Assembly: GCA_951406725.2 (NCBI GenBank)
Contig: OX597816.1
Span: 85,064,001 to 85,128,000, forward strand
Source of the DNA: Octopus vulgaris
Taxonomy: Eukaryota
Direction of reading: 5' to 3'
Length of the DNA stretch: 64,000 nt
The position numbers were made by a program, and so were the translations under genes. Below the pieces are notes generated by a model. The model did no database searches. It was not told the origin of the DNA and worked only from the letters and a program-made list of their open reading frames with translations. Below are positions 1 through 64,000 of this stretch, piece by piece. Each line of letters opens with the position of its first letter. The stretch's first letter is position 1.

Positions 1-999
1 ACTGAATCATCCAAAGTTCCTTCAATGTATATTTAATTAAAGAATCTATTTCGAGTATTACTTTCTAAGAATTACAAAAACTTACTTTAAGAGGTTAAAC
101 TAATTAATGATGTTTGACGTTGAGAGCGTACGATTCATATTTAAAGTGCTTATGTTTAGGCTTAAGATGATTACTTTGAATGTACCCATAACTTTTGAAA
201 GGGTTCCATTTAATGGCTTAACTGAAGCTGGAAAATGCTTGTAGAACATAAAGACAGATCAGAAGATCATTTGTTGTTTTGAACAATCTCTTATGCATAG
301 TTCTTCATATTTTAACGAATGCTATACATATATTACATTAAAGAATGCTATACATACCTTATCAAAGTGTAAGAGGAACAATTTTGATTTTTAATATCCT
401 ATAGTGATTCATTTTGGTTAAAACGTTATGCCAGCATTGAGATTTCTTTTCTTGACATATATTGTCATTGATATCTTAGAATCTATTGCTTCAATGCCAT
501 GAAAATATTCTCAAGTATTAAAGTAGTATTAAAAGTTTGTCATTCAAGGAAGTAAACTACCATAAAGCAACGCAAGAGATACGTTTTATCTCTTAATTCC
601 TTGATTAATAATTTAAATGACAAATACAATATTGACCAGCACTATCTCATCTGTCTGTGAATTAATTTTATACATATTGACAAATATATGATATTTGGCT
701 TAAGGTTTGGGAAATACAATATAAAATCTAATAATTCGCTCGAGATTACAGACACAATTAGAAAAACATCAAACTACTTCAGTTTCAATAACTTCGTATT
801 GATTTTTATCCAAATTGCTAACCCATCATTGGTCAAAGTTTATAATATATCAATAGGCTGAAACTGAATACTTTATGTTAACATTATTAAGTTCATCCAT
901 CCTAAATCTGAAGATGATAAGGTAATCATATTTAGACAGTGTGTCTTCTTATGTGGTTTATTAGACTAATTTTGGCCAAACTCCGCAGTTACAATTGGG

Positions 1000-2030
1000 T
1001 TACGTAAAAGTAGAATCAGGACACTATGAAAATGTTCGTCTTCTTGTTCCCCTTTAGTCTTTCTGCATACCCCTCTGGTCATATCATATTCAGATTGCCG
1101 TACTCCAGAGTACACAATATTTAACCAGCGTGAGATGCTTCCAAGTAGACTGCTCTAAGTTACAGTTGTCTTGATCGTGTCTTTGGATTTTTTCTTTGGT
1201 CCACCATGTTACCGAGAGCTAGCAACTAGTTCACCAAAGAAATTTTTCTGGGAATCTAAATTCGGGAATGCGTGTTTCATATCTACGCCACTTCATGGAA
1301 TTTGCTCAGGAATGTTCTGTGGAACAAAGTTGTATTAGGAATTTTACACTGAAACACCGGCCGTTAAGAATTTTTCGCGAATATTTTGGATGAAATTAAT
1401 TTTTTGCCATGTTTTTAACAAAGTATTCAGGTCTCACACCCATTACGTGAATGTAGTGTAGCCTCCATATCAGCTTTGTATTTATCAACATCTCTTTCAT
1501 AGTCAGACCAAGTCTTTTCTAACATGCCGAAAGCAGGGCTGGTTTTGCTACCCTTGCATACTCTTCATAATCAATGTGAATACTCCTTGTGACAGTGCTC
1601 ATCCAAGGTAAGGGAATCTCTTTGTATTTTAGAGTAGTTCAATGTTGAATGTCAGAAGAGGTTCAATATAAGATTTTCCGGGAGCTTGCCACCGGTCTTT
1701 CTGTTACTCTTTATACGGCCGACGTTAACCCAAGATGTAGTTAAGTTGAGTAAGATCTATTGAAAACCTGCATTAGAGTTTGCATCCAGAGCACAATCAT
1801 CCCCCAAAACAGTTCCCTTGTGGTTTAACGTTTTGCTTTGTGACGGTTTATGTTATACTGATAACTATCATATCTGTATCTGTTCTTGATTCCGGGTGTT
1901 ACATATACCCTATTATTGAATGAAATTAAATCAAGTACCAATAAAGTAGTAATATTTTTTTTTTGCATCATAAGAGGAAGTGCGGCACCAATTACACAAT
2001 GAAGGGCCTCAGGTATTGGCATGAAGAAGT
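1000..2030 (-). mobile_element. Decayed RTE-clade LINE, reverse transcriptase C-terminal region
   Basis: Minus-strand translations give RFPYLG (~1600-1620) and FFGELVASSR*HGGPKKKSKDTIK (~1170-1245), resembling the RTE motif YGEL..G.R..GGPKKRYKD. Contains stops and frameshifts; boundaries approximate. Confidence 0.7.
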
Positions 2031-2700
2031 TATTCGTAAACTAGAAAGCTTCTTGCAGTTAACTAAAGACAGTGTGGTGGTTTTCGTGTGAGTTACGTAT
2101 CATAACGCTGAAGAAGAGTTCAGCTTGTGCAGTTTCCGACAACTAAATTACTCACAAACACAAACATAACACACAGACATACATAGACACACACAGAGGC
2201 ATGTACACAAAATATGTATTCATAATGTACATGATATACTGACATACACGTCGGTATTTCATCAGCGACATATTAATTTCTTAAACAATCAACAGCACAC
2301 TATAATATATAAAATCCATGTCTGTAAATAGATACTCAGTACTGCTCTAGTAGGAAGTAAGTATCTATAAATTCTACTTACCGAAGATTTGTTTTTTAAT
2401 TAAAATGTATTCGGTTCAATAGACAGATCATTTTCAAATTACTCTTTGAATATTATCTTCCATATTGAGGATGAAATTGTTATACAATAATTTTATAAAA
2501 GTGCGTGCCTAATGCACAGTATAACAGATTATGTATTAATCATGCTACTCATAGTTTTGTTGTGTAGACGATATATACAAACTTACATACCTATATAAAT
2601 ATATACATATTTGTATATATATGTATCTATATAGATATAAATGTGTATAAAAATACATGGACATATAAACATGTCTATATGTACATATGCATGTACATGC

Positions 2701-2737
<37 letters not shown>

Positions 2738-3040
2738 TACACATATATGCGTGTATATATATATATAATATATATATATAATATATATATATATAAAACT
2801 TATATCTATAGAGAGGGAGAAAGACAGAGACAAAGAGAGAGAGAGAGCATAAAAGATGGCATTAAATCTGTACTCCTTTATTACACATGTAATCCCTGAT
2901 AATCTCTCATTGCAGTAATTATATGAAAAAGAAAAAAAAAACAGAAGCATCCTGTATTACACAACTTGCAGAAATAAAATTACGTTACTAAGCTGACCCG
3001 AATTAAAGAAAAACCAAAAGAAAGAGAAATGTGAATATGT

Positions 3041-3191
3041 AGGCAGAGGTGTGGTACGATGTTTGCTTACCATCCAAATGGTTCCGTGTTCATTCCCAGT
3101 GATTGACACATTGGACATGGGCCTACATCTAAAGACTCAGGCCAAACAAAGCCTTGTGAGTGTATTGGTAGGCAGAAACAGAAAGGAGCTC
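3041..3191 (+). mobile_element. tRNA-derived SINE family A, 5' half (degraded)
   Basis: Aligns by eye to the 5' half of the copies at 5231-5638 and 53271-53664 (GGTTCCGTGTTCATTCCCA...AAAGCCTTGTGAGTG...GAAACAGAAAG). Confidence 0.7.
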
Positions 3192-3241
3192 ATCATAAAT
3201 ATGTATATTTATATGTATATGCATATGTATATGTATTTGTG

Positions 3242-3350
<109 letters not shown>

Positions 3351-3372
3351 GCACACACACATATATATGTAT

Positions 3373-3429
<57 letters not shown>

Positions 3430-3626
3430 GTGAGAATTTACAAAAAGAAAGATAAAACAAACGACGAAAAGGTGTGCGTAAACAACAAGCAGCTGTATTA
3501 GTTTAACGCTCGGGAACTGAGAAAGTGTTTTAGATTTCGAGCCTAAATTCTTCGACAGAAAGGAACAAGGAAATAAACACAGAGAGAAAACAGAAAAAGG
3601 TTTAGTGGCTAGCGATAAATCATGGC

Positions 3627-3695
<69 letters not shown>

Positions 3696-3872
3696 GTATA
3701 ATAAGATGTTAAATAATTATTAATTTTAAAATCAACAATTATTTCCGGGTAGATTTCGGTATGGAAATATAACCATTATCGATAGGAACTTTTAAAAAAA
3801 GTTATATATATATATATATATACATGTAGGAATATATATGTACTTATATACATATACATATATATATAAGTA

Positions 3873-3911
<39 letters not shown>

Positions 3912-3912
<1 letters not shown>

Positions 3913-3965
3913 TTGAAAAAAATCAAAGTAGAAAATGCTAAAATAATTTTATAAAAACATTTCAG
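3912..3965 (-). mobile_element. ~55-nt retroelement-like tail fused to the U6 3' end (copy 1)
   Basis: Minus strand reads CTGAAATGTTTTTATAAAATTATTTTAGCATTTTCTACTTTGATTTTTTTCAAT; near-identical to 4135-4190 (+) and 13185-13236 (-). Confidence 0.85.
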
Positions 3966-4072
3966 AAAAATATGGAACGCTTCATGAGTTTGCGTGTCAT
4001 CCTTGCGCAGGGGCCATTCTAATCTTCTCTGTATCGTTCTAATTTTAGTAAATGTACTGCCGAAGCAAGTTC
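3966..4072 (-). pseudogene. U6: Full-length U6 snRNA retropseudogene (107 nt)
   Basis: Reverse complement reads GAACTTGCTTCGGCAGTACATTTACTAAAATTAGAACGATACAGAGAAGATTAGAATGGCCCCTGCGCAAGGATGACACGCAAACTCATGAAGCGTTCCATATTTTT. The ACAGAGA box is intact, the AGC triad is changed to AGA, there are several other substitutions, and no upstream promoter (upstream DNA is another U6 fragment). Confidence 0.93.
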
Positions 4073-4091
4073 CAATTTTAGATATGTACTG
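4071..4091 (-). pseudogene. U6: Short U6 fragment (about nt 14-35)
   Basis: Reverse complement CAGTACATATCTAAAATTGGA matches U6 CAGTACATATACTAAAATTGGA with one base missing. Confidence 0.75.
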
Positions 4092-4134
4092 GCGCAAGGA
4101 TGACACGCAAATTCGTGAAGCGTTCCATATTTTT
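4092..4134 (+). pseudogene. U6: U6 snRNA 3' fragment (about nt 65-107)
   Basis: GCGCAAGGATGACACGCAAATTCGTGAAGCGTTCCATATTTTT matches the conserved metazoan U6 3' end. Confidence 0.93.
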
Positions 4135-4190
4135 CTGAAATATTTTTTCATAAAAATATTTTAGTATTTTCTACCTTGACTTTTTTCCAT
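4135..4190 (+). mobile_element. Same ~55-nt tail fused to the U6 3' end (copy 2)
   Basis: CTGAAATATTTTTTCATAAAAATATTTTAGTATTTTCTACCTTGACTTTTTTCCAT, followed by a short (AT)n. Confidence 0.85.
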
Positions 4191-4226
4191 ATATATCAAA
4201 TCGTGTCTTCCTTTTCAACCTTCAAC

Positions 4227-4290
<64 letters not shown>

Positions 4291-4404
4291 TTTTAAAAGT
4301 CTTTGCAAAAATTACTTGATATAACTTTACAAACTATAGAAAGGTCCTTTTAGAAGATCTTTTTATAAAAAAAAAGTTCTAAATTCTTTATAATAACTAC
4401 ACTA

Positions 4405-4523
4405 ACCGATAGATTAAGTACAAGGCTTCAAAATAAATGTCCTAGGGTGTATTTCTTCGACTAAACCCTTTAAGATGGTGCCCCGTAGTCAAATGATTGA
4501 TGCAAGTAGAAGATAAAAGATAA
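4405..4523 (+). mobile_element. SINE family A, 3' half
   Basis: ACCGATAGATTAAGTAC...TTCGACTAAA...GTCAAATGATTGA...AGATAAAAGATAA matches the 3' end of 53271-53664. Confidence 0.7.
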
Positions 4524-5230
4524 CAGATGTATATATAAAGTATGAATTAAGCCTATGTTTGTATGGCATTAAATCTATTATAACGCATCCATCAAAAAAT
4601 TGCACACAGTCATGGCAGCGCCTCAGGATTATACAATGTTTATTATTTCAACATCATGTGCGTAAATATAAAGATTATGGGACCGGTTAATTTCCTTCTA
4701 CATAAAAGTGGCCATTAGCAAAACAGTATTCCTCAAGATTCAATCCAATAACAGTCAACGTTTGTCCTTAGGATTTATTGATTTATATGCCAAAGCATTA
4801 ATATTCTGGCAATTGACGATATATATCTGGAAAAGGAACATCTGTTGTTATTCGTAGAATTCTCAGAATAAATGTATGCTTTGTTAGCTGCATTAAGTCA
4901 CAATAAAACTCTGGATGACGTGTGATATAGGCTTTTCCAACATCGAACCTTTGCTAGTGCATAACTGCCCAGCAAACAAATACTATAATGATTGTCTCCT
5001 GAACGTTGTGAATTTTGGTTAATTTTCAGGAAAACAATGAAAATCGAAACCCCCTTAAATCATCCTTTTCTCAAAAAATTGTACATTAATGATTTTCATG
5101 TAGTTAGGTTGAGCGAAACCATTATATTTTTATTTTCGCTGCAAGGGCTGATTGTGAATTCATCTGTGTATTTTCTTTCCATGAAACTAGACATCGTTTT
5201 AACTTGAGCAAGGTTATCTTCAGCAAGGTT

Positions 5231-5638
5231 ACTCTTTTACTCTTATACTTGTTTCAGTCATTTGACTGCGGCCATGCTGGAGCACCGCCTTTAGTCGAGC
5301 AAATAGACCCCGGGACTTATTCTTTGTAAGCCCAGTACTTATTGTATCGGTCTCTTTTGCCGAACCGTTAAGTGACGGGGACGTAAACACACCAGCATCG
5401 GTTGTCAAGCAATGCTAGGGGGACAAACACCGACAAACACACACACACATAAATATATATATATATACATATATACGACAGGCTTCTTTCAGTTTCCGTC
5501 TACCAAATCCACTCACAAGGCATTGGTCAGCCCGGGGCTATAGCAGAAGACACTTGCCCAAAGTGCCACGCAGTGGGACTGAACCCGGAACCATGTGGTT
5601 GGTTAGCAAGCTACTTACCACACAGCCACTCCTGCGCC
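5231..5638 (-). mobile_element. Full-length tRNA-derived SINE family A
   Basis: Minus-strand head GGCGCAGGAGTGGCTGTGTGGTAAG (A box) and GGTTCAGTCCC (B box), an internal (TA)/(TG) tract and a repeat tail (AAGAGTAAAAGAGT). Homologous to 53271-53664. Confidence 0.9.
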
Positions 5639-5992
5639 TATCAATATTTATGCCATATCTGAAGCGGATTGGATGACCCGCCATATTTTAATATGACGAA
5701 AATTCGGTAAAATGTCTGGATGTTTTAGATATACGAGTTTCTTATTGTTGGATAATTCTTTAGCAAGTTATGTACGAAACTTGTCTTTTTATAGTTAACG
5801 TATATTTCGACTTTGTTTATCTAAGAGATATGAAAACCTGAACTTTCCATTGAAAGGCGAGTTTATAGACGGAAGTATGTTGATGCGTAAAAATTATGCA
5901 CTCTACCAGTAGTACCACCAAATCTTATGTCAAGCTAACCTTCAGCCGGCACACTGTGCACTCTTTGACTTCGTTATTTATTATTTATTATC

Positions 5993-6373
5993 TAGTGTGA
6001 TAGTATCTCGACTTCGTCGGTCACGAATGACCATAGGTGCATCTAAGAGGTTCCTCTCCGGGGTACAAGTCTGGGCGGAAAGTCGCCTCACAGACGAACG
6101 CACAATCTAGAGTTATTTTTATGGAAGATCAGCTGTCGCCCATGGATACCAGATTCCCCTCTCCACGCCACCGATGTTATCCAAGAGAAAGGCCCAGACC
6201 GATACAGCTTGGCACCAGTGACGTCGCAGCTCATTTCTACAGCTGAGTGAACTGGAGCAACGTGAAATAAAGTGTCTTGTTCAAGAACACAACATGCAGC
6301 TCGGTCCGCGAATCGAACTCACAACGTCACGATCATAAGCTCGACACACTAACCACTGAGTCATGCATCTTCA
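5993..6373 (-). mobile_element. tRNA-derived SINE family B
   Basis: Minus-strand head TGACTCAGTGGTTAG...GAGTTCGATTC. Shares TTTATTTCACGTTGCTCCAG...CTCAGCTG with 23033-23330. Confidence 0.8.
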
Positions 6374-7377
6374 TAGTATGACACTACTCGATGTAATTTA
6401 AAAGTTTTTCAAAGAGGACCATATTAATATTGATGAAAAATTATGTAAACGTTGTGCTTCTTAGATTTTGTGCTTACTGTGAATTAGCTAATCACGTGAA
6501 GTAAATTAGTGGAATATTTTCCAGATTGTCGACTGACTGTTGAACTTTGGAGTAATTTTAAAAGTAGAGAAGAGGAAAAGTGAAACAAAGCTTCATCGTC
6601 GCGTATTAATTGTCTTTGCTTGACATATCAGGATATGGGTTCCCTCAGAGTAGATGTTTTATTATGCCAGGGAAAATATTCCAACGTTATAAGATGATAT
6701 ATTTGTAGAATATTTTACCAAATATATTGAATAGAAGTAATCGAACTCAATAACTCGGTAGAAAAAGATCCATCGGTTGTATGTTTTGCGCTGCACAACT
6801 AATGATTTGTAACCGCCGTTCTTGAACATAAGACAAGTATCCATGTTCATATAACTTGTTCTTCACAAATGGATCAGAAATTTCGTTGTACAGTTGTTAT
6901 ATCATACGTAAGAGTTTTCTTATTGAAAGTATCATAGTGACCATTAGCGGAATGCGTTTTAACAATATTTAAGAACTCTGATCCCGTGGATGGGTCTGGA
7001 CGCTCTGGAAAGAAGATGGAAATAATTTGGTAGAAATGAATATTATTTATAAAACAGACTGAACTGTATGTATGTGTCAAATCTTTTTTTTCTTGTCTCT
7101 GTTAATGGAGAATTCGTTTGAGCAAGAAATACATTTGGCCATATACTTTATTTGGTTAAATGACAGTCTGTTGTTATATCATAATCAGCAGCAATTCTAC
7201 AATAACTACGTCTACTGCTGAAATGTTCATATATGCTGGAAATTATTGCGGAAGAGAGAAAGGGAAAATGAAGTAGAAATTTAAAGAATCGTTGATAGTA
7301 TAAGAGCAATGATTTAAAACAAAGAAAGTTTCTGAAAGTTCGCGCGCCCGAGTGAGAGAGAAGGGGTAGGAGAGAAT

Positions 7378-7412
<35 letters not shown>

Positions 7413-8156
7413 TTAAGAGGAAAAAGTGGTCATAAATAAAGAGAATAGTTGGAAATGCAAAGATTTTAACGGAAGCAGGCAGTGGGTCTGAATAATAATA
7501 TTTATTCCCTCCATCATTGTAGAGTGAACAGATATCAGCGAAAGTTACATAACAAACGAAAAGGGGAAGATAAGATGGATATGCGCATAGACGAACGTTC
7601 TTCATTAAATAATAGATTTACATATTCTAACCAAGGCTGTGTATATATGAAAGTGTAATTGGTTTCTTGAAAGAAATGGCAGCATTAGCTCGACAACATT
7701 TAATCTTGTTTTAGTATTTCATGAGCAACCGATTAACTTCTGTAACTGTCAACAGAATACTGAGAACTCTTACAAATTATGGCTGCGTTAAATGGGCTAT
7801 TTTTCTATGCTCTCCTTTATTACATAATACATTTTTGTTTCGAATTTTAGAATCACTGCATGTATACATGTGTTATTTATAATATCTTTGAGTTCAGTGA
7901 ATGCTAATTACACAAAATAGTTTCACTTCTGTATTGAAATTCCATCACCGATCGAGTTCATTCTTAATTGTCCACGGACTTCGAAGTTTTGACCAGCTAA
8001 ACTATCATCGTACAATCCCATGTTGACTTAGCTGGCCGAAAGTGCGTATTCACTGTGAATGCTATTGTGGTTAAAGAATAAATTTCTACTCTATCAACTG
8101 TATTGGGCATTCCTTCAGTTTAGTGTAAGACTACTTACATTACAGCATATAAACAG

Positions 8157-8541
<385 letters not shown>

Positions 8542-8809
8542 CGCCACGATTGCGAAGGGACTCAGTCCGCTGCTTCCCGCCGAGGCTCCGTCGTCGCCGA
8601 CGAACGCGCCGGTGGCGTATTCTCTTCTGATCTCTCGTCGCGACCCGTTCTCGTTGGGCTGGCAGGCGCGTGACGTCCGCAGGTATGTAAATGAACTGCA
8701 CCTGTTGTCGAACGCTGAGAGTGACAAATACCAGCTTAAAGTCAAATGGACACAGGCAGACACACACGCACACACACATACACACACTCACTCACACACA
8801 CACATATAT

Positions 8810-8958
8810 AGGTTCTGTAAATGAATTTCATTCACAAAGCATTAGTGACCCAAAGCTTTGTTAGAAGGTACTTGGCGAATGGGCCACGCAGTGGGATTGT
8901 GCCCGAAGCCACGTGGTTATAAAGTGCGCCTATTAATCACAGAGTTATGTGCGTACCT
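8810..8958 (-). mobile_element. SINE family A, degraded 5' part
   Basis: CACAAAGCATTAG...GCCACGCAGTGGGATTG...CCACGTGGTT is similar to 5510-5638. Confidence 0.65.
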
Positions 8959-10199
8959 ATATGTATATTGATAATATTCCATGTGTCTGTGTAAAAATAT
9001 ATCTATATCCGTATATCTTCATCTGTTTGTTAATGGGTGTGTATGAGTGTGATTTTTTGGAAACGGAATCTAGGCTACGTCCTGATGTAGCCTAGATGTT
9101 TCGGGGGAAAATGAAATTGCTAAAACGGAATTTAGATTTTTAAACAGAAATTCTAAAGCCAATAGTATTTATATATATTTTATTGTGTTTTGTGTCCTTT
9201 AAATATTTTCTCAATTGGAATCTCAATACAATGAGGTTTTTACTTACTTTATATTTCGAACGATTAAATTAAAGAATGCAATGCGGCGAAAGACATACAT
9301 ACACGTAATTGAGTATATACATTTCATGCAAAACTTTGGTTTATGTCTCTACTATAGTAATCAATCAGTTTTTACATTGGGGTCCGATCTTCAAAACGAC
9401 CGATGATCGGTTAACTTTTCTAAGTTGATATAGTAACTTTCATGTATTTTTCAGAAACATTCATTTCTTGAATTAAAGCGAAAACGGCAAGTTGATTTTT
9501 ACGTTGTCAAATATTTCCCCAACAATTTAGATTATGTTCTAATGTATGGGTGCATAAATAACTGTCGATGTAGTTTTAAAAGATTTTTTACCTCACATAT
9601 CCAATGTAATTATTAGAACCATAATGTGAATAGTTTTCATGTTCGAAAGTTATATATTTGAATTATATTTCAATAAAACAATCGTCATTTCAAATTTATT
9701 CAAATATAATATTTAAAAAATGAGGAATATCTTTTATGTGTCTTTAAAAAAAATTCGGAAATAATTTGTTTCGTTTATTATTATTTACACAAGTTGATGA
9801 TTATGTTTAATGTATTTATCTTAAAGTTAAATTAGCCTTAATAATATATTACCATTCTAAGAAAATTAAATTCGTGAAGAGTGTACAATGATTGTTTTAC
9901 AGATTTTGTGGTTGTGGTTTTTATACTTCGTGGTATTGATAACGAATGAAATGTTATAATAAAATGAAATTTAAAATTATTTGTAGACAGCAAAGTCTAC
10001 AATTACGCAATTAAAAGAAAAATCAATTGAAACAGATAATTTGAAGAAGAATAAATAAAGAATAACATAAAGCAAATTAAGTAATTAGGCAAAATCGAAT
10101 AAAATATGCGTGACACTCAGTACAATAGTTAAACAACAATGAAATAGTCACCAATTCTATGATATCAATTTCATATTAACAATGCAAAAATGAAATATA

Positions 10200-10772
10200 C
10201 ACAGACATGCAGGAAGTAAATAGACACCTTTAATTTTCGAAATCTTTTATTTGATATTAATTGCGTGAACGAGAGGTTTTCTTCTAGCTGCTCGTCCATA
10301 TGACCCAAGCTTATGTAGATATGTAACACTCGTTCTTCGACTAACTTCTAGCTGTTTTGCAATGTCAGAAGCCTTCGAACGGGGGTTTGTTTCCCACAAT
10401 TCTCTTCAAACAGCAAGCTTCCTTTCCGAGGGCCCAGGTCGGCTGGGACGAGAATCTGTTGATTCGTTTCCTTGTTTTTTGAATTGCACTATAATTCTAT
10501 TAACAGTAGCAAAAGGAATTTGAAGATTTTCGCCAATGTTTCACTGGCTCCGCCTCAGATTTCCCAACAATACGACCTCTTTCAAAATCTGACAGTTCTG
10601 CTGACTTTTTGTGCGTGGCATGGTTACTCTTGGGAAAAGTTTAATATAATGGCACCTGGAATGAAAAAAGAATAATTACATTGTAAATTATACACCGCTG
10701 AAAACATATTAAGACGCTTAGATCAGAAATTTTGAAAATTAAAAGTGTCTATTTATTTCCTGCATGTCAGTG
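10200..10772 (-). mobile_element. Internally deleted Tc1-family transposon with both TIRs and TA target duplication
   Basis: Left end TA|CACAGACATGCAGGAAGTAAATAGACACCTTT; right end reverse complement TA|CACTGACATGCAGGAAATAAATAGACACTTTT (32 bp, 3 mismatches). The minus strand encodes frameshifted transposase N-terminal pieces (SAELSDFERGRIVG; [14 protein letters not shown]; LHKLGSYGRAARRKPL). Confidence 0.88.
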
Positions 10773-12179
10773 TATATACAATATCTTATTGCCATGAATC
10801 AGATTCTGTATTTGCCGCAGACCGAAGCGTTTGGTGGGCTTTTATTCCCGGTGTCTACGATTTCCCATTATCTGATATCGTATAAAATGTAACTGTTTTA
10901 ATATTCCATTTGTTTTTAATGTCTCTTATATCGTTATCCTCATTATATAATGCGTTGAGACTTAAAGGTGTTCATACCGAAGCTGGTCCGCAGGTTAAAC
11001 CAATTTATCTCACGTAAATCAAAACAGAATGAATGGTAAAAAATATTACATTTACATTATAGTCCACAGGAACACTAAATTGATAGGCAATATTGCTTGT
11101 GATTTCTGTTTGTATAGAGTATTTTTTTGAAATCATTTTGGTCGGGCCTCTTCCCCAAAGAGAAGTGCTACTTAAACATCTGTCTGACAAACAGTGACCA
11201 TAACTGTTCATCGTCAGAGAATTGCTGGAGATATTGCATCCTGAGTACATGTCTGCGCATCATGACTCACGGTATGTTAGACCCTCTACTCAGAGGGTGT
11301 TGACAACAAATGGAATAATTACATGGTGAAACGTGTTTCCCTACCACAGTAAGTAGAAGAGAAAACGATCTAGCCCCATCAAATGTGAACGGGACATAGT
11401 CCAACATTCAGCTGGTAATATAGACGGAGGGGATCTAAACCATCACCACCTCTTCCTTACATTCAAGACATACATTTCCAGGTAGTGTGATTACATTAGT
11501 AAATATTTGGTAGTGAAATTCCTTTTTTTCTACTGATCTACACGTATACATTTATATATGAGAATTCGTTGATCTTGCAAGGGATTGTGGAATTGTCAAG
11601 TTTAAGCTGAAACAAAGAAATTAATCTCATATGTCTCTCATCTAAAATCTGCACATACTGAATTATCTTTGAAAGGGAATACTAGGTGTTTATAATTCTG
11701 ATACTATGCAACTTCTCTCCCGAAACAGTATATGCGTGACAGACACTCTTAAAATCAACTATATTTTAAGGTCTGATGAGAATGGTAGTAGGGAAAAAAA
11801 TTCATTTATTAATGAATTGACAGATTGTTTGCATCGTTACGTGTACGAACCAATGTATATAGTGATGAAATACATTCTCAAGCCGTTCAATGTGATTGTA
11901 AAATTGATGTAGATTTGTACCATTGTCTTCATGTTTTTCGTCTGACCGTTATTATATTCTGAGAGAAATGCAACAACCGATTAACTGGTGAATCCTCGGG
12001 ATTTACAACTTGTATGGAACGTCCTGTGGATATGCTATTTATGGATCACGCTTTTACTCACTTGACAATCTGTTAATTTGGTTTTCCGCCTGGTGACTAA
12101 GGTATTCTCATGATCTAATTGAAGTATATTTATGGATAAATCGCTGCTTTCTGTCAACTATACATATATATTTTTTATC

Positions 12180-12522
12180 ATTTATCGGTTACATTTTTCA
12201 TTCGTTGTACTGCAGCTATACTACTGCATCGCTTGGACGGTTTAGTTGACGAAATAGATCTCAGTACATATTTTTTCTAGAATTTATACATGTTATTTCT
12301 CTCTTTTGCCGAATAGCTAGGTTAAAGAAACGTAAACAAAGCAACACCGGTTGTCAAGTAGTGTGGCAAAAGACTAAAAGACAGTGAGACCCACGCACAC
12401 GCGCGCACACTCACACAGTCGCACACATATGCATGCATACGACGGGCCTGCGCACGGTGCCACAACGTGAGACTGGACTCGAAATCCCATAACTACAAAG
12501 CAACACCTTAATCACACAGGCA
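12180..12522 (-). mobile_element. Degraded SINE family A
   Basis: CTCTTTTGCCGAA...CGTAAACAAAGCAACACCGGTTGTCAAG is similar to 5350-5410. Confidence 0.65.
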
Positions 12523-13044
12523 TGATATGATTAATAGACATAATGAACTTTTGTTTTGCTGCCCACATATATACAGTAAAATATTTTTAGGGTTTCCAAG
12601 CAAAATCTTAAAAGTTTTGAATACCTGGATACAAACAGATAAATGCAATAATTTAATTAGTTACTAATGATTATATTTTCACCAATAAGCCACACACATT
12701 TTGATATTATCAGAAATACTCTCCTATCTAACCTGTATTTGAGTTAATTAGCTCGACAATTGGGTAACATTTTACGGATTCTCCTTTCTTACTTCTTATC
12801 TACTCACTAAATAGTATCATAGCGACTTCATTTCTATTTAAAATTTTATCCTATCAGCCGATTCTATATTCTAAGTGTCTATATCTATCAAATCTAACGT
12901 AATTTAATTTGACGCTTCTTTTCAATATGCTTTATGGAATAGAATTCTATTTACCAACTGTTAACAAGAAATTCTCAAATATTCTTGAAAGTCAAATTTT
13001 TTATATCATGTCTTCTACACATTCTCCTTTGTAACAGACAGGTT

Positions 13045-13086
<42 letters not shown>

Positions 13087-13096
13087 CGTGTGTGTG

Positions 13097-13140
<44 letters not shown>

Positions 13141-13184
13141 CACACACACACACACACACTCACACATATATATGTATATGCATA

Positions 13185-13366
13185 GAAAAAAGTCAAGATA
13201 GAAAATGCTAAAATAATTTTATTAAAAACATTTCAGTGCCGTTTTCAGTCATTGAGACTGTTAGTATGGAAACCAATTAAATTTTGGAAACATTAAAAGA
13301 AAAGTTTTTTTTAAAGAATATTTGCATAGTGTTCAAATACAAGTGGTATTTTCCTTGTTTCTGCTG
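13185..13366 (-). mobile_element. Short repeat between microsatellite tracts carrying the same tail as the U6 chimeras, without U6 (possible PLE terminal repeat)
   Basis: Minus strand reads ...CAGTCTCAATGACTGAAAACGGCA|CTGAAATGTTTTTAATAAAATTATTTTAGCATTTTCTATCTTGACTTTTTTC. Confidence 0.65.
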
Positions 13367-14011
13367 TATATATATATATACATTAATTAGTTTATATGTA
13401 ATTGTTTATGTTTTCTCTCACGAACTTAACTTCACAAACGTCCATTAACTACAATATTGCCCAAGATCATGAATTAGTCATAGGATAATAACAAATGGGA
13501 GGACATCCGAAAACTCTACTATCAACTACACCGTTCCACTAATTCTGACTGTCTCTTGCTTCCTCAACATTCGACAAATAATTTAAAGGCTTTGAGGAGA
13601 ATGGTTTGAAAGATGACTGTTCCACAAATCGCTTGTTTAATTAATCAAATAATTGATCGATTAAGCATGCAAACTACAGTAATTAATGGGTACAGGTCTA
13701 CGAGTAGTTGCAAACATATGTAAGCAAATAAACTATCATATGAAGAAAACCTTTCATTCTTTATTTGATTACTCTGTATGTGTGCGTGTGTGTTTACTGT
13801 CTGTGTGTTTTCGTGTGTGCGTGTGCGTGTGCGTGTGTTTGTGTATGTATGTGTGTGCGCGCGTATGTGTATTTCAGTTTTCCTTGGTCACCGAACGTCT
13901 AGATTGTTTAATGTAGTCTGGTTGGGTACGAGAAATTCGCGTAATGCATAAGATGTGTTTACTAAGATTATGCCGATAGACACTTGGAGGAGAGCAAGTC
14001 AATGACACACA

Positions 14012-14069
<58 letters not shown>

Positions 14070-17000
14070 TACACACACACACGCACACTCACATACCCTC
14101 ATGTATTAGAAGTTTAAAAACGCAAGACATCTGGTTGATATAAATTTCATTGAAAATTTAGTGAATACGTGATATTCATGAAATAAAGTTCTCTTCTGAG
14201 TATTACACTGACTATTACAATAACTCTGTATCGAAGAAGAAAAAAAGAGAAATGATATATAATTTCGACAAAATAAAGTAAAATATAGTTCGATTATTCT
14301 TTCAGCTTTTTTTCCTTTTCTCTTAGAGGTAGAAATCGAATGCGAGACGTATCGTTCTAAAAGTCTTTGTTTCATCCATCACATCGCTGTTAATCCTCAA
14401 GCCAGTTTTGTACTGCCACTTACCGCACTCACATATTCGTCGATTTCAGCTTTCCCTCTACTTTTCAGGAGAAAGATAGACACATTTACGTCTATCTTTC
14501 TCCTGAAATCCTTTCTTGTCGGTTCCTTTTGCGCTGTGACCTCTCACCCAAAATAATTCTTCTTTTCAGCTAATGTTTAAATTACTCCTCTGTATAGTAT
14601 TGCATTCTTCTGATTTTCCTTTTAATCTTCTGACTCACCTCTTCCATTTTCTGCTGACATATACTATAGTTGGTAAGACATACATTTAATAAACCTTTAG
14701 CCATGGGTATCTTGGCTGCTGCACAGTGTTAAATATTTCTAAGGCTTTCGATTTTTCCATTTATATCTCTTAAAATGAGGCATCTGAGAAACCTTGTGAT
14801 CCACTGGTCCAAGGCAATTTTCATATACTTTGTAGTCTATGTAGCGAAGATAGTATTCATTTCCCGATTAATTGCATGTAGATCCCAAATATCTATAACT
14901 CATAATCCACTAGAATGAAAGATCCATATGTCAAAGAGATTCGATGTTTTCACTACTCGCGCACTTTATTAATTAATTGATGGCTTCATTTAAAGCTACC
15001 CAATGTAGAAGTGCTAATGGTGAATTTAGCCTTCTTTTAATCATTGCATGATTAATTTTCGCATGGAATAGTTTAGTTTTAAAATTAGTTTATTCCTTGG
15101 AACATAACAAATTCTCTCAATCTAACAGGGTAGTTAAACGACAAAAGCCGTAGTGAATCATGCAAAACTTTATTGCCATTAGAACTGTGGAAAAGAATTT
15201 TCAAATGAATATTAGGCTTCTGTTTTGTCGCTGCACAAGCGGTAAAGATTTAGTGACTTGTGGACACTTAACTATCACCTTCATCAAACTTGGTGTTACA
15301 TGTATTCCAAACGATCTAATAAATTAAGTGTTCCTCGAAAGCAGCCAAACTGATTACAGGTACAAGAGAACACAAGGAAAGAATCTCTGTACCTCGTTTT
15401 CCTCGGAGTAAATTTTCCAGCGACAAGTACTGAGAGTGGCATACAAGCGAGTTTGCTTATTAAAGCAAAATGCCTCGGCTAATACCGCTTTCATCTACTG
15501 GGTGTAATGCTACAACGAGTACCTAATCAAAGTATCCAGTGCTGTATCAATGCATTGGTGATTCATTCTCTCTCTCTCTCTTTTCTGACGTAGCTTTTCG
15601 AATAGATATCTCTCCAGCCTTCAAGTATAGCGCTCTATGCGCGTAAATAAGTTTATGAAAATACCAGAAAACTTCCAGGAGGAAGATACTTCGTCAGGCC
15701 ACTGTATGGTATGGAGGACCATAACTTCTCACTGAACAAAATGTGTGTAGATGAACCCCAACGAGATTGATAGACTTGCCATGCTTCAAACTCCAAACAC
15801 ACAGATATATATTTTAATTACAGGCCCTGTATACCTTGAAGCAATGAAATTCAGGTGGTGTTCAAAATTGTAAATGCAATAGATTTCTAAAAACCATAAA
15901 ACATGCTCCCTAGTAGTATGTGGATTAAATAGAAATGGCGATCTTTACAATGTAGTGTATCAAATATAATTTCCACCAATACAGGGAAGTATTTTCGCTA
16001 AAAAGAAAAATAAGTTTATTCAAGTAAAGACTAAGCGTGGACAAATTTCTGATCTGTGGAAATGCGTGTGGTATCAAAGGATGAGGTAGTCGGAAAGCGG
16101 GTGTAGCCAGACGTGAGAAATTTTTGGCGACAATATTTTTTGATACCTGAAAGAAATTCAGAGAAATATCTTGTTTCAAGATTGTAAGGGTAAGTATCTT
16201 TTTTATTTCTTGTCGGGCAAAGCCACATACGAGGGAGTTATGAACTTTACGTAAATTCCTGCCTTCAAAAAGTTACGTATCTTACGATTAAGGTGGCAGC
16301 AGTGTACCGAATTTGTTTACAATATGACATGTGTTGAAATAGTCAGACAAATATATCAACATCGGGGCTTCTGACGAAGCAGAAAACGGCCACATATACA
16401 GCCGTCTTAAAATAGTTGTACATTCAATATAATACATTTAAATGGAGATAATAAAATACATATTACGGGAATCATGTTAGCATTTACTCTGCAATACTTA
16501 ACATGAAAATATCTTGTGAAATTTAGTGTATATGAAACAAAATATTGATACTTATTTTTTTTTAAACGTTTTTACTTTACCACCTTATCTAAGTACCATC
16601 ATAAGTTAATTGTAAAACAATCTAGTATTTAATTGAATCTTTCTCATCTTGTGTATTTAAATCGTGTCAATGTCAATATTTGTATTTATTTCTTCGAATT
16701 ATATTCAAGATATTTAAATCATTAGGAACAGCGATTGTTTACACAAGTTAAAAAAGGGCCGTTGTTTGCTTCTACTTCATAATACTGGGAGACGACTTTT
16801 CTAAATTTAAATATGATAGAACCATTTAATATTCATTTCTAAGAAGACACATTTCTTTTGCATTCAGAGTAAATTATCAACTGTCATTGGACAGGCGTCA
16901 CATCAAAACTTTAAATTGCTTCCGGAGAGATTTCAAAATCTTTTTGCTTCATAAGACAAAATAGAAAGATTTCTGTTTATTTGATTCTTGCAAAATATAA

Positions 17001-17548
17001 AATGATATTACAAAGAATATAACACAGGAACAAAGATAAGATTAAGTATTTAGGCAAAAAAAAAAAAAAACAACAACCACAAACCAAAAAAGTAAAGAGC
17101 ATGCACAAAATATATACACATCCATCTACACTATGCTAAATAGACTTCATAAAATTCAACTAAGACGAATTCCACGAATGACGATAATTTCAGTTACATA
17201 AGCTATATTTATCCGGCGGGTGTGATGTAATGACACACACGCGCACACACACACACACACACACAGACACGCACACACGCATGTATATATATAATTAAAA
17301 TATAAAAAGTATAAGAAGTATAAGATGAGCAGAGGGTTTTTAAGTTGTTAATGGTATTAAAATATATAAATTAGTTGCGCAGTTATATAGCCGTTTTATT
17401 TATTGTTTAAGTTTTAAACTTCTGAACTACATATCGATAGTAATGCTCACATTTGGTGCATTTCATGTCTGTCTTCCTTGTTATATATGTATATATATGC
17501 ATGTATGTAGGTATGTATGTATATATATATATGTTTGTATATATTTTT

Positions 17549-17590
<42 letters not shown>

Positions 17591-20069
17591 ATATATATAC
17601 ATACATATATACATGCATATGCATTTATATACATACACACGCACACACAAACACACACATATATATATATATGTGTGTGTGTGTGCGTGTCTAATGTGCG
17701 TGTATATGTTAGTTTAGCGTGTGTATGTGTGAATGTATATACTCATCTCTTTATCTCTCAACATACCCTCACACGCATACGCACACATATTTTGTGTGTT
17801 ATCCTCTTCGAATTTGGTTGCATCAACGCGGAATACACGACGCAAATGTAGAGTTTTAGATTCTTTCCTTTGAACATTGGCAATATGTTCGTTTCAACTG
17901 ACAAGATATTGTCAAGCGGAAAGTATGTTAGAAGTTATTGTTTTGCTAGATTTAAGTAGAGCACCGCAAAAACTAAATGAATTCATTGTGACTAGTAATC
18001 ATAAACAATATTATAATGATGCGGATCAATAAATATAAAACGACCACAAACCAGACCTGAATAGAAAACGACGCATTAGATTGATTAACTGAGCTAAGTC
18101 GAATACAGAGGACATTACAAAGAAATAAACTGTTCTCAAAGACTAAATATAAAAAGTAACTTAATCTGTAGATTAACCCATTTATGATAATTGAGTGGTT
18201 TAGATATAACACTTAGTGATATGAATTAATGATAAGCCATGGGCTACGTAAAAATAGTTTTGATAAGGCCAGTTACTTTTCTCTCTAAAGGAAGACATTT
18301 GTTATGTTCCATGAACTACCCATACTAATGACTGTAAAATATGATTTACTCTCCAAGTTAGAGAGAGTCTAGCAAATTTCGATAAGTCATTCGGATAATA
18401 CATCGCTAAAAATTCACTTTAATTTATGTAGCGATGTTAGTAACTTGGCGTAGATAACGGGCCTGGTCGGGTTGCATATTGTCTGCAATATAGAATTATG
18501 TCTAACACATAGGTCCGGACTATAGCAAGATAGTCTCGTTATTACAACAGGCAGAAACTCGCAGAATAATGACAGTAGTAGGAATATCTTCCACTAGTTT
18601 TTAGGGAGCTAATGTTATTAATTTCAACGATATAAAATCTTAGATAACTGTATATACTGCCATATAGAAAACCAAAACAAATAATCCATTATGTGAGCAA
18701 ATATGTCAACTAATATACGACCATTACAAAATCCTAGTGAAAGCTAACTTTCTTTAGGATTTCTAGAATTTTGGCAAAAGAAAATATCTGATAAGGCTTC
18801 GAAACATAGTATATAGAATTATAGGTTTTCGGTAGAAATAACAACTACCAAAGGGAAAAAGGAACAACACGAAAAACAAAAATAAATATGTGAAAGTAAT
18901 CTGGTATAATCCACCACACCAACCGTCGGTTGCTACAAATTTGTAACAATATATGTCTTATTCATAAACACTTTCACATAAATAGAAATTGGGCAGAAAT
19001 TTTAACCAAAATAATGATGAAGTATTAACGTCCACTATCCATCACATATTAGTGAGCATAGTATTTTCATAATAGCCAAAATGTGTAGTTGTAATAGTTG
19101 TATACCTAATGATAGCGCATATCACTCCCGGTTGTGGCTTTATGAAAAATCATAATACATTATTGAACGTGGTTAAGACAACAGTATAAAAATCATGGAA
19201 TTTTGCTGTCATACTTTAATTACTCTATTCTCACTCATTGTATATTTCTTTCCTTCGAAACAATGCTGGTCATGTTGCTACTATTATTTATCCGAATATA
19301 TTTTTGGTTTTAGATAAACATTGGCAGCGTTGTATAATTGATTTTCTTTCGATATATAAATCAGGAAAAGTGTTGAGAGTGTCAGACCCTATATTTGTAT
19401 ATCGTATGACCAATATAGATATTTCCCGACTAAACTACGCCTGAAGTGCCTGTTCTATACAATACATAAGTCCCTATTAGGTAGGTATGCCATTCAGATA
19501 TGCGAATTTAAATTACATCGAGATCAGGCTGATTGCATAATGTTTCTATATATCCTGTAGGGGTTAAGTTGTCGTGAACCGCTATTGCCTATGCAACTAT
19601 AACTAATTGCAATAAACTTTGAATGTTCTGTGATATCTGTGGTTTGTAAGAAAATATGGTCGCAATAGATAAAAAAAACAACTATTTTCATATTAACATT
19701 TATTGTTACAGTTAGGAATATTTTGGCTTAATATACTTTAAATTACCTTCTTTCGCATTCGGTTTGCCTCTTGCCTACCTTGTATATACAACATAAGCAC
19801 ATTATCCGTATATAATTCTATATTGATTTATAATTGCTCCTATGTTGCTCCTGAGTGTATGTAGGATATGCATACGAAAGATATTGCTATCGACGTTCGT
19901 ACCATACTTCCACAGAAAGTTTGTAAAGTAACTTATCCTGTATATTCACCAAATATGAAACGCCATGACATAACAGCAATACCGCAAAGTGTATGATTAT
20001 AGAAATATCCGACTGTGCTATAGTAGTACGTGTGCGAGAGAGAGGGAGAGAAAGAGAGAAAGAAAGTGA

Positions 20070-20460
20070 GTCTTTGTGTCTGTCCTCCAGCTGCTTGATA
20101 ACCGATGTTGGTCTGTTTACATCCCCATAAATTGCGGTTCGGCAAGAAGCAGATACAATAATCTTGAAGCTTAAAATAAGAACCGAGGTCTATTCATTCT
20201 ACTAAAAGTCTCCAAAGTAATGCCCCAGCACGGGCGCAGTCCAATAACCGAAACAAAGGATAAAAGGTAGAAGTTGTATTTGCTGATAATTTATGTATTG
20301 AGTTTTTTATAAACCTGTAATTATGTTTGCAGTGAGATATGGCTCACAAGGCTTCTGTCAACCCGAGTTTATAGTAGAAGACACTTGTCCACGGTGCCTC
20401 GGGATTGAACCCAGGACCATGCGGTTGGTAAGCAAGCTACTTACTACACAGCCACTCCTA
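20070..20460. mobile_element. Two SINE family A fragments: 3' half on + (~20070-20265), 5' part on - (~20340-20460)
   Basis: GCTTGATAACCGATGTTGGTCTGTTTACATCCCC and GCAAGCTACTTACTACACAGCCACTCCT match the full-length copies. Confidence 0.75.
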
Positions 20461-20529
20461 TGTCTATATATATAAAAAGTATGGAGAGATAAAATGCTTG
20501 TACCTGGACACAATATAAAAAGCAGGTTC

Positions 20530-21560
20530 TATCTCTGATCTTGGGGAAACCAAAAACGTAACAAATATTTAGCCATATACGGGCATGATCCAAAAGTTCC
20601 AGTTCTTGAATTTAGACTTGTAGCGGAGTCTAAGCTGCTTTTCCAGATGAGCCATCTTTCCATTTCACAGAGACTGCACTTACCACTGCCATTGTGTAAG
20701 GCTTGCACTTGGCTAAGGTCTTCCAATGGATTTTGTAACTGGCACCTTTATCTTTTAAGAACCATATATGACATAATTTGGTCGTTTTCCTTTTATCCCG
20801 GTGCCTGAAGCTCAAGGTGTGAACTTGACCTTAAATTTCCTCCTTAAAATTAAAAAGGTCCACATATTTCTTTGTCGAAACTGTGTCCTTAGTGGTTGTA
20901 GTGTCTACGGTGGTTTCATAAATGATGGCCTTAGACATGCAAGCTCCACTTAGTGGGCAGACATTTTTATCCCTGCATGAACAGTTGATTTCATTTTGTG
21001 GTTTTTGTGTGTTGTGTGTGATTATATTTTTAAAATTAATAGTTGAGCTGAAACTGATTTTTAAGTTATGTCTATTAAAGAGCTTTCTGTAACTATGATT
21101 GACATGAAAATGTCTATCTATCTGTGATAAAAAATACTTACCTATATTATTGGTCACTTGGGGGGAGTATGTGGTGTGAACCAGATAGTTTTCCTATTCC
21201 TATGTTTGCTTTTCTTTATTACTAGACTGGTGACAGGTGTATAGGTTATTTCCCCGCTAAATCTTTTAGAGCATTATTATACACTGGGGCAACGCTATTA
21301 ATATTGTCGGAGATGCTAGAAATTCTTTTGCTAATGGTTTTAACTAAATTTTTAAACAATATAGGGTGATGGCAGGAACCTACTTTAATATAACTAAGTC
21401 TATATTTGGGCTACCTATTTGGGTTTATAAATATTCTTATTTAGATCTAAGCATACAACTAGGAATTAAACCGTCAGATTGGTATCTGTAGTTATGCTAA
21501 GACCGAAAGATTTCATCATCTGGATAATGTCCTTCCTAAACCGATCTTGTGCTGCTCTAT
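20530..21560 (-). mobile_element. Penelope-like retroelement fragment: RT C-terminus plus GIY-YIG endonuclease (possibly Naiad-like), frameshifted
   Basis: ORFs 20831-21157, 20630-20815 and 20529-20726 give TNNIGKYFL..IDRHF...KLFNRHNLKISFS, NCSCRDKNVCPLSGAC, IIYETTV..KKYV, SFRHRDK..TKL..IWFLKD, CSLCEMERWLI and LNSRTG...CPY. Confidence 0.8.
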
Positions 21561-22544
21561 TGGTATTTATGCTTAAAGTTAGGGCATCATCTTTGTAAAT
21601 GGCGAAATATACAGCAGGAAAAGTTTTCCCCAACGTATCGAATAGGAATAGTCCAATGAGATCGCATATGCCCCGACATCCGAAACTCGGAGTCTTATTA
21701 TGGCAACAGAATAATTGTTACATATTATATTACATATATATGTACATATATTTATATTCATGCACTGTTTTATAATTTACGAATTCCTAATTGAAAAATG
21801 TTGAATCATACCAGGATCTGATTTCAAAGAAGGAACCACTTTTAACAAACAAGTAAAACATATCATTAGTAGCGAGATTATTGTTTGAAATGTTGAGTGC
21901 ATAGTCTCCAATTATTGTGAGATACATTAATTGTATTTAGTTCAACAATGTGATTCCTATGTAGCACAGTATCTGACTAGCATCCTTAGAAATAAACTAA
22001 GCAACACAACGAAAAGTAACGTACTTATGTAGGTTGAAATAACCGCACATATTTAATGAAAAATGTATTGTTTTGAAGATGTCAGACAAACGGTGCTATC
22101 GGTAAAATAGTTACAGGAATTAAGACAAATGGGTAGTGGTGTCTGTAAGAACATGAAAAGCAACAGTGTGAAAAATACTAACTGAAAGTTCTGCTTACGA
22201 TTTGGCTTCAACTTACCTGACAAACATAGCTATTTGAACGTCAACAAGAAATAAAGTACAACACCAAATATATAACAAAATTGATTGTAATTGTAAATGA
22301 TGGTTTTCAGATGCTGATATATCACGTAGAGACGGAAAGGTCTTAACCTAATTTAATTGAAATTGTTGTTAGCTTGAGTGGTGTTACTTTTTCCTTTCTT
22401 ACTCTAGATATTGATTGCAGAGCACAATGGTCATTTAAGTAGAAGCCTGTGGAGGATTTTATTGAAGATACGTCGTCTGGCTCACAGGCACTCATCACTT
22501 CCATTTCTCAGACGTCTCAATGTCTATAAATGTAATGACGCCAA

Positions 22545-22581
<37 letters not shown>

Positions 22582-23032
22582 TATATCTATATATCTATAT
22601 ATATATATATACATATATATGCATATGTATATATGTACACATACATAGATACATAGATATATAGATATATATATATAATATATGCTTATATACATACATG
22701 CACACACGCACACATACAAATACAGGCAAGCATGCGCGCGCACACGCACACACATTGGTGTGTACACTCAAACTCATTTACTTTTAAATTTTGTCTTTGT
22801 ATGGAAATGTCATTTTGTTATTTCCGATTTGTGTGGTGGCTATACGTTTAGTTGTTTTGAAGGGATATCTAAAATATTATATTATATACAGACTAAAATG
22901 ATGCAAGCATTTTTGTTCGATTAGAATATTATGTTTCCCAAGTATTACACCATCAGTGATTCTACCGAGAACGGTTTATTTGGATCGGGGGAACAGTAGA
23001 ATGTTTACCACAGTAAAATATACGAATTTGTG

Positions 23033-23330
23033 TGAAAGCGCGTGGATTTGTGATTAGGACATTCGGCTCTCGATCGTAAAATCGTGAATTCAATTCCCGG
23101 CGACGCGTTATGTCCTTGAGCAAGACAATTTATTTCACGTTGCTCCAGTCTGCTCAGCTGGCAAAAATGAGTAGTACCTGTATTTCAAAGGTACTACATT
23201 TAGTGTCATGCTGAATTTCTCTGAGAACTACGTTTAGGGTACCCGTTAATGTCGCGAGCAAGCTGTTCTGCTGATCGTATCAGCAGGGACACTCGTCGCT
23301 GTAAACGGCAGTGCTCCTTTATCTCACCAG
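23033..23330 (+). mobile_element. tRNA-derived SINE related to family B
   Basis: Head GAAAGCGCGTGG...GAATTCAATTCC, followed by GTCCTTGAGCAAGAC..TTTATTTCACGTTGCTCCAG. Confidence 0.7.
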
Positions 23331-24029
23331 AGTCATTGATTGTGCCAGCGTTATAAAGGCACACAAAATCATAGACAAACTCAGGCACCAATTCAGACAA
23401 AAAAAAAAAAAACTCAGCACAAGGTTGGATTCAATAATTTAGCTCGGCTGAGCCAATTGACAGTCATTCAGGAGTATTTCCAACATTCAAAAGAAATCTG
23501 TCCGTGACAGCAGATGAACGAGACAAACGTCAAATATAGGTGGATAAAAACACGTAACCGTCTGATTGGTGTATTTTTCAAGAATGTGCGCTGAACGTAA
23601 ACTTTCATTCTGAGTGGGCATTGAGTCAGTCCACTCTTCAACCACTATTATAATCCTAATCACTTTTCTCATAGCATGTTCCATGCCTTTTATCGTAAGG
23701 CTAAGGTTAGAGGGGCATATTTATCACAATAACGCGTTTTCGTTCATTTGACCAACGTTCGATAGAAAATTGAAGAAGAGATTCAGAGAAAATTACAATT
23801 TCCATTTGCATTATTCTGTTCTGATGCTCGAACAGAAATCTGGAAAATCGAGACGTTTCGTAAATATCAAAGGAAATACATCCATCCATCTATTCATCCA
23901 TCTATCTGTCAACCATCCATCCACTCATACATACATACATATACATACACACATACACAGACACATGTACAACCACACGCACACACACACGCGCGCGCAT
24001 ATGAGTAGATAGATATCGTTGCTATTATG

Positions 24030-25790
24030 CAAAAGGGTGTAAGTCCTAGACATTGCTTTTCCAGAAAATGAAAAAAAACCTTTGTACAAATTTTATTATC
24101 TTGGTATCTGAAGCAGCTGGAGATACGAATAGTTTGACCAAAAGAACTGGCTATTGCAGGCACAAATAATTATTTTAAAAAACCGCATTTGGCTAAATTT
24201 GGACATACGAGAGTTTAAGGTAATAGCAACGATATACACGATATATATATGCCTACATACATACATACATACATACATTTCGCAAAATTTTCTAAATTCA
24301 CTGGTCAGAAATTGTGTTACATTATCAGATGCAATCAGGTCTGGAATACCAAATCTTGCGATTAATTCGTGCAAAGAATTTATCTCCGTTTCGGAGGTTT
24401 GTCTTTTGTATCTAACAATTTCCGGCCATTTTGTAAAACTGTTAACTACTACTAAATAGTAATAGCTATTTAACAAACCGGCAAAATCGATATGTAGTCT
24501 TGACCATGCATTTTTTACTTCTGGCCAAGACTCCCATTTTTGAGTAGGCAATTTCTCACCCAGAGCACATCCTCTGCAGTCTTTTACTCCATTTTCAACT
24601 CCCTTGTCCATTTTCGGTCAATACACTTAACTGCGCATATGCGGTTTCACCCTTGCAATCCCTGGATGTCCAATATGGAATTCTTTCAACATTCTTTTGT
24701 GTGAAGTCTCAAGTATCACTACCCTTTGGCCATACATCAGTACGCCGTCGCATGTTGAATATATATTCACCTGTTGCTGTTTTTTCTTACCGAACCTATT
24801 TTCATTTTTTTTATCTGTCCACAGAGTCTTTTCTGATGAACCTATCTTTTGACGCGTGTCGCGTTATCGCCTCTAGAATTATTGGTAACTCTCGTACAAT
24901 GGTCCACATTATGTATTTGATTTCCCCTTCTTAGGACTGCTATTACTGTGTTCTCAAATGGTTCGCAATATCTGGGTATTAACCTGGATAGGACGTCAGC
25001 ATCTCCTAGCTTTTTGAAAGAAGGTAAATATTTTATTGCATAATTGTAGTTTACTTGTATAGTGCCCCACTGCTGCAACTTATTTGCTGTGTGTACTGGA
25101 ATACCTATCTTGGATCCATAAATCGTAAGCAACGGGCGATGGTCTGTGTGTTGTCTAAACCGTCTACCATGTATAAACCTTTGGTACATATTTATGCCAA
25201 AGATAATTGAATGCCTCTTTTTCAATTTGGATAGGATATTTTATCCGCTGGCGACAGCGTCCTTGGCTGCCATCTTCACATTTTTGTAGGAGTAAAGCAC
25301 CTACACCGTACTCGAAAACATATGTTGTCAGTATTGTTTCCAAATTTTGATCGAAGATTGTAAGAGACAAGCATGACCTTAACATGATTTTTTAGTTCCT
25401 CAAATGCCTCAAATCATTTGGCATCCTTTTTTAACAGCTCCTTTAGTGGAGCCCTTGTGTTGTGTGTGTTCGGGATATATACTCGATAGTATTTTACCAG
25501 GCCTAAAAGTGCTTGTAAGAATTTGACGTTCATTGGGGGTGATATATTCCGTATTGCTGTCACCATTGACATTTATATCTCTTGATCTAAATATTTGATT
25601 TTTTTCATCACAAACTCACACTTTCCTCCTGTTACGTCTAAACTCGTACGAAGTGTTGCTCCACTGATCACTCTTTATCAAAATATAATCAAGATAAGCC
25701 GTAGCGAAGTTGCAATCATTTAACATTGCGTCCATCACTTGCTGGATTATGGCAGGTACCACTTTTACTCCAAAAGGAAGCTGCTCTGGG
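24030..25790 (-). mobile_element. Decayed Ty3/Gypsy pol (RT-RNaseH-integrase), no LTRs seen
   Basis: LPFGVKVVPAIIQQVMD...AYLDYILI (RT); YGVGALLLQ, QIEKEA and HTDHRPLLTIYG...DADVLSRL (RNase H); WSRLHIDFAG...FGIPDLIASDNVTQF (integrase). The domain order RT-RH-INT is Gypsy-type. Confidence 0.92.
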
Positions 25791-25931
25791 CGACTATTTC
25801 CCCAGCAATACGACCTAACCGATCACAACGCTGCTCTCCAGTTTCCCTTTTTGCGCTGAAGTCATTCGAAGTGCATTCAGAGAGTTCACATACCAGACAG
25901 ACAACTTGCCTTTTGGGACATATACACACAC

Positions 25932-25992
<61 letters not shown>

Positions 25993-26276
25993 GGTGGTGC
26001 TATTAAGTTAGACACATCTAAGTTTATCTAAGTTTATATATATATATATATGCATATATATTCATTTATGGGTTTCGGCGGTTGGACGGCAGGTGTATCG
26101 CAGCTTATATTATTAATAATTATAATTATTATTTAAAATAGTTTTATTCGGTTCTTTATGACTTAATGTTTCTCAGGCTTTCTACAGAAACATAGGTCAT
26201 TCATACAGTGTAGATGCAGAGCTGAGTGCTTTGTATTTTTTCTCCATTGCATGTATATATATATATTTATATATAT

Positions 26277-26340
<64 letters not shown>

Positions 26341-26708
26341 TGAGGCATTTATGTGTAATAATGCCCTCTATACAATATAGATATAATTAATTTGTTCAAA
26401 AGAAAAAAATTATTTTCGAATTCTTTTCTTTTATGAGGTTTTTCACGCTAACTACCTGATAATTTCTTGTTAAGATTCCTTATTAAGAAGTTATCCTTAA
26501 TTGTTAAATTTATATATATATATATATACATGCATAGACACACGCACACATATATACATGAAGGTACGTAGTAAACATGCAAACATATCAAATTACCCGA
26601 TCTCTCCATAGAAACTTTAAGTCACAAGAAACCGAATCAAGCTCTTTTAAATAATAATTATGATTATTAATATTCTAAGCTGCGACATGGCTGATGTCGG
26701 AATATATT

Positions 26709-26748
<40 letters not shown>

Positions 26749-27351
26749 TATATATAAATAGATAGATAAATAGGTAAATAAAGAAAGAGAGATAGATAGA
26801 AAGATAGATCGATGGGGAAAGATGCATCATCTTTGTTTATATGCACATCAGATCTAGTATTCCCAAAATTTAAAAATTTCTCTGGATTTTCGAATTTGTA
26901 GACTATAAGTGCTTACCACTTTATTTAATATTAGATACCTGTCTTTGACATGTTCGTCGATATGACTACTTATAGGAATCTTTCATTATTTATCAAACTT
27001 CCCGAATTCTAAGGAAATCCACTAATTTTACTTAGCGACGCATACCCAAATTCTTCATCGTGCATATCGAAACCTGACAAATTCTGAAGATTCGTGTTAT
27101 TGTTGTATGTATATTTATATTCCAAACGAGAAATCACATACGAGTGTTTCAATGTGATCTTTACTGTCTAACATAATTATATATGATATTAAATATTCAA
27201 CGATTCGATAATAAATATCGCATTTCACAGTGATCCTTGCAAATGTTACACAACAGTATAATACTTTATCTGCTCGATATTAAATAGCTAAGAAATTATT
27301 TGCCAACACTTTGTTATAGATGTTGAAGAAGTATTATATATTCACTGTATG

Positions 27352-27409
<58 letters not shown>

Positions 27410-27859
27410 TGTGTGTGTGCGTGCATGTGTGTGTGCATATACACACATATATTAACCGGAATATATACGTAGCGTGAATTTCATAAGGGATAATTGCAAG
27501 TATTATGTGAGTGTGTATGTATGTGTGCATTTGTATAAGTGATGTACGTGTATTTTCTATCTGTATACAAATAGGTTGTGTGTGTTTATAAATTTGCTTC
27601 AAATTACCTATGCCTTGCTTTGTATGTGTAAGAAAAATATCGAATTATCAAGATACGAAGAGTGAGTTGATACCTTATGGCTAGAACCTAAATAGATATT
27701 AAGTAGATTAGAAATACGTTTTCTATGAATACTCAGATAATAAATATATGGATGGAAGCTGAGAGTAGAGAGCAATACGATAAGTAAGTGACATAAAACT
27801 ATATGAAAGAGATTAGTTTGGACACACGCACACAAAAACGCATACACACACATACACAC

Positions 27860-27911
<52 letters not shown>

Positions 27912-28886
27912 ATGTGTGTGTGTATATATGAATGTATGTAAGTATGTATATTTGTAGTTATATAAACATTTTTTGTCTGAATGGTTTCTAAATGTTAGTG
28001 AATTCTTCAGTCGCGAGATCATTTTCCAAACTCATTTGTGGTTGATTGTTTTTCGTACAGGGCATATGTTTATTTCTCTCTCGAAGAGAAGATAATTTCA
28101 ATAAATGAGTAATTAGCATTGTGTATTGTGTGATATAATTTTATTGTCCATACTATTTATTTTCCACGCAACAGAGAATAATGTGCTATTACTATTTACC
28201 CATTTTCATTTAATTAAAATCATTCACCATATCTTAAATATTTGGTACTCATTCTACATATGTCAAATTATTACGATTGCTGAGGTCCAGCTGCGAAAAC
28301 CATCGAGATAATGACGCTTATTGAGGCAGAGATATGTGTCCACAGTTATTGCCTTGTATTCCAGACATCGCACTGTCTTATCCTTACAGGCTTGTCAGCT
28401 TTGGAAAACTTATTGATTCTTGTGATTATCTCTTAATGTCATTTCGAGTTGATCACATTCGCCCCAGAACCGTTTGTCTAATCGTACATTGAAGGGAAGA
28501 TAATTTTGGTAACTGAAAGACATACATTGTATGTTATTGTATGTATATTTTATTCATCATTATTTCCTGTATATTGATGACACACGCACACACTTATACA
28601 CGCTTATATACACACGCGCACAAACACAGAAGAAGGGGAACAAAAAAATTAAGTGGAAGACCTCACGGTAGCCAGTGGCATGAATATAGATAATAATGAC
28701 AAATAAAATTATATCATATAAATAAGACATCTCTTAATTTATTGGAATTATCTTGCCCTAGAGTGACAAGTAAACGAATGGAAGAAGGAAATTAGCACCA
28801 GTGTCGAAAAAGAAAACGATAATCTCGCGTATCAAGAATTATATATTGGTGTGTGAGAGTGTGTGTATTTATGTGTCTGTGTATAC

Positions 28887-29023
<137 letters not shown>

Positions 29024-30689
29024 TTTTACTATTCTGATAAAAGGAGATCAACTGAAATGTATTCTGTCCATTGAATGATAAATATTATTTAATGTATACT
29101 GTATAAAGATGCGAGCTACTAATAGTGCCTTGCTCTGAAGACACGTGTCTATGGATGCTTTTATATCACACATTGTGTTTCCCAGCAATCCTCAAACTCA
29201 GAGCATATGGTCTGTTATACTTGAAAATAAGGACTCTGGCACACGAGAAATCACACACACACACACACACACAAAAAAAAAACGAGAAGGTTGCTGTAAA
29301 TAGTGGAAGGGTGAATAAGAGCATAACATGAAAAGAAAAAAAGAACAGAAACTCAGAGTCACGTTCCCTTTCACCATACTCCGCCGTCTATTAAGCAGAG
29401 GCTACAGTAACGTTTCAAGATAACCTAAATGAAAAGAGAAATTACATCGGTTTATGGGAAGGCGATTTAAAAAGACATTATGCAAACAACCTATCTTTTT
29501 TTTCCCGGCACAACCACGAAAAGAAAGTAACTAAGTTGGTTAGCCACGCATGAGGTTTGAAGACTAACTGCAAAGCATTTACAATCAAGTGGAGAATCGT
29601 AGAGAAATCCATGCCATATGGAAATTGATCTAAGAAATGCAAGTTATGAGTTGCTGAAAGATCGCATGACATTTTTCGATCTAAGAATTCCACTGCAATA
29701 TTTAATCACACTTTTAGCATCAGTTAACCTTGCCGTTTATTTTTCTCATGACGTCGAATGTACCAGAGTCCTGATTTTCAGACAGAACAAACAGTGTGTT
29801 CAGTGCTTCAGAAGGCTTGGTGGCACAAGGCTTGATATAAAATCCTTCATATATACGTGTTTTCGCAGCAAGAAACTGTTACTAGCTCGTATCTTGACAC
29901 TATGTACATTAAATGATATATGTAAATATATGTGTGCTTGTGCGCATGTGTGTGTCTAAATACATATATATTGTGTATTTGTGTGCGTGTGTGTGTGTGT
30001 GCCCTGAACATTTATTAAACAACCAGAAGATCAGAAGTAATGCTTCAAAGGTCCACATAGATGCACATATCAATTGATGATCAATAAACCTATAACCGGA
30101 ATTTGTCAAAATGAAAAGACTGCTTGAGATTGATACGGATAGACTACCGGACGGTTTTTCCTAATATCCATCACACATGGATCGTAAAATCAATAGTCGT
30201 GAATAAAGATGCATCAATTATCTTTAAAATGCAAATATTTTTACAGACAAATAAAGGGAATTTTAAAAATGATATAATCCAGCAGAATTTCCTTCTAATG
30301 TAGTGTTGGAACCCTTCATTGATATGGTAAACATAATTAGATGTGTACATAAATTCTATGGTTAGCCTAATGAACATAAATTTTATACGGGCAGTTTCTA
30401 TCTGTATACTGCAAACGATTACTGAATTTCCATTGTATGATTTCAGATTTACCTCGTACAGAAACATGGAAAATTAATACAAGTAGCATGAAAAACAAAA
30501 AAAAAATATTCCGTCTTCAAGAAACACTTAAATATAGGATATAGTTTACGTAGATTACTGTAAAGAAACGGGTGGAACACCACCGGAAATCGAAACAGCA
30601 TATATCTAAAAAAAAATACTTAGCACTACAGTATGTCGTAATAAAATAATGGCAAGTAACTTCTACTTGTTCAATACTGGCAAAATTTG

Positions 30690-31280
30690 AACAGAGTTCT
30701 TACAAAATCTCTACACTGGATAAGAAGCACCAGACTCAAAACTGAGACTGAAGACTACTTGATCGCGACAGAGAACCAAACGTTTGCTGCAAAAAAAATC
30801 AGCAACAATATATAATGAAGCAGAAAGCTGTAACTGTAGAAAAATGGAAATGGGAAAGAAACAATTAACCACATTTTCACACACTACCAAGTCATTGCCG
30901 AGAAAGAATATATCCACAAACGCCACACAACGTTGAATTACATAGACTGGAATTTGCGGCGGCATTATGAAATTTCCACATATAGGTGATGGTATTGAGA
31001 AAGTTTCCGAGATTGGCAAAGCAACCATATCCTGAATTAAGCCAATTACCTCGGCAGAGAGATAAAAATTAACCGACCAGATATTGTTGTCAAGGACCAT
31101 AAAAATGCCTGCCAATTCAACCAATTCAACATTGGAGAATGATAGCTAAAATAGATGGAGAAATTGTCTAAATTTAATAATCTGGAAATAAGATAAGTTA
31201 GTTTTCCGACCAAGTTTTATGAGCCGAAATTAAGGACAGCGAGGACTGACGTCTAAAAATAGCGTGCAAATCGTTAAGTA
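30690..31280 (+). mobile_element. Decayed RLE-type non-LTR retrotransposon (R4/NeSL-like), C-terminal region
   Basis: Plus-strand pieces WIRSTRLKTETEDYLIATENQ, CNCRK..KETINHI....IAEKEYIHKRH (degenerate zinc knuckle) and KINRPDIVVKD (restriction-like endonuclease PD motif). Confidence 0.75.
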
Positions 31281-32433
31281 GAATACAAAAACTAGTGTTC
31301 AGAAATAGGTGTGCAAAGCTTTACAACATCATACCATTTGATCGTTTGGAATTCCGAATCTCACGGACAAAACATTTGCTGCTATTGTTATAATCTAGCC
31401 CAAACATTCTTCCCCGGATTAAAACATTCCAGCCAAGGTATTCCAAATATTTATTTCTATGCAGGGTATCTCAGAGCCGTATCACCGAATGTCTCCTTTT
31501 CTTAAATGTTGACGTAGAATTAGTTAATGTATTCTGCTGGTTGAGCAACCATAAGGAATTTCCTTCATAGTCTATAAAGAAAATGGTGGAAGGAATTGAT
31601 GTCGCTGTAGAATTACACTCAGAGTAAGACACTCAACTTTTGTCTGATGATTTTACTAAGAACATTTTTGCACACCAATCATCATAGGTACGTATTAATC
31701 ATTTTAATATGATGACAAGACTGACAAACAAATTACATCCAATCTGAGACCAGATATCTCAATCATATTTGTCAGTCTTGTCAGTATAAACAAAAATAAA
31801 ATAACTCCGTCCTCTTTTTCTTTTAATTTTCTTTCATCACTTGTCAACATTGTCAATTAGAAAACAGGTTCGATTCAGATAAATATTTTAGAGATATAAT
31901 GGTAATTGTAGTTGAATTATCCCTCATTAGTAGACTTGTCGGAAATAATTCTCCAAATCATGCAAGAAAAAAGAAATATCGAATTTTATTTCATTTCATT
32001 TCATAAACGTAAATGTTGTGTTCTCGACCACCAGAATAAATTATAAGGTAAGAATCAAAGTAGTTGCTAAAAAAAGAAATAATTTAATTCTATTTACCTA
32101 ATAAAGGATATAACCGTATTTTACAAATAAAGAAAAAGTGTATGTGCTAATTAAAGATTTTAATTGCTGTATAGATATTATATATACAGACAATTAAAGC
32201 AACATTATTAATGGTGCGACGTTTACCGGAAATTAACAAAGAAATGTTTAAAAAATATATGTAATTGTACGTACACACACATACAAACAGACACAGGCAT
32301 AGACGCAGACACTCACACACACACACACACGCACACAAACTCTCACACAAATACACAGACTCACTGACTCACTAACTGACTTATTCACTAACTCACTCAC
32401 TCATTCACACGCACAAACACGCACACATTCATA

Positions 32434-32511
<78 letters not shown>

Positions 32512-32749
32512 TATATTCAATATTAGACTTATACTCAAAGGTTAACATGAAATATGGTCATTATATGTGCTGCATAATTTAACATAATACACAAACATAC
32601 AACACACACACACACTCACACATATATATTAGCCAAATCAAATGATTAAACTTTTAGGTATAAACCATGTATAAGTATATATATATATATATGTGTGAGT
32701 GTGTGTGTGTGTGTACGTGTGTGTATATGTATCTATATATATGTATATC

Positions 32750-32785
<36 letters not shown>

Positions 32786-33126
32786 TATATGTATATATAT
32801 ATATATATGATTGTTTGCATACACAAGACACACACATACATACATATATATATTCACACATATGTGTGCACGTGTCTGTGTATGTGGCGTGATGATTTCT
32901 CCAGCAAGAAAGGTGAATGGAGATTTAATAAAATGTTCTCTTTTTACAGATCTTTGATCAAGAATGTCCTATATAATTTTTTCTCCCTTGTTACAAATTC
33001 TTTGACCCTCTAACTTTAGATATATGATAGTCATCCTGCACAATGTTATATATATTTTTAGGTTCAGTAAGTCTACGCAATATACAATCTATCTTTTGCA
33101 CTGATTGTGTGACTTGAACTAGGGCA

Positions 33127-33202
33127 CAGTCATTCCCAGTCGGGAGTCCGCAAAGGTAGTACTGGAGGTCCGTGAACTAAATTCAAAACTTCATATATAT
33201 AA

Positions 33203-33248
<46 letters not shown>

Positions 33249-33511
33249 ATAAGATCGTTATTTAAGATACATATCTTATCAGGTGGCCAACATGGGAATA
33301 AAAACCTCAAATGTTAATAAATATTATTAACATTTTTATTAAGGGTATCTAAGTGATACCACCATGCTAGAAATAGCAGCGAAAAGGACTCTAAAACTAC
33401 ATTAAAATATTCATACAGCACCAGGAAGACAAAAAGACAAAATAAACTAGCAAAAGAATTACGGAATAATTCCGGATCCCGGATTTCTGACTCTGCATAA
33501 GAAAGCATTTC

Positions 33512-33544
<33 letters not shown>

Positions 33545-33663
33545 CAAGGATTAGCATAATAAAAGGGGTCCGTGGAAAACTCATTTAAATAAAAGGGTTG
33601 GGAACTAATGTTGGGAAGCAGTGAAAAGGTTGAGAACCATTGTGAAATGGTTGGGAACCACTG
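33127..33663. mobile_element. hAT-type MITE with a nested insert and reiterated right end
   Basis: Left end CAGTCATTCCCA, right end TGGGAACCACTG (imperfect TIR). GGTCCGTG occurs subterminally on both sides; four GTTG(G/A)GAA-like units lie at 33597-33663. Confidence 0.6.
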
Positions 33664-33834
33664 AAGTAGCGCATACTATGAAATGTGCTAACCAAAATGG
33701 AAGCTTGTAACGGAAGATAGGGATGCAAATTCCAAACACAACGATCTTGATGTTCATTGCCGTTGTATTCATACCATGAATATATTTACCCTTGACACCA
33801 TTTGTCTGATATTATAAAGAATAAAGGTATCGAG

Positions 33835-34043
33835 CTAACATAGTTGTTGCTACATCAGACAAAATACTTAAAAACATTTCGTATGTCTTTACGTTGTGAG
33901 TTCAATTTTCACCCAGTTCGACTGTGTCTTTTATCCTTCCGGATTTTATAAAATCAGTACCATCTCAGCACTGGCGTCAGTGTAATCGACTTAACTTCCC
34001 ACCCCGAAGTTGCTGCCATTTTGCCAAAATTTGAAACCATTAT
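33835..34043 (+). mobile_element. Degraded SINE family C
   Basis: TTTACGTTGTGAGTTCAATT...TCGACTGTGTCTTTTATCCTT...AGTACCA is similar to 46355-46617. Confidence 0.6.
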
Positions 34044-34639
34044 TAACAAGCGCACATATTATTGAGCAACAATTTAATAGAAACCCAGAGAAAGGTACAG
34101 GCAAATGCATTGTCATGAAAAAGAATAATTATTATCATTATTAAATTTAACTGGTATATTTCCGATCTAACATAACCTGTACAATGCATTTTGCTATTAG
34201 ATACACTTTCAAACAGTGTCATAGGCTACTCTTGAATAATTGTCAGGACTTCATTAACGAAGATGCAGATTCGTAACCCACAGCCTGATAATCTTGTATG
34301 GTGGTTGCCTGCAATGATGACATAAAACAGTCTTAATATGGTGTATCCATTCATACTTATATCCCTATATACTTCCGTAATTTCTGACTACTACATGGAC
34401 ATTCACACCCACGCAAATGCATTCACACGCGCATGCATGTTACTTAGACCACAAACACACACACAAAAGCTACATAATTCACCATGTATATTATGAACCA
34501 TTACTATAATGAGAGAGAAAGCGATGAGATCCTCTGATATCCTTCTTATTTCTGAATCAAGTAAATTATATAAGTTCATATAAGTTCACTATAACCCTTT
34601 AGCTTGCCTTGCTTTGATTGATGATATGTATTTGTTTCT

Positions 34640-36540
34640 CAGGTGACTAACAACAGATCTAAAATTATATTGTACGCCTCGCATCTGAGTTTCTTGCAGA
34701 AAGGACAATTTCCTCCGAGGGTGCAAATGTAGAAAGTTTTACAAGGGATCAGTTAGATTCATTACTTTATTCGGATCATCTTCAACCTCTAGAGAAGCTT
34801 TATTTTTACTGCTAAACTGTATGTAGATTAAATTCCAGATCTTAGCCATTAAATTTCAAGGCAGTCCGTGTTGTCTGCCAGTGTCTGAGCTTACTTCAAG
34901 CGCTTATTCTAAATCTTCTTCAATATCTCAGAGTGCATTTTCAATGCAGTTATATCCAGCAACGATGGCTTCAATAGCATATGCTCTAGCTGACTAATGA
35001 GTTTCTGACAATAACTTAAAGGTGAGTTCTCTTCTATTTCCTTCCAAATATTTCATTACAGTTACCTAGAAAAAATGTATACCTTTTGTATGAAACTAAA
35101 ATTCTTAACAGCTTCGAAGAGAGCAAGATGCATCAGCATGTCTAATAAGTTCCACCGATTGATCAGCACAGGGAACAAAAACTGTTCTAATTCATTTTCC
35201 TTCAGTCTGGCTCTTATTCCTGTGTAGTAGCAGATATATTACTAGTATTGTCATAGGACTGTCCTTTCAGTCTTCAAATTTTATACCTTATTTTTTAAGA
35301 AATTCTTATTCAGATGCGAGCAATGTTTCCCCTTTTTGATAACAGTTTGCAGGAAGGTTAAAAGCATTTTTATCGGCTTACCAGAAACAGGCAGAACGCA
35401 CAATAAATGTTAGCTGATCAACATGAGCGCAGTCTGCTGTTAAATCTACAGAAACTGTCAACTATTTGGCAGTTTTAAGTTTTGCTCAATTATGATTCAT
35501 ATATTTTGCAGTCAACAGTAATTTCTTCGTATATAGTAGTGATAAGTATGACTGTTTACCAATTCCAGGATTGCTAAATGTTTTAAGGTCGCCCATTAAA
35601 AATGGATCAACTTATGCAGTAAATTCCTGTAATTCCCCCCACCAAAATAAAATAAAAATGCCAGTATGCTGAGATCCTATGATATCCTTCACTACCCCTA
35701 AATGCCAGGCATCTTTCCGCTAGAAATATTGTCACGGTCACAACAAGCGCAATATTTCAGTGCAGTATTTCTTGTTTTCTTGCACTTGTTTTTCCTACGC
35801 TCTATTAGCATGAGAATATTCCTTACATAAAATATTGAACTGCAACACAGAATTGCGGTGGCCTTGGCTTTGTCCATGTGTTTTCCTTTTATCCTCCGCT
35901 ATTTCTCCAATCATTAAAGCCATCATTGTTGGAAAACCTGTCACGGTAGCTTGACATGAAAGTACAGTTAAAGCAATAAAATTCACACTTTGATAGGCTG
36001 TACAGTATCCATTTCTCAAACGCTACTCACCATCGTCACAAATAGTACGAAATGTTGAAATGTTTATATAATGAGAATGCGCATCCAGTTTGCCTCCACC
36101 TTTTTTAATAATAGCATCAAGATTCTGGGTTCTGACAGAATAGGGACACGTGCACTTCTCTGGCAGAAAACTACCTGGCTCGATCTATACCTCAAGATTG
36201 TATCCACTATCCATGGTAGTTGGATGCGGTGATACTTCATCTTCAAAATCGGAAGTTGATATATCCTATTTTATTTTGTTTTTGCAAATGCACTTTGGAG
36301 TGCAATTAGTTTCATGAAACGAAAAATTGTTACCGATTCTTCCTTAGCTTCAAAGGTTTTCTATTCTTCGAAACAGAAACATTCTGCAAGATGTGGTCTC
36401 TTTGCCAGTGCAATAACATTTCTTCACATATTTCTTTGGAAGGTGCGGAATATTCCATGATATACTGGATATTCTGTGTGAAAATATCAGAATAACAGCA
36501 AAAAGAAATAATCTTAAAAATAAAACAAGAACTGTGAACA
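34640..36540 (-). mobile_element. Decayed hAT transposase (ZMYM1-like group)
   Basis: Minus-strand VTIFLAERCLAFRGSE (~35690-35735) and VSVDLTADCAHVDQLTFIVR (~35395-35455) match the hAT motifs LAFRG and D.T.D.SH.DQL..IVR. Many stops; boundaries approximate. Confidence 0.78.
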
Positions 36541-37334
36541 TTCATGTAAAGCAACTTAGTTTAATCTAGCCATTATCATACTAAGTCAGACTTCTGTTAT
36601 TCTTAGGTCTGGGGCAGATAAGAAAGCTGCAGATAAAGAAAATATAATGTTAATTGAAATGGGTTCAAACGATTAATAGCAAATCGAAGATTACAGATTA
36701 TAGATTTCCTTTTTATTGAATCACTTCTCTTCAAAATTATGTTTCATTCTCATGGGGCCCCAGAAACAAACAATCGGCATAAACGCTTCAGTAATAACAT
36801 GGATTTGAAAAAGAATTCTGCACTTCGTGGATCACTATAAATCACAAACAACCATGAACCGATATTTGAGCTTACAAATTTACTTTCGATTTTGTTAATA
36901 AATATGGTGTCTGCAGGCGTAACGGTTCAAATAATTTTGTGCAGGGAGGGTGTATTTTTAATTGCAATTAACATCTGCTGTTAATGATGTCCTTGAATTT
37001 ATTTTTAAGTTTCAATATTTTCTCGTATTTGTACTTAAATCCAACTATTTACAATCATGAACTTATAGAAGTACACATCCGCTGCAATAACAACAATGTC
37101 CAAATATGTTGAAATGTAAGGTTGAAGAACAGCACCGCAAGAATAGAGATATTATATCACTATCATCGCGAGAGGTTTTTTTTGCGACCGTAATATGAAA
37201 ATAACAATAACAAAAATCGATTGTCTGATAATAACGACAGGTAGAGAAAAAGAAAATTAAGAAAGAATAGTTTTGCTTTAATGCAGATGCAAATTGTGAA
37301 GAAGTCATATAAATACAAACATACATGCATACAT

Positions 37335-38190
37335 ACGAGTTGTAGTCAAAAAGTATCCGACATTTGGCAAAAAAACGAATAATATTTAAAAACGATCATT
37401 TTGATTTAGTCTCCTTCAAAGTATTCACCTTGGAAGTCGACACACTGCTGCCAGCGTTCCTGCCACTGGAAATCCCTTTTTGGGATGCCGTAGCGCTGTA
37501 CAGTCGAATTTTGCTTAATGTCCTCTGCTATCTCAAATCTTCTCCCCTGGAGTGTTTTTTTTTTTATCTTTGGAAATAAACAAAAGCCGGACGGAGCCAA
37601 GTCGAGGGAGTAGGAAACCTGACGAACAAATGGTGTGTTTTGCTTGACGACAAATGCTTGGGCGCGGGAGGAACGAACTGATTGAACTGAGCTGACTAAA
37701 CTGACCCATGGCTGATTCGGCAACAATTTCCTCAATAGTCACATGGCGATCTTCATAGACTATTCCTCGAACCTTTGCTATTATTTCGTCGTTTCTTATA
37801 ACCGATGGTCTACCAGAACGTGGCTCACAGTCCACTGAGGTGAGGCCATCTTTGAACCGGTTGTACCCCGCCTTTGTGTTACTGCCATAGCATAATCTCC
37901 AAAGGCCTTCTGAATCTTCTTGGCAGACTGAGCTTGCATATCACCATGTTTTTGGCAGAATTCGATACAAAAACCTTTCTTCAATGCGCTGGTTGGGCAT
38001 GATTCAAAACGAAAAATCGCACAGCACATTCTTCACGTCAATACTCAATGCGTCACTGCGGGCGAATGGGGCAACCTATAGATACAAAAGGTTTGCACAT
38101 GTTCAGGAAGATCGTGGCCCCCTAACACCCATGCGGATTTTGTTCACACATTAACATTTTGTGCATAAAACATTCAAGGTGGGATACATT
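37335..38190 (-). mobile_element. Internally deleted mariner transposon
   Basis: ORF pieces CIEFCQKHG..QAFGD, PRSGRPS...IVYEDRHVTIEEI and YSLDLAPSGFCLFPKIK...RWQQCVDFQGEYFEGD. The central catalytic region is missing. Confidence 0.88.
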
Positions 38191-38323
38191 CATACATACG
38201 AAAATACACCGATGTCGTTGAAATTCCAAAGAAGGAGCCTTCGATTTAGATTAGAAATCGCTCTTTCTCCATTTGCCAGAAACTCTGTAATAAAAATGAA
38301 TAATTACATACATAGATACATAC

Positions 38324-38393
<70 letters not shown>

Positions 38394-38834
38394 TGACGAC
38401 ATAATCATTAAAAGGATTATATCAGATCAGTGGTTAGCGCATGGAAAAATTGCCATATTCGTAAAATTAATTTTTAAGTATATAATTATAATCAGATCAC
38501 CGGAATGCGTCGTATATATATATGTTGGTCTGCTTACGTCCCCGTAACTTAGCATTTCGGCCAAAGACACCGATGAAATATGTACTCGGTTTGCAAAGAA
38601 TAAATCGTAGGGTCGATTTCTTCAACAAATAAAGAATAAAAGAATAAAGAATCCTAGATTTTAGCAATATCTATTTCAACACAAAATTAAGATCATCCGT
38701 AATTTTATAAATCTTCTTGTTCATTATCTCAACCTGGGGTTTTAAATAGAGAACAAATTTAGAGTGGATTGTAAGTATTTGACATCTACTTCTAGCTTAT
38801 AGGTGCTGGCGTTTCAGCGCTCTTAATGCTAATT

Positions 38835-38866
<32 letters not shown>

Positions 38867-38880
38867 GTATAGAGAGAGAA

Positions 38881-38927
<47 letters not shown>

Positions 38928-40245
38928 CATGTGTATGTCTGTTTATATGTTTCTGTAAGGATATATAGATGTATTTACTAAATGAGAGATAATATAAACG
39001 AAATTCACGATTCAAAAGTCACATCATGGAAAGAACTTCAGTATGAATATAAAAAATATATAAAGAACCTTTTTTTAAAAAAATCTATATAAATCGAACT
39101 AAAAATGAAAGAATGAAGAGGAATACAACAATTATTTGCTTCAGATAATCAGAAATAACCCCTACGTGTTTTAAAACCGTCTCAAATAATTGATCTGAAT
39201 GTTTATTTGATAAAATAATTTTTGATATTTGTCTTTTACTTCTACAATTTTGCACGGATAACAAAAAATGATCTGAATTCAAGCAGTGTAAAAAGCAAAA
39301 TAATTATGAAGTTAACTTTGATAAAATGTAAATGGAATAAAGCAAATTGGTACTGCAAATCTAATATTGCTTGTTAAGTAAATATGCTTGGGATCATATT
39401 AAATTCAAATATCTCGGAGTGGAATCTATATAAACCGAATTGTTAAAAAAATAATCAGGGCGTTCATAGATGCATAATCATGTCCACGTGGACACACTTC
39501 CATCCGCCTGTTCCTACACTAGCCTACCTATCCGTGCCTATATCCATCCTTTCATCCATATACATACATATACACACACATGCACACGCACACACACATA
39601 CTCACGCTATAAAGGCAAAACTGCCAGGAATGAGCTTCGATTCTGCAAGAAAAGATGTGCGCTGCTTGTAAAGCATTGGTACCTAGACTTAAGGTTGTGA
39701 TTCGAAATAAATGCAATAGTATCATAATTGTGTTTCCTTTACCATTGTATTGCAATGCTTGTACTCGAATATAAGAATATAGCAAAATATTAGCTCATCT
39801 ACTCCACCGAGTTATTCTTCTTTGTGCAGTGGAATTAGATTGTCTCGTGTTCCACTGCTAGCTTGATGCTTTGTGGCGACCACAGTAAGAAGCAACAATC
39901 TAGGTCAGTATCAATGTCTTACATATCCTTTTCCTTTTCTGAAATTTTTCATGATCGTATCAGCCCCTCGCCTACACAGTGTTGCCATTTTAGTAATATG
40001 CACGTAAAAAGTTGCATCCCAGGTCCCGCACCGAATCTGACCATTCGATTGGACACACCTGATCCTGTGTAATTCAATTGTAATCTATATGTGAGCAAAT
40101 AGTAGAATTCTTGAAACTCTTCACCATTGACTGCTTTTTATTTTCCTCAATCTACTGGTATACTGCGTGTATGTGTTTTTTTCTGTTCGCGTGTTTATGT
40201 GATGGTTGTCAGGATATTTAATGCATATAGCAATGTTGCCTGTGG

Positions 40246-40344
40246 TTGCAAGAAGTAATCTATGTTGTTGAGCTCCCTTGCAAGAAGTAATCTATGTTGT
40301 TGAGCTCTCTTGCAAGAAGTAATCTATGTTGTTGAGCTCTCTTG
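40246..40344. repeat. 32-bp tandem repeat, 3 copies
   Basis: TTGCAAGAAGTAATCTATGTTGTTGAGCTC(C/T)C starting at 40246, 40278 and 40310, with no spacers. Confidence 0.95.
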
Positions 40345-40546
40345 TGACGTATGGAAGCAATTTGTTGAAAGACGTAATGTTCTACCTGAATGACTGGCAC
40401 TATTTCATACTATATATGCATAAGTGCGTGTGATATACATACAAACATACATATATATATATATATATATATACATAAAAATACAGACATACACACATAT
40501 GATGATCGTCTCCATATTGGGTAACAGCAAACATCGTCCCAAAGTA

Positions 40547-40603
40547 CAGTCCTGAATAATTGTTGAGAGATATCTCTCACCGTTCGAAACCACTGGTCGT
40601 CTG
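40547..40603 (+). ncRNA. Degenerate type I hammerhead-ribozyme-like motif within a short TA-flanked insert
   Basis: CAGTC-CTGAATA-[ATTGT TGAGAGA TA TCTCTCA CCGTTC]-GAAACCACTGGTC|GTCTG: near-canonical core, stem II hairpin, ACCA-C-TGGT stem III and GUC cleavage triplet. Confidence 0.5.
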
Positions 40604-40668
40604 CTCACTCCGCGAACATTTGTCCACGGATGCGGTGTTGACTCATTCTCACAGTTCAATATTACCGA

Positions 40669-40717
<49 letters not shown>

Positions 40718-41011
40718 TGCATAACAAATGAGTGTGTTTGCAGCCCTGTGCGTGTGTTGGTATACTTGGTATATAATTGTCCATTAGTAAACGGATATTA
40801 GATAATGTTTGAACCTGGAAAAGCAAAGTCAATAACGGAATCATTATAATTGTGAAATTTACTTGATGGAATGCTGAATGCTTTTGATTATAATTTCCTT
40901 CGTCTATTTATAGTGAAGCTATTTCAATATATATTGACATTTTATTTGTAATTTTTTTCGTTACAGGTATTTAATTTGTTTTTGTTCTTGATGTTCAATC
41001 TACTACTGTTA

Positions 41012-41043
<32 letters not shown>

Positions 41044-41489
41044 TCTCTCCTGATTAATTTGATATGCCTGATGATGTCGTCAAAATCATAGTGGTTGTTT
41101 TGCCACTTAAAAAACATTCATCTCAATGACGCAACAGAGTTTATCAACCTTAAATTGGTGAGAAAAGAAAAAATACGGAAATTCTATTTACATTTCAGAT
41201 CAATGCGTTTTTTTTCAATTAGCATTTAGTTTTTAAAGGAGACATTTTGTCGTTTAAAAGATAATATTTATTTATTTATTTTAATTCCTTACGAAGCAAT
41301 AATTGAAAAAAATCAATGATATTTTGTTGCTTGGATCTTGACATTCCATAACCAACGAAATAAAGGCATTCTTTCCGTTTTTAACTCATGCACCATCACT
41401 TACATATATATGTATACCTAGCAATTATATGTAGAATATATAGTTGTGCTTGTTGCTCTATTTTAGTTTCTGTTGGGTAGCCCAAAGAC

Positions 41490-43480
41490 TCCGGCCACAG
41501 TGGGGCACCTCCACTATCATAACCTTTTCAATGGCTATTAACATCTGGTTAGTGAATGAGTTTGATGCTGCTACTCACATTTCAGTTTCTTGACATGATA
41601 TAGGTTTCTTTCAGATATTCCACAGCAGTATGTCAAACTGCTTCTTGAAAATATCTACCTCCACTCTATGTAGGCCTCTCAGGATTTTCGGCAAGATATT
41701 AATTAGCAGTGGGTATTTTAGTCCCATGCCACCTGGCCCTTTTTCTAGGTGGCGGGATGGTAGGAACATTTGGAACAGTATCTCACTACTGTCTTCTGTA
41801 TTTAGATCCCTATACAACGCTCCCCACTTCGCTCCAGAGTGCACAGTCGTAATTCTTTTAGTGTCTCCCATTTACACAAATGTTTCATTGATGCATTCTT
41901 TTTGGTGTAGCCAGCTGCCTCGAGGTTCGTAATTGAATTGACATTGTGGGGAGACCACCAGTAGTGCAGATTCCTGGACATTTGTTCTGAAAGTTATCAG
42001 AATCATCTGGCTATTGTTCTGAAAGTTATCAGAATCCATCTGGCTATTCGTCTGCACATTACCACTATCTTAGTCCTTTGTTTATAAAAGAACGCATCAT
42101 TGCACGTATCAATCCACAGAATTATCGCTCATTTTGTTCTAGTATAAATTTAGCACAAGCTCGCTGACAGCCTATGGTTTGGACTTTTTCTGCATTAAAT
42201 TGTATGTTGTTGTCTTCAGTCCATTTTAATGCTATCTAGAATTCTGTAGAAGATAAGCATCAAGAGGACTTTTGATTGCTTGTCTTACATCTATGTTGCA
42301 GGCTTATCTAGTAAGAGCGGCTGCCTCTATAACTGACGGCATATCCGAGAAGGTTATCACAAACAGCAGCAGTCATCAGGCTGTTCCTTCAGTCATTCCC
42401 CACGCAATTGGTGTGTCCTTGGAGAGGCCTGCATTGGCCACTACAGCCTTGTTTCTGTCTTCTGAGAAGTCATGTAACCACAAACCCAGTTTTCCAACTA
42501 TGCCAAGTTCTCGCGACTGTGACATACCATCCGGTTATCAACCTTATGAAAAGCTTTTGCCAAATTGAGAACATATCACATCCATGTTTAAGCAGTTCAT
42601 AAGTTGATTAAAAAATAATGCTACAGAATATCTGCAAGGTAGCTTCTCCCTAAACTGACGAAATGCTGGGTGGCAGCGAGCAATTCATTACCTTCTTGGA
42701 AACTAATTCGATTCACCTTGAGTTTAGAGAGGCAGGACAATAATTTTTAGCATCTGCTTTGCTCCTCACTTATAAGGAATCTTTACAATAGGATCTGCAG
42801 CCGTTTTGCTATGATCCCTATTGCATTGTTTTCTAGGAATCCGTCGAGGGCTGATATTGCATCAGTTGCCTTTACCTCGATATAATCGATGTGTTTTATC
42901 CCTAGGCGTGGAGCTGTATAAGGAAATGTCTCATTTGGCATATCTATTTGCATGTGTTCCAACGAAAGGTTGAAAACAATTTTGTAGTGGATATTCAGAA
43001 TTTCAGTTATCTTTTTCTTAGAACAGTGGCCCCAGCTTGTAACAAATTGAAGCATATGTCTTGCAAGGCTGTCAAAACACTGCCCAAGGAGACAGGCGTA
43101 CCATTTCTGTTCCAAGACCTTTTTCTGAATACGTTTCCAATTAGCTTTATAAAAATTCAGGATGAAAAGGAATCGGTGTATCTAGTAAACTTCACGTCTG
43201 TAATTTTCCTAGTACCACACATTGTTAGTTCTACTAATCTATAGTCCGAGGAAATCGAGGATGTCAACTTAACATTATGGATGAAAGCTACAATATTTGT
43301 GAAACAGAGGTCCGGAACATTTTTATACCTTGTTAGGTAGAGAATTATTTGCTCTATATATAGAATTTTGTACCGTCAAGCGGAAACCCTGCTTGCCTCA
43401 GTTCAAGCAGAGAGATAGTAACACACTTTAGAGAAGCAGTCCTCAGGGCATTCGTTATTAGGGAGGAAGAAGGCTGCTAC
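41490..43480 (-). mobile_element. Decayed CR1/L2-group LINE (RT region and 3' end)
   Basis: Minus-strand NLAKAFHKVD (~42535-42565, the D..KAFD.V motif), a degenerate GVPQG-like segment, and C-terminal LINILPKILRGLHRVEVDIFKKQFDILL (ORF 41611-41871). Internal ~32-bp duplication at 41982-42046. Confidence 0.75.
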
Positions 43481-43586
43481 AAGAGGTAAGTGAAGAATGT
43501 CACCTTTAATTTTTCAGTTCAACGTTTCTCATCAAATAATATCAAAATTATAATGTATTAAATGTATTGAGTATTCATTTAGTTTA

Positions 43587-43775
43587 GCGCAGAGTTGGCT
43601 GCGTGGTAAGAAGCTTGTTTCCCAACCAAATGGTTGGGTGTTCAATCCCACTGCGTGGCACTTTCATCAAATGTTTACTACTTTCGCCACAGATAGTAGA
43701 ACTATCTGTGGCGATAGTAGTATATCAACTAAAGACCTGTGAGTAGACAGAATCATAAAGAAGCCCGTCGTAAAT
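43587..43775 (+). mobile_element. SINE family A 5' half containing a 22-bp hairpin
   Basis: GGCTGCGTGGTAAGAAGCTTG...GTTCAATCCCACTGCGTGGCAC...AAGAAGCCCGTCG. Confidence 0.75.
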
Positions 43776-44379
43776 ATGCTTGCGCATTTCTTAATATGTT
43801 CACTAAAGAGTATCATTCTGTATTCTGGGAATGCAATCTGTTGGCGATGCAGAGTGAAAAGCAACAGCTACCACAATTTATAATCTTTCCATTCTATCAA
43901 TGTGCTATTGGAACATCAACACATGTTAGATTAAGCAAGGAAACCTTCATTAAAAATATAAGCCAAAACTTAACCATTTCTAAACTTTTTAAATAAGGAA
44001 ACTCACCTCATTGAAAAATAATATAAAGCAAAACCTAACCACTTGTAATATTCCATTCCTTCTAAACTGAATCCTGCTTAATTAGTCATTCTCAACATGT
44101 TTGACTATCTCCATTATACCGGAAAAAATCTCTGATTAGCTTCCCCTGCCTGGAACTCCATATTTCACAACATAGCGAAGACATGTCACGATGTAGATAA
44201 AGAAATTTGAGAAATTTGAAAAGAAAATACGAAGCCGGTTATTTCTCAAAAAACTAAGTTATTATACGCAAAATTTTCTAACATTTTTCTAACATAACGA
44301 CTTAAATATATTCTTTAACCATATAAGACAAGCCTTCTGTAGTTTTTTCACTCTTTTTTGTTTTATGTATACATATATA

Positions 44380-44530
44380 TGACAGGCTTGTTTCAGTTTC
44401 CGTCTACCAAATCCACTCACAAGGGTTTGGTTGGCCCAAGGCTATAGTAAAAGACACTTGCCCAAAGTGCGACTCAGCAGGACTGCACCCGGAACCACGT
44501 TTTGGCAACGAAGCCTTTTGTGTAGCGCGA
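44380..44530 (-). mobile_element. SINE family A, 5' part
   Basis: GACAGGCTTGTTTCAGTTTCCGTCTACCAAATCCACTCACAAGG...GACACTTGCCCAAAGTGC is near-identical to 5477-5570. Confidence 0.8.
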
Positions 44531-44821
44531 AACTGATCTGTCCACCGACAGAAAAGAAAAAAGAGGCTTATGCAGCAGAATTGTTTCCTTATCCTGTTTT
44601 TACTTTTTTTTTTCCTATCAGAGAACAGGTCACAGCGACGAAAAGTTTGACACCATATGCATAGCATTACTTGTATAATTGAAGCTGATATTTTTTTAGC
44701 CTTTCCGAGAGACTAACTAATGTCTTCCACTCTGCAATCGCTTTAGATTCAGCACACGATCTCTGATCAAAACACCTGCTACGCAAATGATCGTACACGC
44801 ACACACACAAGCACAAACACA

Positions 44822-44869
<48 letters not shown>

Positions 44870-46354
44870 GCACACACATACACAAACACATATATATATA
44901 TATAAACTCACGAGTAAGATTTACATGTCAACATACTTCGTAAACTCTGTATTGGTCGAAAGTGCAGATTTTCTTTCATATTTGTCATGGTCGTATCATT
45001 TATTTTCATTCCATACTTTCATTTATCCCTGTTGTTTCGTCTGATATTTCAACGCTTTTACATCGTTTGATATACATAATGATATTTGTAAATAGGAACT
45101 TACGCTTAAATACCTGTCATGAATTTGGATGGGAAGAATATTTATATGATTATTTATCACTAATATATAATCTAAAGAAACATATTCAGTTCTAAATCCT
45201 AACTTTGCTAGTCAAGTTATAAAATAAATTGCATTTGATATTACCATCCTGAAAGGATTTAGTCATAAATACATAATCCTTGAAAAGGAATGTAAATAAT
45301 ACACATAGCATTGAAATTCGAGATTAGATTGTTCGAATCCGTAAGACTAATTGCAAATCGTACTTAAAAGTTACACCTCTTGTTGATATTGTGAAGCCCA
45401 CTTTTAAGGTGTTTAATGGTGATCTATAATCCTTGTCAAGCGGAGATTAATTTCGGCTTCTTTGCTTGTGCATTTATGTAAATCTTTTTAATTAAAGTGA
45501 TGTGACTGTGTATTATTCTCTTAGGGATGCGATGTGTATTTGAAGAATAATGTTGCTAACATAGATACTGCTGCATTTGTTGCATTCAATGTGATATACA
45601 ATATATGATCGAAAGCAATTTTCAGCGCAGTACTCGTAGTGAATCGTAAGCGCCCTCTTATTCAACTGATATTTTCTCAGATCAGAAGGTAAAATTAAGT
45701 TATTTTATGCAAGTCAATTAATATTGTGAGTATTTGAAAAATATTAGACTATTTTCAAATTTAACGAATATGGACCACTTCGATTCTACTCCCTCCCCCA
45801 TCATCGTTGCATTTGCTTTGTCTATGACCAATTGTACAGCAAATGTAGAAGACACTGAGACCAGCTGTCAAGGTTCACGTTTAAGGATGCAATATTTATA
45901 TGTAGTTATATTGCAGAAGATTCATATAGGTGAAAAGTATTGACTAGCAAGTCATACGACACTTTCGCTTTTGTTATATCTTGGTTTAAGTAGACACCAA
46001 TATAAGAGAATTTTCTTAGTCGTCCCAATTGCTGAACGTATCCCTTATATTCCCATCATATCAAACCTTGATTGGATAATGTATTATTAACTGTACTTTG
46101 TTTCTTCCTTAATGGGCCATATGTCTGATAAAACACAGCTTAATGAAAGGTGTTCTCTGAAATCTCATATAAACTGTGATATCTGTTCAACAAAATAAAT
46201 TGGTTATTTTATAGAATCTAAGCTTTAGTTAAGTTGCCTAACATTGATAGAGAACGTATGAGGTAAATAATATTCTTATGGATTTCATTTTAAATACACT
46301 TAAGACAATCAATTCCTGTTTGAATGCTTCTTGATGTAATATTGGAATGCACTG

Positions 46355-46617
46355 AAGGCAGCGCGAGCTGGCAGAAACGTTAGCACGCCGGGCGATATAC
46401 ATATTGGTATTTCGTCTGTCTCACGTTCTGAGTTCAAATTCCGCCGAGGTCGACTTTGCCTTTCATCTTTTCCCGATCAATAAATTAAGTACCAGTTGCA
46501 TACTGATACCTGAACAGAAATGCTCCAGGAGCACTTTGTCTACGACCAATCTGGAACTGATCAAATCGACTGGCCCCTCCTTCTAAAATTTTAAGCGTTG
46601 TGACTAACATAGAAACG
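46355..46617 (+). mobile_element. tRNA-derived SINE family C with a 17-bp target-site duplication
   Basis: Head GAGCTGGCAGAAACGTTAGCACGCCGGGCG...GAGTTCAAATTCC. AATATTGGAATGCACTG occurs at both 46338-46354 and 46618-46634. Confidence 0.88.
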
Positions 46618-46734
46618 AATATTGGAATGCACTGGTGTGGGGTTTGTTTTATGACACAAAGCTACATCTTTTCTCTTAGGCTGCTTTGGCGGTTAGTATT
46701 TTCCATCTGATTTTCAAATAATGAGGTTGTTGTT

Positions 46735-47032
46735 TGTTCCGTCCCGAGCCATGTCTGGCTCATAAGGGCCGGTTTCCCGGTTTCTTTGGCATATACGTTC
46801 CCCACCTGGACGGGACACCGATCTGTCACAGGTGAGCTGTTAGATGCAGGAGGAAAAAGTAAAAGAAACTTGTGACGAAAGAGTCATCTAATGCTCGCCA
46901 TTACCTTCTGCCTGAGTCATCTGGAGCTTAGACGTTTCACTCATAAACACACACATCACCCGGTTTGAGATTCGAACTCGTGATCCCTCGGCAGCGACTC
47001 CGCTGCTCTAAGCACTAGGCCATGTGCTTCCA
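46735..47032 (-). mobile_element. tRNA-derived SINE family D
   Basis: Minus-strand head TGGAAGCACATGGCCTAGTGCTTAGAGCAGCGG...GAGTTCGAATCTC (A and B boxes). Confidence 0.75.
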
Positions 47033-47949
47033 AAAAAGGATGTAAGGAGCAGAAATGTCATAGTCATTTCATAGGTTTCCCCACTTTGTGATTCGTATTG
47101 GATTGCTTGTTTTCTTGTAAAGTCAAATACCCGTATCAATACGTTGCCTTCAATCCAAAAATGTGCAACTTGTAAAAATGACATAACACTCAAATAAATA
47201 CCCGTATTCACGTTAAAGATATGAATTCAAACAGTCACACACATTTCCTGATGAACATGGGAATTTGCTGCAAATTATTTGTCGTGCAGAGTACAAAATT
47301 ACATTAGAATGATTCCAATATTGAAAATTTAGACGTTATCTCCGTGTGACCAAACATTGATTCCATCCTCATACACATATAAATCCTATTCGTTTCCCTG
47401 GTATCATAGCTTTTTTTTAATTTACTGTATTTAGGAAGGGAGTGTGAGGCAATACATGTTTCTCTTGCCATGCAATGTCAGATGTTTATTAAAAATTCTC
47501 CTTCACAAAGTTCATCCTACAGTTTAACTACAGAGTGAAATTACTGGACACTGTACTCTGTAGCATAAAAGAATACTGAAAGATCGTAGCTAGAATGTTT
47601 CTCATTGCAGGCTTCTTCTATCAAATTTGAGGGTCCCTTAATAACAATGAACAATGGCAACAACAAGGTAAATAGGCTATGCTCAATGAAAATGTTACTA
47701 ATGGATTCGAAAATGTTTCTAAGCTTCTCAGATAATAATTTATTACAATTAAGTTTCAGAGATTTAATGACTTCTTTTGCATTCCTTATAAAGCCTTTCC
47801 ATATCACAGAAGTCTTTACTTATATACTGATAGCATAACATAGATTACCTAAGAGAATGTTAAAACACTTTCGTCTATTTTAGTACAATAAATCATAGAT
47901 TTAGTCATCCTGAAATTTAACTGCATAATTTAATTGTTGATTGTCATAC

Positions 47950-48048
47950 CTAACACGGAAACCTTTGACTTTGTTCATTTTGTGGTAGATAAAATAAGTA
48001 TCATTTAAATCCTGGAAACCATTCAAAACTCCACGCAATACATCATTT
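47950..48048 (-). CDS. Candidate internal exon of an unidentified gene or pseudogene (NDVLRGVLNGFQDLNDTYFIYHKMNKVKGFRV)
   Basis: Long polypyrimidine tract plus AG acceptor (..CTTTCTCTTTTTCGCTTTAG), 99 nt open in phase 2-2, donor AG|GTATGA. Confidence 0.35.
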
Positions 48049-48587
48049 CTAAAGCGAAAAAGAGAAAGAAAGAAAACAAAAAAGAAAGCATGCAAAACAA
48101 AATATGTGAGTTGCTAAAGTTAGATATAGTTATTGTCTTGTTTGTTTTCTAATAAGAGTTTAGTTCTCCTTAAGATTAATCTTTGTGTCGCTTCCAATCA
48201 TAATTTTAGCAAAATTGACATATTTAAGTGCTTAAACATATTGCAAATAGCATGAACACCGTACACGTATAAATTTACTTCTTTTTCACGGCAGTGTACT
48301 ACAAGCAAAAATTTAATGTTTGTTTTGATCATTTAAGGAATGATCGATCAAGAAACCCATGGAAATCACTCGACGTTTTAGAAATACCAGTCATATGAAG
48401 CGCATATAATATTATGTCGTCTTTAGCAAGTACACTTTCGAGGAATGAAGTCGTAGATATCTTTAAAAGATAAGCCTTTGACTGTCATAAGTCTTTCCTT
48501 GTATGTATACTAGATCCGATTTGACCTGGGGCTTAAACAGAAGTGAAAGAAATGAGTTTGGACACTATCTTGAGGTTATTTCTTAAC

Positions 48588-48702
48588 TTTAAGCCCTTAA
48601 GAACTGGGAAGAGATATTCTACACTCCTTGAAACGTTTACAAGATCAAGAATTTCAACATATACATCTTTTTTGGAGAACTCAAGTCTGTATTGTAAATT
48701 TC
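48588..48702 (-). CDS. Candidate upstream exon (GNLQYRLEFSKKDVYVEILDLVNVSRSVEYLFPVLKGL)
   Basis: Acceptor ..TTCTATTTAGCAG, open frame, weak donor AA|GTTAAG in a phase compatible with the exon at 47950-48048. Confidence 0.25.
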
Positions 48703-50408
48703 CTGCTAAATAGAATGCCGGAAAATGAAGCGAAATCAAATCATGATTCTTGAAATGGTAACATAATATTATCCAAACTTAACCGATTGTTCTTTTATAT
48801 AATGACACACGGCATTGAGGAGGAAACTTTAAACCGATACGCTACCCGTATATTTCTGATACATGATGCTTCTTGTTATATGAATGGCAAGAGTAAACTT
48901 GACTTAAAAGCCGAGACATCTATCGGACTTTTACTTATATCAGTATCGATATATACATATATGATTCAATAAACACAGAGAGAGTCAAGTATAATGGTAG
49001 ATTTAAGTAAATAGCTACGTATATAATTCGAAAGTTAGAGGCAGACACACTGACGGAAAGATAGATAGATAAGTGTAAAGCTATATTCACACCAGTGATT
49101 AGTTGTCATGAACGTGAGTTACTAGACCACTTAATAAATTGGCTGTTGTATGTGCACAAGTGTCTATTTCTGACTAGGTGGAGGTGGATGAGACAGAGAT
49201 CATAATCTAAAGTCATTTAAACTTCGATAGGCAACGAATTCAATTAGTATTAAATTAATCCCCTACATTAGATCATCTGGCGAGTATCAAATTATCAAGT
49301 TCTGATGAGGAATTAGAAAAAATGCAGTGTTAGATAACGTTCTAATTAGGTTAACAACGAACCTAAAATTATCTTTATCAACCTCGTGGCTATATCAGTG
49401 CTAATATCTTGATCCTAAGAAAGCAATAATTTGTATGGTAGATATATTTTCTCGGGTTCGGTATGGTCGTAAAATTAAGTAGATGGCAACTTTACACTTA
49501 TCCGCAAAGATTGCTTTTGAAAGTAGTCTTTAAATTCTAACTCACACTATTTTATAATTTGTATAATGAACACATATACAAGTCGTCCAAGAACTGGACA
49601 CAATTTATCGATTACCGTTTACAATCGTCGTATCGGAAACATTATCCAGCCTCCTAAAATGTTACTGCCTCAAGATGTTCATAACTTTGATAGAGAGTTG
49701 GAGAAAATACAGTTAATAATTTCGATTTCATTGAATCTTTAATATTTCTTTTGACAGGTGGTGTTTGAAAGCCGTATAACGAAAAGTATGAGGCCAAGAA
49801 TTTGAGAAAGAAATGCAATTTCAATCCCAGCTGGTTATTAATTTAGTTTTATTTGAAAATATTTTAGTAAAGAGATCAAAATCATAAATTTTAATTTGTC
49901 TCGAAAAGAAGGATCTTGATAGCCTAAACGAAGCCAATAATTATTCGGAAATTAACTAAGAAAGATACAATTTCTCACAAAACTAAAACACGACAGAATT
50001 TCCACACTCGATTGAAGTCAATAGCTACTTCATTTACAGAAAAAGAAGACATAAAACGATTTGCGTGTGTGTTACAAATCGTCTTCAGAAAATACAGACT
50101 TCACTAAAATCACTATGGCGCTTACTATTTAAATACATACTTCGACACTGTAAACACTGATATAGCAATATTAATTAAACTTTCGGCTATAAAAGGAATA
50201 ACTTTATTCTCAAGCTAAAATGAGAATGTTATTTCAGTTTCGTATTTTCTCAGAATTACTAATTTAATTCGGAAACTTGTATAAAAACATGTGATTTATT
50301 TAATATTAATAGCTTACACATACATAATGAAAGCAATACAATTTCTTCTCATGTTTCTATTCAGCATTTCATTGTTTGTGTAATGAAGTACATAAAACAA
50401 CCGCCTCG

Positions 50409-50820
50409 CTATATATTCATTTTCATTCCAAAATGATTCTGTAAACTATGAAACAAATAGTAGTCTGAAGTAGCAAGGTCGAGAGAATACGGTGGATGAG
50501 GAATTTTTTCCCAACCAAGCTCTTCGGTCTTCTGTGATGTGGTCTTTGTAGTGAGGGCTCGCGCATTTTCCTGATGAAACATCACTCCTTTTCGATTCAC
50601 TAAAGCGGGTCTTTTTTACTTCAAAGCTTGGTTCAAACGCTCTAATTGCTGACAGTATACTTGAGAATATATTATTGCATTAGGTGGTAACAATTCCAAG
50701 TAAATTACTCCTTTGCACTCCCACCAGATAGAGAGAAGGATCTTTTTCCCATGAAGTTCCCTCCTTGGTTGTGTTTGAGCTTTTTCCTTTTTACCAATCC
50801 ACTGTTTACGACGATTAACA
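50409..50820 (-). mobile_element. Mariner transposase fragment (catalytic C-terminal half)
   Basis: KILLSIWWECKGVIYLELL and GVMFHQENARA...LGWEKIPHPPYSLDLATSDYYLFHSLQN. Confidence 0.9.
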
Positions 50821-50869
50821 TATCATATCATATCATACCATATCCTACCATACTATATGTGGAACAGGA

Positions 50870-51830
50870 AAATTTACCAGTGACACGGATTTTAATATGG
50901 AAATAATCTGATGAAATAATGTCCAATGAAATAAATAAATTAATACAATTCCCGATTGAATGTAGCGAACATTAGCCCATATATTTTAATATCTGACCAA
51001 AAGGATGCCTACAACCTAATAAAGACAAACATAGCATAAATCTACGAACTCAAAAAGAATATGTACGTTTCAGTTTGTACCATTGGAGACATCCACGTCA
51101 GACCTCCTTAATAATCCATTCAATCCGATCAGCACAATTGTATCTGATAAAATATCTGTGCCATGCTATTTGAAGCGCTTAAGAAATCATCCATCGACAT
51201 TAGTTTCCTAGATGCCTTAGTAGGTAATGAAATACAACTAATCGTAAAAAATAAAATACTGATACAGTATTCTCAGTATCGGAAAACATAATTATATGAA
51301 AATTGAATGATTTATCATATATCTGTATTGACATTTCTTAGAATCATGGTCTCTTTGACATTATATTTCAAAACAAAACAACGCCCTAATAGGACAGAGT
51401 AAATCATATTTGCAGACGCATAGCATTATAAAAAACCGAAACATGACCAAAGCAAATAAGATTATTCCGAAAAGCCAAACCAAACACATTGAAAACCATA
51501 GCAGAAAATTTGAACAATCTACGTTTGGTTTATATTTAAATTCCTCAAAACGGTCGGGGATCCTATTTAAAAGCGGTCTAGTCTGTAAAATAAAGAAAAC
51601 GTATATGTGCATCTGGAATCTAATTTATGCAAATACATGCTCAGTAATTTGAAAAAGTCATATTGAGCAAACCGGGATATCATTAAGACAACTCATGGCT
51701 CTACGCAGACTACAAAATTGAACATGATGAGATCTTACCAGTGCATTAATTTGCTGATGGCAGAGCATGGCTGCAAAGTACCAGAAAAGAAACCACATTT
51801 ATGGTGTAATACAGAATACTCTCAACAACT
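50870..51830 (+). mobile_element. Highly decayed Penelope-like element (RT thumb and GIY-YIG remnant)
   Basis: Plus-strand ISFLDALV (~51200-51223) and YIEQTG (~51660-51678, resembling YIGQTG), in the expected order. Confidence 0.5.
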
Positions 51831-52044
51831 ACGAGAAGCACTATATTATCAATACTGCCTCTACTACCAATGCTGCTAGCATTTCTAGTAGTCTAATATT
51901 GCCACGGCGACTACCACCAATCTGTTATAGAATGAACTGACTGGTCTTTCTAAACACACAGACGCTACCATTTCAATCATTTCAGTTGTTTTTCCTTTTA
52001 TTACTGCTACTATTAATATGGCTGGAACGGCTATAACACATTTT

Positions 52045-52135
52045 TCTTCGTCTTCTTCTTCTTCTTCTTCTTCTTCTTCTTCTTCTTCTTCTTCTTCTTC
52101 TTCTTCTTCTTCTTCTCCTCCTCCTCCTCCTCCTC

Positions 52136-52199
<64 letters not shown>
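52045..52199. repeat. Compound trinucleotide repeat (TCT)n(CCT)n(ACT)n
   Basis: Directly visible; source of the poly-S/P/T and poly-V/G/E ORFs. Confidence 0.95.
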
Positions 52200-53270
52200 A
52201 ATTCCCACTGATAATACTGCCACCAACATTATATAAATTCTCCCATTATTTCCAAACGCTGCATTATTAAAAGGGACTACCACTGCTTCTCCTAAGACTG
52301 TAACCACCACTATATGAATTTGGTAAAAGACCATATAAGCTTTAAAAGTGTTATCCGAAACATCAATTTAATTCAGCGCATTCTCTACTTTGTGTTTTTC
52401 TGTCAGCTTAAGCATTGAAACCGGTAGCATCCAGCGATAATCATATCGATATCTTCATTTCTTTTGTTCGATAATGTTCTGGAAATATTTTACCAGTTCT
52501 GGAAACACACATACGCATGCACACGCGCGCGCGCACCCACAGAGTCTCTCTCTCTCTCTCTCTTTCACGCATATTTATAAACACACACTTGAATATATAC
52601 TTACAGCAGTGAACGTTCTTCTGTACGAATGATCTTATTAGGATACATATCGATTCAGTCTCTTCTGGGATTTCAAACGCACAAACGTATTTATGGATGT
52701 ATATACATGCATACAAACATATATTTCCATGTGAGTGTGTGTGTGCGTGTGTGTGTGTGTGTGTGTGCCTTTTATCTTTTACTTGTTTCACTCATTGGAC
52801 TGAAACATGGTGAGACACCACATTGAAGAATTTTAGTGAAACAAATTGAGGTCAATACTTACCTTTATTTTACGTCCAGGGCATATTTTATGGGCGTCTT
52901 TTGCTCAAGTGCTAGATTACGGCAAAATAAACACCCCTGCACAGCTTTGGATTCGCTAGGTAAAGGCTAGGATCACAGATATACAAATACATGCGTGCAT
53001 ATATACATACATACTCACGTACGAATGTATGCATGTATATCAAAATAATTGCATTGTAATAATGTAAGCACTATCGGTCGCAAATACATATTGTGTGCAT
53101 TTTATTTGTTAACATATCATTTTGCTGAGAGACAGCATCTTGTGAAAGCTCTATACACGAAGCTGATTGCTGAAGAAGTGATAATACACGTACATATACG
53201 TACATACGTATATAATACATACACACACACACACGCAAACATATATTATGTATAAAAATACAAAATACAT

Positions 53271-53664
53271 CGCAGGAGTGGCTGTGTAGAAAGTAGCTTG
53301 CTTACCACCCACATGGTTCCGTGTTCATTCCCACTGCGCGGCACCTTGGGCAAGTGTCTTCTACTATAGCCTCGGGCCGACCAATGCCTTGTGAGTGGAT
53401 TTGGTAGACGGAAACTGAAAGAACACGTCGTATATATGCATATATATGTATGCGTGTGTATATGTTTGTGTTCTGTGTTTGTCTCCGCCCCCCCAACATC
53501 GCTTGACAACCGATGCTGGTGTGTTTACATCCCCGTAACTTAGCAGTTCGGCAAAAGAGACCGATAGAATAAGTACTAGGCTTCCAAACAATAAGTCCTG
53601 GGATCAATTTGCTCGACTAAAGGCGGTGCTGCAGTCAAATGACTGAAGCAAATGAAAGAGTAAA
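53271..53664 (+). mobile_element. Near full-length SINE family A
   Basis: Runs from CGCAGGAGTGGCTGTGT through GTCAAATGACTGAAGCAAATGAAAGAGTAAA; collinear with 5231-5638. Confidence 0.9.
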
Positions 53665-53679
53665 GGGTGTACCTGAATG

Positions 53680-54550
53680 TGCCCAAGCAAATCTCCGGAA
53701 GAAATGCAAAACTCTCAGATAGGGACCGTCGGACTCTTATGCAAATTGTTAGAAAGGATCACGAAAGTGCTGCATCCAAAATTACTGCAGAGCATAATGA
53801 ACACCTCGTGAACCCAGTTTCCATAAAAAATGTTCACCAGGAGCTGCACAAAGCCAGACTTCAGGGGAGGGCTGCTATCAGAAAATCTCTACTTTCACAA
53901 ACAAATGTTACAAAGCGTTTAGAGTGGAGTAAAAGCCTACAGATTTGGTCCCTAGAGCAGTGGAATTATATTATTTTCTCGGATGAGTCATCCTTTACAT
54001 TATTTCCAACCACCTGCCGAGTATACGGCTGGAGACAGCTAAAAGAACCTTTTGACCCAGACTGCCTTTTTTCCAGCTGTTAAAAATGGAGGAGGATCTC
54101 TGATGATCTGGGGTGCTACATCTTGGAAATCCGCCGGCCCAATGGTTTACCATAGCAGAATTAATAGTGAAGACTATTTAAGCATTTTATCTGATAAAAA
54201 CTCATCCTATTGTTGCGGAACTGTTTCCGGAGGGAAAGGCATTCTTTCAGAATGCTAATGCACCACTTCACACAGCTAAAGTTGTTAGTGAATGACACAA
54301 GGAACATTCTAGTGAAGATGAACATCTTATCTGACTACTATAGTCGCTAGATCTCATTATTATTGAACATTTATGGTGCATTTTATAAAAACAGTTAAGG
54401 ATTGGATATCCTCCACCATCATCACTACAAGAATTGGAGACTGTTTTAGCTGAAGAATGGACAGAAATTCCTTTGGAAACAATTCAAACTTTGTACGAGT
54501 CTATAGCTTGCAGAATTCAAGGTGTAATTACTGCCAAGGGCGGTCCTACG
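53680..54550 (+). mobile_element. Tc1-family transposase pseudogene (5' truncated)
   Basis: SGRNAKLSDRDRRTL...GRAAIRKSLL...WNYIIFSDESSF, VKNGGGSLMIWG, SLDLIIIEHLW and GVITAKGGPT, with frameshifts and stops. Confidence 0.92.
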
Positions 54551-57500
54551 ACCTCCCCTCTCAAATACTTATCGGACACAGAATCTGTGTAGTTAACCAG
54601 CTGGAAGAGAGGTATTCCTGGGGTTATTAACGTCAGGAGCTCTGTCCTTTGTGGGACGCAACGCTATATGTATGTATAAATGTATGTATGTATATATAAG
54701 TGTGTGTATTTACATGTATGTATATATGAGTGTATATGTATGTATACATGTATCTATGTATGTAAGTATGTACGTTTATATATATATATATACATACACA
54801 CACCCACACACACCCAAACACACACACGTACACATAATTTTATGAAGGTAGAGTTCACATAAACAGTTATTAGACGAAACGCATATATATCGGTGTGATA
54901 GATAGATAGATAGATAGATAGATAGTGAAAGAAATAATGAAAAGAAGAGGTGAATGACGAATGGGTGCTAAAGGAGGTATGATCATGAATATCTGAATAA
55001 CGGAATATTTCTACAAGAGAAGTGAATACAAACTTACAACAATGATATTTATTATATACTATTAATTTGGAATCCTTTTACCTTTCCCGTTTTGCAAATA
55101 ATTACTCTTAATAGAGTGACGCGTTTCTAGATTTTGCCAACGTTTATAGATTTATTCAATAAAAGCCACGGCTTTCATGTCAGAAAAACCTAACATAAAT
55201 ACATGTTTATATTATATGCACTTTCATTTAGGAATATGTAACATGTGAAGAAGGAAAATAATAAAAACAAAGAACATGTTTTAAGTTTATCTTTGTTACA
55301 CATCTTTTTTTATTTAATTATATTTGGTTGAAATAAATATTATGCAATTCATAACTTGGATTTTGGCCAAATGCGTCAATGTTAATATCATTTCGATGTT
55401 TGAAAAATGAAACTGCAGAGTCTCATAAATGATATTGCCGGCCACTTGTGGTTACTGAGTTGTATACATTTATGTTTTGAGTTCAAAATGTTACTGAGAT
55501 CGACTTGATTCTTTCATTGATTTCTTGTCAATGGAATAACTATCAATTCAGTAATGGTACCAAGCTAATTTAATTTACGTCTCTTAAAATGCGTTTAGAT
55601 TTCTGCTTATGTTAGAAATCGATTGTTTACAATTAGGTGTTACGTGCTAGCAATGGAACATCTTTGTGTTTTTCTCGACTAGTTAGAATAACGTTTTGAG
55701 CTTCCCCTACAAATAACACCTTACCTTCCTGAAAGAAAGAAAAAAAGATGCATCATTTAATGTAAAACTAGATATGCAATGTCTGACAGGAGAAATGTGT
55801 GTCTATGTATACTTGTCTATCATAAGATTGTTCAGTAAAACCTAATCTGGTGCTAAGGAACACCAATATGAAATTTGCACTTCTTAATGACAATGGAATA
55901 TCAGAAATGAAAATTTCATTGTGGCAATTTGTTGTGTCGATTTTGGGTTCTGAACCTCATTCCTGAGGGTCGAAAGCACTTCAAACTATTCGAGTGTTCC
56001 GTACGTCAAATGTAGTTCAATTTTCATGAATTACACAAAGAATCTGCCAAATTATGAAATAGATGGAAATAGAGCGGCCGTGCGTTACTCTGACACAACA
56101 GGTCACTCCATTTGAAATCAGATTGATGTATGTCTCATTTCTTAAATCTATACATAGGCATGATTTGATCCGCTTATTTTATTGTAATAAAGCGCGTACA
56201 CGTACTTACTGCAATATTATCAAACTTTCAGAAACGTATCTATAAAGGTATCCATTAATATGCAAATTAGTATTACCCAAGATTACTAATTTATTTTTAA
56301 GCAAAATGAAAGCTTATACGCTACACCGAAGATAGAAGGGAAAGTTTTATATGTTGAATTTCATTACACTCTCGGTGTACTAAACCTCGAAATATAGATA
56401 TATGAATGTGAAAGAAAAGTACTCAAAAGTACAGGTATTTAGTTTATAACATCACTGGCATGACTATACTGAATATTTAATTGGGGCAATAGAAACGATT
56501 CTCAAAAGAGTCAAATGGCACGTTGTGATAGCTGGGAAATTATTCAAACGTAGATCATGAACATGCCTATTCTGGAGCTTTCAATGATAATAAAGTTCAA
56601 CTTCTGAAACGAGCACAGGAATAGACAGCCTTTTCATATACAACTTTTACAACTATCACAAGTTATGGTAACATCTAGATGTTTTGTATGCAATCAATGC
56701 TTTGCACGTTGAAAATTTCTGATCTTCTAAGAAATAGCATTGTTTTCCCAATACACTTTGCTCAGTTATCGTTATTTTTCGTTATTTTTTTCTGAATGTT
56801 TCAAATTCAAAAAGGAATTTATGGACACACTATTAGCCTAACATTAATTTCATTCTCTTCGCGTATTATATTCAATATATTAGGAGACTGATAAAAATAG
56901 TGCTATAAATATCATGACTGTTGGAAACCATTAAGACCATACAAGATATTTATATCGACAGAGAATCGAAAGCGAATCACGAAGTCGATCCGCTAGGTAG
57001 TTCGTGCGTAATATGATTCTGAGCCCGTTTCTGCTTGTATAAGAAAGCAATAACACTGTACTTATATAATGAAGACACTGTATGCATGGAATAACATAAT
57101 CCTGTGTTTGGCGATGTATTAAACAAAGTATTGATTAAACGTACTGTGGAATTATGTAATAATAGCAAATTCTATTGATCCTGGGTACCGTCCATCTTTT
57201 ATTGTTCTAAATTGCACAAACCATAATGTTGACACAACAATAATCAACTTCTGATGTTTTCACACGAGATTTTGCGGTGGCAATATATCAATATTATGTG
57301 CAGTGGGATATCAAACAAATTTAACGTATTAAAATTCAGCGTCAGTAGAATTGATTTAATCTTCACGACTGTATGGTGTGTTGTGTTGCTCTAGTATTGC
57401 ACACGGGTAACAATCGAGTGTTGAATAATCTATTGTGAAAATAGATTCGTTCTATGGGAACAGAAAAATATTTCGAACATATGTTCATTTGGATATAAGA

Positions 57501-57673
57501 ATAAATATTTTTGAAGAATTTATAGTCGGAGCTGTAGAATGTTAATGACAAAATATTTACAATTAAAGAAATGATGACGAGATTGATAACTTTATCACAT
57601 ATTATGGAGGCTTGATAGATGTATTTAAAGCAGAAATAGATATTCGAATTCAATAAGATATACCATTGAATGC

Positions 57674-57724
<51 letters not shown>

Positions 57725-58213
57725 CAAAGAATGAAAGCGTTACTTTCTTAAAATTGGGTATATTTTAATTTTCCTTTATATAGATACATTGAAACAAGAA
57801 TGTTTTGGTCTTGTTTTACATATTTCGGATTTTGAAAAACATTATCAAAAATATGTACTAAAAGGAATATGTAGAGAGAAAGATATTAATAAAATTAAAT
57901 TAAAATTGAGACTAACATTCATACTTTACTTACCGTTTTTCTGCAAGAGCACGTGGTAATTTCTGTTAATTTTCGTGGCATGTCAAGTTGAACAAAGTAG
58001 CATTTTCGCTCCTTTTTTTCATACATATCTACTTACTCGTGTGTTAGCTCTACACATTTTTTAATATATATATATATATTTATATATAAATTCATCTGTG
58101 TGTGTGTCTGGATATGATTGTAAAGGAAGTCAGTAATAGAGTAAAATAGTTTTAGCCGCACCATAGTAAACAATCTATTACACACACACACACGCACTCA
58201 CACACACACACAC

Positions 58214-58306
<93 letters not shown>

Positions 58307-58339
58307 GAATTGTGTGTGTGTGTCTAAACCTCACTTCCA

Positions 58340-58760
58340 GTATAGGCACAAGTGCCTGTAATCTTTAGTCTAGTCGATTACAGTGACTGGATTACAGTGC
58401 TATTTATTTTATCAACCCTGAAAGCGAGAAATGTAATTTCAACCTCAGCAGAGTTTGAATTCAGAAAGTAAAGATGGACAACATGCTACTAGGACTCTGT
58501 CTGGCGCACCAAGGATTCTGCTAGCTCACTGCCTTCGATGCCTTTTTATAATCCTTTCTACTAAAGGTAAAACGCTTAGGTGTTAGTGGAAGAGGGCTAG
58601 TTGAATACATCGACCCCGGTGTTTGAATGGTACTTAATCTATCGATCCTGAAAAGGTAAAAGGCAAAGTCGACCTCAGCGGAATTTGAACACAGAACGTA
58701 AAGGACAGAAATACCGCTAAGCATTCCGTCCAGCGTCCTAAAAATTCTGCCACATCACCG
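58340..58760 (-). mobile_element. Two tandem SINE family C copies
   Basis: AAGGCAAAGTCGACCTCAGCGGAATTTGAAC (~58660) and the diverged AACCTCAGCAGAGTTTGAATTCAGAA (~58441) are reverse complements of sequence in 46425-46455. Confidence 0.7.
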
Positions 58761-59218
58761 CTTTACTTCTGTTTAAAAATGAGCCATGAAATGTTGATTT
58801 TTCAATTCTGCAGACTTTCGATTTGGGTATTGGCGAAAATTAATAAAAGAGAGTTCCAGAGACAGTTAACGTTAAAGTTTGATGAATGAATGTACATACG
58901 AGGCTGGTTGGCAGGCAATGTGTAAAAGAACGTAACACACGCGCTGCAAAATAGAAAAAACCATAGTGGTAGACGAGCGGGATTCTCTTGATAAGATTTA
59001 GAAAATAAATAACTTAGTGATTTGTTTGATATGATTATAGTTTAAGATAATGGATTATTTTTCTTTTGAAATTTAACATTAATTTCCTCGTTATTTTGTT
59101 TAAAACACCAAGGATTTTGATAAAATTTACTTTCAAATATACCTGTCAAAAGAGGGTCAACACTCTAGTATTTTTATGTGTCATAGTTTCTATCAATTTC
59201 ACGATATATATTTATGAA

Positions 59219-59297
59219 ATGATAATAATAATAATATTAATAGTAATGAGGATAATTATGATGATGATGATGATAATAATAATAGTAATAGTAATAA

Positions 59298-59359
<62 letters not shown>

Positions 59360-60632
59360 AACACATCCATTTTTCAGATTTTTTGATACATTTCTAAAAG
59401 AAGATATATTATTTATATAAATACGTTCATATACTCATATTGGCACAAAGTGTGCGTACGTGCACACGTGTGTGTATCTGTGTGTATTCGCGCATGCGGA
59501 GGCGTGCGCGCGTGTGTGACTATACAGGCGAGTATTAGTTTCTTCAAAACATGTGATATTATAGAGTTTGGTATGCATTGTGCTGTTGGTGATAAAGTTT
59601 TAGCGAATTGTTTGTGAAAATAATATTCGTTGCCACTCGTAATCTATTGTCCTATACACTCTAGAAATATCAATTTCCATCTCCCTCAAGTCATACGAAA
59701 TTATGAAGTATTGACGGATGTCTCTTATCAAGATGTTTGAAAAAAAAATTCTGTTTCTCTTACTGCTTTATGATTATGACGATGCTTTATGTTGGGGAGA
59801 GCGATGGCGTCGATGTTGGGTATGGTGATGAATATTTTTATGGTGATTAATATGATGATGATGAAGATGATGATGATGATGAAGATGATGATAGTGATGA
59901 AGACGCTTATGGTGAGCATGAATTTAAATATGATGATGATGATGATGATAGTGGTGGTAGTAATGATGATGATGATGATGTTGATGACGATGACAAAAAC
60001 AATGACAATGACGATGACGACGAGGACGATGACAACGAGAATGACGATGACATTGATGGTGTTTGCGAACATAATGGTGATGGTAATGATGATGGAAATC
60101 GTGTTGATGACGATGATGATGATGATGATGATGGCTATGATGATGGCTTTGAAAAGTGTCACCTCTGAAAGATTTGCTTTGATTTTCAGTTTTCAAAGTC
60201 TAACATTTTGTTCGTAACATTTTTTTTGTTAAATCTGTAGAAAATCGACATATGTTTTGTAGTTCCTTGAAATCCTTCCAAACAGATAAAAATAAATAAT
60301 TGACATTAAAAAAATATATAAAGAAAAATTGTCACATCATACTCACTTTTGAAAAGAAAAGAAAAGTGAAAGAAAAATAACACAAACTGAATGGATACAA
60401 GAAATTAAAATAAAGAACGGGAAAACAAGAAAAATTAAATCGAAAATTCAAAAAAATTATGTTTCAAAAATATAATTCTTCAGGAAGAATTAACGTTAGA
60501 ATATGATTTGAGGAGGGTCACTTCAGTGTGAGTTCTTTGACAACATGAAGCTAAAGTAAAACAACAACAAAAACAACAATAATAATAATAATAATGATGA
60601 TGATGATAATGATGATGATGATGATGATGATG

Positions 60633-60716
<84 letters not shown>
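59219..60716. repeat. Cluster of (TAA)n and (GAT)n trinucleotide tracts (about 59219-59357, 59850-60145, 60580-60716)
   Basis: Directly visible; source of the poly-N/M/I/H/Y ORFs. Confidence 0.9.
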
Positions 60717-60718
<2 letters not shown>

Positions 60719-61186
60719 CGATGTTGATTATGGTCATGGTGATAACGACACCAACAACAATAGATTTAAAAATCAAAAACAAATTTAACAACAAAAATGA
60801 TAATAGTAATAATATTTTTTAACTTTTATTGCCACCGGGCCCATCTATACATAGGAAGCATGTTACAAAAAGATGTGGCAAAGCACAAATGCAGTTATAT
60901 AGAAGTGAAGTGCGAGACAAGGATATACACACACAAACACCAACACACATATGTATACACACAGGAGATAAACAATTGATTATAAGAAATAGGATACATA
61001 GCAGCCAAACATAGATGGGTGTTTAATAATGGTGTATGAATCTACGTGGTAACATGCGCGGTGCTACTCTATAACATAGTGAACAAATGTCTTCTGCTCA
61101 GGATGAAAAAAACATTATAAGTATCATATACACGAACACACATAAACACCCACACCCACTCACATATGTATGTACAGATATTATTG

Positions 61187-61494
<308 letters not shown>

Positions 61495-63252
61495 AAAGCA
61501 GATGATAATCGATTAATAACGTTTGTTAATCAATTATTGATCGATTATCGTCTGCTTTGTTTTATTTTTACAGCCGTGTCTGTGCTTGGAGCCAAAGAAA
61601 TGTATGTGCCACGACTGTTTGGGATCTCAATACTACATTGTATATGCACATACATACATAACAAAATTCACACTCACACACAGACACACACGTGTCTTCT
61701 AATATTGCATTTCGCCAGCATCATATTGCTAAACAGTGATCTTTAAGGATCAATGTCGCAACCTTTTTTACGCAACCATGGTCGAAGAAAATGGCATCTG
61801 CAAGCTATTCTTGCATAAGAAAACCCTTTAATTTGTTACAAAACCAGTACAAGGTTTCCCCATTTCTCGTTTCAGTAAGTATTTCTCTTTTCCTTGCGCT
61901 GTCATATCTCTGATGTGTTTGTCCTTTTTCCTTCCCAGCCACGTTAGGTAATTCTGTGTGTTAAAGTGCAAATGTTTCTTTGTGGCTAATGTTTACTTTT
62001 CTCTGTTTCACATTTTCACATTTTCGGATTCACTTCATGTAATGCTTGATTGTTGGAGCCTCTGCATATGTCAACTGAATGGATTCTCTCTTTACAAATA
62101 TAGATTTTTATTGAGCTACCTTACAAAAAACTTATTCCAAAAAGTATATCATGAGTTCATTGTGAGTATGTATTAGATGCAAACATTTAGATTTCACTTC
62201 AATACAAACAAATCATTGCGGAACGCGAAAGCAAATATACACTATATCTAGTTATTATTCCATGCAATATAAAAATTATGTAACACATACGCGCATACAT
62301 ACATGTACACAGACTGAACTCAAAAACGAAACAAAACGAAAGAATCCCTTTAATACAAATACAGCGGGAAACTATTAAAAGTCGGGCTTCGTACTGTGAG
62401 ACTTCTGCCACCGCTACACAAAGAGAGTTGGTAACGCAATTCCCAGACATTGAATATTCTGAAGCGTTAACTCGAAACAGAAATTCCTGTCTTTAAATCT
62501 AAACTTTCAAAGTAAGAGCAGTAATAAAATACAATGCTGGACTAATTTAAAACGCACTGAAGTTATACATGTATGCTGCGGAGCACATCTATACCCGAAA
62601 CTCACAAACACTATAAAGATGCATATGAGCTATTGAGACAATAAAACGCGATATCATTTAATGCTCTCATAAGGTTCATAACAAGAAAGCCAAAATCCAA
62701 TATCAATAAGAAAATATAACATATCACACAGAAAATATATCTCACAATTTATAGAAGAGTTTGATCTACTACATGCCAATAAAATTGCAAGAGAATCTAC
62801 CACATACAACAGGCATATAGCATTTTGTATGAGCTAGGTATAAAATAGACAACAGAAACAGACAAACTTATAATAAATGAGAAGCTTAAAATACAATTGA
62901 ACTGATCATGCAAAGAACAATCAAAGTTAAACCTCAACACACAACATTGCAGATGAAACAGAGGGGATACTGAAAAGGAGACTAACTTAAAGGAAAAAAC
63001 ATCGATAAGTCAATGAAAAAGGATCGGTGTGAATAACAGAGCAAATAACAGGCCACAAAAACAATAGGCAAGTGTAAGGGAGCCTGCATAGAGAGAAAAA
63101 AATAAAACATGCACGACAGATATCGAGAGCTTATTTGATCCGATCTAATCCACAACTGATTTACTAGCGAGGAAAGAACCCAACAGTATGCGAATATAGA
63201 TAGATAACCGAACATTGTTACTTCGCATGCAATGATGAAGGCATTCAGTATC

Positions 63253-63338
<86 letters not shown>

Positions 63339-63445
63339 GTGATGGCAATAAGAACGACAACGACAATCATAAGGAAATGAACGATGAGTTTGATGCCACC
63401 AATCATGAAGTAGATGACGGTGATGACGACGACGACGACGACGAC

Positions 63446-63503
<58 letters not shown>

Positions 63504-63527
63504 GTGATAATGATGGTGATGATGATG
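63253..63527. repeat. (GAT)n/(GAC)n tracts
   Basis: Directly visible. Confidence 0.95.
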
Positions 63528-64000
63528 ATATTTCTAATGGCGCAAATTAATATTGCAAAAAGATATCAGGTAACCGAAATGAACGCTTTAACAATGATAT
63601 GAGAAATAACATTTCTCAAATACAATGGGAATATGTCTTCAAGCAAACCATGTTTGGCAGAGAGCTCAGCAAGCAGGTAGTTTGGTTTATTTGGTCCTTA
63701 TTGAGTTCTCCTATAAAATGTATTGTTCTTATTCTGTGTACCTTGCTTTGTAATGTTTGTCAGATATCATTTGTAATACACACATTCTTGCACATATCAA
63801 TACACAACAAAAGCAATAAGAATAGTACAAGCAATATAAATAATATCGAAAATTAATGTAAAACATCCTGTATCCAAGAGATGATAATGTTCAGCAAGGA
63901 ATCTAATGCAGATCAAATAGATTTTATATAAACTGCGCATCAATGGTTTTTCTCTCTATCTCTTTGAAGCCAGAAAGAAGTAAATATGCTGAACAAATTA

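What the first reader, a model, noticed from the sequence alone, without database searches (positions are those of the whole stretch)
3912..4190. U6 snRNA fused twice, at the same base, to a retroelement tail that elsewhere starts right after a hammerhead-like motif: candidate ribozyme-cleavage plus RtcB-ligation chimera or U6-headed SINE
Seen: both U6 copies end in exactly five T (3966-3970 minus; 4130-4134 plus) and continue directly into CTGAAAT...TTTTAG(C/T)ATTTTCTAC..TGA.TTTTTT. The same tail occurs U6-free at 13185-13236 (minus), preceded by AGTC-TCAAT-GACT-GAAAACGGCA: a hairpin, then GAAA, then a sequence two substitutions from the palindromic GAAACCGGTA of minimal type I hammerheads. 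U6 therefore replaces everything upstream of the predicted scissile bond. Established: mature U6 carries a 2',3'-cyclic phosphate; hammerhead cleavage leaves a 5'-OH on the 3' product; RtcB joins these two end types and has been implicated in mammalian U6/L1 chimeras; Penelope-like elements carry minimal hammerheads in their terminal repeats. Inference: self-cleaved PLE RNA was ligated to U6 and retrotransposed. The two tails differ at several positions and only copy 1 has U6 mutations, which fits independent events or an amplified family. Caveat: the CUGANGA half of the core is absent in the 13.2-kb copy.
Basis: partly seen in the sequence, partly recalled or inferred. Interest (0 to 1): 0.88.

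Follow-up and report, generated by a model that had tools for sequence, protein, structure and literature searches.

The report
U6 RNA tags ribozyme cut sites
In this animal genome, copies of the splicing RNA U6 are joined exactly at the predicted self-cutting bond of eight different jumping-gene (Penelope-like) hammerhead ribozymes, which is likely a fossil record that these ribozymes cut in living cells and that the cut ends were joined to U6, probably by the cell's RNA ligase.

Summary
The two U6 copies are the two arms of one inverted Penelope-like (PLE) insertion, not two events. U6-free copies of the tail carry a complete type I hammerhead with a U3:A8 core; the 13.2-kb copy lost half of it by deletion. 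U6 ends in five T and joins at the predicted scissile bond. Genome-wide I found 21 such loci (20 U6, 1 U6atac; one U6 locus only probable) in eight hammerhead families with different tails; one further hammerhead-like family has an off-bond junction, and several partners are unresolved. Three families sit about 0.75-1.1 kb downstream of a PLE RT/GIY-YIG frame. True U6 genes have another flank, and this is not a SINE. A junction set by in vivo cleavage is well supported (about 0.9). How U6 was joined is open: RtcB ligation (0.55) or an end-to-end RT template jump (0.35), since U6 and U6atac are also fused, less precisely, to many SINE heads here. No RNA or biochemical evidence was obtained. I found no published description.

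The parts
3876..3908 (.). (TA)n microsatellite, left flank and likely target
3914..3965 (-). Arm 1 tail: predicted hammerhead 3' product of PLE family A, short form
3966..4072 (-). Full-length U6 retrocopy of paralogue type 1, 6 differences in 107 nt, ending in T5 joined to hammerhead position 1.1
4073..4091 (-). Extra U6 5' fragment (about nt 14-33, one base deleted) at the centre of the inversion; the same derived piece is at G000:C3:84712483-84712777
4092..4134 (+). 5'-truncated U6 (last 43 nt, identical to U6), ending in T5
4135..4195 (+). Arm 2 tail, beginning at hammerhead position 1.1
4196..4226 (+). 31-nt terminal extension on this arm only, like the one-sided 30-40 bp PLE 'tail'
13181..13363 (-). 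U6-free family A copy (about 180 nt of element 3' end). Hammerhead remnant at 13237-13264 with a 9-nt deletion of stem I/core; predicted bond between 13237 and 13236
44209..44345 (+). U6-free copy of a second hammerhead family (C): 7-bp stem I, U3:A8 core, predicted bond 44240/44241. A U6 chimera of this family at G000:C4:141885469 joins at that bond

Best explanation
This locus is one inverted Penelope-like insertion in which U6 is joined at the predicted cut site of the element's hammerhead ribozyme, likely because the ribozyme cut its RNA in the germ line, the host ligase RtcB probably sealed mature U6 onto the cut end, and the element's enzyme likely copied the hybrid into a (TA)n repeat. 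Shown: the junction anatomy, the hammerhead parse, the recurrence in eight families and with U6atac, the PLE frame upstream, the inverted arms. From papers: human U6 and U6atac end in a 2',3'-cyclic phosphate, RtcB joins U6 to 5'-OH RNAs, and RtcB ligates hammerhead-cut retrozyme ends in vitro. From established knowledge: hammerhead cleavage leaves a 5'-OH on the 3' product. Inferred: cleavage in vivo, probably as a dimer through the palindromic stem III (about 0.9); ligation rather than a template jump (about 0.55); the short 3' product (about 55-190 nt) is enough for PLE recognition and insertion. The chimeras are most likely dead by-products in which U6 outcompeted the cognate 5' product for the 5'-OH end.
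For: At 21 loci U6 or U6atac T5 abuts position 1.1: A 9, B 2, C 1, D 3 (one U6atac), E 3 (one only probable), F 1, G 1, H 1. Stem I pairing fixes the register independently: 3, 6, 7, 2, 5, 4-6, 4 and 4 bp. The 3:8 core pair covaries: C-G in B, U-A in A/C/D/E/G, A-U in F; H reads as the C-G type. Family B hits Rfam Hammerhead_1 with the same bond (E 0.001, 22.6 bits, below the cut-off of 34). A relaxed descriptor fires at 4.8e-5 per nt in shuffled window DNA, yet lands on the junction in 5 of 8 families tested with single copies. In the list not selected for T count (first 100 of 225 U6 ends; my hand count), 12 of 12 hammerhead junctions (9 loci) have T5 against 18 of 63 SINE-head junctions (Fisher p 5.5e-5 by locus). 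All 13 inverted chimeric loci carry U6 on both arms. Both U6 paralogue heads occur, even within family A. Among 100 listed of 180 non-cognate family D junctions, the only RNA heads I recognised were U6 and U6atac. PLE RT/CxxC/GIY-YIG frames lie upstream in A, D and G. Chemistry: PMC6789731, PMC7229834.
Against: No RNA-level or biochemical data. U6 (63 of the first 100 listed ends) and U6atac (31 of 40 copies) are mostly fused to SINE heads. U6-U6 and tRNA-headed fusions also exist. So joins that RtcB should not be able to make are common here, and a preference for U6/U6atac does not single out ligation. An R2-type RT adds mainly A and jumps on 1-2 nt of complementarity (PMC8857657), which would also give a clean T5 junction. 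SINE junction heterogeneity may partly reflect variable start sites or a different RT. One junction lies about 42 nt downstream of a hammerhead-like end (L151). Rfam recognises none of A, C, D, E, F, H, and G only at E 3.3. D and F have C or U at conserved A13, and D has only 2 bp of stem I. D, G, H and two E loci were found with a T5-only pattern, so their T count is selected. RtcB and USB1 genes were not looked up in this genome.
Confidence: 0.55

Rival explanations
1. Same in vivo hammerhead cleavage, but no RNA ligation: the PLE reverse transcriptase runs off the ribozyme-made 5' end, adds one or two A, and jumps onto the oligo-U 3' end of U6 or U6atac; the second arm is then copied from the first cDNA.
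For: End-to-end fusions of U6/U6atac to SINE heads, to U6 itself, and tRNA-headed fusions are present. U6-free arms also break near the bond: 9 of 110 arms within 0-3 nt, 6 of 30 in family B. A-overhang jumping is shown for an R2 RT. Template switching is the classic model for U6/L1 (PMC4476161).
Against: T5 with no added base at 12 of 12 unselected hammerhead junctions, against T4-T9 plus extra bases at SINE heads. No tRNA, 5S or other snRNA was recognised at the bond in the family D list (100 of 180 rows, 16 nt of context only). Ligation of U6 to 5'-OH RNA occurs without RT in human cells. My one search found no paper on template jumping by a PLE RT.
Confidence: 0.35
2. One or a few founder fusions were amplified as a U6-headed SINE.
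For: The window locus and C3:84712483 share a derived U6 5' duplication and deletion but not flanks. C6:109376 and C3:110309 tails group with 98/94 support. The tail tree does not exclude one origin for family A.
Against: Eight different tails, U6atac, both U6 paralogue heads, different inversion junctions, and only 1-9 loci per family against 208-1800 first-look candidates of the parent repeats. U6 has an external promoter (established knowledge). It could explain at most a few secondary copies.
Confidence: 0.04
3. The junction is set by something other than cleavage: an RT pause at the hammerhead fold, a protein nuclease, or DNA-level microhomology.
For: PLE minimal hammerheads cleave poorly in vitro (PMC4209133). 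The monomer fold of family A is weak. D and F cores are non-canonical. H17 is U in C, E, F and H, giving 1-3 nt of T overlap with U6.
Against: A, B, D and G have H17 = A or C and no T overlap, yet join at the same bond; stems differ widely in length and sequence between families.
Confidence: 0.05
4. The tail is the genomic 3' flank of true U6 genes, or the match is chance.
For: None found.
Against: A 7-copy U6 array at C1:139.42 Mb has T6-T9 and an unrelated flank. The tail occurs U6-free at many loci on many contigs.
Confidence: 0.01

Closest known systems
U6/L1 and U6atac/L1 chimeric retrocopies (Moldovan 2019, PMC6789731; Doucet 2015, PMC4476161; passages read)
   Same: Full-length or 5'-truncated U6 ending in a T run, joined to the 3' part of a retroelement and inserted as one piece; U6atac also used.
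   Different: The partner is a PLE, not a LINE. The junction is one fixed base set by the element's own ribozyme, whereas L1 junctions are scattered, with 4-8 T, and the nuclease is unidentified. The insertion has inverted arms in (TA)n.
Minimal type I hammerheads in PLE pseudo-LTRs (Cervera and De la Pena 2014, PMC4209133; parts 1-2 of 4 read)
   Same: Type I fold, short palindromic stem III suited to dimers, U3:A8 variant, extra base before stem II (family H), position in repeats flanking an RT + GIY-YIG frame.
   Different: That paper states there is no in vivo evidence of cleavage; here a foreign RNA marks the bond. A3:U8 with U13 (F) and C13 (D) cores were not in the passages I read; Lunse 2017 on PLE variants was not available.
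Non-LTR retrozymes (Cervera and De la Pena 2020, PMC7229834, passages; Li 2026 preprint 10.64898/2026.07.22.740005, part 1 of 5)
   Same: Short AT-rich hammerhead repeats related to PLE pLTRs; ends that RtcB ligates in vitro.
   Different: These families are mostly solo or inverted 3' ends of PLEs rather than tandem arrays, and the join is to a host snRNA rather than to self.
snRNA-headed SINEs (SINEU; Kojima 2015, PMC4494074; search listing and start of abstract only)
   Same: snRNA-derived head on a retroelement-derived tail.
   Different: No amplified family here: rare, mostly independent events.

Membership tests
U6 snRNA retrocopy | Rfam RF00026 above gathering score | tested here: met
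   104.3 bits against 44
Type I hammerhead (PLE minimal kind) | Core N3-UGAN-N8-A / GAAA / NUH with 3:8 pair and stems I and II | tested here: met
   Family A: 9 of 11 parsed copies UUGAAAA, 10 of 11 GAAA, 11 of 11 GUA, 4-bp stem II, 3-bp stem I. D and F depart at A13.
Type I hammerhead (PLE minimal kind) | Palindromic stem III that pairs in a dimer | tested here: met
   Self-complementary stem III in A, C, D, G (CCGG) and B; two-copy cofolds pair it between strands, fully canonical only for B
Type I hammerhead (PLE minimal kind) | Rfam hammerhead model above gathering score | tested here: not met
   B 22.6 against 34; G 13.7 against 52; A, C, D, E, F, H no hit
Type I hammerhead (PLE minimal kind) | Self-cleavage at NUH | not testable with these tools
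   Only the indirect genomic record
Penelope-like element (EN+) | RT plus C-terminal GIY-YIG frame, CxxC linker | tested here: met
   Family D locus L245: GIY-YIG E 2e-6, RVT_1 weak at E 0.032, frame split in two. Family A loci L256 and L257 carry 50-73% identical pieces 0.7-0.8 kb upstream of the bond; G in L259. Not shown for B (opposite strand), C, E, F, H.
Penelope-like element (EN+) | Hammerhead-bearing direct repeats flanking the frame | tested here: met
   L255: same-strand hammerheads at 1347 and 6160 around the frame at 2922-5267, family D2. Not seen for family A.
Penelope-like element (EN+) | Inverted 5'-truncated arm, one-sided 30-40 bp tail, microsatellite target | tested here: met
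   Window locus and many others; features as in 10.1101/2021.04.23.441226
Penelope-like element (EN+) | Clade placement (Neptune or Nematis) by RT tree | not tested
   The CxxC linker suggests Neptune or Nematis; no tree made
RtcB-ligated U6 chimera | Intact U6 3' end joined without added bases to a 5'-OH end | tested here: met
   T5 then position 1.1 in at least one arm at 20 clear loci; the 5'-OH is predicted
RtcB-ligated U6 chimera | Chimeric RNA exists before reverse transcription and depends on RtcB | not testable with these tools
   No RNA data obtained
SINE with U6 head | Many copies descending from one chimeric master | tested here: not met
   1-9 loci per family, both U6 paralogues, mostly distinct junctions
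Non-LTR retrozyme | Head-to-tail tandem units each with a hammerhead | tested here: inconclusive
   One head-to-tail repeat seen in family A (L021); most copies solo or inverted

The most novel reading that the evidence does not exclude
U6 and U6atac act as natural ligation tags: RtcB caps ribozyme-cut PLE RNA with them in the germ line, so U6 junctions in a genome map which retroelement ribozymes cut in vivo and at which base. Here that includes cores that standard searches reject (A3:U8 with U13; C13 with a 2-bp stem I), and it implies that the signal for PLE insertion lies in the short piece downstream of the cut.
Probability: 0.5. Interest if true: 0.86.

Novelty: new variant of a known kind. 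Interest (0 to 1): 0.76.

Why it matters
[quoted passage not shown] A foreign RNA fixed at the scissile bond in eight families is genomic evidence that they do, under either joining mechanism. It also gives the cleanest natural substrate pair for testing ligation against template switching in U6 chimera formation, because the source of the partner's 5' end is identified, unlike for L1. The same search (U6 3' end plus partner) can be run in any PLE-rich genome to find active, non-canonical self-cleaving RNAs.

Tried and rejected
The repeat finder on the window was swamped by microsatellites. Rfam at gathering level finds no hammerhead in the window; E-value scans found only family B and a weak G alignment. 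A cross-family MAFFT alignment misregistered the variable stems, so no covariance model or pair count was made. The family A tail tree (25 rows, 58 columns, 1 of 22 branches supported) is uninformative on origins. The solved-structure search for the PLE protein gave nothing. Partners with no U6-free copy among my loci stay unresolved: L129, L133, L136, L152, and L040 and L141 (only TA follows); L137 gave only weak, uninformative matches; L264 is an F relative with T6. L132, L135, L155 and L038 join other repeats with no hammerhead seen. The U6atac census gave only one PLE fusion in 40 copies. No RNA reads were examined. Ten paper searches found no report of U6 fused at a hammerhead bond; the library lacks most subscription papers, Lunse 2017 was not held, and no supplements were read. 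PMC3088659 and PMC6765202 were seen as passages. Rejected: U6 gene flank; SINE; two independent events at this locus.

Full report
Observation. The window lies at G000:C3:85064001-85128000 in a 2.8-Gb, AT-rich, microsatellite-rich animal genome; its SINEs look cephalopod-like to me, which is recall and untested. A full U6 runs 4072->3966 and a 43-nt U6 3' piece runs 4092-4134; both end in T5 and continue into the same tail, which also occurs without U6 at 13236->13181. The full copy has 6 differences from the type-1 U6 sequence, the short piece none. The two copies face away from each other around a 19-nt extra U6 fragment, and only the plus arm has a 31-nt extension. This is the known PLE layout, an inverted 5'-truncated arm with a one-sided tail in a microsatellite, so the locus is one insertion.

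The hammerhead. A genome search with the junction gave 1800 first-look candidates and 46 listed matches; 30 were read. U6-free copies carry, directly before the tail, stem I, a UUGAAAA core, a 4-bp stem II, GAAA, a palindromic stem III and GUA (11 parsed copies). U3:A8 is a known natural and PLE variant. The 13.2-kb copy has a 9-nt deletion there. The predicted cut after GUA is the U6 junction. Family A has 9 chimeric loci, 5 of them inverted pairs.

Independent replicates. A U6 search (672 candidates, 45 listed, 30 read) and two pattern lists (first 100 of 225; all 86 with T5) gave other partners. I searched five further tails in the genome (B, D, E, F, G) and matched C and H to copies already held. 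In all seven, U6-free copies have a hammerhead whose NUH ends where U6 ends. In five of these (B, D, E, F, G) the hammerhead was unknown to me before the search. A list of non-cognate family D junctions (100 of 180) added a U6atac joined by T5 at the bond (RF00619, 80.6 bits). The total is 21 loci: 20 clear and one E locus probable because its first 20 nt diverge. Within-locus departures: one arm each with a substitution in the T run (C3:84712; C1:192047; C4:141885), a 7-nt spacer (C9:66591), or a deletion across the junction (C6:121083, whose other arm has C-to-A at position 1.1); the partner arm is T5 in each case. Against the rule: L151 joins about 42 nt downstream of a hammerhead-like end whose core has U at position 6, and eight partners are unresolved. 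If junctions fell at random over about 150 nt, 8 of 9 families on the bond would be below 1e-15 (rough hand estimate). The descriptor's chance rate is 4.8e-5 per nt; it passes A, B, D, E and G, and fails the tested single copies of C, F and H.

The carrier. In family D the hammerhead lies about 750 nt after a frame with RT motifs, a CxxC linker and GIY-YIG, and L255 has same-strand hammerheads on both sides of the frame. Families A and G have homologous pieces upstream on the same strand. In the chimeric loci as printed, the sequence after the tail runs into a microsatellite or flank rather than element sequence, so the short 3' product appears to be a sufficient template; this is inference.

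Not a gene flank, not a SINE. A seven-copy U6 array at C1:139.42 Mb has another flank. Chimeras carry either U6 paralogue, including both within family A. Only two pairs hint at secondary copying: the window with C3:84712 (shared derived head, unshared flanks), and C6:109376 with C3:110309.

Mechanism. Cleavage in vivo explains the fixed base under any joining model; I put it near 0.9. U6-free arms also break near the bond somewhat more often than further upstream: 9 of 110 within 0-3 nt, 9 at 4-10, 8 at 11-25, 13 at 26-45 (one of the nine may be a spurious motif match and one a U6 remnant). For ligation: RtcB joins U6 with a cyclic phosphate to 5'-OH RNA without RT, U6atac has the same end, RtcB ligates hammerhead ends, and hammerhead junctions are invariant (12 of 12 T5, nothing added) while SINE-head junctions are not (T4 16, T5 18, T6 23, T7-9 6 of 63). 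For a jump: U6 and U6atac are mainly fused to SINE heads (63 of 100; 31 of 40), U6-U6 and tRNA-headed fusions exist, and A-overhang jumping would leave a clean junction. U6 on both arms at 13 of 13 inverted loci fits a pre-joined template but also fold-back copying of the first cDNA. I give ligation 0.55, jump 0.35.

Known and new. U6 chimeras with L1 are known, as are PLE hammerheads, whose in vivo cleavage was stated to lack evidence. Searches pairing these topics returned no such report, and earlier scan notes held none. I file it as a new variant of a known kind. The chimeras are probably functionless, but they record where, and that, these ribozymes cut. Interest 0.76.

Noticed in passing
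G000 genome-wide: Very many U6 retrocopies (672 first-look candidates) and U6atac copies (49), mostly fused to the 5' heads of several SINE families with variable linkers, often T4 then C. U6/Alu-type fusions are described as rare in mammals.
   Followed up: partly
L216, L218, L221, L255 (family D2): A subfamily has about 200 nt of extra sequence, with an internal duplication, at or within a few bases of the predicted scissile bond relative to family D.
   Followed up: no
L159-L172, L175-L186: Non-canonical hammerhead cores: C13 with a 2-bp stem I (D, 25 of 25 parsed copies) and A3:U8 with U13 (F, 4 of 4); both carry U6 at the bond.
   Followed up: partly
L115:1354-1427; L187:1008-1080: tRNA-Lys retrocopies fused to a U6 piece (L115, which continues into a second U6 start) and to a short SINE-like repeat (L187).
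   Followed up: partly
L038 (C2:23366676-23366885): Head-to-tail U6-U6 dimer followed by a LINE-like tail.
   Followed up: no
L143 (C1:139420000-139429999); L033 (C2:92011598): Seven-copy tandem array of a type-2 U6 at about 1.1-1.4 kb spacing; a likely type-1 U6 gene with an upstream TATA-like box at C2.
   Followed up: partly
L222 (C1:116410992-116411049): Two inverted family D arms both begin exactly at the bond, with a 20-nt unrelated insert between them.
   Followed up: no
L248 (C12:1264826): A family D tail begins at the bond directly after non-repeat sequence: a plain truncation or a captured RNA fragment.
   Followed up: no
L073, L090, L140, L276, L286 and others: An abundant hammerhead-like family with U at core position 6 and a varying position 7; its one U6 fusion is off the bond.
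   Followed up: partly
window 51410-51715 (+) and 43760-43858 (-): Decayed pieces with weak similarity to the PLE linker and GIY-YIG region (E 6e-5 to 6e-4).
   Followed up: no
window 24099-24617 (-): A 173-codon open stretch that looks like an LTR-retrotransposon integrase piece (by recall, not searched).
   Followed up: no
window 5236-5636 and 53271-53664; 61152-61341: Inverted SINE-like repeat pair (85% over 407 nt) and a 190-nt local palindrome.
   Followed up: no
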